A stretch of DNA of 64,000 nt, from IMG/VR virus record IMGVR_UViG_3300043447_000086, one strand, 5' to 3'. Shown here one piece after another: positions 1 to 64,000 of the stretch; the first letter of the stretch is position 1, and each line of letters begins with the position of its first letter. Under the pieces are notes generated by a model. It did not search any database. It had not been told where the DNA came from and was given only the letters and a program-made list of their open reading frames with translations. Origin of the DNA: a virus (Duplodnaviria > Heunggongvirae > Uroviricota > Caudoviricetes). The translations under genes were made by a program, and so were the position numbers.

Positions 1-461
1 TTCTTTTTTGTTTGAAGACCGTTTATTTCATCTTTAGTAAGATAGTCAATAACAACTTCTGGTTTATCACCAAAAACACGACTAACTTTTTTATTCATAT
101 CAATGATAGCTTCTGGAGAAATAAAGTGTAATTGATAAACTACACTCTTATCCCCAAGTAATTCTCTATCTGTCATTTTATAGATGTAGAATTTACCCTT
201 GATATTGCCCTTCTCTAGAGAAGGTGTGCTGATTTGTAAATCTAATGTTTCTTCTCCAGCGAATGGGAAAAGGTTGATATAATCTAGAGATTCTTTAACT
301 ACTAGTGAACCACTGATAAATGGAGAAAACAAGTCTTCAAAAATTTGAATGGAAATGACCTGCGCAGCAATATTTTGCGCAAACCCGTTTCTTGTAATTA
401 TCTGTGCGTTATCAATTGATACATCACCAGCGAATCGTACAGCTTTTTGAGAAGATTCCAT
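1..461 (-). CDS. Partial T4-like baseplate hub/tail protein (gp27-like); runs off the left edge
   Basis: Manual translation MESSQKAVRFAGDV...IFEDLFSPFISGSLVVKESL; ATG overlaps the gp53 stop (TAATG); baseplate context. Confidence 0.6.
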   Translation of the reverse strand, partial: MESSQKAVRFAGDVSIDNAQIITRNGFAQNIAAQVISIQIFEDLFSPFISGSLVVKESLDYINLFPFAGEETLDLQISTPSLEKGNIKGKFYIYKMTDRELLGDKSVVYQLHFISPEAIIDMNKKVSRVFGDKPEVVIDYLTKDEINGLQTKK

Positions 462-1216
462 TATAACTGATCTTTAAAGTTGTTTAAGATTGTGCCAATT
501 ATATTTTTAGAAATAATTTTTATTCTGCGTTTTGACTCATTAACAGACTCTTCGTATTGTCTGTTAGAAATAGATACTGCTCCGCTTGTGTTAGAGTTAA
601 CAATAAAACCTTGTTCATTAACATAATGGTGTACATCATCAGCGTCTTCGCCGTACTTGTCAGAAACATACTTTTCTAACTGAAGTTGAGTTAGTGGAAA
701 GTCTTTTCTGTAATCATACATATCATTAGCCAACATAATGATCCAATGATATTCTGCGTTACCATAAATCTTTTCTGCAATAATCTCAGGCGTTTCGCCA
801 TCCATTATATCGTAAGATTCATACGTGGTAATATTAGACAGAACTTCTTTACGGAAACGAATATTTCTACTAATATCAGTTAACGCATATGCTTTGGTCT
901 GTTTTTTGATGTTGCCATAAGGTGGTGTGATAACAACAGTAGGGGGTTGAATATACCCGCCACCCGCATTTTTCATAATAATGTTAGTTATTTTCCCATC
1001 ACTAATAACAGCATATGCAGACGCAGTAACTCCAGTATTCTCTGGTTGAGAAAAGGTTACAGAAGCAGTAGTATAACCAGATCCTTGATCTGATATAGAT
1101 ACAGAACCAACACCATCTGCAGAAAGGTTTGCTGTTGCTTTAGCTATGCGCCCTTTCGTTGTTGTTGTATTAACATCAAAATCATATAGTATAGTTGGAA
1201 ATTCTTTAAAGTACAT
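461..1216 (-). CDS. 53: Baseplate wedge subunit gp53
   Basis: MYFKEFPTILYD start; GETPEIIAEKIYGNAEYHWIIMLAN LysM-like motif. Confidence 0.85.
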   Translation of the reverse strand: MYFKEFPTILYDFDVNTTTTKGRIAKATANLSADGVGSVSISDQGSGYTTASVTFSQPENTGVTASAYAVISDGKITNIIMKNAGGGYIQPPTVVITPPYGNIKKQTKAYALTDISRNIRFRKEVLSNITTYESYDIMDGETPEIIAEKIYGNAEYHWIIMLANDMYDYRKDFPLTQLQLEKYVSDKYGEDADDVHHYVNEQGFIVNSNTSGAVSISNRQYEESVNESKRRIKIISKNIIGTILNNFKDQL

Positions 1217-1217
1217 T

Positions 1218-2393
1218 TTATAGTCCGTTCTTAACTTTATCTTTTGTCAACAGAGCCAATTCACGGAATTCTAATGTTATATTAATCTGGGTAGGCATAC
1301 CATTAGGGAAAGTGGTAAACAACCCATTTGGTGTATAGTTAACATTCATACTCGTCAAAACACAAGATGTGTGACGGTGTAAGTTTCTGTTTTCTTTACC
1401 ATTAGCAAAGTACGTGATATCGAATTCAGAAGGATAGATGTAAACGAAGTTGTTGTTATCTTTAAATTCTGGATGCATGTGGTATTTGAATTCTTCAATA
1501 ATTCTCAATACGTTTGCAGCTTCTTTATCATCTCTTGGGAAAAATTGATAGTCAAAACTAAATGTTCTAAAATCAACACCCTTGAACACTTGTTCTTTTT
1601 TAGGGTTTGCTGCTAGACCAAGAGCAGCCGATGCACCGCCAGCAATGTTTGCAGGTAGTTTAGATAGAGATAAGTTAGCGATAACTGCTGCGCCAACACC
1701 TTTAACATCTGATTTATTGTCGCCTTGTAGGGCTTTCATAATTTCCGTTCCACCAGCATTCACCATAGCTAGTGCAGAAGTATCATCTTCAGACCATTGG
1801 ACACCATATCTAACAGAAAGTTGATTCGGTACGTGAAGAGCGATAGCAGTTTTTAGTCTTCTTTGGGAGCGTTTTGCGTCTGGTGCCAAAGATGCAGTAG
1901 CAGTTAGACCAATAGCAGGAGCAGCAGCTGCTGCGGCTGCAACTTTACCTGCGGTTTTAACAGTATTCTTAACACCACCGCCGCCAGCTAAAACACCACC
2001 AGCAACCAGACCCTCGATAGCTGCCACACCAGCACCAGATCCAACCAACCCAGCCTTAGACATATTCATACCAACAAGATCTCCACGATCTCTAGGTGGA
2101 TAGTCATCTACTGTAGCAACATCACCCTTTTTGAATAACTTTGAATCCGTAGCCACGTTAATATAGAACAAAACATAACTACCACCGTATCTACCGTCTG
2201 CAGCCATCAGATCGTTAGGATAAGAGTGATTCTTTATGTCATATTTTCCGTCGTCTAATGGAGAGCCTGTGCCTCGTGCAGTCCACAAATTAGGGGGCTG
2301 ACGGCTATTGACATTGGTGTTTTTGTCAATAGCACCTTTAACGGATGATTTGGCGTTGGTGTACGCCTGAGAGATGTTATCTAGTAATCCCAT
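1218..2393 (-). CDS. 48: Baseplate tail-tube cap gp48
   Basis: NPKKEQVFKGVDFRTFSFDYQFFPR...FKYHMHPE; YPSEFDI; CVLTSMNVNYTP. Confidence 0.85.
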   Translation of the reverse strand: MGLLDNISQAYTNAKSSVKGAIDKNTNVNSRQPPNLWTARGTGSPLDDGKYDIKNHSYPNDLMAADGRYGGSYVLFYINVATDSKLFKKGDVATVDDYPPRDRGDLVGMNMSKAGLVGSGAGVAAIEGLVAGGVLAGGGGVKNTVKTAGKVAAAAAAAPAIGLTATASLAPDAKRSQRRLKTAIALHVPNQLSVRYGVQWSEDDTSALAMVNAGGTEIMKALQGDNKSDVKGVGAAVIANLSLSKLPANIAGGASAALGLAANPKKEQVFKGVDFRTFSFDYQFFPRDDKEAANVLRIIEEFKYHMHPEFKDNNNFVYIYPSEFDITYFANGKENRNLHRHTSCVLTSMNVNYTPNGLFTTFPNGMPTQINITLEFRELALLTKDKVKNGL

Positions 2394-2402
2394 TGTGTTC
2401 TT

Positions 2403-2448
2403 CTAAATAAGTGGGGTGGTTATTTATACTTCCAAATAGTTATTTATG
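2403..2448. promoter_or_regulatory. Divergent T4-type late promoters
   Basis: TATAAATA on - (2421-2428), CATAAATA on - (2441-2448), CTAAATA on + (2403-2409) between divergent structural genes. Confidence 0.7.
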
Positions 2449-2874
2449 TTCCATAAATCAAAGTTTACTCCTATCTTCCCCGAAAAGTATGTCGGAGACC
2501 ACACTAACATTATCTGTAGGTCTTCTTGGGAACGCACATTTGCAAATTGGTGCGATAAAAATCCATCTATCGTAAAATGGAATTCTGAAGAAACAATCAT
2601 ACCCTACAGATGTCCAACAGACGGTAGAGTTCACCGTTATTTTGTCGATTTCAAGATAACGACAGCGGACGGTAAGACTTACTTGGTAGAAGTCAAACCA
2701 CACAAACAGACTGAACCGCCAGTCTATCCAGGACGCAATACTCAAAAATACCTACTAGAGTCGATGACCTATATCAAAAACCAAGCAAAATGGTCTGCAG
2801 CTAGGGAATATTGTAAAGATAGACGCTGGGAATTTAAGATCATAACTGAGTATGAACTTGGTCTAAAGTCCTAA
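2446..2874 (+). CDS. 4: Head completion nuclease gp4
   Basis: RSSWERTFANWCDKNPSIVKWNSEE...HRYFVDF...EVKP TnsA-like motif. Confidence 0.9.
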   Translation: MFHKSKFTPIFPEKYVGDHTNIICRSSWERTFANWCDKNPSIVKWNSEETIIPYRCPTDGRVHRYFVDFKITTADGKTYLVEVKPHKQTEPPVYPGRNTQKYLLESMTYIKNQAKWSAAREYCKDRRWEFKIITEYELGLKS

Positions 2875-2882
2875 ATAATTAA

Positions 2883-3491
2883 ATGCCTAATCGTACAAGT
2901 AAATCCCTGCTAGATGTATTCGAACGCAACAAATATGATCTTCCTGCTGCAGTAAGAAAATCACGAGGTTGGTTCGAAACACAGGTCAATATGTTGACCA
3001 AGCAAAACCTCACCCCTCAAAAAGTGTTGGGTGGAAAACCAGAAGATCTAACAACTACTCTGATTCCAGGGAATTTGTACATGTATGGTTATGATCCTAA
3101 ACTAAAGAACGAACTTCCGTATTATGATCGGTTTCCACTAGTTTTTCCATTTAGAAAAACTGCAGATGGTTTCATTGGGCTGAATATGCACTATTTGCCA
3201 TATCACCTTAGAATAGGTCTATTAGACAAATTGATGGTTTTTAGGTCTAACAATAGAATGGACGAAACCACTCGCCTAAAATACTCTTGGGCTACTATTG
3301 ACGGTATCTCTAAATTTAATGCTGCTATCCCATGCGTGAAACAATACCTGAACGCACACGTTAAAACCCAGTTTAGAAAAATTGATTCAGAGGATTGGGC
3401 TACAGCTATGCTTCTTCCAGTTGAACGTTTTGTTGGTGCGTCAAAGCAAGAAGTTTGGACAGAATCACAAAGAAAAATAAGAAGAGCGTAA
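2883..3491 (+). CDS. 2: DNA end protector gp2
   Basis: YDPKLKNELPYYDRFPLVFP, GLNMHYLP; preceded by CTAAATA at 2871-2877. Confidence 0.9.
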   Translation: MPNRTSKSLLDVFERNKYDLPAAVRKSRGWFETQVNMLTKQNLTPQKVLGGKPEDLTTTLIPGNLYMYGYDPKLKNELPYYDRFPLVFPFRKTADGFIGLNMHYLPYHLRIGLLDKLMVFRSNNRMDETTRLKYSWATIDGISKFNAAIPCVKQYLNAHVKTQFRKIDSEDWATAMLLPVERFVGASKQEVWTESQRKIRRA

Positions 3492-3492
3492 A

Positions 3493-4236
3493 ATGGACAT
3501 TAGAAATCTACCACTAGGTGGCAACTTAGGTAATATTCTAGGGTTTAAAAAACCTGGGCAATCTACCGAAATTGCCAGAAAAAACCCAATCGGAGACTTT
3601 GTTTCTCAGGTTAAAAGTGGGGGCTTGGCTAGAACAAACAGGTACGCCGTCATTATGGATATGCCTTTTGCGTTCAATAGCAACACAACTAGAAAGGCGC
3701 TGATGTTCTGCGACCAGATTCAGCTACCTGGAACAAACTTTTCCACAGCGCAAAACAGAACATTCGGTGAATTCAGAGACGTTCCATACGAAAAATTGTA
3801 TGATGACATCACCCTGTCATTTTACGTCGATCGAGATATGCTTATCAAAGAGATGTTCGACAAATGGCAAGAACACATTTACGATCCGAAGACTAGAGTT
3901 TTCAATTACTACGCAAATTATATAACGGACATTAAAATTGAGGTGCAAGACAATAAAGATGCACCGCATTACTATGTGACCCTACACGAATGTTATCCTA
4001 AAACAGTAGGCGCTGTGCAACTAGATTATGCTTCGAAAGATGTTATGAAGTTATCTGTTTCTATAGCATATAAATGGTTTGAGACCCAGACAGAGGTTCC
4101 AGACATAGCCTTTACTGCTGCTCGTAAAAATGGTCTAAAAGACAAATTGATGAACTTTGCTGTTGGCGCTGCTGGCAGCTGGGCGGTGACTCAGATTCCT
4201 AAGATAACATCTAAATTACCAAAAATTGGATTTTAA
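3493..4236 (+). CDS. 54: Baseplate tail-tube initiator gp54 (gp19-family fold)
   Basis: ARTNRYAV, CDQIQLPG, PYEKLYDDITLSFYVD...FDKWQ. Confidence 0.7.
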   Translation: MDIRNLPLGGNLGNILGFKKPGQSTEIARKNPIGDFVSQVKSGGLARTNRYAVIMDMPFAFNSNTTRKALMFCDQIQLPGTNFSTAQNRTFGEFRDVPYEKLYDDITLSFYVDRDMLIKEMFDKWQEHIYDPKTRVFNYYANYITDIKIEVQDNKDAPHYYVTLHECYPKTVGAVQLDYASKDVMKLSVSIAYKWFETQTEVPDIAFTAARKNGLKDKLMNFAVGAAGSWAVTQIPKITSKLPKIGF

Positions 4237-4247
4237 GGAATATAGAG

Positions 4248-4778
4248 ATGGCACAAGAAGACTACGCAAAACTGAGCGACAGCGAAAAGAAAAAAGAAGA
4301 TTGGATGAACAGCAAGTGGCGTCCAATGATGGGTTGGATCTATATGGGCACTTGTTTTGCAGACTTTGTGTTATTTCCAATTCTATGGTCTTTACTACAA
4401 GCTACTCTTAAACAGCCAGTTAGTCAATGGCAACCACTAACCCTACAAGGTGCTGGACTTTACCATATCGCTATGGGTGCTGTTCTAGGTATCGCTGCTT
4501 ACGGTCGCACACAAGAAAAACTAGGAGGAGCCAACAATGGAGGCTTACAATTACCAGCAGGCAGCACAGCAACACCTGGCTTACCTGCGCCAATCGGAGC
4601 AACAGCATCCATCCCAGGTGCTACACCAAGCAGCGTTGGAAGCGTATCTGGCTCAGCGCCAACAGTCAGACCAACTCCAACACCAATCCCAAAACCAGTA
4701 GCAGCAACACCTGCTAGCTCACTAGTTGATGACCTGCATCCAGATGATCCTCCAGTGAGAAACACAAGAAACGACTAA
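4248..4778 (+). CDS. Putative 3TM holin with Pro/Ala-rich tail
   Basis: WMNSKWRPMMGWIYM...DFVLFP...AVLGIAAYGRTQEK resembles the GTA 3TM holin family. Confidence 0.65.
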   Translation: MAQEDYAKLSDSEKKKEDWMNSKWRPMMGWIYMGTCFADFVLFPILWSLLQATLKQPVSQWQPLTLQGAGLYHIAMGAVLGIAAYGRTQEKLGGANNGGLQLPAGSTATPGLPAPIGATASIPGATPSSVGSVSGSAPTVRPTPTPIPKPVAATPASSLVDDLHPDDPPVRNTRND

Positions 4779-4781
4779 ACG

Positions 4782-5201
4782 ATGAAAGTAGATGATTCTT
4801 TATCAAATGCATTTGGGTTGGCTCCTATGGCACCCCAAAGCAATGAAGTGATTACACACGATGGCGAAATCATAACTCCACCAAACCAAAAGGTGGAGAA
4901 TGATTATGATACAGCCAGAACTAACCTTCGTGAACTACTAACAACAGGCAAGGCTGCTCTAGAACATGCGCTGGAAGTAGCCAAGTCTTCTGAACATCCA
5001 AGAGCATTTGAGGTTGTCGGCAATCTAATGAAACAGTTAGCCGATGTCAACCAACAACTAATGGACATCCACCAACAAAAACAAAAACTTGATGGACCAA
5101 AAGAAGTTTCTAAAAAAGAAGTGACGAACAATAATGTTATCTTTACAGGTAGCACCGCTGACTTGAATAAACTATTAAAGAATATGTCTAAAGGAGAATA
5201 A
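4782..5201 (+). CDS. 16: Terminase small subunit gp16
   Basis: DYDTARTNLRELL...HPRAFEVVGNLMK...NNVIFTGSTADLNKLLK. Confidence 0.8.
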   Translation: MKVDDSLSNAFGLAPMAPQSNEVITHDGEIITPPNQKVENDYDTARTNLRELLTTGKAALEHALEVAKSSEHPRAFEVVGNLMKQLADVNQQLMDIHQQKQKLDGPKEVSKKEVTNNNVIFTGSTADLNKLLKNMSKGE

Positions 5202-5203
5202 TT

Positions 5204-5926
5204 ATGGCTTTACCTATCATGAACACGCCAATCTACAATCTTGTAGTTCCATCAACTGGCGATAAAATTAAATACCGTCCATTCTTGGTTAAAGAAGAAA
5301 AGGCTCTACTGATCGCTCAGCAATCTGAAGATATTGAGGTTATGGTTGACAGCCTGAAGCAAGTTATTTCTGGATGTGTGCTCGATAAGATCGATGTTAA
5401 TTCTTTAGCAACATTTGATATCGAATACATCTTCACGCAGATTCGTGCAAAATCTGTCGGTGAGACTATTGAACTATTATTCCCATGCGATGAAGACCAT
5501 GGAGAAGATCAGGACAAAGCAAAGTTAAAAATTTCTATCGATCTGACCAATCTTCAGGTCGAGTTCCCGCCAGAGCACTCCAGAAAAATTCAATTATTCG
5601 GAGACGTTGGTGTTATTATGAAATACCCATCATTTGATGTTATGTCAAAGCTGGAAAACATGAACCTAGAAGACGTAGATGCTATCTTCGATGTCATCGC
5701 ATCTTCTATCGATATGATCTACCAAGGTGAAGAAATTCATTATGCCAAAGAACAAACCAAAGAAGAATTACTAGAATTCCTTTACAACCTAACTAATGAA
5801 CAGTTCCAGGAACTACAAAAGTTCTTTGCGAATATGCCAAAGATCTCCAAGACAGTTGAATATAATTGCCCGATCTGCAGCAAGCATCATACCGTTAAGT
5901 TGGAGGGAATGCAAAGTTTTTTTTGA
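5204..5926 (+). CDS. 26: Baseplate hub assembly protein gp26
   Basis: MALPIMNTPIYNLVVPSTG..IKYRPFLVKEEKALL; C-terminal CPIC; ends in FF-stop. Confidence 0.9.
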   Translation: MALPIMNTPIYNLVVPSTGDKIKYRPFLVKEEKALLIAQQSEDIEVMVDSLKQVISGCVLDKIDVNSLATFDIEYIFTQIRAKSVGETIELLFPCDEDHGEDQDKAKLKISIDLTNLQVEFPPEHSRKIQLFGDVGVIMKYPSFDVMSKLENMNLEDVDAIFDVIASSIDMIYQGEEIHYAKEQTKEELLEFLYNLTNEQFQELQKFFANMPKISKTVEYNCPICSKHHTVKLEGMQSFF

Positions 5927-6111
5927 TTAATCTGTGTCACGAGAGTTTGGCGAACTACTATAAAATGAATTTCGCTTTGATGCAGTATCACAAATACTCT
6001 CTTTCGGAATTAGAGGACATGATTCCGTTCGAACGAGAAGTATATGTCCATATGTTGATTCAGTACTTGGAAGAAGAAAAACAAAGATTAGAATCTAAGA
6101 AGAGAATGTAA
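5923..6111 (+). CDS. 51: Baseplate hub assembly catalyst gp51-like (possibly the -1 frameshift extension of gp26)
   Basis: LANYYKMNFALMQYHKYSLSELEDMIPFEREVYV; only a TTG start, inside a T8 run. Confidence 0.8.
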   Translation: MINLCHESLANYYKMNFALMQYHKYSLSELEDMIPFEREVYVHMLIQYLEEEKQRLESKKRM

Positions 6112-6112
6112 A

Positions 6113-7792
6113 ATGCCTAAAAGAACCAGTAACAGTTCAGTTAATTCTAGCATCCGTCAGCAGACTAAGTCTAATGAGGAGGGCTTGGGCAATCTGCTTG
6201 AACTGCAGAAAGCGTCATTGGGTGAGTTGTCTTCTATTAGACAGCTGCTACAGTTGTCCAGAGAATACCAGAAGAACCAGCAGGTTTCCTCTGGTAATGC
6301 CGACGTAGTGAAACTTCAGATGGATATGATGCAGACTATGAAAGAGCACGCATCGTCCAGTAAAAGATACTACAAAACATCTGAAGATCACTTTAAAAAA
6401 GATCAGGCTTCTTGGGACAATGAGGCTAAGAAATTAGCTGAGTTGTCTAAAACAATGAATACGACTGGAAACATCTTCCAAGAAATGCGTAAGAGTTCCA
6501 AAGAAAGAACTAAAAGCGCTGTGGAAAGCGTCAAAGACGGTGGTCTAAAACGATCTGTTATGGGTGCTCTGAACGTTGGTGGTATATTCAATAAATCTAT
6601 CGCTAAATCTGAATGGATGTCTCAGCAAAAAGCTATGGGATTCAAACCCACTAAAGATGATGCTGAGGGTGCATATAAAGCATCCAAGGATATGAAAGCG
6701 CACGAAGCTGAAATCGCTAAGTTCCAAAAGAAAACTGGCATCACCAGCGAAGATGAAATGCGTAGAACTCCAACTGGATCAAAACTACTGGATAAGCGTA
6801 TCTCTCTTGGCGAGCAGATGACTAAGTTTGATATGGGTGCTCAGCGTTTCGATCCAACAGTTAAGGGTATGGTAAACCCAGAAGCAGCAAACAAAACTCC
6901 ATCTGGAATTGCTCCAGCGGTAGTGAACAAAACTCCAACAGCTTCTGCAGCCAAGGAAGCTCAGAGTGAGGAAGTCCAGTTAGAAGGAATGCGTTCTCAA
7001 CAAGCAATGAGTGACGTTTTAAAGAAGATTGAAGAAAACACAAGAGCAGGTGTTGGAAAGGGTGGAGCCACCCCAGAAAAAGTTAAACCAGCAGAAGGTG
7101 GTGGCTTGTTAGATAGTATCTTTGGTTGGATTGGTGACAACTTTATGGGTATCATCAAGAAGATCTTTAGCCCAAAGAATCTATTAAAGACTTTAGGTAA
7201 GGTGTTCGCTATCGGTGCGCTTATTGGTGCAATCTGGGAAGGTCTTACTGACGGTTTTGATGAGTTTATGAAGACTGGTGATATTGGTAAAGCGATTGTA
7301 GCAGGTCTGGCAGGTATCGTAGACTTCTTGACATTTGGTCTATTCGACAAAGAAAAGATCAAAGAAGTTATCGGTGATATGGCTACTTGGATTGATGACC
7401 ATATCGTTAAACCAGTTTCTACGTTCTTCGGAGCCATGAAGGACAGCTTCTTGAGTTTAGTATCTAAGATTGGTATTCCTGAAATTGATATCAGTTCATT
7501 TACGAAGTATATCCCAAAGGCACCAGATAAAATTGGTCCATTCTATCCATTCGCTGATGCTGCACCAAAAGCAAAAACACCAGAAGCACCAGCACCTACG
7601 GCAGCAACAGCAGTTGAACAAAAGTCTGCTGATAATGCGGCTGCTGCAGTTCCAGAATCTGGTGGTGGTAATAAGACTAGTGTTGTTAATGCACCAGTCA
7701 CCAACAACACTACGCAGAATCAGATTATTCGTGCACCAATTCGTAATCAAGACTCATCTGCTGGGTCTTATATGCGAGGCAGATACGCATAA
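6113..7792 (+). CDS. Tape-measure / baseplate hub gp29-like protein
   Basis: Long helical protein with an amphipathic G/W-rich middle; directly follows gp26/51. Confidence 0.55.
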   Translation: MPKRTSNSSVNSSIRQQTKSNEEGLGNLLELQKASLGELSSIRQLLQLSREYQKNQQVSSGNADVVKLQMDMMQTMKEHASSSKRYYKTSEDHFKKDQASWDNEAKKLAELSKTMNTTGNIFQEMRKSSKERTKSAVESVKDGGLKRSVMGALNVGGIFNKSIAKSEWMSQQKAMGFKPTKDDAEGAYKASKDMKAHEAEIAKFQKKTGITSEDEMRRTPTGSKLLDKRISLGEQMTKFDMGAQRFDPTVKGMVNPEAANKTPSGIAPAVVNKTPTASAAKEAQSEEVQLEGMRSQQAMSDVLKKIEENTRAGVGKGGATPEKVKPAEGGGLLDSIFGWIGDNFMGIIKKIFSPKNLLKTLGKVFAIGALIGAIWEGLTDGFDEFMKTGDIGKAIVAGLAGIVDFLTFGLFDKEKIKEVIGDMATWIDDHIVKPVSTFFGAMKDSFLSLVSKIGIPEIDISSFTKYIPKAPDKIGPFYPFADAAPKAKTPEAPAPTAATAVEQKSADNAAAAVPESGGGNKTSVVNAPVTNNTTQNQIIRAPIRNQDSSAGSYMRGRYA

Positions 7793-7794
7793 GA

Positions 7795-7821
7795 AAGGGG
7801 GCTTAAAGCCCCCTTATTTTT
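7795..7821. terminator. Bidirectional intrinsic terminator
   Basis: AAGGGGGC-ttaaa-GCCCCCTT between convergent genes, followed by atttt. Confidence 0.85.
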
Positions 7822-8734
7822 AGTCTTCCTTAGCGATCTTCTGGAAGTAAGACAACACATCATCATCGTCATCATTGCTAACTGCTTTAGGAGCAGGAGC
7901 AGGTTTTGACTTGATAGATGGTGCTGGCGCAGCTGCAGGTTCGTCGTCTTCGTCTACCATTTGAGCAGCAGACTTGGCAACATAGCTGTCACCAGACAAA
8001 ACATCATTCAGCTTCTTCTTCAGTTCATCGTAAGACTTGAAGTTTTTACGATCCAAGAATTCAGACAATTTGTGTTGAGCATTTGCAATACTCAACAGAC
8101 GATCTTCATCGTCAGTGATAACAGAAGGTTCCATGAACGCAGATTCGTCATAGTTTGCATAACCATCCTTCTTGCGCATACGCAGCTTGAAGTTAGCACC
8201 TTCCCAGAAATCAAAAACGTTCACTGGCTTTTCGTCTTCGAAAGTAGGACGAGCCTTGTCCATAATCTTGTCAAAAATCTTCTTACCGAATTTGAACAAG
8301 AATACTTTACCTTCGTTCTCAGGATGCTTGGGATCAGAAACAACTAGAATGTTGCAGATGAACGCCAGCTTACGCTTTTGTTTACGTGCAATTTCTTTGT
8401 TGGCTTCAGAACCAGAGTTCCACAGCTGAGTGTTCAGTTCACCGACAGGGTCATTCTCACCAAGAGTGGTTAGAGAATTCTCGATGTACCATTTACCAGT
8501 TGGACCTTGGAAACCGTGCGAAAAGATACGAACCCATGGGAGTTCATCACCTTCAACACGTGGGAGGAAACGAATCGTTGCAGTGCCGTTGCCAGCCTTG
8601 TCACCTTCAAGACGCCACATGCGGTCGTCGTTGTATGACTTAGATTCGGTTTGTGGATTTGCGATTTTCTCGAATGCGTTAGCGATGCTACCGAAGTCAG
8701 AGTTGCGCATTTTACGGAGTGTTTGGATATCCAT
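7820..8734 (-). CDS. 32: Single-stranded DNA-binding protein gp32
   Basis: DDRMWRLEGDKAGNGTATIRFLP, HGFQGPTGKWYIENSLTT, acidic tail. Confidence 0.95.
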   Translation of the reverse strand: MDIQTLRKMRNSDFGSIANAFEKIANPQTESKSYNDDRMWRLEGDKAGNGTATIRFLPRVEGDELPWVRIFSHGFQGPTGKWYIENSLTTLGENDPVGELNTQLWNSGSEANKEIARKQKRKLAFICNILVVSDPKHPENEGKVFLFKFGKKIFDKIMDKARPTFEDEKPVNVFDFWEGANFKLRMRKKDGYANYDESAFMEPSVITDDEDRLLSIANAQHKLSEFLDRKNFKSYDELKKKLNDVLSGDSYVAKSAAQMVDEDDEPAAAPAPSIKSKPAPAPKAVSNDDDDDVLSYFQKIAKED

Positions 8735-8751
8735 TTGTATTTCCTTTATAT

Positions 8752-8979
8752 TTACGGAGTATTGTTACGTTGTATAGTGATCTCATCATCTAATTCAAAC
8801 TCGTCATCAAACGCATCGTCGTTCAAATCGTAGTCATCATAATCTTCTTCAACATAACTATTTAGCGTTCTCATTCCGCCATTCTTTCGATTATTCGAAT
8901 GTTTAGCAGGTTTCCCCGAACGGCTAGAGGGATTATCATCGTCGAAACGACGAGAATTCTTTTGATAGGTCTTGCCCAT
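8752..8979 (-). CDS. Small charged hypothetical protein
   Basis: Fills the gp59-gp32 gap; basic N-terminus, acidic C-terminus. Confidence 0.6.
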   Translation of the reverse strand: MGKTYQKNSRRFDDDNPSSRSGKPAKHSNNRKNGGMRTLNSYVEEDYDDYDLNDDAFDDEFELDDEITIQRNNTP

Positions 8980-8984
8980 GATAA

Positions 8985-9587
8985 TTAAATTGTAATTTCT
9001 TCTAAAAAGTGCTTGAAGATTTTTTCGATTTTTATTTTATCGTATTTAACGAACCCAGTCAACTTTTTTATTCGTAAAAGTTCTTTTGACCACATGTACT
9101 TAACAGAATTGTGTTGTGACCAAGAGTCTAAAAATGGGTGAATGTCGTCAATAATTCTAAGTGTTTCTATCGTAATTTTACTGCCCATATACAATTGCAT
9201 AAGTGCAGGGTACTTATCATTCTCGAATGTAAATACAGTTGTTTTATTTGTATCAATGAAATTTAGTATGTTCGCTAAGTCGTCAATAAAAACCTGCGTT
9301 ATACTTTGTTTCCTTTTGTTCCATAATAGAAAGTTATCAGCAGCTTCCTTGCCTTCATAAATTGCGTTATCACTACCATACGCAAAATTTGCAACAAAGA
9401 ACTGAATAATCTCTCTATCAGTTTCGTGTTTGCTTGCTAACTTCTCGAATATGTATCTGTCATTTCTGGCATTAAATGTATCACGTGTTCCTTTAACATT
9501 TCCTCGATTTTCGAAAACGTTAAACTTTTCGGTGGTGAAGTGTAATTTAATTGCAAGGTAATAACGATATGCTTTAAACCCGTCCAC
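8985..9587 (-). CDS. 59: Helicase loader gp59
   Basis: MDGFKAYRYYLAIKLHFTTEKFNVF...RNDRYIFEKL. Confidence 0.9.
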   Translation of the reverse strand: MDGFKAYRYYLAIKLHFTTEKFNVFENRGNVKGTRDTFNARNDRYIFEKLASKHETDREIIQFFVANFAYGSDNAIYEGKEAADNFLLWNKRKQSITQVFIDDLANILNFIDTNKTTVFTFENDKYPALMQLYMGSKITIETLRIIDDIHPFLDSWSQHNSVKYMWSKELLRIKKLTGFVKYDKIKIEKIFKHFLEEITI

Positions 9588-9762
9588 TTCGTGCTTTCCT
9601 ACATTCTTCTTTCATCTTTGGAGAAAAGTCTGGAGATATTTCCGACCAAGTACAGTCAATTCGAATAGTTCTACTTTCTTGTTTAGCAACAACATAAAAA
9701 AGAGAACCCATCATAATAATGTAAAATATGACTGGTACGATTAACCAAAAATTCTTAGACAT
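9574..9762 (-). CDS. Small membrane-anchored protein
   Basis: MSKNFWLIVPVIF TM segment; start re-called at 9762. Confidence 0.6.
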   Translation of the reverse strand: MSKNFWLIVPVIFYIIMMGSLFYVVAKQESRTIRIDCTWSEISPDFSPKMKEECRKARSGRV

Positions 9763-9970
9763 CCAATTTCGCTTGTTTCGGTAAGTAATTAGCCTCACGG
9801 AAATCCATTTCAAGTTTATCTTTCAACGACTTGTTGATAAGAGAAGAAACGTCCTCTGGTTCAAGATAATTTTCTTTACAATAATGTAACACTGCATCCA
9901 TATAACTCAATCGTTTTTCTTTAACGATACTTTCAATGTGTAGTGAAAATTCATTCGCTGTTTTAAACAT
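9755..9970 (-). CDS. 33: Late transcription coactivator gp33
   Basis: EFSLHIESIVKEKRLSYMDAVLHYC...INKSLKDKL...NYLP. Confidence 0.9.
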   Translation of the reverse strand: MFKTANEFSLHIESIVKEKRLSYMDAVLHYCKENYLEPEDVSSLINKSLKDKLEMDFREANYLPKQAKLDV

Positions 9971-10199
9971 TAGCTTCCTTTTTGATCCAATATTCTACGT
10001 TGCGAATCTCTTGGTTCAGTTTGCAATACTCTGCGTGCTTTTGTCGATAAAGTTTCCAAATAGGGGTATTTGGCTTTTCAGGATCCATCTTGCGTTCAAA
10101 TTTGTCTAAGAACATAGTGAAGAATTTATCCATCTTCATTCGTTCCGAGAAGAGAGAGTTGCGTTTTTCAAAAAGAGTCATAGTATTAGTATACATCAT
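9963..10199 (-). CDS. Hypothetical protein
   Basis: Overlapping start/stop in operon. Confidence 0.6.
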   Translation of the reverse strand: MMYTNTMTLFEKRNSLFSERMKMDKFFTMFLDKFERKMDPEKPNTPIWKLYRQKHAEYCKLNQEIRNVEYWIKKEANV

Positions 10200-10384
10200 T
10201 TATTTTCACAAGACAAGTTAATCAAATTACCACCGTAGAAAGCTACATCCATTACAAGTGCTTCATTCTCGGATTCCAACTTCTGAATTCGTTGTTTTAG
10301 ATTTTCAATCTCTTGATTAAATTTGGTCATTGTGACTTCCAGTTGAGCTTCTTTCTCGACGCATTTAGAACAAAACTCACTCAT
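10196..10384 (-). CDS. Hypothetical coiled-coil protein
   Basis: ATGA overlaps at both ends. Confidence 0.6.
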   Translation of the reverse strand: MSEFCSKCVEKEAQLEVTMTKFNQEIENLKQRIQKLESENEALVMDVAFYGGNLINLSCENK

Positions 10385-10566
10385 TTAATCCTCGCAATCA
10401 ATTCTTTCGCATCTTTATATTCTGAATATTCTAGTAATTTCTCAACAACATCAACTCCAGGTTCATAAAGACTAGCCAATTGTCGTGGTGACAATTCAAT
10501 AAGTCCAGCATCTTTGGGTAACGTGTATGTATAACTAACGCTACCATAATACTTTTTAGGTTCCAT
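10381..10566 (-). CDS. Hypothetical protein
   Basis: Overlapping start/stop in operon. Confidence 0.6.
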   Translation of the reverse strand: MEPKKYYGSVSYTYTLPKDAGLIELSPRQLASLYEPGVDVVEKLLEYSEYKDAKELIARIK

Positions 10567-10913
10567 TATCCTCTCCTCATAGTTGCAATTTCAATTGCTT
10601 GTTCATCAGTAAAAATAGGTACAGCATTGGACTTATGCATAGTTCCAATACCCTTAATTGCAGTACCAGTATACACCTTATCAGGGGCTTTGGTGCAAGG
10701 ACCAGCCGTGAATGGAAGACTTGGAATCTTAGGCGTCTCACGACGAGCAGATGCACCAAGTGAGTATGACCAACCCGCATCCTTAGTTTTAGCTATAGGT
10801 TTCTTGGGCTCATACTTCTTAAGCATTTTCTCCCAATCTGATTGCAACTCACGTTGCTTTGCATTGGGTTTACGTTTTTTCTTAGAACGAGTGGAGGTGT
10901 GTAAGATCTGCAT
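10566..10913 (-). CDS. Conserved T4-like phage hypothetical protein
   Basis: YTGTAIKGIGTMHKSNAVPIF motif; directly behind a sigma70 promoter. Confidence 0.7.
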   Translation of the reverse strand: MQILHTSTRSKKKRKPNAKQRELQSDWEKMLKKYEPKKPIAKTKDAGWSYSLGASARRETPKIPSLPFTAGPCTKAPDKVYTGTAIKGIGTMHKSNAVPIFTDEQAIEIATMRRG

Positions 10914-10921
10914 AGAACTTT

Positions 10922-10983
10922 ATTATACATCAAAATAGAGAAAAAGTCAACACCCTAAAAAAGAAACCCCACTCTGGGTGGGG
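10922..10983 (-). promoter_or_regulatory. Sigma70 promoter with upstream palindrome
   Basis: TTGACT-17-TATAAT (10950-10922); CCCCAC-N5-GTGGGG at 10967-10983, which could also act as a terminator. Confidence 0.85.
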
Positions 10984-10989
10984 TCTTTC

Positions 10990-11244
10990 TTAACGCTTCT
11001 GGTTCACAGCGTAAGCGATACAGAGATTCGAGGAATTACTCTCGTAAGCGCATTTAACTGCAATCGGGTCAATACCCTTTACAATAGCACTTTCAATATT
11101 TCTCTCCATTGACTTAATAGAAAGTTGATTATGGTATGTAATAGCACCAACAATTGCAAGCAGAGAAATAGTCACCGAAATAATAGAAATGTTTTCAGAT
11201 TTCAAAATAAATTCCTTTAGTTTAGGCAAGATCTTTAACATCAT
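10990..11244 (-). CDS. Small membrane protein
   Basis: One TM segment; GIDPIAVKCAY motif. Confidence 0.6.
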   Translation of the reverse strand: MMLKILPKLKEFILKSENISIISVTISLLAIVGAITYHNQLSIKSMERNIESAIVKGIDPIAVKCAYESNSSNLCIAYAVNQKR

Positions 11245-11779
11245 CGCACAATCCTAATTTTTTAGCTTCTTGTGGGCTCAACCAAACATCCTGTGGTGGA
11301 AGCAGAATTTCTCTAATCTTAGCCTCAGAAAGACCAGTAGATTTTTTATAATGCTGGATCATTTTCTTGGTAGTAAGATCAAACTCTTTCACTGTAGCAA
11401 AAAGTTCGTGTTCTTTACCAATCGCACCCCAAGAATATTGGTGTGATAGGATAGAAGTATTTGGTGTAAGAATACGCATACCTTTATCGCCAGCAATGAA
11501 AATCATTAGACCAGCAGAAGCAATTTGCCCAAGACCGATTGTACGAATTGGGATAGCTGATCCACGCATAACGTCAATCAAAGCGAACGCTGCATTTAAA
11601 TCACCACCTGGAGATGTGATAATAAGATTGAGCATCTCTGGTCGTTCTTCAGCGAAGTTAGCTTCGAAAATCCATTCAACAGCAGTTTTAACTGACTGTA
11701 AACTAATTTCCTCCATTAACAGCATGAATGAATGGCGTGAAGATTCCTCTTTCAATTGGAGGTTTAGTTTGTTCATCAT
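11222..11779 (-). CDS. clpP: ClpP-like ATP-dependent protease subunit
   Basis: ITSPGGD, GLGQIASAG (catalytic Ser), SHQ (His), D-x-WL. Confidence 0.85.
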   Translation of the reverse strand: MMNKLNLQLKEESSRHSFMLLMEEISLQSVKTAVEWIFEANFAEERPEMLNLIITSPGGDLNAAFALIDVMRGSAIPIRTIGLGQIASAGLMIFIAGDKGMRILTPNTSILSHQYSWGAIGKEHELFATVKEFDLTTKKMIQHYKKSTGLSEAKIREILLPPQDVWLSPQEAKKLGLCDDVKDLA

Positions 11780-12282
11780 ATACGATCCTTGTCTTTATAA
11801 AAAATATGTCTACCAATAACAGTAGTCTTTTGCAATTTCCATTGAGGGTTTACATAATCAGCATGGTAAAAAAGAGCACCACCTGTTATGTCAGGAATCT
11901 TTTCGTAGTTAACATATACGTGAATAGCAACATCTCTGGCTTTATCGTACAATTCCCTAGCCTTGATTGTTACTGGAGTACAGAACCAAGAAAACTGACA
12001 AGTAGAGTTTACCTTTTGTTTCACTACAGAGCAAATATCTTTTGGAAATCTTGGGTCTTGAGTTCTGTTAAGTGTAACTAAAGCAACAGCAACCTTTCCA
12101 TCATTAGATTCACCCTTTGCTTCGTGGTAAATGTTTGCTGCCAAACAATCTATCTGTTTTTGTGTTTCTTTGGTTAATTGTGTGTATTTTATTTCTAATA
12201 ACTTATCTGTTTGCTCTGTTATACCTAGTAACGTTACCAAACAAAAAGCTATTGCTATGAGAGGTATGTAAATACTTCGCAT
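11776..12282 (-). CDS. SleB-like cell wall hydrolase
   Basis: CLAANIYHEAKGE, CQFSW, ALFYHADYVNPQW, IGRHIFY. Confidence 0.9.
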   Translation of the reverse strand: MRSIYIPLIAIAFCLVTLLGITEQTDKLLEIKYTQLTKETQKQIDCLAANIYHEAKGESNDGKVAVALVTLNRTQDPRFPKDICSVVKQKVNSTCQFSWFCTPVTIKARELYDKARDVAIHVYVNYEKIPDITGGALFYHADYVNPQWKLQKTTVIGRHIFYKDKDRI

Positions 12283-12329
12283 ATTGATCTCCTTAAATTA
12301 GAAGGGTGCACGAATGCACCCAATCCCTA

Positions 12330-12608
12330 TCAGGTGGACTTTTTGCTAGTCTTTTCTATTGTAGTTTGTGGGATTTGTGATACGAAACTGTTTAGCTCTG
12401 CAGCCTTTTTAATAACTTCAGTTTCGCTTGGGAATGCTGGAAATCCAGGGTGTTCAGGAATGGCTTGCCCATTGATCTTAGCAAAGTCGCATTTAGATGC
12501 GTACTCATTGCTCACCTTTTCTCGCAGACCGTAGTAGTCTTGCTCCAACATTTCTTTTGCCATCTTGAGAAGTTCAAGACGGATTTCAAATGGCGTTAAG
12601 TTTGCCAT
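12330..12608 (-). CDS. Conserved phage hypothetical protein
   Basis: LTPFEIRLELLKMAKEML motif; strong SD AAGGAG. Confidence 0.75.
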   Translation of the reverse strand: MANLTPFEIRLELLKMAKEMLEQDYYGLREKVSNEYASKCDFAKINGQAIPEHPGFPAFPSETEVIKKAAELNSFVSQIPQTTIEKTSKKST

Positions 12609-12695
12609 AGTTTTTCTCCTTTGTGATGTGTGTAAAATAGCAGTTTCTTGCGGGGTGCTGCCAGACCCCCAATAGCCTCTAAGGGCAACTGTATA

Positions 12696-12899
12696 TTATT
12701 TAGCTTCTGGTTTTTTCTTCGGAGTAGGCTTGGTAGCAGAAGGTGGAGCTTTAGGTGCAGCTTCCTTCTTTGGTTCAGCCTTCTTAGCTGTGTCTTTCTT
12801 TGCAGCAGCTGCCATCTTCTCAGGAGTAGGTTGTTTTGCTGCTTGAGCCATAACGCCAGTAGCAACAGTCAATGCTAAAATTGCGATAATTGATTTCAT
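12696..12899 (-). CDS. Small secreted Lys/Ala/Pro-rich protein
   Basis: Signal peptide MKSIIAILALTVATGVMA; SD AAAGGA. Confidence 0.65.
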   Translation of the reverse strand: MKSIIAILALTVATGVMAQAAKQPTPEKMAAAAKKDTAKKAEPKKEAAPKAPPSATKPTPKKKPEAK

Positions 12900-12919
12900 A
12901 GAAAATTTCCTTTGTTAAG

Positions 12920-13225
12920 TGGTGGTTATTCTGTTACGAGGAAACCACCGAAACCCTAAGCAGTGTTTAGGCTGCTAATGCGAACAGTTCGTCGTTTGCG
13001 TTTACGTTTTTTGCTTCTTCGACCGAGTTTCCCCAATCCTACGGGTTTCACATTCCCGTGCTGTCCACTCTGTTACTCTTTGCCCTGTCGAAACCATGGC
13101 ATCCCCATCAAAAGTATATTGACGACATTTCTGGTCCAATTCCATGGTGTGGGACCAATATACTTTTGGTGGAGATGGGGGGAGTCGAACCCCCGTCCAG
13201 AACACTTTTCTCTTTGCTTCATACA
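12920..13225 (-). ncRNA. ssrA: Permuted (two-piece) tmRNA; tag ANDELFALAA
   Basis: T-arm and CCA piece (13198-13167) precede the 5' GGGGAUG end (13106); G3-U70 pair; tag ORF 12999-12967; outer ends approximate. Confidence 0.9.
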
Positions 13226-13263
13226 GCAATAATCATCTATTTAACAATTATATCTTATTATCA

Positions 13264-13845
13264 TCACAAAAGCAAGTTTTTCATATCTTGCAAAGATTTT
13301 GTCTTAAAGTTGAAAAAAATACATGTTGAGATTGCACTTGTATAAAATTCTTTGTATGACGTAAAATCTACAATGTTCAATATGTTTCTATTTAGCTGCA
13401 AATTCTCAACTAACCTTAAGTCAGCTTTATTGGCGCTAGTGAGGATAGATGATGTCCTGTGCTCTCGTAAATTAGAAGTTTTCGGTTCATATATTCGAAA
13501 AGAACACTCTGTATCAGAAAGATTCATAATCATCCCAGAGTTGTTTCTACCAACTTCTTTTTTAACCGTGCTCGTATCTACAGAAGAAAACTGAACAACT
13601 CTGCAGACAATGTCGAATTTACCAAGATCAATGTTTTCAAATTTCTCTTTGAGAGAGTTATCAATTAAGGTTGGATCTAAGCAGCACCAGCTGGTGAATG
13701 TATTAGAGTCAGAATACATTTTCTGATAGTAGTAAGTCTTTGGGACAAGAACGCCATCAGAGTCATAATCAAAATACTTTGGGAAGTATTCCTGTGATAA
13801 GAAATCTGCTAGGTCTTTGTTATCATAAACAAATGACTTATACAT
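13264..13845 (-). CDS. Hypothetical AT-rich protein
   Basis: 193-aa ORF overlapping the upstream stop. Confidence 0.6.
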   Translation of the reverse strand: MYKSFVYDNKDLADFLSQEYFPKYFDYDSDGVLVPKTYYYQKMYSDSNTFTSWCCLDPTLIDNSLKEKFENIDLGKFDIVCRVVQFSSVDTSTVKKEVGRNNSGMIMNLSDTECSFRIYEPKTSNLREHRTSSILTSANKADLRLVENLQLNRNILNIVDFTSYKEFYTSAISTCIFFNFKTKSLQDMKNLLL

Positions 13846-14491
13846 TCTTCAAGTTCCTATAATCCATTCTTAATTTTTTGAATCCACCAATCCAATTGTC
13901 ACGCTTTTCGATAAACCAACGAGGATCATCATTCTCAACTGCCATCAATATTGCAAGTCTTCCAATTGGAATCCCAGTGCGTTCTTCAAACGAAACCGCA
14001 TAAGCTGCACACTGCATAAAATAGTGATAAATGTCATCACGGTCTTTTGGTTTGCTTGCTGTCTTAAAATCTATGACAGTAAGTTTACCTTGGAACTCTG
14101 CGATACAATCAACTGTTCCTGCAACTTGTAGGTGGTCAGAATATAGTGGAGTTTCCAAGCAGTGGATGTTGTCGATGTCGTCGAGTAAGAACTTGATTGA
14201 GTTAAACATTTCGAGATCGAAAATGTCTGCTTCGAATACGTTTCCTCGTAGGTAGTCTTCACAGTACTGATGGATTCTTGTTCCACGTGCTGATGCTCTA
14301 CCTGAGACTCGGTTTGCTTCTTCTTCGCCAACCCGCAATCGCCACTTTCTAATTCCTTCTGCGGTGGCTTGCCCCGTAATGGTTGTAACGCTTGGATAGC
14401 ATCGACCCGATGGCGTCTTGTAGACTCTAGTGCCATCGGGGCTTGTGTCACGTTCCAATTTGGGGAAATCATGATGTATAAAAGTTTTCAT
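13838..14491 (-). CDS. PD-(D/E)XK exonuclease
   Basis: YPSVTT, RGTRIH, AGTVDCIAEF..VIDFKT, Q..AY; start re-called at MKTF. Confidence 0.85.
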   Translation of the reverse strand: MKTFIHHDFPKLERDTSPDGTRVYKTPSGRCYPSVTTITGQATAEGIRKWRLRVGEEEANRVSGRASARGTRIHQYCEDYLRGNVFEADIFDLEMFNSIKFLLDDIDNIHCLETPLYSDHLQVAGTVDCIAEFQGKLTVIDFKTASKPKDRDDIYHYFMQCAAYAVSFEERTGIPIGRLAILMAVENDDPRWFIEKRDNWIGGFKKLRMDYRNLKNV

Positions 14492-15111
14492 TAAGTTAGT
14501 TCGTGAATACACTCATTATAATGTTTAATTCGATCTTCAAGTCCAATGTAACCACCATTGATCTTGCGAGTCATCGTCTTGATATCACCTGCGTCTGCTT
14601 CTTTGTTTAATCCGTTTTTGTTCCAGAACCAAATAGCAGACATCAATGCGAAATCTTTATCATACGTCACCCAGTCTGGATTCTCAACTACGTTCTGCCA
14701 GTCTTCGAACATATCCTTAGCAAATGCCGTATAGTTCGATTTACCAGTTAACTGAATTGGTCCTCGTCCACGATATTTGTATCCATCACCAGATTCCTCT
14801 GGTCCATTACCCATACGGTTTCCATAGATACGATTCGCAATCTTTTGTGGTTGACGTTGGTAAGCTAAAGCTAACTCATCGTTAGGGAAATACTTACCGA
14901 AAATTTTTCTCAATCCTTGCGCTGAATAGTTAAGGTTTTCTTCAAACGTAGTCCAACCACCAGATTCGTGACCACATTGAGCTAAGAAAGCCGCAACACG
15001 TTGTGGCGTGTTAATCTCGTATGTTGGGAATACATTTGCCATTGCCTCTGCCCAAACAGCTGGCTCAGGATTACGTGGGAATAGTTTGTGAAATTGCTCC
15101 GCTGTTATCAT
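14491..15111 (-). CDS. GH19 (chitinase-like) endolysin
   Basis: AAFLAQCGHESGG, ENLNYS, DGYKYRGRGPIQLTG, TRKINGG. Confidence 0.9.
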   Translation of the reverse strand: MITAEQFHKLFPRNPEPAVWAEAMANVFPTYEINTPQRVAAFLAQCGHESGGWTTFEENLNYSAQGLRKIFGKYFPNDELALAYQRQPQKIANRIYGNRMGNGPEESGDGYKYRGRGPIQLTGKSNYTAFAKDMFEDWQNVVENPDWVTYDKDFALMSAIWFWNKNGLNKEADAGDIKTMTRKINGGYIGLEDRIKHYNECIHELT

Positions 15112-15887
15112 TGTTTTTTCTCATAGAAATCCTCATATTTAAGTTTAGCCAAAATATAGTCTTTCACGAGAGAACTTCTCACGATATCGTCAACAGTAAA
15201 CTCAATACGAGTAAAAGCACCCATGTGTTGAGCGATGTCGAAGAATTTTAAGATTCCAGTAACATCGTTCTTTTTCTTATTCAAGTCTGTCTGACGATAA
15301 TCGCCACACCAAATAATCTTAGATCGATATCCGACACGAGTCATAACGGTATCAATCTCTTCATAGGTCAGATTCTGCATCTCATCAACAATGATGATAG
15401 CGTCGTCGAAACTCATACCACGAATAAATGATGTAGAAATAAATGTAATGTGACCTTGTTCTTCTAATCTATCCCATGCGTCTTTGCGCTTAAATAAAGT
15501 TTCGCAAATTTGACGATATGGTTGTTCATAAATTTCCATCTTCTCATTAACGTCTCCTGGAAGATGACCGATCTCACGAGATTGTACTGCAGAACGAACT
15601 ACAATAATCTTGTTGAAAGGATTTGATTTGTCTAGGACTTCTTCAATGGCTTTATACAATGCACAAAAGGTCTTACCTGTTCCAGCTACTCCATGGAGTG
15701 CTACAAAATAATCTCCTCTTTTATACGCATCAAAAAATAATCTTTGATTTTCGGTTAATGGATCAAATGTTAATAGATCATCAATTCTTAACCTTAAATG
15801 ATTATTGATAGATTTAAGTTTTGCTGGCTCACTGTGTTCATTATCTTTTACTGCCTTTACAGCCACTGCTGCTGCTTTACGAGCCAT
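15108..15887 (-). CDS. phoH: PhoH-family ATPase
   Basis: GVAGTGKT, IGHLPG, RGMSFDDAIIIVDEMQN, GDYRQTDL. Confidence 0.92.
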   Translation of the reverse strand: MARKAAAVAVKAVKDNEHSEPAKLKSINNHLRLRIDDLLTFDPLTENQRLFFDAYKRGDYFVALHGVAGTGKTFCALYKAIEEVLDKSNPFNKIIVVRSAVQSREIGHLPGDVNEKMEIYEQPYRQICETLFKRKDAWDRLEEQGHITFISTSFIRGMSFDDAIIIVDEMQNLTYEEIDTVMTRVGYRSKIIWCGDYRQTDLNKKKNDVTGILKFFDIAQHMGAFTRIEFTVDDIVRSSLVKDYILAKLKYEDFYEKKQ

Positions 15888-15896
15888 TTAATCCCC

Positions 15897-16028
15897 TTAT
15901 TTCGTTTTTGGTTTTCTTGGTTTTGTTTTACCAGAGATTCTATTTGATGCTCTGGTAGAAGCAGCTTTAATTTTCTGCCCAAGAGTTTTTGGTCGGACTA
16001 TCTTACCAGTTTTTTTATTAACTGCCAT
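15897..16028 (-). CDS. 43-aa basic peptide (not in ORF track)
   Basis: Manual translation MAVNKKTGKIVRPK...KPKTK; SD AAGGAG. Confidence 0.55.
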   Translation of the reverse strand: MAVNKKTGKIVRPKTLGQKIKAASTRASNRISGKTKPRKPKTK

Positions 16029-16036
16029 ATCACTCC

Positions 16037-16279
16037 TTATAATTGAGAAGAAGTTTTGTGTAAATCGTTGCGTGGGTTACGTTCCTTGATTTTTTGCAGC
16101 ACCTCCTTAAACCCCGTATCTTTCTTGAGTGTAATGTGGTCACCCGCAAACGCAGGTGCTTGCGTTAGTGTCTGTTCAAGATGGGGATTTGCGGCGAGAA
16201 AATCATCCTTGGCACTTATTTTCATAAAGTGCTCGGTGACTTCGCCTGTTAGTTTGTTACGAAATTCATACGTCGGCAT
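16037..16279 (-). CDS. FmdB-like small protein
   Basis: MPTYEF...TGEVTE N-terminus typical of this T4-like family. Confidence 0.7.
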   Translation of the reverse strand: MPTYEFRNKLTGEVTEHFMKISAKDDFLAANPHLEQTLTQAPAFAGDHITLKKDTGFKEVLQKIKERNPRNDLHKTSSQL

Positions 16280-16299
16280 AATATCTCCTTACACTGTAT

Positions 16300-16974
16300 T
16301 TAGGGTTTTTTATACCAAATCTGCGAATCTGGAAATTTTTTTATACTTCGTTCTATTAAACTAGATTCTTTAGTCTTGTCTACTTTGTCTGGGCTAGATG
16401 GATAAACTAAACAAGCAATTCTATCCCCAAGAACGGCACGATTAGTTTCTACACCATGACACGCCAATTTAGAATTTATCACAAATGCGCATCTATTAGT
16501 TGGACGTTTGGCAATAAATTTAGTAGAAGTATCTACAACACAATCCCAATTCGGAACAGTTTGGGGTAAATCTGTTGTCGGGTCTTTAGACATATAAAAG
16601 AATAAATTTTCATTATTCTTATTAGTGATATGAAATCTATAACCAAACCCATCAGCATCACCATGAAGAAAAATATCATGGTCACCTTTCTGAGCAAGAA
16701 ACACCAACACTCTATCCCCAACAATAGGAAATTTATCTAAGTGTTCATACAGCTGCGAGAATTTGCTTCTAAATTCTTGAGCAACTTTCACATTGGAATC
16801 TGCGTTAAATGACAAAACAACCCAAGGATATTCTTTTTTATGCAATTCCATGTAACGAACTTTGGTGGTCGTTTGAATTTCGTTATCGACCATCCAGCCA
16901 GTGAATTCCTGAATATTGATATTGGGAGAATCAGGTATATCAAGCGGTGAATAAATTAAGTTGGTGTAATCCAA
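16300..16974 (-). CDS. Putative cupin / 2OG-Fe(II) oxygenase-like protein
   Basis: H-x-D (LHGD) and distal His (CHGV); TTG start with GAGG SD. Confidence 0.45.
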   Translation of the reverse strand: MDYTNLIYSPLDIPDSPNINIQEFTGWMVDNEIQTTTKVRYMELHKKEYPWVVLSFNADSNVKVAQEFRSKFSQLYEHLDKFPIVGDRVLVFLAQKGDHDIFLHGDADGFGYRFHITNKNNENLFFYMSKDPTTDLPQTVPNWDCVVDTSTKFIAKRPTNRCAFVINSKLACHGVETNRAVLGDRIACLVYPSSPDKVDKTKESSLIERSIKKFPDSQIWYKKP

Positions 16975-16984
16975 TCTAGACCTC

Positions 16985-18001
16985 TTATTTTGTGGCTTCG
17001 TAAAGAGAACGACTAGCCAAATTCTTTGCTTTAGATTCGCACATAATGTCATGAGTAGGCAGATATCCCAAAACCCAATCGTTTGCTGCGGTATTCCAGT
17101 AAAAATCTGAGTGTGCACGCAGTTTGGCTTTTTTGTAGCCAAGATCTTTTAGGGTTTCCATATCTGGTTTAACAAATGCGTCATGATCGATGAGATAATC
17201 TTCACGTGACAGTGAGTAATGCATAGTTGGTCGAATACCACGCCAAGAATCAATAACACGTTTGACACGGTCATCTGATGGATCTAGGTATTCACCCTCA
17301 CGACACCAGTGGTGGTGTACATCCAAAACAATAGGAAGCAGATCGCCAAGAGACAACGCATCTTCTAGACCCCATGCGTTTTCTTCGTTCTCGATAGTGA
17401 TACAATTTTGCGCAACAGTCGACAATCGTTTATACGCTGCACGGATACCATCTGGACCAAGTTTGCCAGAAATGTGCACGTTGATTTTAAAGTCTTGGAA
17501 TGTTTTACCGTAACCCATCATGCGAGCCATGTCAGCATGATATTCGAATTCGTCAATAGAGTTATTGACAATCCCAGGATTCTCGGAAGCAAGAACAGTA
17601 AACTGTCCTGGATGGAAACTAAGACGAACACCACGGGCACGAGCAGTTTCTCCGATCTTAGAGAACCCACGTTGCAAAACATCAAGGACATCTTGCTGCT
17701 TGTAGAAATAACTCCAGTCAGCATGAGTATAAACTGGCAGAATCTCGCTGGACAAACGAACCATACGCATCCCTTCTTCAAGAGATGCGACTTTGTTAAC
17801 AAGGTTGAGTGTGTTCTGTAGGTTTTGTTTCGTAATGTCCCACAGTTTTTCTTCAGCTGTGGTTTTTGATTGACGACCAAGCCATGCTACAGTTGTAGTT
17901 CCTGTGCTGTATTTGCGTGCATCATCTTTAGGTTTGATGCCATCAACTTGATCTGGTGTGTCAATCCACTTGCAAGCAAAACCAATTTTACCTTGTGTCA
18001 T
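16985..18001 (-). CDS. uvsE: UV-damage endonuclease UvsE
   Basis: RLSSEILP, RLSFHPGQF, IENEE, LDVHHHW, RAHSD, ESKAKN. Confidence 0.92.
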   Translation of the reverse strand: MTQGKIGFACKWIDTPDQVDGIKPKDDARKYSTGTTTVAWLGRQSKTTAEEKLWDITKQNLQNTLNLVNKVASLEEGMRMVRLSSEILPVYTHADWSYFYKQQDVLDVLQRGFSKIGETARARGVRLSFHPGQFTVLASENPGIVNNSIDEFEYHADMARMMGYGKTFQDFKINVHISGKLGPDGIRAAYKRLSTVAQNCITIENEENAWGLEDALSLGDLLPIVLDVHHHWCREGEYLDPSDDRVKRVIDSWRGIRPTMHYSLSREDYLIDHDAFVKPDMETLKDLGYKKAKLRAHSDFYWNTAANDWVLGYLPTHDIMCESKAKNLASRSLYEATK

Positions 18002-18192
18002 AATATGTGTGTGTAGAAAAAGTTAGCAATAATAAAAAAGCAGGTAATAACATGTATTATTACCCAAAAAGTTTTCAAAAGCAAGGCTACTTTTGCTTCA
18101 CGTAAAGTTAGAACTGGAACATCTGGTTTGTCGTCATCAGTACGACCCATTAGATGTCCCGTTGCCCTAGCCCAAATTAACCAAAATCTCAT
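17998..18192 (-). CDS. Small membrane protein
   Basis: C-terminal TM segment; overlapping operon. Confidence 0.55.
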   Translation of the reverse strand: MRFWLIWARATGHLMGRTDDDKPDVPVLTLREAKVALLLKTFWVIIHVITCFFIIANFFYTHIL

Positions 18193-18440
18193 GGCAATAA
18201 CAGTGTTCCATTCTTATCGAATTTTTGACGAGGAACATCAGACCAATATTGTTTTACAGTACCAGAGCCATATTCATCATGCTCCCAAACCTGCATCTGT
18301 AGTTTAACAGTTTCAACTTTACCATCATCATTCACAATTTCTGCAACACGAAACTCATACGATAGAGGTTTCACGAATGGAGAATATTGCTGTGGTAATG
18401 ATTGAACTGGAAGAAGCATCTGTTTTGTAGTTAATTGCAT
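18189..18440 (-). CDS. Hypothetical protein
   Basis: Overlapping start/stop. Confidence 0.6.
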   Translation of the reverse strand: MQLTTKQMLLPVQSLPQQYSPFVKPLSYEFRVAEIVNDDGKVETVKLQMQVWEHDEYGSGTVKQYWSDVPRQKFDKNGTLLLP

Positions 18441-18727
18441 TACAAAATCATCCTAATCAAGCCAATAAAGTCAATTGTAACTAAGAGCATATAGTTAGCC
18501 AACATGCCAAAAGATTTCCGAGTCCAAGCAGCCCAAGCATACAAGGCACAACCAAGAATCCAAACAGGATAAAGAGCCAGAAGCGGTGGTGTCGGGACTG
18601 TGAGTGCCATAGTAATACTACAACCAATGCTAATAGCCCAAGCAAGCAACTCAATAGCAAAGCGAACTGGGTGAGACTTAAAATCATCACGAATCCATTG
18701 TAACGTTGGTTTGAAAAAATCAAGCAT
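18440..18727 (-). CDS. Small multi-TM membrane protein
   Basis: Three TM segments; start re-called at MLDFF. Confidence 0.65.
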   Translation of the reverse strand: MLDFFKPTLQWIRDDFKSHPVRFAIELLAWAISIGCSITMALTVPTPPLLALYPVWILGCALYAWAAWTRKSFGMLANYMLLVTIDFIGLIRMIL

Positions 18728-19208
18728 TAATCGCTCTAATCTGTAAAATAGTTGAGTCAAGAATTCTGATTGTTTCAGAAGAATGACTATGGAGGATGCC
18801 ATGACCACCAGCAGCATTGAATGGAGTGATGCAACCAATAGAGTCGTCAATCAAGATTGACGTTGCTGTGGCGTACTGCGCCTTTTCTTGTTTGTTATGC
18901 ACGAAATTGGCTTTGTACGGAATGTTTTTCTCACTAAGCCACTTTAGTTTTTGCATTTTCGCAGCATTGGCTTGATCTTGCTGGTGTGTTCCCATTGAAG
19001 TGAGAATTTCAATGTTGACACCATACAGTTTAGAAACGTGATTTAGCAATTCTTGAGTGTCTGGCATAAAATCCAGCTTCTCGAAGATGTGATGCGACAA
19101 AACAGCATCACGAAATTTCTTGCGATCCTCTTTTTGAGGGTCAAATTTGGTGTATTCCTTGTTGAAATCAGCAAGGACACCGTCCATATCAAGGTAAAGT
19201 GTAATCAT
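18720..19208 (-). CDS. HAD-family 5'(3')-deoxyribonucleotidase
   Basis: LYLDMDGVLADF, ILTS, ILIDD. Confidence 0.85.
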   Translation of the reverse strand: MITLYLDMDGVLADFNKEYTKFDPQKEDRKKFRDAVLSHHIFEKLDFMPDTQELLNHVSKLYGVNIEILTSMGTHQQDQANAAKMQKLKWLSEKNIPYKANFVHNKQEKAQYATATSILIDDSIGCITPFNAAGGHGILHSHSSETIRILDSTILQIRAINA

Positions 19209-19214
19209 AGTATG

Positions 19215-19243
19215 ATTATACCGTGTAAAATCTTGCATGTCAA
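19215..19243 (-). promoter_or_regulatory. Sigma70 promoter
   Basis: TTGACA-17-TATAAT. Confidence 0.85.
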
Positions 19244-19246
19244 CAC

Positions 19247-19621
19247 TTATTTCAAGAATTTTGTGAAATCAGGTGGTGTCCAGCCCTCTGGTTTAAGGAT
19301 TTTACCGTCTTCACGACGACGAACAAGCCCAGTAGTGGGGTCAATCTTGGATAAATTGGATTTTGCGCCCTCATCCCAGATATTTTCACAGTCCCAACCA
19401 CGTGATTTCATATATCCGATGATAACCCACATCATATCGAAGCATGCGTCAATCTCTTCGGTTGTGTCACCAGTGTAAAATGCCTCTAAAAACTCTTGAT
19501 ATTCCTCATCAATCAGTTTTTTATACAATTTTGACTGGTCAGTAGCCCCAATCGGCTTACTTGGCACCTTTTGGCCAACTGCAGTAAGGAAAACTGATAC
19601 GTCTGTGAATGTTTTGCTCAT
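19247..19621 (-). CDS. MazG-like NTP pyrophosphohydrolase (PRA-PH type)
   Basis: LIDEEYQEF, EEIDACFDM, SNLSKI, DGKILKPEGW. Confidence 0.85.
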   Translation of the reverse strand: MSKTFTDVSVFLTAVGQKVPSKPIGATDQSKLYKKLIDEEYQEFLEAFYTGDTTEEIDACFDMMWVIIGYMKSRGWDCENIWDEGAKSNLSKIDPTTGLVRRREDGKILKPEGWTPPDFTKFLK

Positions 19622-19622
19622 T

Positions 19623-19919
19623 TTATTTCCAATCATCATTGTCAAAAGACTGTTTATACTCTTTAATTTCGTTAGTCAGGTTTTCTACCTGTGTTTTTAA
19701 GCGTTGATTTTCTTTCATCAACTCTAAAACAGCCTCATCCTTTTCATCGAACAATTCTAGTTGTTGATTTACCTTAGTTAGATGCCATGATCCGTCTTTT
19801 TGCTCAGTCCAACGGATCGTGTCACCATTTTTCCAACCAACTTCACGCATTAACTCATCAGAAAGTGGTAAAACCAAGTCACCAGTTGTTGAATCTGTCT
19901 CTAACTTAATCGTTGCCAT
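19623..19919 (-). CDS. AbrB/MazE-like domain protein
   Basis: GDLVLPLSDELMREVGWKNGDTIRW. Confidence 0.6.
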   Translation of the reverse strand: MATIKLETDSTTGDLVLPLSDELMREVGWKNGDTIRWTEQKDGSWHLTKVNQQLELFDEKDEAVLELMKENQRLKTQVENLTNEIKEYKQSFDNDDWK

Positions 19920-20250
19920 AATCAATACTCATAAAATCAGTTTGATCTTCGTGCAGACACTCAATAATGACGTCTTCATTATCTTCAGCTTGTTTGTAGA
20001 AAGAATCTAACACACTTGCAGTGTAACCAGAAAGACCATACGCCTTTTTATGACACTCATAAATGCTACCACTGGATCCGTGGAACAAATAGTGGTCACC
20101 GTCTTGTTCAACTCGGGTGACTCCGCTGTTCAATTTCCAACTTGCACCATAAAGATAACTACCAGCCCATCCTGCAAGGATTTTGTAGACAGGTTTATCT
20201 TTATATGTTATCTTGAGCATGACCCAAGTGTCGGGTGTATATGTACTCAT
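19906..20250 (-). CDS. Conserved phage hypothetical protein
   Basis: YTPDTWV...YKILAGWAGSYLYGASWKLNSG. Confidence 0.75.
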   Translation of the reverse strand: MSTYTPDTWVMLKITYKDKPVYKILAGWAGSYLYGASWKLNSGVTRVEQDGDHYLFHGSSGSIYECHKKAYGLSGYTASVLDSFYKQAEDNEDVIIECLHEDQTDFMSIDYGND

Positions 20251-21179
20251 ATTTCAACCACTTTCAATTTAAAAGTATCAGCAATATCTTCGTAACCATC
20301 GTAACCTCGTGGGTTGCAGACAATACGAGTACTACCAATCATATAATCAAACAACTCATGAGTGTGACCATGAGTCCAAAGTTTGATTCCTGGACGATCC
20401 AAGATAAACTCGCTCAAGTCGCTGTGGTATCCACCATTCATAATCTGATCATCCTTGTAACGAGGATGGCAAGAAGTATAAGATGGAGTATGATGGCCAA
20501 CAACTACAATAGACTTCCAAGGAGGCGTGTCTTCGTACACAGTCTTGATGTAACCAAGACACTTTTTGTGTTCTTCAACTGCATCCTCTGGAGAGAATGT
20601 AGCAGGACGAGTCCTAAAAACCGTCTTGACACGTTTTTCTTGAGGTTGTGCAATCCACTCAGCGTCAGTCATACCAACTGGCTTGTCAACAGGTTCAGTT
20701 GTTCTGAAATTAACAACCTTGTTGGAATTCTGAACACAACGGAAGTCGTTCATCATCTTTTTCATCGCATGCAGTGTCAATGGATCTTCTTTGTTCATAT
20801 CAGTCCAAAGAGTAGAGCCAATGAAACGTACATCATCAAGTTCGAATACTTCACGATCCAAGATGTGTAGGTTTTTATGATGAGCAAGTTTACGCTTTAA
20901 TTCGCCGATTGTGTTTTTAAAGTCGCCATGGTAATGCTCATGATTACCAGCAACGTAGATTACATGGGGAAATTGAAAACAAACACGTTGGAAGAATTCG
21001 TGGAAACGAACTGAACGTGCTTGCATAAAACCCATCTCGATCTGACGTCGATCGTACATAGACAGGTCTCGTTCGACAAGGATGTCACCTGACAAGATCA
21101 GTACATCCACATTGTCTTCATTTTTTATATTTAAATCTCCGAACTCCAAGTGGAGGTCAGAGCACACACCAATTTTCAT
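20247..21179 (-). CDS. Calcineurin-like metallophosphoesterase
   Basis: SDLHLE, GD, GNHEHY, GHH, HGHTH, NPRGY. Confidence 0.9.
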   Translation of the reverse strand: MKIGVCSDLHLEFGDLNIKNEDNVDVLILSGDILVERDLSMYDRRQIEMGFMQARSVRFHEFFQRVCFQFPHVIYVAGNHEHYHGDFKNTIGELKRKLAHHKNLHILDREVFELDDVRFIGSTLWTDMNKEDPLTLHAMKKMMNDFRCVQNSNKVVNFRTTEPVDKPVGMTDAEWIAQPQEKRVKTVFRTRPATFSPEDAVEEHKKCLGYIKTVYEDTPPWKSIVVVGHHTPSYTSCHPRYKDDQIMNGGYHSDLSEFILDRPGIKLWTHGHTHELFDYMIGSTRIVCNPRGYDGYEDIADTFKLKVVEI

Positions 21180-21193
21180 AACAATCTCACATT

Positions 21194-21451
21194 TTAATAT
21201 TGACTAGAAACATCCTTGATAGAATTAACATTGTTCGCAGTGCAGTAGTCTAGCCACAATTGCTTTGCACCCGCCCAGTGGTTGTTGGCTGTGCCGTAAA
21301 CCTTGTAATCGTTAATCATCCCCTCACCATGAGAGACCACAGGTTCGATTATACCCTGTTTATTGTCTGCGTCAAATCCCACAACAACAGTGTTTGTTGC
21401 ACCACTGTTTGTAGTGTATTCGTAAACTTTCCAACCTGTTAAACTCTTCAC
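21194..21451 (-). CDS. Hypothetical protein
   Basis: SD AGGAG upstream. Confidence 0.6.
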   Translation of the reverse strand: MKSLTGWKVYEYTTNSGATNTVVVGFDADNKQGIIEPVVSHGEGMINDYKVYGTANNHWAGAKQLWLDYCTANNVNSIKDVSSQY

Positions 21452-21608
21452 GATGTCTCCTTATCAGATTCTTTATTTAGCCGACCCTTGTAGTACTGAT
21501 AAAGTTTTACCTGATGAGCAAATTGTCTTGGGTGATGCTCTGGGTTAGCTAGAAGTTCACCGTAGTGTTCCTCTAGCTCTGCGTACAGATCCAAGATTTC
21601 TTGTTCAC

Positions 21609-21923
21609 TCATGGTAGGATAATCTGTCCGTCGTTAACATGCTCGATGCCATTGACAATCATATCAGGCTGATCGTCAATCCACACATCAATCTTAATCT
21701 TGTTAGCCCACATATATGCACGCTTGCCTTGCATTGCAGTAAAGTAGCAATGGTCTGCACCAACAACTCGACCGATAGAGCCAAGCACTTGTTCGTCTTG
21801 TGAGTGTGCACGTGCAGTTACGCAATACACCGTATGCCCAAAACTCTTGGCAAGCAGAATAAAATCATTCCACATTGCTGGGTCACGAGTATAGGTGTCA
21901 TCAAAGTCTACGGCGATGTTCAT
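21609..21923 (-). CDS. Minimal HAD-like protein
   Basis: IAVDFDDTY, CVTAR, WIDD. Confidence 0.75.
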   Translation of the reverse strand: MNIAVDFDDTYTRDPAMWNDFILLAKSFGHTVYCVTARAHSQDEQVLGSIGRVVGADHCYFTAMQGKRAYMWANKIKIDVWIDDQPDMIVNGIEHVNDGQIILP

Positions 21924-22038
21924 TTTTCTTCCAAGTTGAGTGGTGTCCCCGATCAAGGATAACACCGTACCAAATCATTTCTAGCGCCACGCTGATCTGA
22001 CGACGAGCATGTGTCCAGTAATACTTTCTATAAGTCAT

Positions 22039-22067
22039 ATTATACTCCAGCGGGGCGCAATAGTCAA
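22039..22067 (-). promoter_or_regulatory. Sigma70 promoter
   Basis: TTGACT-17-TATAAT. Confidence 0.8.
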
Positions 22068-22070
22068 GCA

Positions 22071-22271
22071 CTATCCGCCATAATACTTAATAACAGTCTC
22101 CAGTGAGGGAATCAGATTAATCTTGGAATTGTGATAATCCTCTGGGTGCATATAAGAACCCACCGTCTCATGATCCTGCACTTCTTTTTGCAAGTACTGA
22201 AGGTGTTGTTGCAGTGAAGCAAGAGTAATCCTGTCTGCAACTTCGTAGTCTAATTCAATTCCGCTGGCCAT
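22071..22271 (-). CDS. Hypothetical protein
   Basis: IELDYEVADRITLASL motif; start re-called. Confidence 0.65.
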   Translation of the reverse strand: MASGIELDYEVADRITLASLQQHLQYLQKEVQDHETVGSYMHPEDYHNSKINLIPSLETVIKYYGG

Positions 22272-22321
22272 TTGTGTTCCCCTTAAAAATTCACCCAGTA
22301 GTCCCCGCACTATTCCACGTC

Positions 22322-22663
22322 TCATCTTGATACTCTCAATTCTGCCTCAGGATTATCCCAACAGGCGTTACGGTACTTGTAAACAAAGTCGACCAAACCT
22401 TCATAGTTACCCCAGCCATTTTCTGGATTATATTTCCGATACGTCTCGGGTTCAGCCAACAGAATATTGAATCCCTCGTCTAGCAGTTCGGAGATATCCC
22501 TAGCCAAAACATACCCACATTCTTCTGGTCGCCACAGAATCTGATAAAGAGTATTCCCGTCACTTAGGATGACCGCATTAGCCATTTTGCCCAGATTATG
22601 TGTAATATTCTTGGAGAAAACACTGGTGGGTTGCACCACCATTAAATCTACATCAAGACTCAT
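22322..22663 (-). CDS. Conserved phage hypothetical protein
   Basis: NITHNL..MA, YNPENGWGNYEG. Confidence 0.75.
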   Translation of the reverse strand: MSLDVDLMVVQPTSVFSKNITHNLGKMANAVILSDGNTLYQILWRPEECGYVLARDISELLDEGFNILLAEPETYRKYNPENGWGNYEGLVDFVYKYRNACWDNPEAELRVSR

Positions 22664-22758
22664 ATTGTCGCTCCCTAATGTCTCGTTTCTGTGCCTTGCG
22701 TTCGGTCTTCCAAAAGAATCGTTTAAATTCTTTCAGGTGTTTCCACCACTGTGGAGCC

Positions 22759-22950
22759 TTAGTTAAGTTTCCTTGCTTCACGTTCGCCATATTCACTCTC
22801 CAATAATTCTACTAACCTATTTACTCGCTGCAGCAACTCTAGCTGAGCACGCAACACTACACCGTCCCATTCTTGTCTAGAGATAAAGAACTCACCGTCC
22901 GAGGAGTCCCTAGAATCCGACATCTCAACTTTACTGCGATAACCCGTCAT
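22759..22950 (-). CDS. Hypothetical protein
   Basis: ATGA overlap with the HNH gene. Confidence 0.5.
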   Translation of the reverse strand: MTGYRSKVEMSDSRDSSDGEFFISRQEWDGVVLRAQLELLQRVNRLVELLESEYGEREARKLN

Positions 22951-23366
22951 ACAGCCCCCTTGTGAACTTGATACGCACGTGCATTACCGATAAATGTAAC
23001 CCACTCTAGATTAGAAAGTGAGCAGTTGTACTTGTCGTGGTCAATGTGATTGACCAAGTACATAGACTTTACCAGTCTCTTAACAGATTCTGGTGTATTC
23101 TTCCACTCTGCTCTAGAGATACCTGAGGGTCTAGGAAACGGCAAGAGAGTCTCTGCAAGAACTTTGTGAATCTTAGCACTAACCGCCGCACCATCGATAC
23201 GAAACACCATCTGTGGATACGTAGACTTACCTGAGGTGGGTATAGAAATACGCCACCATCGACCATTTTTAAGTGACCAAATACTTTCGCTCTCAGGACA
23301 CACATAGTATCCCCGCATCTCATTACCTTGAAAGATAGCAGGTACAAATTTATCAAACATAGTCAT
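22947..23366 (-). CDS. HNH endonuclease
   Basis: IHKVLAETL...VNHIDHDKYNCSLSNLEWVT. Confidence 0.8.
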   Translation of the reverse strand: MTMFDKFVPAIFQGNEMRGYYVCPESESIWSLKNGRWWRISIPTSGKSTYPQMVFRIDGAAVSAKIHKVLAETLLPFPRPSGISRAEWKNTPESVKRLVKSMYLVNHIDHDKYNCSLSNLEWVTFIGNARAYQVHKGAV

Positions 23367-23375
23367 AGGAGTCCC

Positions 23376-23615
23376 TTAATGTTCAATACTGTTGGTAACA
23401 GAATAGTGCCCGATCTCGATATTAAAATCGTGCTTTAGTCTATACCGTACAATGTCCGAGGGAACAGAAATTTTACCGTAGGAGTCCCTGGGAACATAGA
23501 AAGTTGCAGCAAGTTTTCCAGAGAGATATCCCTCGAAAAGTTCGCATTTAACCATGTTTTCTTTTAGTGTAAAAACCATTGTTCCATGGTCTATTATAGT
23601 TACTTTCTTTTTCAT
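23376..23615 (-). CDS. Hypothetical protein
   Basis: 79-aa ORF flanked by repeats. Confidence 0.5.
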   Translation of the reverse strand: MKKKVTIIDHGTMVFTLKENMVKCELFEGYLSGKLAATFYVPRDSYGKISVPSDIVRYRLKHDFNIEIGHYSVTNSIEH

Positions 23616-23776
23616 AAGGAGTCCCGTGTGTTAGTAGGAGTCCCTGAGTTTAATCTCAGGAGTCCCGTGTTGCAAGAATAGAGTCTCTAAAAATAGAGTC
23701 TCGGTGCTTATAGCCTTTTTCCTAGAGCGGTAGGAGTCCCTTCAATACAGATTTCTGTATAGGGGGATCCCCCTCT

Positions 23777-23935
23777 TCAATCTACCAAGATACCCATTAT
23801 ATCCTCGAATAGCTCAAAAAGCTCAATATCAGGCATCTCATCTAGCTCATCCTCAAAAACACCATATTCAGAAATAAGTGTGCTTTCATCTACAGCATAC
23901 AGGATTCGTTCAACAATCAGTTCACGGAGATTCAT
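23777..23935 (-). CDS. Small acidic protein
   Basis: MNLRELIVERIL; start re-called. Confidence 0.55.
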   Translation of the reverse strand: MNLRELIVERILYAVDESTLISEYGVFEDELDEMPDIELFELFEDIMGILVD

Positions 23936-24126
23936 TTTGTACCCCTCAGACCCATAGCACGAACGCCACTCCACATAACAGCAAGCCCAACCAACGCAAG
24001 CGCCATGCAAGGTAGAATGGGGTTATTATTATCCAAGCCACCAACTGCCCCGTAGCAAAGAAGGAAGCCAACACCAGCACGAATACTACCAACCATAATA
24101 TAAACTCCATTTCAGTTTGTAGACGT

Positions 24127-24188
24127 ATTATACTCTAGTGGTCTAGGATAGACAAGGGTCTAGAGTAGATACCCCTCCCCCTTAAAGG
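24127..24188 (-). promoter_or_regulatory. Sigma70 promoter with degenerate upstream palindrome
   Basis: TTGTCT-17-TATAAT; CCCCTC at 24172. Confidence 0.65.
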
Positions 24189-24391
24189 GTCTTTCTAGGA
24201 TAGCCAGTAGCGAATCCAGAGGTGCCACCTTGGAAGCCACGAGAAGACTTTGCAGCCATCTTTTGCTTGGTGCGACCACGTGTCTTCTTGGCAGGAATCA
24301 CTTGGATCTGTCCACCTGCAGCCAGGAATTGTTGCAGAGCCTCGGAGGTCTCGGCACGTTGCTCCGACTTGGGTTTGTAGATGGTGTTCAT
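24182..24391 (-). CDS. Small basic hypothetical protein
   Basis: QQFLAAGGQIQVIPAKK motif. Confidence 0.65.
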   Translation of the reverse strand: MNTIYKPKSEQRAETSEALQQFLAAGGQIQVIPAKKTRGRTKQKMAAKSSRGFQGGTSGFATGYPRKTL

Positions 24392-24400
24392 TTTATATCC

Positions 24401-24595
24401 TTAGAGAAAATCGTAAGAGGTTTCAGCGCCACACTTGCCGAATGCAAGAGCAGCAGTCACACGGTCACACAACTCGAAAAACACATCAGTTGCAATCTTC
24501 GAATCAGTGGTCTTCAAGAACAAGGTGCCATTGAAGAAGTAAGCGGGAGTGTCGGTCACACTCTTAACTACAGTCAGGACGTTCGATTCATTCAT
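24401..24595 (-). CDS. Hypothetical protein
   Basis: SD AGGAG, behind promoter. Confidence 0.65.
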   Translation of the reverse strand: MNESNVLTVVKSVTDTPAYFFNGTLFLKTTDSKIATDVFFELCDRVTAALAFGKCGAETSYDFL

Positions 24596-24620
24596 TTCAT
24601 TCTCCTAATCAACTGTAGTT

Positions 24621-24680
24621 ATTCTACCGCAACTTGCAAAAAAGTCAAGGGGTATCTGGATGACCCCCAGACTTGTAAGG
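24621..24680 (-). promoter_or_regulatory. Sigma70 promoter with upstream palindrome
   Basis: TTGACT-16-TAGAAT; CCCCCA-N5-GTAAGG at 24664-24680. Confidence 0.75.
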
Positions 24681-24887
24681 TTATTCGATGGTCGCCAGTC
24701 GAGCCTTGAGAGATTCCAGCTGGCGAATCACTTCGGCTTGCTTGTGTTTCGGCAGGTCTGCTACGATGTCTGCAATCATCACGCTAAATGCACCCAAGGT
24801 GTAGTGAGCACGATTGTTGTAGCCATTGCTCAGTTCAGTCACATCACACACTGCAGTACGCATCTCGCCGTAGGTCATCTTTTTCAT
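24681..24887 (-). CDS. Hypothetical protein
   Basis: SD AAAGGA; start re-called. Confidence 0.6.
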   Translation of the reverse strand: MKKMTYGEMRTAVCDVTELSNGYNNRAHYTLGAFSVMIADIVADLPKHKQAEVIRQLESLKARLATIE

Positions 24888-24913
24888 CACGTTTCCTTTC
24901 AAACTATGAGTCT

Positions 24914-24965
24914 ATTATACCACAGGATTGCAAGTCTGGGCAGAATAACCCTACGGAGTGTAGGG
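24914..24965 (-). promoter_or_regulatory. -10 element with palindrome and no clear -35
   Basis: TATAAT at 24914-24919; CCCTAC-N5-GTAGGG at 24949-24965. Confidence 0.55.
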
Positions 24966-24983
24966 TCATCCAGAAGTAACACT

Positions 24984-25898
24984 TTAGTTTGTAAGGATGT
25001 AAGTGGCCAGATCCTTGAAGTCTTTAGGATTCGAGGCACGAATCTTGGCTACGGAGATGAGTGTACGCAGGGAGATCTCAGAACACTGATCTTTGACTTC
25101 ACGAATCAGAGCCAGTGCATCCTGCTTGATCTTTGCGTCATACTCAGGCAGGAATTCAGCAGACTTGGAGATGGTTTCCATACGGTCAATCTTCTGGTCG
25201 AGGGTCATCTCGAGATCAATCAGCATCGAACGAGAGCGGATGGCTTGGTCGATACGAGACTGGTCCATGTTCGAGATGAAGATGACTCGACCTTCGAAGT
25301 TGAAAGAGCGAGGCAAGTCTTCGTCACGCATGTCGGCATTCCAAGAGATGATGCGCTTGCCGTAAGAGTCCAGTGCACCTTTGAGCAGGTTCAGAGCCAC
25401 GGGATCCTTGAGCACTGCATCGCAGTCGTCGAACACAATCACAGACTTTTGGTTCTCGAACAGGGTACGATACAAACCCTTGGCAGTCGAGAAACCCTTG
25501 ACAGTGGTGAAACACTTGCGAGTATTGATCACAGAGCCAACTTGGAATTCAGCCAAGTCTGAGATGTCCTTGTAGCCATTCGACTCGAGAGTCTTGGTGA
25601 CTGTGTAAGTCTTGCCCAGACCACCACTGCCAGTGATCACGGCAGAAGGCTGAACACCAGTAGCAACCATGGTCACCAGTTTCTCGACGAAAGAGAATCG
25701 CTCATCGATAGAGAATCGGTTGGACTTTTCGACTGCAGCAGCCACTGCCACTTCGATGTCGCCGACCATGGCTTTGACCTTGCGCTCGACGTAAGCCTTG
25801 CTGTAAGACTTGATAGTCTTAGAGCCCACTTTGGCCATGTAGTTGCCAGACTTGGCATCGAAAGAAACAGCAGTCACTTGAGTCATATTCATCTCCAA
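24984..25898 (-). CDS. AAA+ family ATPase
   Basis: Walker A GSGGLGKT, Walker B VIVFDDCD, VIFISN, AIRSRS. Confidence 0.8.
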   Translation of the reverse strand: MEMNMTQVTAVSFDAKSGNYMAKVGSKTIKSYSKAYVERKVKAMVGDIEVAVAAAVEKSNRFSIDERFSFVEKLVTMVATGVQPSAVITGSGGLGKTYTVTKTLESNGYKDISDLAEFQVGSVINTRKCFTTVKGFSTAKGLYRTLFENQKSVIVFDDCDAVLKDPVALNLLKGALDSYGKRIISWNADMRDEDLPRSFNFEGRVIFISNMDQSRIDQAIRSRSMLIDLEMTLDQKIDRMETISKSAEFLPEYDAKIKQDALALIREVKDQCSEISLRTLISVAKIRASNPKDFKDLATYILTN

Positions 25899-25925
25899 AA
25901 AACAATCTCATTCACAATAGAGAGA

Positions 25926-26018
25926 ATTCTACTCTTCTCTGCAAGAAAGTCAACAGGTTTCTGCTCCATCTGTAAGTTGTTGATTTTACACGGAAAAATA
26001 ACCCTCAGGTCTGTAGGG
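25926..26018 (-). promoter_or_regulatory. Sigma70 promoter with more distal palindrome
   Basis: TTGACT-16-TAGAAT; CCCTCA-N5-GTAGGG at 26002-26018. Confidence 0.75.
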
Positions 26019-26289
26019 CTTTTCTGAATTCCTCCATAGTGAACGTCTTACCTCTCCACCACTTTCCAGCTGGATTCATGACAGTCACTGTGTTCTTAGT
26101 GACTTTCACCCATAGAGAGCCATTCTGTCTCGGAGCATTCGGGATACAGTAGATCATGCAGTCATCTCCCTCTCTAGTCTCTCGTAGTGGTGGAGCAGTC
26201 CGAGGATGAGATTCCAGTCTCGAGATGGTCCACAGTTCAGGTGTCGTCTGTAGTAGGCGACTTGACTTTTTACGAATTCTAAGGACATC

Positions 26290-27027
26290 TTAGGCTGCTT
26301 TCAAGAGGATGGTAGGGTACTTGACGAATCCAGAAGTATCCTTCTTGGCTCGACCCTTGGCGTAGAGTCCAACGACCACACCACGTGGGTCCAAGAATCG
26401 CAGGTCACTCTCGTCTCCATTGAAGACTGTACGACCATTGTACGACTGGGGCATGGGCTCTGTCTTCTTGAGTCCAAACACAGTGGCCACATTCATCCCT
26501 TGCTGGATGGCTTTCAGAACATCCGCATCATTGCCGTCAGCAGCGGAGAATGTAAGGTGGTAGTTAGGGATGTGCGCAACTTTGCGACCAAGGATTTTAG
26601 TGTAGTCATAGAATTGTACGTCAGGGAACAGTTGAAAGATGTTTTTGCCATCTGCGACTTCGTACTTCTCCCAAGCCAAGTCACTGGTGCCATTCAGGCG
26701 AAACACTGGGGTCATACCACTCTTGGCAGACAGCTTGATTGCATTCTTGATCTCACGCACCAGCTGCTCGAAGAATGCAGCACGATTCTCAAAGAACAGG
26801 CGAGTGCGAGTCTTACGTGCCTCTTGGACGATGTTCGTCGTCTCACCCTTCTTGAACATTCCACCGTGACCAGCAGTGTTCAGACAGGCGGCAGTGCAGC
26901 CAGCAGTGCGCTTGGGGCAGGTTTCGTAGCCAGAGACATTGGCAGGAGACAGGTGCAGGATAAAGGTATTGTAACCCTGGGATTGACCCTTCAAGACTTT
27001 GGGATTCGCAGTGCTCAGCAGTTTCAT
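26290..27027 (-). CDS. GP88-family phage protein
   Basis: CPKRTAGCTAACL, VFRLNGTSDLAWE, FYDYTK, NYHLTFS, GDESDLRFLDP. Confidence 0.8.
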   Translation of the reverse strand: MKLLSTANPKVLKGQSQGYNTFILHLSPANVSGYETCPKRTAGCTAACLNTAGHGGMFKKGETTNIVQEARKTRTRLFFENRAAFFEQLVREIKNAIKLSAKSGMTPVFRLNGTSDLAWEKYEVADGKNIFQLFPDVQFYDYTKILGRKVAHIPNYHLTFSAADGNDADVLKAIQQGMNVATVFGLKKTEPMPQSYNGRTVFNGDESDLRFLDPRGVVVGLYAKGRAKKDTSGFVKYPTILLKAA

Positions 27028-27052
27028 AGTGTTCTCCGATTCAGTAAGACAA

Positions 27053-27100
27053 ATTCTACATCAATCTTGCAAATCCGTCAAGCCCCCAGCGCCAGCAGGG
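27053..27100 (-). promoter_or_regulatory. Sigma70 promoter with adjacent palindrome variant
   Basis: TTGACG-17-TAGAAT; CCCCAG-N5-GCAGGG at 27084-27100. Confidence 0.75.
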
Positions 27101-27367
27101 TTATCGCAGCGACGCACGCAACTGGAACAATTCCTCTTCCATTTTTTGAATTCGGTCAAGGGTTTCTTCTTCTTCCATCTGCATCGGGGCGCAAACCTGC
27201 ATATGGATGTCCTCGATAAAATCCGTTAGCTTACTAAATTCCTCGCTAACCGAATCGTGCTCAGCCAATTCTAGCTCACGGATGGCGTGTAGGGCTGCTT
27301 CGGCTTTCTCGAGATGGCTCAGGGCAACCAGAAATTGGCTCGAGACACGGTCACTTTTCATCAGCAT
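27101..27367 (-). CDS. Small acidic coiled-coil protein
   Basis: SD AAAGGA; behind promoter. Confidence 0.55.
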   Translation of the reverse strand: MLMKSDRVSSQFLVALSHLEKAEAALHAIRELELAEHDSVSEEFSKLTDFIEDIHMQVCAPMQMEEEETLDRIQKMEEELFQLRASLR

Positions 27368-27393
27368 TTTTGTTCCTTTCAAACTATGGCTCT

Positions 27394-27454
27394 ATTCTAC
27401 GCCCAAGTTGCAGATCCGTCAACAAGTATTTGGATAACCCCACCATCGGTGGGG
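27394..27454 (-). promoter_or_regulatory. Sigma70 promoter with upstream palindrome
   Basis: TTGACG-17-TAGAAT; CCCCAC-N5-GTGGGG at 27438-27454. Confidence 0.8.
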
Positions 27455-27460
27455 CTTGAC

Positions 27461-27745
27461 TTATTCCTCGAGTTGGGCTAGTTCAGCCTTGAGTTGGGCG
27501 ATACGTTTTTCAACTTCAGTTTCGCTGGGCAACTCACGGATATTTTCGCAAACGTCAACGCAATCAAAAGTACCATCAACGTCAAACTCATAAAGCTCAG
27601 CGGTATCGCCATCGATAATGACGCAAATTTTATCGGTTTCAGCGATGAGCGGCACTGGGCTTGACACGCCTGCAAACCCGTAGTAGTCGGTTTTGGTAAA
27701 CGGACGGAAAGTCAGCGACGAGAGGAGACGACGAGAAATTTTCAT
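27461..27745 (-). CDS. Hypothetical protein
   Basis: LTFRPFTKTDYYGFAGV; SD AAAGG. Confidence 0.7.
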   Translation of the reverse strand: MKISRRLLSSLTFRPFTKTDYYGFAGVSSPVPLIAETDKICVIIDGDTAELYEFDVDGTFDCVDVCENIRELPSETEVEKRIAQLKAELAQLEE

Positions 27746-27772
27746 AAAACACCTTTCTTCAAACGATAACCT

Positions 27773-27832
27773 ATTATGGCTCAAAGTTGCAAACCCGTCA
27801 ACAACTTTTTGGATTCCCTACCACAGCTTGGG
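27773..27832 (-). promoter_or_regulatory. Sigma70 promoter with degenerate palindrome
   Basis: TTGACG-17-CATAAT; CCCTAC at 27816. Confidence 0.7.
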
Positions 27833-27949
27833 GTCTTCCAGAAAAGCCTTGTCTATCCAGTCGGTTGTAGTAGAATAGACTCATTGATTCGAAGAGCGGT
27901 ACTCGGGATGGACGTGGAGGCTGCTCGTCTGGTTTTTGTGGAGAGAAAA

Positions 27950-28520
27950 GAAAAAGATAACCCCACCAGACGTAAGGTTATCCAAAAGTCAAATTGATTA
28001 TGCCAATTGATTCAACAGTCTCGATTGAGAGAGACAATCGATACCTGCCGATTGAATCTGTCAATGGGCTTGGAGAGACCGATTGAAGACGACAATCGGT
28101 TAGCAAGTGCTTACTTACTTGATGTGGTAAGCGAGTACTTACTTACCAAAATCGAAGTAACTACTTACTTACTGCGGAAAATAGTGGTTTTTCAGAGCCG
28201 ACTGGAGTTTTAAGGCAGCTAGTGCAGTCTCAAAATCAGGGGCGTCTAAAGTTAAATCCGCTAAAAATTCCAAAAGTTCGGAAAGCTCGATATAGTCCAT
28301 AGCGTATCCTTTATCATCCATTACTCCGTTATTATGCCCCAGAGTCAAATAAAAGTCAAGTCTATTTTGCAATATTGCACACTTGACGCACGGTGGGATT
28401 TAGGCTATACGCACACGGATCGCACCTAGTCCGACACAGGCGACGCACAAAGTTTCGGACATAGTCCCGCACAGGTTCGCACATAGGTACGGACATAGTG
28501 GGCGCACATAGTGGTGCACT
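27950..28520. repeat. Largely non-coding region with short repeats
   Basis: CGATTGA x3 with inverted CAATCG; TACTTACTT x3; GCACA/GACATAG cluster at 28385-28530. Confidence 0.55.
28169..28321 (-). CDS. Small acidic protein
   Basis: Behind TTGACT-17-CATAAT (28331-28359). Confidence 0.45.
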   Translation of the reverse strand: MDDKGYAMDYIELSELLEFLADLTLDAPDFETALAALKLQSALKNHYFPQ

Positions 28521-28806
28521 AATCGCACTTAGTCCAGAGATCACCATCCTCCACAAACTGATTGCTCTGGATGTTGGACATATCTTTTATCGGTGTGGGC
28601 AGTTCTACATCAGTGTGATTGTTGATGCGCCATCGAGATTCTTCGCCCGTATCAGTGCTGTATGCCCACTCACGCTTGACTTCGGACATAGTCTGCTTCT
28701 GGTATAGGGGCATTGGTCTGCTGTTACCGCATGAGCGTGAACAATACTCGCCACGCTTGTTATGCTTGGTGCCACACTTAGGACATTCTTTTTCTTTGTA
28801 CGCCAT
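28519..28806 (-). CDS. Zn-ribbon hypothetical protein
   Basis: CPKCG...YCSRSCGN. Confidence 0.7.
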   Translation of the reverse strand: MAYKEKECPKCGTKHNKRGEYCSRSCGNSRPMPLYQKQTMSEVKREWAYSTDTGEESRWRINNHTDVELPTPIKDMSNIQSNQFVEDGDLWTKCD

Positions 28807-28861
28807 TGTTCTGCTTCATTATCTCTAAAACACCTTATTTAGCCGACTACGAGAACCACGC

Positions 28862-29134
28862 CTAAATAAGCACCACCACACCCAATAGCATCAATCCTAT
28901 TCCTATCCAGTCTCGTAACTCTAGTGTTACACCAGTTAGAGCAGCAAATACTGTACTACATACAATATAGATTCCTCCATAGATCACATAGGCTCGGGCT
29001 GGCTCATAAGGTTGTAGACTTAAAGTCCACGCAAATCCTATTAGTGCTAGACTAGAGATTAGATAGTTGCCTCGAGACCAGTAGTAGCATCCTGCGATCT
29101 CTAGTACTGCAGACAGGATGTAGTAGTGGATCAT
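28862..29134 (-). CDS. YnfA/UPF0060 (SMR-like) small membrane protein
   Basis: LEIAGCY..W, ARAYVIYGGIYI, RDWIG. Confidence 0.75.
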   Translation of the reverse strand: MIHYYILSAVLEIAGCYYWSRGNYLISSLALIGFAWTLSLQPYEPARAYVIYGGIYIVCSTVFAALTGVTLELRDWIGIGLMLLGVVVLI

Positions 29135-29316
29135 TCTTCCTCGTCTTCCTGTAGTTCAGACAAGATATCTTCTCTAGTCTTACCTGCATCTATATCAGTC
29201 TTTAGTGCATTACACAACCAGATAATGGATCGTAAGTCACTTTCACCTTGTTCTCTCATCCATCTGGCACGTTTTAGTACGATATCCAGTGCATCTTGGG
29301 CAGTTAACTTATTCAT
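29131..29316 (-). CDS. Hypothetical protein
   Basis: ATGA overlaps. Confidence 0.6.
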   Translation of the reverse strand: MNKLTAQDALDIVLKRARWMREQGESDLRSIIWLCNALKTDIDAGKTREDILSELQEDEEE

Positions 29317-29606
29317 TTTGCTACGAATCCTCTAGTATGTACGGGAGTAGACTTAGATAGTGGTAGATGGGAATAGGTTCCATCGTCTTCTCCCATAACC
29401 ATAGCTCTACCAATACCACGTAAACCCAGCTGGTTCTCTAGACGATAGACCAAGATTGTATCGATACGGACTGGTTCTGAGACATCATCTACCTTGAGTA
29501 TTGAACGTTTGTATTCTCCACCGTCTTCCCATGCGTAGTCTAGTGAGATTGAATCTCCAGGTTGTAGGTACACGGGGTGGATTTTGTGTGCTTTTATGAA
29601 TTGCAT
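29313..29606 (-). CDS. Hypothetical protein
   Basis: Operon overlap. Confidence 0.6.
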   Translation of the reverse strand: MQFIKAHKIHPVYLQPGDSISLDYAWEDGGEYKRSILKVDDVSEPVRIDTILVYRLENQLGLRGIGRAMVMGEDDGTYSHLPLSKSTPVHTRGFVAK

Positions 29607-29769
29607 AGTTGCTGTAAGGCTTGGATCAGTGGTGGGATTGTACGAACATCAAATCTCATCTCTATTGGACTTCCTAGGTGGTCATAGTCGTGGATCTGTA
29701 CGTACGCTAGACGATCGTCTTTGCGTAAGGTTAGATATGGACTTCCATCGGGTTTTTCGATTACAATCT

Positions 29770-29961
29770 TCATTCTGTAAACCTGCTGTAGATTCGATTG
29801 GCTATGATTGTTCCTGGACCACTAAGTTTTGGATAGTCGAACTCTTGGGCGATTACCAGACACTCACGCATGATTAGGTGTGCGTATCGTTCTTTGGAAA
29901 AGATCAGTTCACCATCATACTCTACTAGGCTCTCTACTGCAAGTTTTTCTAAGTCTATCAT
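29770..29961 (-). CDS. Hypothetical protein
   Basis: ERYAHLIMREC motif common in small phage ORFs. Confidence 0.6.
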   Translation of the reverse strand: MIDLEKLAVESLVEYDGELIFSKERYAHLIMRECLVIAQEFDYPKLSGPGTIIANRIYSRFTE

Positions 29962-30266
29962 ACGTTGTTTAATCCTATTCTAGAGTAGCCCAGTCGTCTC
30001 TTGGTGTCTCGGCGGTCTCTGTTATCTTCTGGTCGCCATGCACGGGGATCAACTGTTTCACCAGTTAGCACATAACGGAAGTCTGGGTCATAAACCATAC
30101 GACCGCCCATATTCCACAGTGGTTCACCGTTATATGGAAAAATACAACCACGGCACATACACCAACTCCAGCCCCTATCTGTCATTACATTGCCATTTAC
30201 AGTTCCAACGTATTTGACCACATTACCCTTGTGCATCTGTCGGATAGCTTCGTGATAGTCTATCAT
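29958..30266 (-). CDS. Hypothetical protein
   Basis: ATGA overlaps. Confidence 0.6.
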   Translation of the reverse strand: MIDYHEAIRQMHKGNVVKYVGTVNGNVMTDRGWSWCMCRGCIFPYNGEPLWNMGGRMVYDPDFRYVLTGETVDPRAWRPEDNRDRRDTKRRLGYSRIGLNNV

Positions 30267-30760
30267 AGCAATCCTGCTTCGGTTTGTGGTGGAGCAGGTG
30301 GTAGGGCATCGGAGTATCGATACACGTATTCGGGTTCCTTGGGTTTGGTGTACGGAAAGGTCACTGGTACACGAGACCCACCGCTGGTGTAGTAAGACTT
30401 CACAGCTTCACCTTCAAATTCTTGCCACTCCCAAAACACTCGACCATCGATATCGTACACGTCGCCGTCTGGATCTTTAAAAACAGATGAACAACGCTTG
30501 TTTTGTTTGGTGTAACCATGATCAACCCACTCCCAGTCTTCACCAGTTAGTGGGACGATTGGCTCAAACTTTGCAAGACGATTGAATAAGTTTAAGGCAT
30601 AGGGTGCGGTTGTGCCAGAGTGACCATGAGCACTGAATAGGTTTAATAACTCCAATAATTGCTTGCAGATTAGTTCCTGCATTTCATCGTTGAACTTACC
30701 GTTCTCATCCATCCAGCCAGCTGCACGGAATTCTGTTAGCGCATGTGATTCTAAACTCAT
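30263..30760 (-). CDS. Conserved phage hypothetical protein
   Basis: FSAHGHSG, PLTGEDWEW, QNKRCSSVFK. Confidence 0.75.
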   Translation of the reverse strand: MSLESHALTEFRAAGWMDENGKFNDEMQELICKQLLELLNLFSAHGHSGTTAPYALNLFNRLAKFEPIVPLTGEDWEWVDHGYTKQNKRCSSVFKDPDGDVYDIDGRVFWEWQEFEGEAVKSYYTSGGSRVPVTFPYTKPKEPEYVYRYSDALPPAPPQTEAGLL

Positions 30761-31077
30761 ACTATATCCTTACTGGGACGCCAATTGTCCCACTCATTTA
30801 CTTTTTGTACCTGCCAACCATGGCTAGTACCACGGATTCCATCGTCATATTGTAGTTCTACATTACCCCAGTGGGATTCTGGACCATCGTAGTGTAGCAC
30901 CTGTCGAATAACTGTAGCGTTTTGCTTCATTGGGTGCACATACACTCGATCTCCAGTATGGAATTTCGGACCACGACCATCCGAGTCGATGTCACAGCAG
31001 CAAGACTCGTACTCTGGAGCATCGGCGTCGATCTCCATAAAATCCCACTCCTTACAGTAGTGTTTATAGTTCGGCAT
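30757..31077 (-). CDS. Hypothetical protein (SH3-like C-terminus)
   Basis: HYCKEWDFMEID; FHTGDRVYV. Confidence 0.65.
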   Translation of the reverse strand: MPNYKHYCKEWDFMEIDADAPEYESCCCDIDSDGRGPKFHTGDRVYVHPMKQNATVIRQVLHYDGPESHWGNVELQYDDGIRGTSHGWQVQKVNEWDNWRPSKDIV

Positions 31078-31258
31078 CTTTTCTTTCCATTATCTTACGA
31101 TAGGCTTCTTGTGATTTTAAGAATTGCTCAGACTGCAGACTAGCTTCTTGGTATCCACCACTGTCTATCTTGTCGATCCATTTCGGTAGGATTCTGGCTT
31201 CTTCGTCGATATGATCGGCTAGATGTTGAGCCGCTTCAAGTGTTAGACGGGGTTCCAC
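31064..31258 (-). CDS. Hypothetical protein
   Basis: Operon overlap. Confidence 0.5.
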   Translation of the reverse strand: MEPRLTLEAAQHLADHIDEEARILPKWIDKIDSGGYQEASLQSEQFLKSQEAYRKIMERKDAEL

Positions 31259-31532
31259 ACCATACTCCTCCTAGTCCAGTTGGACACTGCGGTTGTGAAC
31301 ATACATAACCCATTACACCTTCCATCTTTAGCCCACACTTTGAGCAGTGGTTAGGCGCTGCGATTGGTGGATTGATAGTTGGCCACATGGGTTGTGCGGG
31401 CAGTTGTGGTCTATCGCCCATACTAGCTAACTTGTCCATTAGCTTACGGTTCATCTCCATAGACTGAACCAGCATCTTATCCAAGTGCTCGATTCGATCC
31501 TGCAAGAATTTAATCATTTCTTCGTTTGTCAT
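31236..31532 (-). CDS. Hypothetical protein with Cys motifs
   Basis: CSKCG...YVCSQPQCP. Confidence 0.65.
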   Translation of the reverse strand: MTNEEMIKFLQDRIEHLDKMLVQSMEMNRKLMDKLASMGDRPQLPAQPMWPTINPPIAAPNHCSKCGLKMEGVMGYVCSQPQCPTGLGGVWCGTPSNT

Positions 31533-31541
31533 TATCTTCTC

Positions 31542-31808
31542 TTATACGTTTAGTGCTCTCATAGCTCCAATGATGCGCTCATGGCACATACGAGCAGCAT
31601 GCAATGGAGTGGGTTGATTGAACTCACTTGCCACATCGAATTTTGTACCCTTTGTGTTTGTATTCATTTCCACAGTACAGTACCAACCACCATCGTGATA
31701 AGAAACACGTGGTCTACCGTAGCGCACAAGATACAACATTAGCTCTTCCAAGGGCATCTGTTCAATTTTGGTAGCGTCAGATACCTCAGGCTTCTTTACT
31801 AACCACAT
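31542..31808 (-). CDS. Hypothetical protein
   Basis: Operon position. Confidence 0.6.
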   Translation of the reverse strand: MWLVKKPEVSDATKIEQMPLEELMLYLVRYGRPRVSYHDGGWYCTVEMNTNTKGTKFDVASEFNQPTPLHAARMCHERIIGAMRALNV

Positions 31809-32025
31809 CTTTATTTCCCCATTGATCTGTTTCTACTGCCCAGTGGACTACGATCCAATCGTCAATTGCAGTCTGTGGATCCTCCAACAGATATGCACGA
31901 TCTGCTTGGACTACCTTTAGCACCCAGTTACGATACCATGCGCTCTGTAGAATTTGTTCTGTAGACCACGTCTCCTGAACATGCTGTCCGCACTCACCTG
32001 GAAATGCAATAGTGTAATACTTCAT
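31786..32025 (-). CDS. Hypothetical protein
   Basis: DDWIVVHWA motif. Confidence 0.6.
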   Translation of the reverse strand: MKYYTIAFPGECGQHVQETWSTEQILQSAWYRNWVLKVVQADRAYLLEDPQTAIDDWIVVHWAVETDQWGNKDVVSKEA

Positions 32026-32405
32026 GTTGCCACCGTCATCATCATAAGTCGTTTAAGGATTTCTCTATCGATATCGTTAGCCAGTTGATTTGATGCGATA
32101 GCGACTGCCTTCGCATGCGTCATATTACCATTCACTTCATGAGCTAGATCACGCAGCTTATCGTTCTTGTACTCACTCTGAATCAAGAGCAGATTAACGA
32201 TCTCGATGATATCATGGCGATTTCTCCAAGTACCAACGAACACTCCATGCGGATTACGGTATCCACGCAGCTTATCCTCGCCACTAACATAACAATAGTC
32301 AGTCCTACGTGGGATCTCGCCAGCAGCTGCTCGTTTCATCATATCTTGGTCGATCCAGTAAGCTGCCTGACGATTATCTCCTGCAATAACAAAAATCTTA
32401 TTCAT
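32022..32405 (-). CDS. Hypothetical protein
   Basis: ATGA overlaps. Confidence 0.6.
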   Translation of the reverse strand: MNKIFVIAGDNRQAAYWIDQDMMKRAAAGEIPRRTDYCYVSGEDKLRGYRNPHGVFVGTWRNRHDIIEIVNLLLIQSEYKNDKLRDLAHEVNGNMTHAKAVAIASNQLANDIDREILKRLMMMTVAT

Positions 32406-32701
32406 ACAATCTTATTGGCTAATCGTAGGATCTTTACTTGGTCGTTTGGTGCGAGATAAGCTCGAACTGCAATATGTTTCGTGAAGTTAATAGGATCATC
32501 GTACTGAGTAAACTCTACTAGGTTATTCTCGAGCATATACTGAGCCATATCCATAATGAGTTTCGTTTTGACTTCCTTCTTAAAGTCAATGTCACTTCTC
32601 ATCTGCGCTGCAAATGTCTGGTCCATCGACGCACGACCAACAACCATCTTTCCACCGATGATATACTCATGGACTTTAAAATCTGGTTCCTGCTGAAACA
32701 T
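32402..32701 (-). CDS. Hypothetical protein
   Basis: Operon overlaps. Confidence 0.6.
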   Translation of the reverse strand: MFQQEPDFKVHEYIIGGKMVVGRASMDQTFAAQMRSDIDFKKEVKTKLIMDMAQYMLENNLVEFTQYDDPINFTKHIAVRAYLAPNDQVKILRLANKIV

Positions 32702-32916
32702 TACCAGCTGCTCTCGTCTACAATATCTTTTGTTACAGTAACGACATGTCCATTGACGGTAGCACCGATAATGCTAGCCTTAATAATCGCACCAATACCA
32801 CTGGATGTATCGCTAGTAACTTCTACTACATTACGATCTGGAAATGCCTCCAAGAATTGCAGTATAGTCTGCAGATCGTCCTTGTGTAAGTAAATTGAAT
32901 CAATCTTGTTCGTCAT
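32701..32916 (-). CDS. Hypothetical protein
   Basis: DTSSGIG...DIVDESSW. Confidence 0.65.
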   Translation of the reverse strand: MTNKIDSIYLHKDDLQTILQFLEAFPDRNVVEVTSDTSSGIGAIIKASIIGATVNGHVVTVTKDIVDESSW

Positions 32917-32994
32917 CTGGATTACACTGTGTTAGTGTCCATAGAAATAAACCAACCAGCAGAGCCAGTACAATTAACATAATCGCAACAAACA

Positions 32995-33189
32995 TCACTT
33001 CTCCTTGTCTTCTATATTGTACCAATACTCATAAGAGTCATTGACACCAAAACCATCTTCCTGTTTGGCGTGTTCTTCACAGAAAGGATGATCACCAGCA
33101 AACTGAGTAGAACGAACCCACACAGCAGGACGACCACAAACTATACATTCTTCATTGTGCGTACCAGATTTCATTAAATCCCTCTTCAA
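32995..33189 (-). CDS. Small Cys-containing protein (start uncertain)
   Basis: CIVCG..A.WVRSTQFAGDHPFC. Confidence 0.55.
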   Translation of the reverse strand: MKRDLMKSGTHNEECIVCGRPAVWVRSTQFAGDHPFCEEHAKQEDGFGVNDSYEYWYNIEDKEK

Positions 33190-33622
33190 GCGTTGGTGGC
33201 TCTGCTTCTAGTTGTTGAGCCATATTTGATACAATTTCCCATGGGATATCTTTTCCTGGGCGAGAAGCAAGACGTTGTTGTAACATAGATGTTGGTGGAG
33301 TTTTCATAACAACTGCAATCTTGTAGTACTCTGGCAACATACGAATCTTTTTCGCACGAGTTGCAACAGTGGTGCTTGTTTGATCCCAGATAATATCTTT
33401 CTTGTTAGCCTGACAGATCAGTGCTTGGTTCGCCATCAATTTAACGGCGATAGGCATATACTCTTGGAATACTTCAGAGTAAGTTTTACCTTGTTCCTTG
33501 GCATATTCCTCGACGAATCTGTCGGTGGATACAACTGGGATATCTTTAGCCCACACTTGGTTCTTAATCCAAGTGGACTTACCAGATGCAGGAACACCAA
33601 CCATAACGTACAAGTAATTCAT
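33152..33622 (-). CDS. P-loop kinase (AAA_33 / polynucleotide-kinase-like)
   Basis: GVPASGKST, STD, IWDQT. Confidence 0.8.
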   Translation of the reverse strand: MNYLYVMVGVPASGKSTWIKNQVWAKDIPVVSTDRFVEEYAKEQGKTYSEVFQEYMPIAVKLMANQALICQANKKDIIWDQTSTTVATRAKKIRMLPEYYKIAVVMKTPPTSMLQQRLASRPGKDIPWEIVSNMAQQLEAEPPTLEEGFNEIWYAQ

Positions 33623-33804
33623 AGTATATCTTTATTCTTAAAAACTCGATAACAGATAATTGGATGACGAACAATCGTCCACAAAATTATGAAAGGCGCA
33701 AGTAGAATCGCACATACCATAATGAACTTGGGATTGTCCAATATGGATGTGCGATGTGGGCAATCTCTGCCTTGCCTGCAGTTATCATTACAACACTTCA
33801 TCAC
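33619..33804 (-). CDS. Small membrane protein
   Basis: CNDNCRQGRDCP plus TM segment. Confidence 0.55.
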   Translation of the reverse strand: MMKCCNDNCRQGRDCPHRTSILDNPKFIMVCAILLAPFIILWTIVRHPIICYRVFKNKDIL

Positions 33805-33820
33805 AATCTCCTTTAGGTAT

Positions 33821-33849
33821 ATTATACACTAAAGAATCTTGCAAGACAA
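33821..33849 (-). promoter_or_regulatory. Sigma70 promoter
   Basis: TTGTCT-17-TATAAT. Confidence 0.75.
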
Positions 33850-34353
33850 TCACTTATTTTGGGGTGTAAACACTGGGTCTAGTGGTTCTACTTTTAGTTT
33901 ATCAAATACTAATTGAAATTGCGGTACTGGTAGCGTATGTGGATCGACTTCTTGCTGGATATTGTAAGCAATAGTGATATGAGACTTGTATTCATCATAA
34001 TCGCTTGTTGCGCCTTCTTTTGCTAACTGTGAATTTAATCTAGTTGCATATGGACACGCAACACGCATCACTAAACATTTTCCATCGTGATTTGTAGGAA
34101 ATATTTCATAACCAGTTACCATTGCCTCGACTGGAAGAGTAGTATTCATATGTAAGTAATTCTCTGCTGATGGAACAGGTGTTCGAGAATAGATTACAGT
34201 AATGTGGAATGTAGATGGATCAACTCGTTCAGTCAATCCAAGATTCATTTCCACGTAATGATCGAGAAGTTTTCTAGACTCCTCGCTCATTTCTAGGGAT
34301 ACGTATGTGCCGTCTTTATGTTTGGCGTATTGACTCAGTGTTGCCAGTTTCAT
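33850..34353 (-). CDS. 2H phosphoesterase, T4 57B / Acb1 (anti-CBASS nuclease)-like
   Basis: GTYVS N-terminus; two HxT motifs (FHITVIYSR, SHITIAY). Confidence 0.75.
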   Translation of the reverse strand: MKLATLSQYAKHKDGTYVSLEMSEESRKLLDHYVEMNLGLTERVDPSTFHITVIYSRTPVPSAENYLHMNTTLPVEAMVTGYEIFPTNHDGKCLVMRVACPYATRLNSQLAKEGATSDYDEYKSHITIAYNIQQEVDPHTLPVPQFQLVFDKLKVEPLDPVFTPQNK

Positions 34354-34630
34354 TTTCTACCTTTAAACCATTACTATGTTTGTCTCTTAGTACTTCTACT
34401 TCTTGTAGTTGTCTTTGTTCCTGAACCGTTAGTTCCTTTAACGTCTTTCTTGGGTTTCCGCACATCAGACACTTTGGATTCCCGCAGTTTGCTGGGCTGT
34501 GCTTTGCGAACCGATGGGGTTGTTTTTCGTTTAGTCCCAGCACTTGCTTTGCTATCTTTACTTGCTTCTTTACGTAGCTTTCTTTTTGGTGGATTCTCTT
34601 GCTGTGCTTTTCTTTGCTTTCTTGGTCCAT
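34316..34630 (-). CDS. Conserved basic hypothetical protein
   Basis: KHSKRIHQK...CGNPKCLMCGNPRK. Confidence 0.65.
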   Translation of the reverse strand: MDQESKEKHSKRIHQKESYVKKQVKIAKQVLGLNEKQPHRFAKHSPANCGNPKCLMCGNPRKTLKELTVQEQRQLQEVEVLRDKHSNGLKVENETGNTESIRQT

Positions 34631-34826
34631 TAGAGTTCTCCTTTTCATCAGCGTAATACTCATTATACTCTTTCTCAGTCACTTCTCTGTAGGAGATTTT
34701 CTCTACATATTGTAGTGACTCAGAAAACCGTATTTGCGATTTCAAATTATAATTTCGGCAGGGGACTATGTGGGTGAAACCACCCTTCCACTTAAGGGTT
34801 AGAAAATAATACATTGTTGTTACCAC
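34374..34826 (-). CDS. Hypothetical protein overlapping the previous ORF in another frame
   Basis: Begins behind TTGACA-17-TATACT (34836-34864). Confidence 0.45.
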   Translation of the reverse strand: MVTTMYYFLTLKWKGGFTHIVPCRNYNLKSQIRFSESLQYVEKISYREVTEKEYNEYYADEKENSNGPRKQRKAQQENPPKRKLRKEASKDSKASAGTKRKTTPSVRKAQPSKLRESKVSDVRKPKKDVKGTNGSGTKTTTRSRSTKRQT

Positions 34827-34860
34827 CTATCAAGTAGTATACATCAATTTAATAACTCTG

Positions 34861-35661
34861 TCAAATTTTAACTGGTTCAATAAAAAACTTACGAACAACC
34901 CATCCTGCTAAGTCAAACTCTCCAGGATTGAATGCTTGATCGTATTTGGTCATGTCTTTATGGTGATTGTTGTGCAACCCCTCGCCACCAAGATAGTAAT
35001 GCAACCACTTGTTGTTGTAGCTTTTATCGTCTGTGTCATATGTTCGATAGCTTCCTGGAAATTTCCAGTGAGAAACAAAGTTAACACCAAAGCTGTTGAA
35101 CATTGCCATACCCACAGGCATCAATACAAAGAAAACAGTGAACTGCCAACCAAACAATAACGCAGTGACAGCGCACAAAGCTGCCCAGATTTTGTAGTAA
35201 TGTGTATCAACGAAACGAATTTCTTTATCACGCAGCAAGTCTTTGGGAATTGTTTTAACACCCTTGGTCTGCAACCACCAGTCTTTCGGCATAATTTGCC
35301 AACGGAACAAGCTGAGACTTACTGACTCATATGGGCTGTGGATATCGTTTGGCTTTTCAGTGTATTTGTGATGGTGTCTGTGGTGAGTCGCCCATGCGAT
35401 TGGGCTTCCTTCGCCACCAAGAATAGAGAAATACAGTAAAAATCTACGCTTCCACGGTGTTGTTTCAAAAGAACGATGAGTGAAGTAACGATGAAGCGAA
35501 ATTTGATTGGCGAAGAATGTACAGATTCTAGACCAGACGTAAGCTGCTAGCAGCGTCCCCCACATTTCGTAGTAGATACAGTAGCCAAATGTAAAGAATA
35601 ATGCAGCCCAGCCAGCGAAGTAGAGTACTCGGTAACGGTAGATTTGATGTGATAAGTCCAT
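34861..35661 (-). CDS. Fatty-acid (acyl-CoA) desaturase 3
   Basis: His boxes HRYFTH, HRHHH, HNNHH; start re-called at MDLSH. Confidence 0.9.
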   Translation of the reverse strand: MDLSHQIYRYRVLYFAGWAALFFTFGYCIYYEMWGTLLAAYVWSRICTFFANQISLHRYFTHRSFETTPWKRRFLLYFSILGGEGSPIAWATHHRHHHKYTEKPNDIHSPYESVSLSLFRWQIMPKDWWLQTKGVKTIPKDLLRDKEIRFVDTHYYKIWAALCAVTALLFGWQFTVFFVLMPVGMAMFNSFGVNFVSHWKFPGSYRTYDTDDKSYNNKWLHYYLGGEGLHNNHHKDMTKYDQAFNPGEFDLAGWVVRKFFIEPVKI

Positions 35662-35704
35662 GCTATTTTCCAAAGTGAATGTTAATTTTCGTCTGATATT
35701 TATG

Positions 35705-36493
35705 TCACCACGTGTACTGTCGTTCGGGATCTTTCTCGATAAACAGTTTGTCAATCAACCATGCAGCTGTATCAAATTCGTCTGCTTTGATGGCTTGATT
35801 GTACAAACTTGGTTTGGCATGGTGGTTGTTATGTAGTTCTCCTATCATATAGGAAACCAGCTTGTTGTTTTGACTATCATCTTTTGTTTCGAAGTTACGA
35901 TAGTTCCCAAACCACCATGGCACATGTGATGACCACGTAAAGTGAAAACTGTTAAGCATGTTATATGCAACAGGCATTAAGATAAAGTAGATTGTTATTC
36001 TCCAGTCAATCAGACTGGTCAGTACAACAACCAAAAGAAACAACTTGTAATAGTGTTCATGCATCCACTTGACAGTTTTATCTCGATATAAGTCTTTGGG
36101 AATTCTATTTACTTGTTTGTCTTGATAAAATTTGTGGTTGTATGCACCAAATAGAATCCAACTGTGAAAAAATCCATGCTTTGGACTATGTGTATCAAGT
36201 TCTGTGTCAGAGTGCACGTGGTGGTGTCGATGCATTGTTCCGTAAGTAAGTGGACTTCCAACTCCAGGAATCATACTCAGTGCGAGTAAAATCTTATGTT
36301 TGATGGGAGTTGTACGGAATGCACGATGAGAGAAGTAACGATGCATTGCCACACTCAAACCAAGATGTGCAACAACTACAAAGTTATAAACGATTGATGC
36401 TGCAAGCCACCAGATGGTAGTAGTCGCAGCATAAAAGATACCTATACCGAGCGCAAGAAACCCAGATAGAAGTAGAACTCTATATTTCCACAT
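35705..36493 (-). CDS. Fatty-acid desaturase 2
   Basis: HRYFSH, HRHHH, HNNHH. Confidence 0.9.
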   Translation of the reverse strand: MWKYRVLLLSGFLALGIGIFYAATTTIWWLAASIVYNFVVVAHLGLSVAMHRYFSHRAFRTTPIKHKILLALSMIPGVGSPLTYGTMHRHHHVHSDTELDTHSPKHGFFHSWILFGAYNHKFYQDKQVNRIPKDLYRDKTVKWMHEHYYKLFLLVVVLTSLIDWRITIYFILMPVAYNMLNSFHFTWSSHVPWWFGNYRNFETKDDSQNNKLVSYMIGELHNNHHAKPSLYNQAIKADEFDTAAWLIDKLFIEKDPERQYTW

Positions 36494-37266
36494 TAACGAA
36501 CATTAATCTTAGTGGCAAGCAAGGGAATAATCCACTTACCGACATCCAACTCATACCAAGCATGGCTGTCGTGGAATCTACCTGGAATTGCATGATGGTT
36601 GTTTTGAAGAACACTTGAACCTTGCCAAGTAATCCAACTCATCCAAACAATGTTTCTGCTGTTATCGTCAGTATTGAATCTGCGAGTGCCGTATGTATGC
36701 GCAAAGGCGTTTGTTACAGCAGCAAAACAGAAACAGATGAGTCCACCAAGACCTATTGTGAATAACATCAGCTTGATATTAATCAATCCAAGAACGATAG
36801 CGGTAGCCCACCAGATTTTTATGATATTTTGCTCAAGCCAAACATAGTAACGTTGCGCAAGTAAACTTTTACAGATCATTAGCGGTAACTTATGTTCTTT
36901 CATATACCAACCGAAACACGCATGTAAAAATCCGTGTTTTGGACTGTGGCTATCACCCTCTTTATCAGAGTGTGCGTGATGTAATCCGATGTGAGTTGCA
37001 CGATAACCGATTGGTCCACCGAAACCGCCTAGCAGTGCAAAGTAAGAAAAGATCTTACCAAGAATAGGTTTACACTCAAACGCTTTGTGAGAGAAGTGGC
37101 GGTGAAGAAAGATTCCTTCGCCTACGACATAGGAAAGAAACCAGAATAAGAATGTGGCGAATAGCCAGTACCACTGCTGTGTAGAAAATAAGACTGCAAG
37201 CGCTGTGAACCCCATTAATATCTGTGGGATTTGAACCTTGAAGAAGTGGCTACGGTGTGTGACCAT
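36493..37266 (-). CDS. Fatty-acid desaturase 1
   Basis: HRHFSH, HIGLHH, QNNHH. Confidence 0.88.
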   Translation of the reverse strand: MVTHRSHFFKVQIPQILMGFTALAVLFSTQQWYWLFATFLFWFLSYVVGEGIFLHRHFSHKAFECKPILGKIFSYFALLGGFGGPIGYRATHIGLHHAHSDKEGDSHSPKHGFLHACFGWYMKEHKLPLMICKSLLAQRYYVWLEQNIIKIWWATAIVLGLINIKLMLFTIGLGGLICFCFAAVTNAFAHTYGTRRFNTDDNSRNIVWMSWITWQGSSVLQNNHHAIPGRFHDSHAWYELDVGKWIIPLLATKINVR

Positions 37267-37294
37267 GATTTATCCTATATTTGTATAATAATTC

Positions 37295-37302
37295 TATTTA
37301 TA
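37295..37302 (-). promoter_or_regulatory. T4 late promoter upstream of the desaturases
   Basis: TATAAATA. Confidence 0.65.
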
Positions 37303-37315
37303 CAGGAAGAAATAA

Positions 37316-37391
37316 TGGAGCGGGCAAAGAGACTCGAACTCTCGACATCTTCCTTGGCAAGGAAGTGCTCTACCAACTGAGCTATACCCGC
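37316..37391 (-). tRNA. tRNA-Gly(GCC)
   Basis: Cloverleaf; loop TTGCCAA; encoded CCA. Confidence 0.95.
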
Positions 37392-37408
37392 ATAATTCTA
37401 TTTATGCC

Positions 37409-37556
37409 ATAATTAAGTGCATTCCCAAACGATTGTCAATGTCGTCTGTAAGTATTATTGTGTTACCACGAGCCTCGCTCTGCAGTGCTATCTCGTTCTG
37501 GCACAACTTTTCGAGGAACCTGAAACCCCGCAAAAGACAGAAACACACTTAATTAT
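37409..37556 (-). ncRNA. Candidate structured RNA with long closing stem
   Basis: ATAATTAAGTG...CACTTAATTAT terminal inverted repeat. Confidence 0.45.
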
Positions 37557-37680
37557 AGTGACTGGTGATTACGCACACCAGTCAATGCGCCCGTCCCCAA
37601 GCGACTAGGGTTTTCCTAAATAGGTGTAGGTCACGAGATTGCCGTCTCTACCTACTCTAACATAAAAGGACTATGCCAGC

Positions 37681-38154
37681 ATGAGTATTTATACATACAC
37701 CCAAAAGTCATTTGACTTACTAAATCTCCAACTCTCTAAGTTATTCGACATCGAATATGTTCAGATCGATCTGACTGATGAAGAACGAACAGTCGAACGA
37801 GTAAAACACACAAGATTCACCAATCCTGGGTTTCCTGGAGTTGGTCGTAAAGCAGCAGAAACCAAGAGAAAACTTGGTATCCCTACAGGACTAACACCAG
37901 AAGCTGCACATCGTATGGTAGAAACCAAACGTAAGAAGTATGGCTCTAATACGTACCATATGCAAAATGCAGCAATCAGAGCAAAAGCAAAAAGCAAATG
38001 TTCAGAACTTGCTAACCGTCCGATAGTAGAACAACTTAGACAATTGGCGAAAATACACCAATTGAAACTTGGATCAGGATGGGTTCGTAAACCCGATCAC
38101 TGGATCCAAGAAAAGATAGACCAGCTTACGCTAGGTCGTATCGTGGCACCATAA
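37681..38154 (+). CDS. Antisense-oriented basic protein, possibly homing-endonuclease-related
   Basis: Repeated ETKRK motif; CTAAATA (37616-37622) and hairpin upstream; SD AAAGGA. Confidence 0.55.
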   Translation: MSIYTYTQKSFDLLNLQLSKLFDIEYVQIDLTDEERTVERVKHTRFTNPGFPGVGRKAAETKRKLGIPTGLTPEAAHRMVETKRKKYGSNTYHMQNAAIRAKAKSKCSELANRPIVEQLRQLAKIHQLKLGSGWVRKPDHWIQEKIDQLTLGRIVAP

Positions 38155-39559
38155 GCGTTTTAAGCATAATGGCGTGAGGAGTGAAGTTCTCAGTGTCGCC
38201 ACCAAGAACACCAACCATGATGGCTGGCGAGAAACCAGACACAAGGGCTACGCCACGAGTGTCATACTTGACTGGCACGTTGTCGTGCGAATTCAAGTTC
38301 CAGAACACGATCTTTGGCAGATCGTATCCAGCGTCAGTGAACTTGCGTTCGATCATCTTCATTGCTGAGTCATCGAAACGAGCGCAAGCATCAAACTGCA
38401 TGTCTGACATGATCAGAAGAACTTCTGGCATTTCTTCTTGTGGTACGTTACCTTCCTTGGCAACACGAAGGATTTTTTCCATCGCCTTGATCAAGTCAGT
38501 ATTCATACCCCAGTTAGAGTCAACCATTTGCTTAACCTTCTGAACGATGTTACCCTTTAGGTGCAACAGTTCTGGAGAACCAGAGAAAGTCAGGAATGTA
38601 TCCTTGAACTTTCCAGTGTTCTTGTCTGCACAGTACAGACCAAGAGAAACTGCAACGTCCAAGCAAGTAGTCTTGCTTGCAGAACCACGACCTGCTGGGC
38701 AAGTCATAGAACCAGAAACGTCAACCAACGGCAACACGTTAGCGTCACCGATGAAGTTTTCCAGTGCATCCCATTGTGCTTGCAACGCACCCAACTCAGT
38801 AGAGTTGTACTTGTTGTTATAAGCACCGATAACACCCTTCAACACATCATATGGGTACACAGCACCAGCGTTGATCTTCACGTTCATAGTGCGATCCTTA
38901 GGATCCTTGACCAACTCTGCAACGTACTTAGCGTACTCTTGAGTGTTACGGAAGAATGCCTTCTTGTAACGAGCATGTGCCACAGAAGGTACGTGAGAGA
39001 AGTTGATTTCATCCCAGTTCTTAGCGCACATTTCTTGTTCAACGACCTTAGTCAATTCAACAAGAGACTTACGATAGAACTTTGGAGACATGCCGAAGAA
39101 ATTACGGATTTCAACAGCCAACTCACCCTTACGTGGAGTCCACTTAGCAGCCAGACCATTCTTTGCACGCAGGGCATCGCCCAGCATAGTGAATGCCTTG
39201 GACTTCAGCTTGTCGTTCTTCACAACAAAGATGTCATCCCAACGACCGATCTCTGGAACCTTCATCAACAGCTGTGCAGCTGCATCTGGGTCATGCTTAT
39301 CCAAGTAAGCAAGAATTTGACGGAACAATTCACGTTCGCCAGCACCACCACGAGCATCACGAACCCATTGGGCGATACGCAATGCGATGTCTTTGTTTTC
39401 TACGTAAGCAGCAACAAAGTCCTTAGTGATGTCTTTACCACGTGAAGCACCGATTTTGAAAAACAGGTCTACGCATGCAGATGCAGTAGACTTGCGAGCC
39501 ACCATACCATTAGTAGTACGAGTGGATTGATTTTGAACCGCAGAAACAAAAGTGTTCAT
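38126..39559 (-). CDS. DUF2828-family TROVE-like/vWA protein (Ro60-like architecture)
   Basis: RDARGGAGER, GRWDD, LAAKWTPR, VPSVAH, vWA MIDAS VDVSGSM, IMSDMQFD, FWNL; SD AGGAG; start re-called. Confidence 0.8.
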   Translation of the reverse strand: MNTFVSAVQNQSTRTTNGMVARKSTASACVDLFFKIGASRGKDITKDFVAAYVENKDIALRIAQWVRDARGGAGERELFRQILAYLDKHDPDAAAQLLMKVPEIGRWDDIFVVKNDKLKSKAFTMLGDALRAKNGLAAKWTPRKGELAVEIRNFFGMSPKFYRKSLVELTKVVEQEMCAKNWDEINFSHVPSVAHARYKKAFFRNTQEYAKYVAELVKDPKDRTMNVKINAGAVYPYDVLKGVIGAYNNKYNSTELGALQAQWDALENFIGDANVLPLVDVSGSMTCPAGRGSASKTTCLDVAVSLGLYCADKNTGKFKDTFLTFSGSPELLHLKGNIVQKVKQMVDSNWGMNTDLIKAMEKILRVAKEGNVPQEEMPEVLLIMSDMQFDACARFDDSAMKMIERKFTDAGYDLPKIVFWNLNSHDNVPVKYDTRGVALVSGFSPAIMVGVLGGDTENFTPHAIMLKTLMVPRYDLA

Positions 39560-39605
39560 ATGACACTCCTTTACAAATAACAGGCAATAAAAGCCTAAAT
39601 CAAAA

Positions 39606-39780
39606 CAACAGGATAGTTTCCTTCTTTTTGTTTCCAGTGAGAAATCGAAACTCACCTTGAGAGAACCGTCACACGATAACCACCTTCAAAGCCCATACAG
39701 GCTCCAGTGATTATCACAGTTCTTTCAGTTCTAAGTGGTGGCATGGAGCCACCAAATAAATTGTTTGCTGAACCTATCCT
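39606..39780 (-). ncRNA. CAGCAA/GUUG element A
   Basis: AGGATAG-GTTCAGCAA...CTATCCT-GTTG; T-arm-like GTGAGTTTCGATTTCTCAC; starts at the promoter 39793-39821. Confidence 0.75.
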
Positions 39781-39792
39781 AACAAGAGAGCA

Positions 39793-39821
39793 ATTATACA
39801 TCAAATATAATTGCAAGTCAA
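39793..39821 (-). promoter_or_regulatory. Sigma70 promoter
   Basis: TTGACT-17-TATAAT. Confidence 0.85.
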
Positions 39822-40103
39822 CGGGATGATCGGGCTAATCGAGTAGTTTTACTTGAAAACATCGTGCTCCCTTTCGGGCAGATACCCCACGAAAAATCAT
39901 CCGAATTCTCATCGGCTTATCCTGTGTAACAGGCACTAGGTACGCATTCGGGCGTAACTATCTGACTCCTAATAGGGGTCACAAGGCATAAGAGCATGCA
40001 ATAGTCTTTACCAACCTAGCCCACAAAATTGACACCTTACGATGTTTCCTCCTGTAGTGGGCTACTCTTAAGTCAGTATTGTTTATACTGCTGAATTCAT
40101 CCC
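39819..40103 (-). ncRNA. CAGCAA/GUUG element B
   Basis: GGGATGA-ATTCAGCAG...TCATCCC-GTTG; starts at the promoter 40116-40144. Confidence 0.7.
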
Positions 40104-40115
40104 AACTAAGACATA

Positions 40116-40144
40116 ATTCTACATCAAAACTTCTTGCAAGTCAA
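40116..40144 (-). promoter_or_regulatory. Sigma70 promoter
   Basis: TTGACT-17-TAGAAT. Confidence 0.8.
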
Positions 40145-40167
40145 CACTTATTTCAAGAAATTTTAGG

Positions 40168-40194
40168 AAAAAAAGAGCAGTGTCTCCACTGCTC
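40168..40194 (-). terminator. Intrinsic terminator
   Basis: GAGCAGTG/CACTGCTC stem plus U7. Confidence 0.8.
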
Positions 40195-40299
40195 GAAATG
40201 CATTTCTGCATGATCCCAGTCTAGCTGGTATTCTATTTAGCGCAATAATCTTTGTCGATTAATCTGTATTTAAGGGATGTTTGCACAAATTCTTTTAGA

Positions 40300-40566
40300 T
40301 TAGATTGCTGTTTTTGCAGTAACAACAGCGTCAGCTGCTGCTGGTGTACCTTCAGTAATAGGTACAATGTGTTCTGCAGTAGTCAATGATTCACCATCAA
40401 TATCTTCGCTAATCTTAATAGTTCTATCAAGAATTAGGTCGATGTGATCAGTTGTCATTTCATCTAGGCTAGCATAACCTAGAAGTTTGTCTAACAACGA
40501 ATGTTCGATGGAGATTGTCCCATATTCATGGGTATGTTCTGTGATTGTTTTGACACGCTTGCGCAT
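40300..40566 (-). CDS. Hypothetical protein
   Basis: SD GAGG; CTAAATA late promoter near 40627. Confidence 0.6.
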   Translation of the reverse strand: MRKRVKTITEHTHEYGTISIEHSLLDKLLGYASLDEMTTDHIDLILDRTIKISEDIDGESLTTAEHIVPITEGTPAAADAVVTAKTAI

Positions 40567-40636
40567 AAGTGAGTTCCTCTTTGTTATTATTATTATTGGG
40601 AATGGCTCGTCTGTGCGAACCTAATATTATTTAGAC

Positions 40637-40671
40637 AAAAAAAATCCCTGGAACCGAAATTCCAGGGATTT
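40637..40671 (-). terminator. Intrinsic terminator
   Basis: AAATCCCTGGAA/TTCCAGGGATTT stem plus U-tract. Confidence 0.85.
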
Positions 40672-40697
40672 AATACAAAAAATTTTAAATTATTTTA

Positions 40698-41180
40698 TCA
40701 AGCAACTTTTCTGTTTGCCATAATATGTTTCAATCTGTCTGCGCAGTAAGATGCAGCAAATGCTTGTGGCTTAACCATAGGCACTACGTTACACATACCA
40801 CGAATGTATCCAGTTGCTTCTTGAATAACACAGCTAGACCCATACTTTTCGTTAGGGTTGATGTCTAAGTGGATTTCGACATCTCTGTCTTCCAACACAT
40901 CGTGTAGCTTTTGATATAATTCAGCAATCTTGTATACTTCGTTCATTAAACGCATACGTGGTCTGTTCTTCTTTTGATCCCAGTCACGTTCACGTTGAAC
41001 TTCTCCGAAAATCTTACAACCGTGTTTACCGTCAATGTGAACAACAATTGCAAGGGTGTAATCTGCGTACCATTCGTTACCAATCGGGAATCTTTCAGAA
41101 TCTCCACCGATGTAGATTTTTGTTTCTGGAGATTGAGCCTCGATGAAAGCCTTTACTTCGTCGATGTCAATACGCTTCAT
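40698..41180 (-). CDS. RNase H-like protein (DUF458/YkuK family)
   Basis: KIYIGGDS, IVVHIDG, EIHLDIN, AASYCAD. Confidence 0.8.
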   Translation of the reverse strand: MKRIDIDEVKAFIEAQSPETKIYIGGDSERFPIGNEWYADYTLAIVVHIDGKHGCKIFGEVQRERDWDQKKNRPRMRLMNEVYKIAELYQKLHDVLEDRDVEIHLDINPNEKYGSSCVIQEATGYIRGMCNVVPMVKPQAFAASYCADRLKHIMANRKVA

Positions 41181-41210
41181 AATACACCTTCGCTTTCTTT
41201 GTTACAAAAC

Positions 41211-41284
41211 TGGAGCGGGTAGGGAGAATCGAACTCCACTCAGCGCAGCTTGGAAGGCTGGCGTCTCACCTCGAGCTTACCCGC
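41211..41284 (-). tRNA. tRNA-Gly(TCC)
   Basis: Cloverleaf; CCA. Confidence 0.9.
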
Positions 41285-41290
41285 ATAATT

Positions 41291-41366
41291 TGGTGCCCAC
41301 AGTCGGATTCGAACTGACCACCTACGCATTACTAGTGCGTTGCTCTACCAAATGAGCTATGTGGGC
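41291..41366 (-). tRNA. tRNA-Thr(AGT)
   Basis: Loop CTAGTAA; canonical cloverleaf; CCA. Confidence 0.9.
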
Positions 41367-41367
41367 T

Positions 41368-41442
41368 TGGTGGAGGATAGCGGAATCGAACCGCTGACTC
41401 AAGCGTGCAAGGCTAGTGTTTTCCCAATTAGACTAATCCCCC
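41368..41442 (-). tRNA. tRNA-Ala(TGC)
   Basis: G3-U70; loop CTTGCAC. Confidence 0.9.
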
Positions 41443-41597
41443 GAATTTTCTTTCTGTGCAGAACCTAACTTTTCTGCATCTTCTGTTGTCATACCACCAG
41501 AAGGTTTCTTGCCAAAGATGGCTTCCCAATTATTATTAAATTCTTCCTTGGGAACACTGAATGGTCGTGGAGCAGAACCTTTACCACCGTCACTCAT
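41433..41597 (-). CDS. 54-aa phage peptide
   Basis: Manual translation MSDGGKGSAPRPFSV; stop lies inside the tRNA-Ala 5' end. Confidence 0.55.
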   Translation of the reverse strand: MSDGGKGSAPRPFSVPKEEFNNNWEAIFGKKPSGGMTTEDAEKLGSAQKENSGD

Positions 41598-41713
41598 CGT
41601 CCTTGACCTCTACTCTTCTTGCGAGTCTTTCTCGCTTTATTAAGAGTGCTAGACTTACTTCCATTCTGAGAAGTTTTCTTGACAACTCTCTGACGTTTGC
41701 TATTACCTTTCAT
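41594..41713 (-). CDS. 39-aa basic peptide
   Basis: Manual translation MKGNSKRQRVVKK...GQGR; SD GAGG. Confidence 0.5.
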   Translation of the reverse strand: MKGNSKRQRVVKKTSQNGSKSSTLNKARKTRKKSRGQGR

Positions 41714-41729
41714 GGCTTCCTCTAAAATT

Positions 41730-41805
41730 TGGCTCCCCAGCGTGGGATCGAACCACGGACACCTTGATTAACAGTCAAGTGCAACTACCGCTGTGCTACT
41801 AGGGA
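41730..41805 (-). tRNA. tRNA-Asn(GTT)
   Basis: Loop CTGTTAA. Confidence 0.92.
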
Positions 41806-41812
41806 ATAAAAA

Positions 41813-41889
41813 TGGTGCGGATGGTGAGACTCGAACTCACAAAATTTGGCTTCTAAGACCAACACGTATACCAATTCCATCACATCCGC
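41813..41889 (-). tRNA. tRNA-Leu(TAG), short variable loop
   Basis: Loop CTTAGAA. Confidence 0.88.
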
Positions 41890-41906
41890 ATAATACTACT
41901 TATCTA

Positions 41907-41982
41907 TGGTCTCCCTAGAGGGATTTGAACCCCCACCACATGCTCCCAAAGCATGGACGCTACCTGATTACGCCATAGAGAG
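41907..41982 (-). tRNA. tRNA-Pro(TGG)
   Basis: Loop TTTGGGA. Confidence 0.9.
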
Positions 41983-42441
41983 ATAATTCTTTACATAATC
42001 ATCAATTATCGGTTGAACAACATCACGATATTTGCTGTGAACATACTGATGATGTGTCGGACAAAGAGGGACTAGATTTTCTGGTCGATTATCAGCATGC
42101 ACCTCATTATAGTGATGCACCTCAACAATCTTCTCTTCTCCACACACAACACATTTCTTACCATGATAGTGCCAGCACGTTGTCTGATACGTATCATCTT
42201 TCCAATTGGGATTATTAGTCCCACTTCTAAAGTATGTGTTCGAACACGAATAAGAACAGGTAACACCTTTCTTAGAATGCATCGTTCCACACACTGGACA
42301 TTCTTTTAAATTAACTGGGTTTTTATCACAAGCATTTTCGTGCCGTTTGATATTACCACAGGTAATTGACTTACTACAGTGAACACAGGCTATTTTAGTC
42401 TGGTTTGCTTTTTGGAGATTCGATAGAGAGTTTGTATTCAT
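41968..42441 (-). CDS. HNH endonuclease with Zn-finger motifs
   Basis: CVVCG...EVHHYNEVHADNRPENLVPLCPTHH; CTAAATA upstream. Confidence 0.85.
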   Translation of the reverse strand: MNTNSLSNLQKANQTKIACVHCSKSITCGNIKRHENACDKNPVNLKECPVCGTMHSKKGVTCSYSCSNTYFRSGTNNPNWKDDTYQTTCWHYHGKKCVVCGEEKIVEVHHYNEVHADNRPENLVPLCPTHHQYVHSKYRDVVQPIIDDYVKNYLSMA

Positions 42442-42492
42442 ACTATTATTTAGTATTTCTCAAACTTCAAACTCCGATACTCCGAAAAATCT

Positions 42493-42566
42493 TGGTGCCC
42501 CACGACAGAATCGAACTGCCGTATTCGGATTACAAAACCGACGTAATACCATTATACGAGTAGGGC
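42493..42566 (-). tRNA. tRNA-Thr(TGT)
   Basis: Loop TTTGTAA. Confidence 0.88.
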
Positions 42567-42572
42567 AAAAAA

Positions 42573-42635
42573 CAACAGGTTAGTTTTTGCGGTTTCAATT
42601 ACAAGTTGAATGCTTTTGATTGCTGAACCTAACCT
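42573..42635 (-). ncRNA. CAGCAA/GUUG element C (Thr-UGU anticodon-like hairpin)
   Basis: AGGTTAG-GTTCAGCAA...TTCAA-CTTGTAA-TTGAA...CTAACCT-GTTG. Confidence 0.75.
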
Positions 42636-42640
42636 AAAAC

Positions 42641-42714
42641 TGGATGCGGGTGGAGGATTCGAACCTCCGATGCTGCGAGCTTATGAGACTGCAGTGGTGA
42701 CCACCCTACCCGCT
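42641..42714 (-). tRNA. tRNA-Met(CAT), initiator-like and atypical
   Basis: Loop CTCATAA; 1:72 mismatch; short D-arm. Confidence 0.65.
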
Positions 42715-42719
42715 ATAAC

Positions 42720-42795
42720 TGGTACCTCGTGACGGGATCGAACCGCCGACCTTCTCCTTGTAAGGGAGCTACTCATACCGCTGAGTTAACGAGGC
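42720..42795 (-). tRNA. tRNA-Val(TAC)
   Basis: Loop CTTACAA. Confidence 0.92.
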
Positions 42796-42802
42796 ATAAA
42801 AA

Positions 42803-42860
42803 CAACAGGATTCGCTTTCTTTTCATTAACAGTGAAATTATATATTGCTGAAAGAATCCT
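42803..42860 (-). ncRNA. CAGCAA/GUUG element D (Asn-GUU anticodon-like hairpin)
   Basis: AGGATTC-TTTCAGCAA...TTTCA-CTGTTAA-TGAAA...GAATCCT-GTTG. Confidence 0.75.
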
Positions 42861-42865
42861 AAAAC

Positions 42866-42940
42866 TGGCGACTCGTGGGAGAATCGAACTCCCATAATCG
42901 GATAGACAATCCGAAGTAATGACCATTATACGAACGAGCC
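42866..42940 (-). tRNA. tRNA-Asp(GTC)
   Basis: Loop TTGTCTA. Confidence 0.92.
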
Positions 42941-42946
42941 AAATTT

Positions 42947-43039
42947 TGGTGGAGGCAGCTGGAGTCGAACCAGCATTGTTTACCACGAGGGAACGGATTT
43001 ACAGTCCGCTGCAGAACACGCCATATCTACAATGCCTCC
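42947..43039 (-). tRNA. tRNA-Tyr(GTA)
   Basis: Loop CTGTAAA; long V-arm; enlarged D-loop. Confidence 0.85.
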
Positions 43040-43043
43040 AAAA

Positions 43044-43245
43044 TTTATACAACTGACAACTTATTTGTATCACCAATGTTATAGATACCATTCACCGTAA
43101 TTAAAGCAGCTGCACGGTTTCGGTACGTCAGGGATAGTCACTACTTGGTTGTTGCTAGTTTAGCCTCACTTGCGGAGATAACCTCACCACTTCTTGCGGA
43201 AGTCGGTTTTCGTAACATCTGACAACAAATTGTCATGTGTATAAA
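43044..43245 (-). ncRNA. Candidate structured inter-tRNA RNA
   Basis: Ends pair (TTTATACA/TGTATAAA and TGACAA/TTGTCA); internal GCAA-loop hairpins. Confidence 0.45.
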
Positions 43246-43253
43246 CTTTTTAC

Positions 43254-43450
43254 CAATTGTTAGTGTTGCTACGTTATAGACAGCCTTCACCGTACTGTCG
43301 TTTGTTTTTAACGCTTCAGCTTATCTCCAATGCGTCCAAAGGATATTCGCTTTCCGATCAACTCCTGATTACAAGTATTCGATCATGTAACCACTCAGAG
43401 ATTCACTATCCTGCGATCACAGGAATTTTCCATAACAACACTAACAATTG
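43254..43450 (-). ncRNA. Candidate structured inter-tRNA RNA
   Basis: Perfect 15-bp terminal inverted repeat CAATTGTTAGTGTTG. Confidence 0.5.
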
Positions 43451-43523
43451 GTACTCGGTACGAGAGTCGAACTCGTCTTCTCAGGTTGAAAACCTGATGT
43501 CCTAACCGATAGACGAACCGAGT
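43449..43523 (-). tRNA. tRNA-Glu(TTC)
   Basis: Loop TTTTCAA. Confidence 0.92.
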
Positions 43524-43619
43524 AAAATGGCAGTTTTTTGGATGACTGCCAACCTATCTAAGACCTCATGCATCCGACTTCACGTAACGACTTAGAGAGG
43601 ATTTCAGAACAGAACCTAA

Positions 43620-43648
43620 ATTATACACTAACTATACTTGCTAGTCAA
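43620..43648 (-). promoter_or_regulatory. Internal sigma70 promoter in the tRNA array
   Basis: TTGACT-17-TATAAT. Confidence 0.8.
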
Positions 43649-43657
43649 CAAGTATTT

Positions 43658-43731
43658 TGGAGTAGGTGACAGGAATCGAACCTGCTTCCATGGGTTTGCA
43701 ATCCAGTACCTGTCCAACTGGTTCCACCTAC
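43658..43731 (-). tRNA. tRNA-Cys(GCA)
   Basis: Loop TTGCAAA; U73. Confidence 0.88.
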
Positions 43732-43738
43732 ATAACTC

Positions 43739-43813
43739 TGGTCTCGCCTGCAGGAATCGAACCCACATTCGTAGGGTAGAAGCCTACTGTATTATCCGTT
43801 ATACGAAAGCGAG
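43739..43813 (-). tRNA. tRNA-Arg(TCT)
   Basis: Loop CTTCTAC. Confidence 0.9.
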
Positions 43814-43819
43814 AAATCT

Positions 43820-43902
43820 TGGTGCGGGTAGTCGGACTCGAACCGACAAGCCGAAGCGGCAGATTTTAAGTCTGCTATGTTTACCAATTTCACCATACCC
43901 GC
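43820..43902 (-). tRNA. tRNA-Leu(TAA)
   Basis: Loop CTTAAAA; long V-arm. Confidence 0.92.
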
Positions 43903-43911
43903 AGAACCTTT

Positions 43912-43940
43912 ATTATACAACAAAAATCATTACAAGTCAA
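43912..43940 (-). promoter_or_regulatory. Internal sigma70 promoter in the tRNA array
   Basis: TTGACT-17-TATAAT. Confidence 0.8.
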
Positions 43941-44014
43941 TGGTTGGCTGACTGAGAATTGAACTCAGACTCAACCGATTATGAGTCGGCTGCTTTACCA
44001 TTAAGCTATCAGCC
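43941..44014 (-). tRNA. tRNA-CAT (Ile2 or elongator Met)
   Basis: Loop CTCATAA; identity ambiguous. Confidence 0.85.
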
Positions 44015-44019
44015 AAATC

Positions 44020-44096
44020 TGGTGCGCAAGGAGAGACTCGAACTCTCAGAATCTTGATTTTGAGTCAAGCACGTATACCAATTCCGTCACATGCGC
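44020..44096 (-). tRNA. tRNA-Leu(CAA), short variable loop
   Basis: Loop CTCAAAA. Confidence 0.88.
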
Positions 44097-44102
44097 AAAA
44101 AC

Positions 44103-44196
44103 TGGTACTCCCACTAGGATTCGAACCTAGATCGCTCGCTAATCTGGCGACGGAACTGCGTATAAAGCAGGTGTTTTACCATTAAACTATGGGAGC
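44103..44196 (-). tRNA. tRNA with UAU (Ile) anticodon and long variable arm
   Basis: Loop TTTATAC; about 25-nt V-arm; CCA. Confidence 0.75.
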
Positions 44197-44300
44197 ATGG
44201 CTCCGTCTTGCTGATTGTTTTATCTCGTCAGGGGAGAACCACAATCAACTATTTTAACTCGGGAGAACGGAAGCACCGAGATTAGTCGTCGACACAACAC

Positions 44301-44388
44301 TGGCAGAGAGTAAGGGATTCGAACCCTTGCGCCCATTTCTGAACGACGGTTTAGCAAACCGCTGGCTTAACCACTCACCCAACTCTCT
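44301..44388 (-). tRNA. tRNA-Ser(GCT)
   Basis: Loop TTGCTAA; long V-arm; G73. Confidence 0.92.
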
Positions 44389-44389
44389 A

Positions 44390-44956
44390 TTAACGATTAC
44401 CGTTCTTGAATCCCACAGTACCACCTTGCTCTTGAATCTTCTTCAAGACGTCCTCAAACAAGATGGGTCTGAAGTCTGTTTGCTCGACGCATACAGAGTA
44501 GTACTGTGGGTCAACTGTAGTAACACCATACTTGTCAGTGACCATAACACGATTGCTGTGCAAGTGTCCATGGATGTTACAACCAAAACGATACAATTGT
44601 TGAGGATGAACAGGAATGTGACTTAACAACACTCCATTCATCACATGGTAACTGCGGATATCTCGGAAGAACGGAGTGTAGTCTTCCAACCTAAAGATAT
44701 CGTGGTTACCTTTAATCAAAACCTTATCACCGTTCAAACGATGTAAAGTAGATAAAGCCTTACGGTTGATCACCACATCACCTAAGTGGTAGACCTTGTC
44801 AGTTGGCTTTACAGTTTCGTTCCACATCTTGATCATGGCTTCGTCCATTTCTTCTGGATTGTCCCATGGTCTCAATTTAGAACCATCATCACGCAAGAAC
44901 TTACACACACCAGCGTGACCAAAGTGTGTGTCACTTGTTAAGAATACGCTTGGCAT
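44390..44956 (-). CDS. Metallophosphoesterase within the tRNA array
   Basis: SDTHFGH, HLGD, KGNHD, HIP, HGHLH. Confidence 0.9.
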   Translation of the reverse strand: MPSVFLTSDTHFGHAGVCKFLRDDGSKLRPWDNPEEMDEAMIKMWNETVKPTDKVYHLGDVVINRKALSTLHRLNGDKVLIKGNHDIFRLEDYTPFFRDIRSYHVMNGVLLSHIPVHPQQLYRFGCNIHGHLHSNRVMVTDKYGVTTVDPQYYSVCVEQTDFRPILFEDVLKKIQEQGGTVGFKNGNR

Positions 44957-44979
44957 ATGTTTCTCCATAAAAAAATAAT

Positions 44980-45080
44980 CAACAGGCTAGTTTGTTTGCA
45001 GTGGGAATTGAACCCACACGGTTTGATTAGAAGTCAAATTGGCGACCATCGCCATGCGTTGTGTTTGCTGTAACTAACCT
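44980..45080 (-). ncRNA. CAGCAA/GUUG element E (tRNA-Arg-like body)
   Basis: AGGTTAG-TTACAGCAA; D-like hairpin; TTTGA-CTTCTAA-TCAAA; T-arm GTGGGTTCAATTCCCAC; CTAGCCT-GTTG. Confidence 0.75.
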
Positions 45081-45239
45081 AAAAGGGTTTAGAGAGTTCC
45101 AACTATCTTTCTCAAGGACTCGTCGGAGTTGTCTCGATTGAGAGAGTTTAAACTACCTTGTGTTGCTACTGGTGTGTCATGCTCAAGAAATAGGGCACTA
45201 GCGCACAAGGGACTCATCTCATCGTCTATCTCTAAATTC

Positions 45240-45331
45240 TGGCGGAGAGCAGAGGAGTCGAACCCCATCCCATTTCTGAGAACCCAGTTTTCAAGGCTGG
45301 TCGGCGCACCAACGCACCTGCATTACTCTCC
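45240..45331 (-). tRNA. tRNA-Ser(TGA)
   Basis: Loop CTTGAAA; long V-arm. Confidence 0.88.
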
Positions 45332-45437
45332 ATAAATTGTCTATCCCGATCGGACTTTCACCGACAATATACTAGATACGTTAAATCTAGTCTTCCTAAT
45401 GATACGTGCTTTCTTCACACGAATGACGAGACATATT

Positions 45438-45527
45438 TGGTGGAAGCGGTGAGATTCGAACTCACGGAGCCATTGCTGACTCGCTAGTTTTCTAGACTAG
45501 TTCCTTAAACCGCTCGGACACGCTTCC
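45438..45527 (-). tRNA. tRNA-Ser(AGA)
   Basis: Loop CTAGAAA; long V-arm; A73. Confidence 0.85.
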
Positions 45528-45533
45528 ATTAAA

Positions 45534-45640
45534 CAACAGGTTAGTTTGATTGCCACCGTGGCACATCACCAGAATGCCTTTCGGCTGGTTGGTAATGCTG
45601 GAATCGAACCAGCTAATTTTATTTTTGCAGAACCTAACCT
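45534..45640 (-). ncRNA. CAGCAA/GUUG element F (T-arm first, YrlA-like order)
   Basis: AGGTTAG-GTTCTGCAA; GCTGGTTCGATTCCAGC then ATTACCA; two more hairpins; CTAACCT-GTTG. Confidence 0.75.
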
Positions 45641-45646
45641 AAAACT

Positions 45647-45732
45647 TGGTGGATGTGGTAGGGATCGAACCTACCTATCTCGAAAGACCATGGGGTTACA
45701 GCCCACTAGAACGCCATTGTTCTATCACATCC
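45647..45732 (-). tRNA. tRNA-Tyr(GTA)
   Basis: Loop CTGTAAC; long V-arm. Confidence 0.88.
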
Positions 45733-45738
45733 ATAACT

Positions 45739-45813
45739 TGGTACGCCCTGAGAGAATCAAACTCCCACTTCAACGTTCGTAGCGTTGTGTAATATTCATT
45801 TTACTAAGGGCGC
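45739..45813 (-). tRNA. tRNA-Arg(ACG)
   Basis: Loop CTACGAA. Confidence 0.88.
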
Positions 45814-45821
45814 ATAAAATA

Positions 45822-52515: not shown

Positions 52516-53615
52516 CAAAATGCTCCAAGCAAAATACACTCTTCATTAACTCGCCCATTTGGAGCAGAAGGTTTGGTTGTCAATTTCTTAAACGCACCAT
52601 TCAGAGCACGTTTACCCATAGCAAGTCCCTTGAAGAATTCTTCTGGCTTACGAAGCGTCATTGTCTTGGACTCTTTGATATCAAAGCCAAGGATTGTTGT
52701 ACCTTTAACAGATAGAGTTCCACCATCAGTTTTGTACAAAGTTACTTTACGGTACTTAGTATTATACACCCACAGTTCAGTGGCAGTCAAAATGTCTTCT
52801 GGCTTGCATGACTTGAGTTTGAGTTCTGCAAACTCTTTCATATACTTCATCTTAGCCACTACCTTGGTAGGAGATGTTGCTTTGCGTTTGCGGGGAGCAC
52901 GACTAGCTTTGGCATTTTGCACTTGTTGCTGGCAGTCAGAGACGATCTCTTCCAAGAATGCCAAGAACTTCTTCAATTCACGCTTGTTGAAGTGTGAGTA
53001 ACCTTCCACGAGTTGGTCATCGTCGCCTTCGATCGCTTCCTTGATTTCTGGAATGCGTTTTGCGAAAATGTCACCAATACGTTTTGCGATGGGTGCTGCA
53101 ACTTGATTAGCCGCAAGATAGTTCTTTGCAGAGAACGATGTTTTGTTGGTGACAAAGTCATCAATTGCACCTTCGATCTCTCCAGCCAAGTCATGAGCCT
53201 TTTCGTCCATGCGGTCTTGGATGGACACAGTTGCCACTGGAACAACAACTGTCTTATCTTCTTTAATCTTTTGGGGTAATGCTTCTTTGCGGATGATATG
53301 ATTGACCAAGTTATCAATGGTCTTCATGTGTTCATCACTGAGCACGTTTTCATTTGATACAAGACGACACAGGACGCCAAGTTGGCGAACATCATAGTCG
53401 TTTGCTTTATTGATGGCAATGACTTCTTTTTTCTTGCCAAGTTTTGCGAAGTATTCGATCGCAAATTTACGAATCTTCTTTTCGTCTACATTATCACGAT
53501 ACCAAACCAGTGCGCTGGTCAGAGAAACATTATAGTTCTCTTGATTCAACATCGGTTCATCGACAGTTTTACGTAGAGTTGCGTGCGCTTTTGCACGTTT
53601 CGTTGCTGTAGCCAT
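52515..53615 (-). CDS. Conserved T4-like hypothetical protein
   Basis: LWVYNTKYRK, VKGTTI, TLRKPE, NGRVNE C-terminus. Confidence 0.75.
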   Translation of the reverse strand: MATATKRAKAHATLRKTVDEPMLNQENYNVSLTSALVWYRDNVDEKKIRKFAIEYFAKLGKKKEVIAINKANDYDVRQLGVLCRLVSNENVLSDEHMKTIDNLVNHIIRKEALPQKIKEDKTVVVPVATVSIQDRMDEKAHDLAGEIEGAIDDFVTNKTSFSAKNYLAANQVAAPIAKRIGDIFAKRIPEIKEAIEGDDDQLVEGYSHFNKRELKKFLAFLEEIVSDCQQQVQNAKASRAPRKRKATSPTKVVAKMKYMKEFAELKLKSCKPEDILTATELWVYNTKYRKVTLYKTDGGTLSVKGTTILGFDIKESKTMTLRKPEEFFKGLAMGKRALNGAFKKLTTKPSAPNGRVNEECILLGAF

Positions 53616-53643
53616 AGGTTCTTAGCCTCCTTAATATGTATCT

Positions 53644-53704
53644 ATTATACCCTAAGTTGGCAAAAAGTCAAGCCCCCTAACGTAATACCTTACAGGTTGT
53701 AGGG
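53644..53704 (-). promoter_or_regulatory. Sigma70 promoter with upstream palindrome
   Basis: TTGACT-16-TATAAT; CCTTAC-N5-GTAGGG at 53688-53704. Confidence 0.8.
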
Positions 53705-53749
53705 TTATTTTTTCCTACAACCTGTAATTATGCTAGGGACAGTCTAGAT

Positions 53750-53932
53750 TCATTTCTTAAATGAAAGACCAGTTGTACCACCAACAACACCACCAAGAAT
53801 CAGCGATGCAAGCCATGTATCAAGGGTGAAGGGGATAGTAAGACCGAACAGCGTGTTAATAGACCAAATGGTAGCAAATGGCATAAGAACAACGATTGCG
53901 ATAACGATCACGGCGATAATAAGGTATTTCAT
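53750..53932 (-). CDS. Small membrane protein
   Basis: Two hydrophobic segments. Confidence 0.6.
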   Translation of the reverse strand: MKYLIIAVIVIAIVVLMPFATIWSINTLFGLTIPFTLDTWLASLILGGVVGGTTGLSFKK

Positions 53933-54225
53933 AGGTCAAAACTCACTTTAGTTACAGAATCCCAGCGGAATGATCTCCACTCTTGCTTTTCAACATCAAA
54001 GACCCGTACTGCGGATCCAGTATTCGGGCTACCTTCGCTTTGGGTCTTAGGTTGTTTTTCTTGAGGGATGGCTTCTTCGACGAGGGTGCATTGCATTTCT
54101 CGCTCAGTACCATCTCTCTTGGTAAAAGTAATGCGCAAATCTTTTGCGTTTCGATCATGAAGTAGTCCTAGTGTCCAAGTTTTAAATTCTTCGAATTCTT
54201 TATCAGTTTTGAATACTGTTTGCAT
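53929..54225 (-). CDS. SH3/WYL-like fold phage protein
   Basis: ITFTKRDGTEREMQCTL...VFDVEKQEWRSFRWD. Confidence 0.75.
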   Translation of the reverse strand: MQTVFKTDKEFEEFKTWTLGLLHDRNAKDLRITFTKRDGTEREMQCTLVEEAIPQEKQPKTQSEGSPNTGSAVRVFDVEKQEWRSFRWDSVTKVSFDL

Positions 54226-54400
54226 TTTTCACTCTTTCATAATGTTCGACTAACGGTTGCCAGAAGGTGAGAAATTCTTCTGGTGTTGCATAAAACTCTT
54301 TGGTTGTTTTATAACTCACCATATCGGATTCAATCATAGTTCGGATATATCCTGCAGGTACAGGGATTTCTTCAACAACCAGCTTATGCGGATACTTCAT
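54203..54400 (-). CDS. Hypothetical protein
   Basis: SD AAGGA; start re-called. Confidence 0.55.
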   Translation of the reverse strand: MKYPHKLVVEEIPVPAGYIRTMIESDMVSYKTTKEFYATPEEFLTFWQPLVEHYERVKNANSIQN

Positions 54401-54536
54401 TTGCATTTCCTTTATGCTTAAGTTTACGTGTGTAATGAACCTTGGACTCCACCACACGCATGCGGTACTTGGGAGTCCTTAAATCCTTTGCAACAAGGTT
54501 TTTAGGTTTCATAGGTTTATTATACACGATATCCTC

Positions 54537-54758
54537 TTACAACGCAAATTTCTTTAGTGCCTCTTTAGCTTCGGAACACTGCCCAAGCATATTGTCCATT
54601 TCTGCAAGAATAACCATCTGAGAAAGGCTCTCAGCCATCTTACGATCTCGGGGATTAAGCGAATCCAAGTACGCAGTGTAGTCTTCGAACGTGTCAAGAG
54701 ACCACATAGTGTCAAGCATTTCAACCTGCTCAGGGGTTAGATTTTCGATCTGGATCAT
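54537..54758 (-). CDS. Hypothetical protein
   Basis: IQIENLTPEQVEMLDTMWS motif. Confidence 0.65.
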   Translation of the reverse strand: MIQIENLTPEQVEMLDTMWSLDTFEDYTAYLDSLNPRDRKMAESLSQMVILAEMDNMLGQCSEAKEALKKFAL

Positions 54759-55027
54759 TATTTAGCTCCAATAGACGACCATTTGGAAAGTTTCTCACGC
54801 TTTTTCAAGCCAGCTTTACCAACTGCTTCAGCATCAAGAATCTTATGCTCAATCATCAACTCAACCATACAAAGTAGATCACCAACTTCTTCAGTTAGGC
54901 GATCACGATTAGTTGCATTGTTGTGAGTGGCATCCATACCGAAACGGAAAACCTTACTAATTGCTTGAGTAACTTCTGCACATTCTTCTTGGCAGATAAG
55001 CATAATCTCATTTTCAACCGAATTCAT
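54758..55027 (-). CDS. MazG-like pyrophosphatase
   Basis: QEECAEVTQAISK, EEVGDL. Confidence 0.8.
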   Translation of the reverse strand: MNSVENEIMLICQEECAEVTQAISKVFRFGMDATHNNATNRDRLTEEVGDLLCMVELMIEHKILDAEAVGKAGLKKREKLSKWSSIGAK

Positions 55028-55178
55028 TGTACAACTCCATATCACGTTCGTATTGTTCACATTCCAAGCAGTAGTACATCAGATCCATAAAATCTTCGTA
55101 CTCTGCATCCGTCTGTTCTTGACGGATTTCTTCTGCAATTTCTAGCAGTTCAGCATTGATCTCATCGATAGTTTTCAT
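55014..55178 (-). CDS. Small acidic protein
   Basis: Behind promoter. Confidence 0.5.
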   Translation of the reverse strand: MKTIDEINAELLEIAEEIRQEQTDAEYEDFMDLMYYCLECEQYERDMELYNEFG

Positions 55179-55206
55179 AGCATTCCTAATCAACCCTAAC
55201 ACAGTT

Positions 55207-55268
55207 ATTCTACACCAAAGTCAAACGTAAGACAAGCACTAAATGCAAAAACCCCACCTAGTGTGGGG
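55207..55268 (-). promoter_or_regulatory. Sigma70 promoter with upstream palindrome
   Basis: TTGTCT-17-TAGAAT; CCCCAC-N5-GTGGGG at 55252-55268. Confidence 0.75.
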
Positions 55269-55296
55269 TTTTGTTGTAATCCTAAAGGTTTACTTT

Positions 55297-55830
55297 TTAG
55301 AACCAGAGCCAAATACCCTGAGTTAACAAGATGATACCCAATGCACCAACACCCCAAGAGGCATAGTACATACGCATATCAACTGCAATAATAGATGCGG
55401 ATAGTAGAACGATTGCAAGTTGGAACAACATACCAGAGAAAGTCAACCATGGGCTATGTTTCTTAGCCTCATCTCTTGCTTCCTCGTGTGCACGTGCTTT
55501 TGCAAGAAGTTCTTTCTTACCTTCATTTTTAACAGTATCAGACTCATAACGATCAATCTTAGCTTGCAACTCTGCCTTACGTTTTGGGTCTGTAGTTTCT
55601 TCAAGCTGCCCCTCAGCAATAGATTGCTTGATAGACTTAGCTTGGAAGAATGCATATGTGTCTGACGCCTTGATTAAGTTCGTCAGCGCCGCCCCGCTAA
55701 AGCTATTGGAGAAGTAAGTATTGATGGCTAATAACAATGCCATAATAACAATCACTAAACCTGCTCTATCCTTAATAGCTGCCTCACGCTCACTACGTGT
55801 AGGTACTTTCTTTACTTCTTCTGCCATCAT
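55297..55830 (-). CDS. DUF4337-like membrane protein
   Basis: TM segment, AFFQAKSIKQ, coiled coil, two C-terminal TM segments. Confidence 0.75.
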   Translation of the reverse strand: MMAEEVKKVPTRSEREAAIKDRAGLVIVIMALLLAINTYFSNSFSGAALTNLIKASDTYAFFQAKSIKQSIAEGQLEETTDPKRKAELQAKIDRYESDTVKNEGKKELLAKARAHEEARDEAKKHSPWLTFSGMLFQLAIVLLSASIIAVDMRMYYASWGVGALGIILLTQGIWLWF

Positions 55831-55852
55831 TACTCCTTATACTTCTGACAAT

Positions 55853-56437
55853 TTATTTAGCTAATGGGTTATCAAGAGCCTTTTGGATCTTGATGTCAAC
55901 AGATCTTTCGATTTGTTTTAGTTGGTTATCAGTCTCACGAGAAAGTTGTCTCATGCTGTTGTCAACTTCTTTAGTGGCTGCTCTAACATCTGAGCGAACA
56001 GTAGTCATTTCACCACGAACTGCTTGGATAGATTGATCGGTTTCACGTTGAGCTTGTTTAGTGCTACGCTCAACATTTTCAACTACACCCTCAACACGAC
56101 GGATATCTTGTTTCAAGTCGTTCTTAATATCTTGTGTGTATTGAACAGACTTCTCAGCGTTTTGTTGAGTTACTTCTAGTTTCTTATAGATCTCAGTCAA
56201 GTCTGGTGAAACATATTTTGCGATCTTGTCTTTCATACCCTGATAGTCTTTGTAGACTTCGAACGCTCCATACAAACCACCAAGAATAGAAGACACAAGA
56301 GTAAAAGCTACCATCAATTTAGCAGGTGTAAATTCATATCCACCAACGCTAATAACAGTATCTTTGCTTGCATACTTCTTTGCTGCTGCTTCTAAATCGT
56401 CAATCTTGGCATTGACATCTTTGATTTCTTCTCCCAT
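55853..56437 (-). CDS. Membrane-anchored coiled-coil protein
   Basis: One TM segment plus long coiled coil ending KALDNPLAK. Confidence 0.7.
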   Translation of the reverse strand: MGEEIKDVNAKIDDLEAAAKKYASKDTVISVGGYEFTPAKLMVAFTLVSSILGGLYGAFEVYKDYQGMKDKIAKYVSPDLTEIYKKLEVTQQNAEKSVQYTQDIKNDLKQDIRRVEGVVENVERSTKQAQRETDQSIQAVRGEMTTVRSDVRAATKEVDNSMRQLSRETDNQLKQIERSVDIKIQKALDNPLAK

Positions 56438-56438
56438 T

Positions 56439-58193
56439 TTATTTTCCTCTATTGTATTGTGAATCTACCATATCATTATGTAATCTGTCGGTCGGACCAA
56501 ATAACCCACGACCTAATCTTGCATTGTCTACTGTTCTTTGACCGTTGTAGACTGTGAATGGTTTATAACCAGTAACATCGGGTATTGTAGTTTTACCATA
56601 TGTGTCAAATCCTGGAGTGAATCCCATCGCTTGTATAACTACATTTTGCATCTGTTTTTGAGATTCCATATCGGCAACTTTGCCCATATCGTTGGCAAGG
56701 TTCTTACCCTTTTCGATAGCATCTTTTCTTGCTGCTTCTGCTCTACGCTCAGCCAGAGCCTGACGAGCAGTTGGTTGTGCTGGTTTATCACCACCTTGAC
56801 CACCTTGCGCCATTTGTGTTGGACCACCAGCTGGTTTATCACCACCTTGCTTGTCACCACCACCCTCTGGTTTCTTTTCTTGTTGCGCCTGTTGCTGTTG
56901 TGGAGCAGGAGGAGGTGCTACCAGTTGTACTGGAGCAGCTGGAGCAGCAGCAGTGTTGGCAGTTGGTGCAGGAGTAGAGATAACTTTATCTACTGTTGTG
57001 TTGCCAGTCGAAGAAGGAGCAGCGGAAACATTTCCCTCTGTGCTAACAGCAGGTGCAGACGCTGTTTGAGCCACAACCCCAGCTGTTGCTACGATAGAAG
57101 CTGTTCCTTGTTGTTCTAAGACCATTTTCTTAGCGTATGCTTCAGCATAGTTCGGGCATGTTCTGTCATACAACCCATTCAACGAACACTGTTGAGAGAA
57201 ATAGGCTTCTCTGTAGCCTGAGCAAGTTGTAGAGTACAGTGGGTTCAACGAGCATTGTTGGTCATGATATGCTGCTGCGTATCCTGGGCATGATGGATCA
57301 TACAATGCACTGATAGAACATTGCTGAGTAAAGAATGCTGCTGCGTATCCTGGGCATGATGGATCATACAATGCACTAATAGTACATTGTTGTGTAGTGT
57401 AAGCAGCTTGGTATCCTGGGCAAGTTGGAGAAGACAATGGGTTGGTAGTACATAAATCACCACCAGTTCCACCTAATGCTTGCCAACTAAAAATACTTGA
57501 ACTGCCAGCAGTTATGTTTATACCCTGTGCGTGGTAATATTGATAGTACTCGCCCTTAGAAAGATCACCTGCCATTCCAGAGGTTACTCTGTTCCAATTT
57601 ACCATAGCACCAGCAATACGAGTATCAACTAAGCCAGCTGAATTAATCTTAATCTCAAAACTGTTACCGCCTTGACTGCTACAGCATTGACTTAGATTAT
57701 ACCAACCATATGTCATAGTATTACCTTCACGAAGATAATACTGATTTTGACCGTTCCAAGAATACAAATCTGTATGCAACGCATAGATGCTGTAGTTGTA
57801 ACGTGGGTCTGTTGTTGTGCGTAAATCTACGCCCTCACAACAAGCACCGCCAAGACCAGATATACTGGGATCTTTGAATGTTACCAATCCGTTAGTCATA
57901 GCCCATGAGTTGTTGAATGTCTTGCCATAAAATGGAAAGTCAAACCCCAATGGCACATTGTTATATGAATCATCCCATGTGGTGATATTTACAGCGTTTG
58001 CGTTATTGCGAATGTCTTGTAGTGGAACTGCAGCAGAACCAGTACCAACAGTTACTGTTAGTCCAGGCGCTCCAGGAATGGGAATAGATACAAGATTTCC
58101 TGTCCCGCCATTAACTGGTACGACATTTATTTGCGCCTGTGCTACTGAACAACTCAGTACAAGACCAAGTACAAGACTAACCAGTCTAGACAC
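56439..58193 (-). CDS. Secreted protein with NIDO-like domain and Cys-rich 23-aa repeats
   Basis: Signal peptide; VPLGFDFPFYG; repeats QQC..SALYDPSCPGY. Confidence 0.7.
   Translation of the reverse strand: MSRLVSLVLGLVLSCSVAQAQINVVPVNGGTGNLVSIPIPGAPGLTVTVGTGSAAVPLQDIRNNANAVNITTWDDSYNNVPLGFDFPFYGKTFNNSWAMTNGLVTFKDPSISGLGGACCEGVDLRTTTDPRYNYSIYALHTDLYSWNGQNQYYLREGNTMTYGWYNLSQCCSSQGGNSFEIKINSAGLVDTRIAGAMVNWNRVTSGMAGDLSKGEYYQYYHAQGINITAGSSSIFSWQALGGTGGDLCTTNPLSSPTCPGYQAAYTTQQCTISALYDPSCPGYAAAFFTQQCSISALYDPSCPGYAAAYHDQQCSLNPLYSTTCSGYREAYFSQQCSLNGLYDRTCPNYAEAYAKKMVLEQQGTASIVATAGVVAQTASAPAVSTEGNVSAAPSSTGNTTVDKVISTPAPTANTAAAPAAPVQLVAPPPAPQQQQAQQEKKPEGGGDKQGGDKPAGGPTQMAQGGQGGDKPAQPTARQALAERRAEAARKDAIEKGKNLANDMGKVADMESQKQMQNVVIQAMGFTPGFDTYGKTTIPDVTGYKPFTVYNGQRTVDNARLGRGLFGPTDRLHNDMVDSQYNRGK
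57245..57460 (-). repeat. Tandem ~69-bp coding repeats
   Basis: CTGCTGCGTATCCTGGGCATGATGGATCATACAATGCACT occurs twice exactly; flanking degenerate copies. Confidence 0.8.
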
Positions 58194-58195
58194 GG

Positions 58196-58675
58196 TTAGT
58201 CCTTGCTTTTAACTTTTTGTGGAATCTTTTCTGGATTAGCTTCCCAGATTGCTTTAGCTTGCTCGCCGATCTTACCTTCGATCGGACATGGAGTGCCTGC
58301 ATTCATCATTGCGGTGAATACACGTTCATCTTGGCACATAATAGAAACCGCAGCAACTTTCATACCCATGTCGAATATACCACGAGCCAACTTTAGTCGT
58401 TCGCAGTTTTTATCTACTTGAGTACCTCCCATTGAGATACCAAGAATCTGTGTTTGAACAGCAGCAGATGCGCCAACTGCACAAACGTCACTATTGATAA
58501 CTGTAATGGCTGGTGCAACTGCCGTTGGTGGTGGGGATTTTACTGTAGTAGTGCTTGTAGAAGTAGAGTCAGTTGTAGATCTACTAGTCGAGTCAGTAAC
58601 GATAGGGTCTGTTGCCCATACGTTGGATGTAGCCATAACAAAAAGCACCACTGTAATAGCGATCTTCTTGTTCAT
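58196..58675 (-). CDS. Secreted Cys-containing protein
   Basis: Signal peptide; SPPPTAVAP, DVCAVG, NCERLKLAR, AGTPCP. Confidence 0.7.
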   Translation of the reverse strand: MNKKIAITVVLFVMATSNVWATDPIVTDSTSRSTTDSTSTSTTTVKSPPPTAVAPAITVINSDVCAVGASAAVQTQILGISMGGTQVDKNCERLKLARGIFDMGMKVAAVSIMCQDERVFTAMMNAGTPCPIEGKIGEQAKAIWEANPEKIPQKVKSKD

Positions 58676-58747
58676 ATCTTACCTTTAATGTTTATGATTT
58701 ACATTATAACGATACATCTCAATCTTTCTATTTAGGATTTTGCAAGA

Positions 58748-59866
58748 TTATGGTGTAATTCTTCTACCAGCAGAATCATATTCAACTGGTTTATTCGGTT
58801 TACCTTGCAATCCTTCTACTTCTTTTTCGATAGTAGGTTCAGAAAGTGTTTTTTCAACGTTATTTAAAAACGATTTAGTTTTAGATGGTTCAGTTTTAAC
58901 ACGAACTCGTTTGTATAGTTCTGGAGACCATTCTGTAGGATTAGGTTCTTCTTGAATATCAAGAAGTTCTTCTTCAGTTGGTTTTTCGCCAACATCAGCA
59001 ACCCAAGCATCAGGCTTATCAACAATATTAATATCGTCCTCAACCTTTATTTCTTTAGGTTCTAAAAAGTCTAATTCTTCGTCTCGTTTCTTGTTAAAGA
59101 AACTAGTCCAGTCGGGTTTATTATTGTGCTTCAGAGACCAGTTAGCTGCGATAAGCATTAATACAGCTAACGGATCAAACACAATAACAATCATCATTGT
59201 GACGATTCTGACTGCTTTTTCGAGGATTTCTTCGCTGGCGCTTTCTTCGTAGATGAGCGCTGCGATGTACTTGATTGGTCCAACTTCGGCTTCGACTTTG
59301 CGGACTTCGGCTGCGATTGGCGCTCTTTCTTCGTTGAGCTTGGCAACTCGCTGCTGGGCTGTTCCAATTTCATTGAGGATTCTGGCTCTGTCTTTTTGTT
59401 GTCCTCTACGCAGGGCAATGGCTCGCTCTGCACCACCTGCGTCTGTGGTTCTTGAGATGGTTTGATCAACCTGAGCATCCAGTTGAGAAAGTTCTTTACG
59501 ACTTGCATTGATATTTTCCTTTTCTGTTTTGATTTTCTCATCAATCAAAACCAACTTGGCAGCAACATCGCCAGTAGGTATAGCTTGATCGAGGTGAGCC
59601 TTACTTAAGAAGCCAAAGATACCCATCGATGTCAGCATCATCAAAACAACTAAAGAGAATGTGAAATACACTCTCATTAGTTTCGGGATCTCTTTCCAGT
59701 TACGATATAACCAAGAAGCAATAACCAGTTTAGATGTTTCTAGAAGACCACCCATCACTGCAATAGGAACTGCGGCTGCAGCAAAGATCGCCATCAAACC
59801 AACGATGGCGTACCATGCAGCAACTGCTGATAAAGATAATGCTACTACTAAAAGTAAGTAAGTCAT
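58748..59866 (-). CDS. Membrane coiled-coil protein (DUF4407-like)
   Basis: Three N-terminal TM segments, FLSKAH, EVGPIKYIA, VFDPLAV. Confidence 0.7.
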   Translation of the reverse strand: MTYLLLVVALSLSAVAAWYAIVGLMAIFAAAAVPIAVMGGLLETSKLVIASWLYRNWKEIPKLMRVYFTFSLVVLMMLTSMGIFGFLSKAHLDQAIPTGDVAAKLVLIDEKIKTEKENINASRKELSQLDAQVDQTISRTTDAGGAERAIALRRGQQKDRARILNEIGTAQQRVAKLNEERAPIAAEVRKVEAEVGPIKYIAALIYEESASEEILEKAVRIVTMMIVIVFDPLAVLMLIAANWSLKHNNKPDWTSFFNKKRDEELDFLEPKEIKVEDDINIVDKPDAWVADVGEKPTEEELLDIQEEPNPTEWSPELYKRVRVKTEPSKTKSFLNNVEKTLSEPTIEKEVEGLQGKPNKPVEYDSAGRRITP

Positions 59867-60288
59867 AACTTGTTCTTAATATGAGAACCATGCACTCTAA
59901 CGGAAATTTGTCCGTTATAGTAATCGTCTGATTCTAATACTCTCCTTGTGAATTGTTCTCGTGCTTCAATGTAAGAGCACTCTGCTTTAGATTTGCAGAA
60001 AAACAAAATCTCTCGGCTGAAGTTTTCCTTCCCGAGAGATTCTATATCTTTATTTAGTTCAATGCTTGAACCGTAATAGTCCATCCAATCAGAGTCGATT
60101 TTCGACTTGATTTTCTTTCTTTTCTTCACACCATTTTTCTGCGTGACCATCTTGTAAGTGGTCTTAGAAAATTTGGCTAGTTTTTTCCCGATATACATAC
60201 GACAGTTGACCTTGTTTACAATTAAGTAAACAAAGCCAACACAGTCTTCGGGAAGTTGTTCAACGATTTTAGAATTATAAGTCCACAT
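59863..60288 (-). CDS. GIY-YIG (Seg-like) endonuclease
   Basis: GFVY...YIGKK, YYGS, REILF. Confidence 0.75.
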   Translation of the reverse strand: MWTYNSKIVEQLPEDCVGFVYLIVNKVNCRMYIGKKLAKFSKTTYKMVTQKNGVKKRKKIKSKIDSDWMDYYGSSIELNKDIESLGKENFSREILFFCKSKAECSYIEAREQFTRRVLESDDYYNGQISVRVHGSHIKNKL

Positions 60289-60298
60289 AATGGACTAT

Positions 60299-60451
60299 TT
60301 ATTCCTCGTCGTCAAACTCCTCTTCTTCATAGATGTCTCCAGAACATACTGGGCAATATACGATATCCGCTAATTGGTGATCATCGCCTTTAACGACGAT
60401 CTTACCTTCTGCTTCACATTCTTTACATTCGAAGTGTTTTGTTACTGCCAT
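60299..60451 (-). CDS. 50-aa Zn-ribbon protein (not in ORF track)
   Basis: Manual translation MAVTKHFECKECEA...YCPVCS. Confidence 0.65.
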   Translation of the reverse strand: MAVTKHFECKECEAEGKIVVKGDDHQLADIVYCPVCSGDIYEEEEFDDEE

Positions 60452-61443
60452 TACGCTGCTTTCCCCCATACATCATCCCAGCTACCAGACAATGCACCCT
60501 TGGCATAATCGGTCACACGGTTTTCGAAGAAATTGCCGTGCACTGGTGCGTTGATCATTTCCTCAACCCATGGAAGAGGATTCTTTTTGACTTTAAAGAT
60601 GCCTTTCATACCCAATGAAATAAGTCGACGATCAGCAATATAACGAATATATTGTTTAACGTCAGCAGCATGTAGATCACGCATATCACTGTCAGCGAAA
60701 GACAAGTCAATAAACTTGTCTTCTAATTCAACCATCTTCTCAGCGATTGTATATATCTTTCCTTTAAGTTCATCATTCCAAATCTGTGGATTTTCTTTGA
60801 TGTACTCTTTGAATAGTTTGATCATAGACTCAGCATGCATTGTTTCATCAACGATAGACCAAGTAACGATCTGACCCATGCCCTTCATTAAACCATGGCG
60901 TGGGAAGTTCAACAACATAATGAATGAAGAGAATAGTTGCATACCTTCAGTGAAAGCAGAAAATACTGCGATGTGTGTAGCAGTAGATTCAAGTGTTCCA
61001 TTTTTGCTGGACAGTTCAGTTACGTAGTCATGCTTGTCACGCATCTCTTGGTATTCAAGAAACTGGTTGTAAGTTGTGTCAGGCAGACCCAGTGTTTCGA
61101 TCAAGTGAGAATACGCAGCGATATGCAAGGCTTCACGTGCAGCAAAGCCAGACAACATCATACGAATCTCTGGTTGTGGGAAGTAAGGAAGATAGTTCTT
61201 AACATAACCACCAGCAACGTCAATGTCACCTTGTGTAAAGAAACGGAAAATGTTAGTGAGGAATTGTTTTTCTTCAGCAGTTAACTTCTTTTTCCAATCT
61301 TTTACGTCTTCCATCATTGGTACTTCAGTGTGTAACCAATGTGCCTGTTCGTGCTTGAGCCAAGCCTCATACGCCCACGGATAATTGAACGGCTTAAAAT
61401 ATGTGCGTTCATCCGTCATTCTACTAGTTTTATTCTTTACCAT
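60451..61443 (-). CDS. nrdB: Ribonucleotide reductase beta subunit
   Basis: FFTQGD, REALH..AY, EGMQLFSSF, DETMH, NFFE. Confidence 0.95.
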   Translation of the reverse strand: MVKNKTSRMTDERTYFKPFNYPWAYEAWLKHEQAHWLHTEVPMMEDVKDWKKKLTAEEKQFLTNIFRFFTQGDIDVAGGYVKNYLPYFPQPEIRMMLSGFAAREALHIAAYSHLIETLGLPDTTYNQFLEYQEMRDKHDYVTELSSKNGTLESTATHIAVFSAFTEGMQLFSSFIMLLNFPRHGLMKGMGQIVTWSIVDETMHAESMIKLFKEYIKENPQIWNDELKGKIYTIAEKMVELEDKFIDLSFADSDMRDLHAADVKQYIRYIADRRLISLGMKGIFKVKKNPLPWVEEMINAPVHGNFFENRVTDYAKGALSGSWDDVWGKAA

Positions 61444-61452
61444 CTTTATTCC

Positions 61453-62103
61453 TTATTTTGATGCCAATACAATCTGGCAAATATGTTCTAATCTCTCTAT
61501 ATGTTCAAAGGCTCGCCATGGGCTGCTGTCGATAGCAACAACACCATGCCCTTTGATTCCTACGATATCATAAGAAATGTCACCATTATTATTCAGCTTC
61601 AAATTTCTGTGACAATGATCAGCTAACTCTTGACTAATTGGTGGTACATCTGGTACATTACAAGCCACCTTAGTATATCTACTTAATTCTGGAAAGTCCT
61701 TGGCAATATCACCAAGCTCAATACCAGCATGCATGGCAGCAACACAGTAAGTTGGATGAAAGTGCATAACTACACGAACGTCATCACTGTGTTGACCAAG
61801 CTCTCGTTGTAAACCAAAGTGAAGTGGAATCTCTCCACTTGGTTTTAGGTTTGCGCTAATATCAGTATAAGGCATCTCGCTCCAATTGTAGCTAAAGACT
61901 CCTGTACCATTTCCACTATTAATACATCTAGCAATCCCAATCTTTTTAAATTGATCGGGCTGCATCGTTTGCTTACGTACACCACTTGGTGTGATATAAA
62001 AGTGATCACGGTCGTGATGGCGGATACTTACATTACCGTCACGACTAGTGATCCAGTTTCGGCGATAAGCCTCAACCATAGTTTCGCAAATTGTCTCTAG
62101 CAT
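61453..62103 (-). CDS. Class II aldolase/adducin-family protein
   Basis: DGNVS, ITPSG, PSGEIPLH, HFHPT, KGHG. Confidence 0.85.
   Translation of the reverse strand: MLETICETMVEAYRRNWITSRDGNVSIRHHDRDHFYITPSGVRKQTMQPDQFKKIGIARCINSGNGTGVFSYNWSEMPYTDISANLKPSGEIPLHFGLQRELGQHSDDVRVVMHFHPTYCVAAMHAGIELGDIAKDFPELSRYTKVACNVPDVPPISQELADHCHRNLKLNNNGDISYDIVGIKGHGVVAIDSSPWRAFEHIERLEHICQIVLASK

Positions 62104-64000: not shown

What the first reader, a model, noticed from the sequence alone, without database searches (positions are those of the whole stretch)
12920..13225. Phage-encoded circularly permuted (two-piece) tmRNA
The minus strand reads T-arm + CAUCUCC-ACCA (to 13167), then a 60-nt intervening hairpin (AAAGTATATTG/CAATATACTTT), then the 5' end GGGGAUG (13106) with a G3-U70 Ala determinant. 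P2a CAGGGC/GTTCTG pairs across the two pieces, and the tag ANDELFALAA follows. Permuted ssrA is known in alphaproteobacteria, some cyanobacteria and some betaproteobacteria; a phage copy is unusual and is often missed by standard annotation.
Basis: partly seen in the sequence, partly recalled or inferred. Interest (0 to 1): 0.8.

Follow-up and report, generated by a model that had tools for sequence, protein, structure and literature searches.

The report
Phage two-piece tmRNA gene, known kind
This T4-like aquatic phage carries a real, rearranged ("two-piece") gene for tmRNA, the RNA that frees stalled ribosomes and tags unfinished proteins for destruction; such phage genes are already published, so this is a clean new member of a known group.

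Summary
On the minus strand, ARAGORN calls a permuted tmRNA with tag ANDELFALAA. Rfam tmRNA_permuted scores 131 bits (cut-off 47) and beta_tmRNA 114 bits (cut-off 84). The gene lies among T4-like phage genes (gp32, gp59, PhoH, 32 tRNAs).

Comparison with 28 homologues from viral contigs shows compensatory changes in the P2 helices, T-arm, acceptor stem and the stem closing the 60-nt intervening segment. G3·U70 is invariant. The tag is conserved as a peptide through synonymous codon changes, so the gene is under selection for tagging, not a relic or decoy.

Nine complete related phage genomes lack SmpB, so the RNA presumably uses host SmpB.

It is not new as a kind. Two-piece tmRNAs in T4-like aquatic phages were published in 2022 (Melnitz; 53 phage cases). 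Beta-type copies are annotated in Stenotrophomonas phages. My pattern scan found 58 viral contigs, and this scan has reported the same kind on other DNA many times.

One lead goes beyond the literature I could search. The tmRNA sits at the head of a gene string ending in a phage ClpP with an intact catalytic triad. This layout held in 46 of 50 relatives. It recurs in an unrelated Ralstonia jumbo phage. All three isolates with the nearest ClpP also carry a permuted tmRNA.

The parts
13247..13275 (-). Sigma-70-like promoter candidate: TTGCTT (13275-13270), 17-nt spacer, TATAAT (13252-13247). The predicted start is near 13240.
   Evidence: Read from the sequence. The consensus scanner did not flag it because the -35 hexamer matches only 3 of 6. 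In homologues, a perfect TATAAT lies upstream in 13 of 55 unique sequences, against 4.8 expected from shuffles. Ten of these sit at one fixed offset, 7-9 nt before the RNA body, several with a TTGAC-like -35.
13167..13240 (-). Acceptor piece. It holds the 3' strands of helix P2 (UGCUGU 13228-13223; GUUCUG 13203-13198), the T-arm (13194-13178), the acceptor 3' strand CAUCUCC (13177-13171), discriminator A13170 and the encoded CCA (13169-13167).
   Evidence: Rfam alignments. RNAalifold on 29 phage homologues recovers all of these helices. Pair counts with slid-partner controls support them.
13107..13166 (-). Intervening segment, 60 nt, presumably removed during maturation. It is a hairpin whose base (13166-13156 with 13121-13111) continues the acceptor helix. 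ACCA faces the invariant UGAU leader (13110-13107). There is an inner stem, GGUCC 13155-13151 with GGACC 13137-13133. It carries no conserved ORF.
   Evidence: For the basal stem, 10 pairs are 91.7% canonical across 29 sequences, 9 of 10 pairs show changes on both sides, and slid controls give 33-56%. The single-sequence fold recovers the stem.
12915..13106 (-). Coding piece. In order it contains: the acceptor 5' strand GGGGAUG (13106-13100); the GGUUUCGAC D-loop analogue; the P2 5' strands (CAGGGC 13087-13082; ACAGCA 13064-13059); a hairpin CGGG/CCCG (13058-13042); an inserted GAAA-tetraloop hairpin (13038-13021); the tag frame; and a 3' hairpin GGUGGUU/AACCACC (12949-12921) with a conserved 15-nt loop UCCUCGUAACAGAAU.
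   Evidence: The GNRA hairpin and the 3' hairpin stems show compensatory changes in the alignment (read by eye). The mature 3' end is not determined.
12967..12999 (-). Tag reading frame: resume codon GCA (12999-12997) through UAA (12969-12967), encoding ANDELFALAA.
   Evidence: ARAGORN. Among 38 distinct phage tags, positions A1, N2, A9 and A10 are invariant as residues while using 2-4 synonymous codons. Position 8 is Leu in 33 of 38, spread over 5 Leu codons.
12696..12899 (-). Small ORF (67 aa, signal-peptide-like N-terminus). Its ribosome-binding site and ATG follow about 20 nt after the tmRNA 3' hairpin, with no terminator between them.
   Evidence: It has no family match and no homologue in the related loci, although several relatives also have a short MKK... 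ORF at this spot.
11222..11779 (-). Phage ClpP (185 aa), same strand, about 1.1 kb downstream of the tmRNA. It follows a 92-aa ORF (12330-12608) and a cell-wall hydrolase (11776-12282). It is a possible functional partner, not part of the RNA gene itself.
   Evidence: Pfam CLP_protease, E 1.3e-29. The Ser, His and Asp of the catalytic triad align with those of solved ClpP. The layout holds in 46 of 50 related loci.
10964..10986 (-). First strong intrinsic-terminator-like site downstream of the tmRNA promoter on this strand. A weaker one lies at 12321-12304.

Best explanation
This is a functional ssrA gene of the circularly permuted, beta-type form, resident in a T4-like aquatic myophage.

Likely mechanism. 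Steps marked 'shown' rest on results here. Steps marked 'inferred' follow from established tmRNA biology (the Caulobacter two-piece tmRNA of Keiler et al. 2000, as cited in PMC9004378, and the processing statement in PMC11915505).

1. A promoter just upstream makes one precursor (inferred from the motif and its conservation).
2. The precursor folds so that the acceptor stem is extended by a conserved stem closing the 60-nt spacer (shown by covariation).
3. tRNA-processing enzymes cut 5' of G13106 and trim to the encoded CCA at 13167. This leaves an acceptor piece and a coding piece held together by helix P2 (pairing shown; cleavage inferred).
4. Host AlaRS charges it through G3·U70, which is invariant in all 29 homologues (determinant shown; charging inferred).
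5. Host SmpB and EF-Tu deliver it to stalled ribosomes (inferred; no phage SmpB in 9 complete relatives or 4 isolate genomes).
6. Translation resumes at GCA and adds ANDELFALAA, a ClpXP-type degron (peptide-level selection shown; tagging inferred).

The likely benefit is to keep ribosomes free while the phage destroys host messages. The tagged fragments would feed proteolysis.
For: - ARAGORN permuted call and tag.
- Two Rfam models matched over their full length, well above their gathering scores.
- Phage context: gp32 is 54% identical to Melnitz, and gp59, PhoH and 32 tRNAs are present.
- 58 viral contigs carry homologues, with tags of the form ANDxx[F/Y]ALAA.
- Fixed synteny, PhoH / PD-(D/E)XK nuclease / tmRNA / hydrolase / gp59 / gp32, in about 35 of those contigs.
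- RNAalifold predicts 42 pairs, 22 of them with compensatory changes.
- Helices are 92-100% canonical, against 0-86% for slid partners.
- The U·G at acceptor position 3 is invariant in 29 of 29.
- Synonymous substitution preserves the tag residues.
- No SmpB in 9 complete relatives or in 4 isolate genomes, with positive controls in 10 of 14 bacteria.
Against:
- The host is unknown, so compatibility with host SmpB and AlaRS is assumed.
- The single-sequence fold is not significantly more stable than shuffles (z -1.41).
- No pseudoknot upstream of the resume codon could be demonstrated; only a hairpin is seen.
- There is no terminator after the gene, so the mature 3' end is undefined.
- Only 64 kb of a genome of roughly 170 kb is visible, so absence of SmpB is inferred from relatives.
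Confidence: 0.85

Rival explanations
1. The tmRNA and the downstream phage ClpP work as one phage-borne 'tag and degrade' module. The tmRNA heads a transcription unit that also makes ClpP. The tag feeds truncated, mainly host, proteins to a protease built from phage ClpP and a host unfoldase, which recycles amino acids for phage synthesis. This refines the purpose of the RNA; it is not a different identity for it.
For: - ClpP is on the same strand 1.1 kb downstream with an intact triad.
- There is no strong terminator between the tmRNA promoter and 10986-10964.
- A tmRNA lies upstream of ClpP in 46 of 50 related loci that have enough flank.
- All three isolated phages with the closest ClpP (BUCT-ZZ01, Phosso, RsoM2USA) carry a permuted tmRNA.
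- In RsoM2USA the tmRNA lies about 1 kb upstream of ClpP on the same strand.
- No ClpX is found in the complete relatives G001 and G002, so a host unfoldase would be needed.
Against: - The 46 of 50 are close relatives, so they count as roughly one evolutionary event.
- Large phages tend to carry both kinds of gene.
- In BUCT-ZZ01 and Phosso the two genes are tens to hundreds of kilobases apart.
- Complete tmRNA-bearing relatives G003 and G005 lack ClpP.
- A weak terminator-like site at 12321-12304 may split the unit.
- No binding or expression data exist.
Confidence: 0.3
2. The gene is counter-defence or a spare part. The phage copy replaces host tmRNA that is depleted, cleaved or shut off during infection, in the same way that the 32-tRNA array replaces host tRNAs.
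For: - The gene sits in a genome with a near-complete tRNA set.
- In some relatives it is embedded among tRNAs and apparently co-transcribed with them.
- Beta-type permuted copies occur in phages of hosts that seem to have ordinary one-piece tmRNA: Stenotrophomonas, Synechococcus elongatus and Ralstonia. The S. elongatus control does not pass the permuted model's cut-off. This fits a self-sufficient phage lineage trait.
Against: No nuclease that targets tmRNA as a defence is identified here. The idea cannot be distinguished from simple supplementation with these data.
Confidence: 0.15
3. The RNA is a decoy that titrates SmpB and blocks host trans-translation, as proposed for the tRNA-like-domain-only RNA of mycobacteriophage DS6A (PMC4131195).
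For: The tRNA-like domain is the most conserved part. No phage SmpB is present.
Against: A full tag frame is present and is conserved at the peptide level through synonymous changes. The resume codon and stop codon are kept in all homologues. A decoy would not need these.
Confidence: 0.04
4. It is not a working phage gene. It is host DNA in a chimeric assembly, or the leftover of an integration site in ssrA.
For: tmRNA genes are common integration targets, and phages can carry fragments of them (PMC9004378).
Against: - The gene is complete at both ends.
- T4-like genes flank it on both sides, on the same strand.
- It holds the same position in dozens of independent viral contigs, including complete genomes with terminal repeats.
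- Covariation shows ongoing selection.
Confidence: 0.01

Closest known systems
Two-piece tmRNA of Methylophilales phage Melnitz and pelagimyophages (Buchholz et al. 2022, PMC9004378)
   Same: Both are permuted ssrA genes in T4-like aquatic myophages of the same broad group; gp32 is 54% identical. Both lie just downstream of an early-type promoter and both end in an ..ALAA tag. Neither phage has SmpB.
   Different: Melnitz is alpha-type (RF01849, 106.7 bits), has a 14-residue tag and is followed by a glutamine riboswitch. The window's gene is beta-type, has a 10-residue tag and no riboswitch, and lies upstream of a ClpP.
Beta-type permuted tmRNA of Stenotrophomonas phages (Menderavirus: Yut2, Marzo, Bhz51; GenBank annotation)
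   Same: It passes the same Rfam models (RF04321 119 bits, RF01850 93-95 bits). It is about 71% identical over the tRNA-like domain and has an intervening segment of 56-57 nt.
   Different: Its genomic setting differs: it sits between tRNAs next to ribonucleotide reductase. The tag is longer (ARAGORN reads VAANDDSYTVRIAA). The phage genus and host are different.
Bacterial two-piece tmRNA of some Betaproteobacteria (Rfam RF01850; Sharkady and Williams 2004, cited in PMC9004378 and PMC11915505)
   Same: The architecture and the best-scoring subtype model are the same. The tag resembles proteobacterial ANDE..ALAA tags (from my own knowledge, not tested).
   Different: The window's gene is carried by a phage. 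It lacks the terminal terminator hairpin of the model (alignment) and has an extra GNRA hairpin before the tag. I could not obtain bacterial beta-type sequences, so I could not place it on a tree.
One-piece tmRNAs of mycobacteriophage Bxz1-like phages and Bacillus phage G (PMC4131195; PMC12484599)
   Same: They are phage-encoded ssrA genes in large phages that also carry many tRNAs. Phage G also encodes ClpP and ClpX.
   Different: They have the standard, non-permuted gene form. In phage G the tmRNA and ClpXP are not adjacent and no link between them was proposed.

Membership tests
Permuted (two-piece) tmRNA, Rfam RF04321 / beta subtype RF01850 | Score above the curated gathering threshold over the full model | tested here: met
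   RF04321 scores 131.4 bits against a cut-off of 47, model positions 1-213. RF01850 scores 114.4 bits against 84, positions 1-331. The alpha and cyano subtype models lost to the beta model in the clan competition.
Permuted (two-piece) tmRNA | Circular permutation: the T-arm, acceptor 3' strand and CCA lie upstream of the acceptor 5' strand, separated by an intervening segment | tested here: met
   ACCA ends at 13167, a 60-nt segment follows, and GGGGAUG starts at 13106 on the minus strand. ARAGORN flags it 'tmRNA*'.
tmRNA (any form) | tRNA-Ala-like domain: 7-bp acceptor stem with G3·U70, T-arm with a GGUUCGAnUCC-type loop, discriminator A, CCA | tested here: met
   Read. The U·G pair is invariant in 29 of 29 homologues. 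One T-stem pair shows all four Watson-Crick types.
Permuted (two-piece) tmRNA | Helix P2 formed between the two pieces | tested here: met
   The outer P2 (6 bp) is 93.6% canonical with 5 pairs changed on both sides. P2a (5 bp) is 100% canonical. Slid controls give 24-62%.
tmRNA (any form) | Tag reading frame with an Ala resume codon, a hydrophobic C-terminus (..ALAA) and a stop codon | tested here: met
   ANDELFALAA plus UAA at 12999-12967. Peptide-level conservation through synonymous codons.
tmRNA (any form) | Pseudoknot PK1 upstream of the resume codon | tested here: inconclusive
   A covarying hairpin lies at 13058-13042. I could find no second stem supported by covariation (by eye). The Rfam models do not encode pseudoknots.
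Permuted (two-piece) tmRNA | Precursor is cleaved into two mature RNAs | not testable with these tools
The only indirect support is the covarying stem that closes the spacer.
tmRNA (any form) | Alanylation, SmpB binding and tagging activity | not testable with these tools
   No biochemical data. No phage SmpB in relatives, so a host factor is assumed.
Phage-encoded tmRNA | The gene lies within a bona fide phage genome | tested here: met
   T4-type gp32, gp59, tail-tube cap and PhoH are present. Homologous loci lie in complete viral genomes with terminal repeats.

The most novel reading that the evidence does not exclude
In this phage clade the permuted tmRNA is the leader of an operon that ends in a phage ClpP. 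More generally, this ClpP family travels with permuted tmRNA in unrelated large phages: adjacent in Ralstonia phage RsoM2USA, and elsewhere in the genome in BUCT-ZZ01 and Phosso. That would make it a phage-owned tag-and-degrade module that borrows only SmpB and an unfoldase from the host.

A second, weaker point concerns the subtype. The 'beta' or 'alpha' type of a phage tmRNA may be a phage-lineage trait that does not report the host's tmRNA type. If so, it weakens the use of tmRNA type as evidence for host switching.
Probability: 0.3. Interest if true: 0.55.

Novelty: new member of a known kind. Interest (0 to 1): 0.25.

Why it matters
As a gene it adds one well-resolved example to a known class, and it shows again that GenBank phage records often leave such genes unannotated.

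Its value is as a clean reference case. It has a plain 60-nt spacer, a clear promoter and exact piece boundaries. It also has many homologues, which give covariation for the precursor stem and peptide-level selection on the tag.

If the tmRNA-ClpP linkage is functional, large phages would bring their own protein-quality-control or recycling arm. That is testable in cultivable relatives: Ralstonia phage RsoM2USA, Synechococcus phage BUCT-ZZ01 and the Stenotrophomonas Menderavirus phages.

Tried and rejected
- **Whole genome.** None is held for the window.
- **Nearest bacterial tmRNA and host.**
  - A family-specific pattern (tag start plus the conserved 15-nt loop) in genome-contig hit only 5 MAG contigs.
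  - Three of these contigs carry a permuted tmRNA, and tRNAs lie on the same locus in all three, so they look like mis-binned phage DNA. The Lachnospiraceae hit has no tmRNA and is probably chance.
  - Sampling 150 genomes of the class of one such MAG with RF01850 found no bacterial beta-type tmRNA above cut-off.
  - The phage gene therefore could not be placed against bacterial ones, and the host stays unknown.
- **Sharkady and Williams 2004.** The paper is not held.
- **Single-sequence folding.** z = -1.41, not significant. The MFE prefers a local UUGCU/AGCAA hairpin over the outer P2. The comparative evidence is what counts.
- **Partner for the conserved loop UCCUCGUAACAGAAU.** I looked by eye at pairing with GUUCUG and with the 5' tail. 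The candidates do not covary across homologues with other loop sequences, so I rejected them.
- **Protein gene in the spacer**, as earlier reports of this scan found in other phages. There is none here. The only frames (13073-13222 and 13002-13229) run through the conserved RNA core and are spurious. Among the ClpP-linked relatives that my pattern caught, spacer lengths range from 25 to 200 nt.
- **Promoter.** The consensus scanner did not call TTGCTT-17-TATAAT; it called a weaker ATGAAA-16-GATAAT.
- **tmRNA versus neighbouring-protein identity.** I compared the two to look for cassette exchange. The region is mosaic: one relative has ClpP 98% identical but tmRNA 84% identical with a different tag. 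I did not pursue this.

Full report
**Observation**

I read the minus strand of 12800-13400.
- The T-arm is G13194-G13190 / UUCGACU / C13182-C13178.
- The acceptor 3' strand CAUCUCC is at 13177-13171, followed by ACCA ending at 13167.
- A 60-nt segment (13166-13107) follows. Its ends, AAAGUAUAUUG and CAAUAUACUUU, pair.
- GGGGAUG is at 13106-13100 and completes a 7-bp acceptor stem with G3·U70.
- GUUCUG (13203-13198) pairs with CAGGGC (13087-13082).
- The frame GCA...UAA at 12999-12967 encodes ANDELFALAA.

ARAGORN independently calls a permuted tmRNA with that tag, and 32 tRNAs further along the window. Rfam gives tmRNA_permuted 131.4 bits (cut-off 47, E 1.8e-25) and beta_tmRNA 114.4 bits (cut-off 84, E 4.4e-34). 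Both matches are full length.

**What the window is**

No whole genome is held. The neighbouring genes are T4-type:
- gp32 (E 3e-44), the gp59 loader, a tail-tube cap, PhoH, UvdE and ribonucleotide reductase;
- a PD-(D/E)XK exonuclease and two wall hydrolases.

By gp32, the nearest isolates are Methylophilales phage Melnitz (54%), a Synechococcus phage and Pelagibacter phage HTVC008M. No isolate is close at the DNA level. Complete viral genomes of about 171 kb with terminal repeats share 74-93% nucleotide identity over a 10-kb test stretch. This is an uncultured T4-like aquatic myophage, and its host is unknown.

**Relatives of the RNA**

A pattern spanning the T-loop, CCA, a 40-70-nt gap and the 5' strand found 58 viral contigs. 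The closest are 85% and 83% identical. ARAGORN calls a permuted tmRNA in 57 of the 58 viral contigs. Most tags have the form ANDxx[F/Y]ALAA.

About 35 of the contigs share the window's gene order, all on one strand: PhoH, endolysin-like gene, PD-(D/E)XK nuclease, tmRNA, a 92-aa ORF, cell-wall hydrolase, then gp59 and gp32. The gene is therefore a long-standing resident at a fixed position in this phage group.

**Is it under selection as a tmRNA?**

I aligned the window with 28 homologues. RNAalifold predicted the outer P2 helix, P2a, the T-arm, the acceptor stem and a continuation of the acceptor helix into the spacer. Of the 42 predicted pairs, 22 show changes on both sides.

My own count with slid-partner controls gave:

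| Helix | Canonical pairs | Pairs changed on both sides | Slid controls |
|---|---|---|---|
| Outer P2 | 93.6% | 5 of 6 | 24-62% |
| P2a, T-arm, acceptor | 100% | 1-2 per helix | 38-86% |
| Spacer-closing stem (10 bp) | 91.7% | 9 of 10 | 33-56% |

The loop of the spacer cannot be aligned, yet its closing stem is kept. The U·G pair at acceptor position 3 is invariant in all 29.

For the tag, I compared 38 distinct sequences. A1, N2, A9 and A10 never change as residues but use 2-4 codons each. Position 8 is Leu in 33 of 38, spread over five Leu codons. That pattern means the frame is translated. It argues against a decoy or a decaying copy.

Single-sequence folding is unimpressive (z -1.41), though it does recover the acceptor stem and spacer helix.

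**Anatomy beyond the Rfam model**

- *Promoter.* A TTGCTT-17-TATAAT motif lies at 13275-13247. In homologues a perfect TATAAT is enriched (13 of 55, against 4.8 expected). Ten of these sit at one fixed offset, 7-9 nt before the RNA body. Other homologues follow a tRNA directly and are probably co-transcribed with it.
- *Extra hairpin.* The window and some relatives carry a hairpin with a GAAA loop (13038-13021) between the PK1-position hairpin and the tag. Its stem shows compensatory changes.
- *3' hairpin.* After the tag there is a hairpin (12949-12921) with a 15-nt loop that is nearly invariant in this phage group. I could not find its partner.
- *No terminator.* The terminator hairpin of the beta model is absent. 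A ribosome-binding site and the ATG of a 67-aa ORF follow within about 20 nt.

**Cofactors**

No SmpB was found in nine complete related genomes or in Melnitz, BUCT-ZZ01, Phosso and RsoM2USA. The control genomes were positive. The RNA must therefore use host SmpB, AlaRS and EF-Tu. This is an inference, and only 64 kb of this genome is visible.

**The ClpP lead**

A 185-aa ClpP (Pfam E 1.3e-29) lies 1.1 kb downstream on the same strand. Its Ser, His and Asp align with the catalytic triad of solved ClpP. The first strong terminator after the tmRNA promoter is at 10986-10964, beyond ClpP; a weaker site lies at 12321-12304.

- Of the 80 closest ClpP loci in viral contigs, 50 have at least 3 kb upstream. 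A permuted tmRNA lies upstream on the same strand in 46 of these. These are close relatives, so this is roughly one event.
- More telling are the only three isolated phages with a close homologue of this ClpP: Synechococcus phage BUCT-ZZ01 (56%), Sinorhizobium phage Phosso (51%) and Ralstonia phage RsoM2USA (37%). All three carry a permuted tmRNA.
- In RsoM2USA the tmRNA lies about 1 kb upstream of ClpP on the same strand. In the other two the genes are far apart.
- ClpX is absent from the two complete relatives that carry ClpP, and from BUCT-ZZ01 and RsoM2USA. It is present in Phosso.
- Two complete tmRNA-bearing relatives lack ClpP.

I found no paper that links phage tmRNA with phage ClpP. 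Phage G has both, but they are not adjacent and were not discussed together. I rate a functional module at about 0.3.

**Subtype and host**

Beta-type permuted tmRNAs occur in phages of Stenotrophomonas, S. elongatus and Ralstonia. Alpha-type ones occur in Melnitz (an OM43 host) and Phosso. The S. elongatus control genome does not pass the permuted model's cut-off. I believe the other hosts have one-piece tmRNA, from my own knowledge, not tested here. The subtype therefore looks like a trait of the phage lineage. That bears on the use of tmRNA type as evidence for host switching in PMC9004378.

**Comparison with what is known**

Phage tmRNAs have been listed since the Bxz1-type mycobacteriophages and phage G (PMC4131195). 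Buchholz et al. 2022 described the two-piece gene of Melnitz behind an early promoter. They counted 53 two-piece cases among 18,146 phage genomes, mostly aquatic, and found the gene in 17 of 47 Melnitz-like contigs. The 2025 tmRNA database lists 79 phage sequences. Several Menderavirus records annotate the beta-type gene.

This scan has also reported phage two-piece tmRNAs on other DNA many times. Some of those reports involve a small gene in the spacer. This window has the plain form with a 60-nt hairpin spacer.

**Verdict**

This is a genuine, selected, phage-encoded permuted tmRNA: a new member of a known kind, with low interest as such. The tmRNA-ClpP layout and the conserved precursor stem are the points worth carrying forward.

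Noticed in passing
window 11222-11779 (-): A phage ClpP with an intact Ser-His-Asp triad lies 1.1 kb downstream of the tmRNA on the same strand. The nearest homologues in isolated phages (BUCT-ZZ01, Phosso, RsoM2USA) all sit in genomes that also carry a permuted tmRNA. In RsoM2USA the two genes are adjacent.
   Followed up: partly
window 12696-12899 (-): A 67-aa ORF with a signal-peptide-like N-terminus starts about 20 nt after the tmRNA 3' hairpin, with no terminator between. Several relatives also have a short MKK... ORF at this spot, but the proteins are not detectably homologous.
   Followed up: partly
L106 (IMGVR_UViG_3300047392_000113) and other ClpP loci L106-L185: The tmRNA region is mosaic. 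One relative has ClpP 98% identical but tmRNA only about 84% identical, with a different tag (ANDSVYALAA). Tag positions 4-5 differ freely among close relatives. Spacer lengths in this clade range from 25 to 200 nt.
   Followed up: partly
L062, L065, L066 (bacterial MAG contigs labelled Haliscomenobacter, Alteromonadales, Lake Erken bin): Contigs carrying this phage-type permuted tmRNA together with tRNA genes are binned into MAGs of unrelated phyla. They are probably phage DNA mis-binned into bacterial genomes.
   Followed up: partly
G006:C1:132926-133161 (Haliscomenobacter MAG): A second match to the permuted tmRNA model (67 bits, above cut-off) lies on the largest contig of a Bacteroidota MAG, a phylum I expected to have standard tmRNA.
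   Followed up: no
L104 (Sinorhizobium phage Phosso, 349596-350198): The alpha-type permuted tmRNA match spans about 600 nt, so the intervening segment is very long. ARAGORN does not call it.
   Followed up: no
L103:2875-2950 (Synechococcus phage BUCT-ZZ01): ARAGORN calls a tRNA with anticodon CUA (labelled Pyl), that is, an amber-suppressor-type tRNA, about 1 kb from the tmRNA.
   Followed up: no
window 37316-47556 (-): An array of 32 tRNA genes includes unusual anticodons: Thr-AGU, Ser-AGA and Ile-UAU. Two ARAGORN calls score weakly in Rfam (31-40 bits). Rfam also calls a tRNA at 44997-45057 (35 bits) that ARAGORN does not list.
   Followed up: no
L102:1886-1934 (Melnitz): The glutamine riboswitch directly after the Melnitz tmRNA reported in PMC9004378 is reproduced (RF01739, 52.8 bits). 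No riboswitch accompanies the window's tmRNA.
   Followed up: yes
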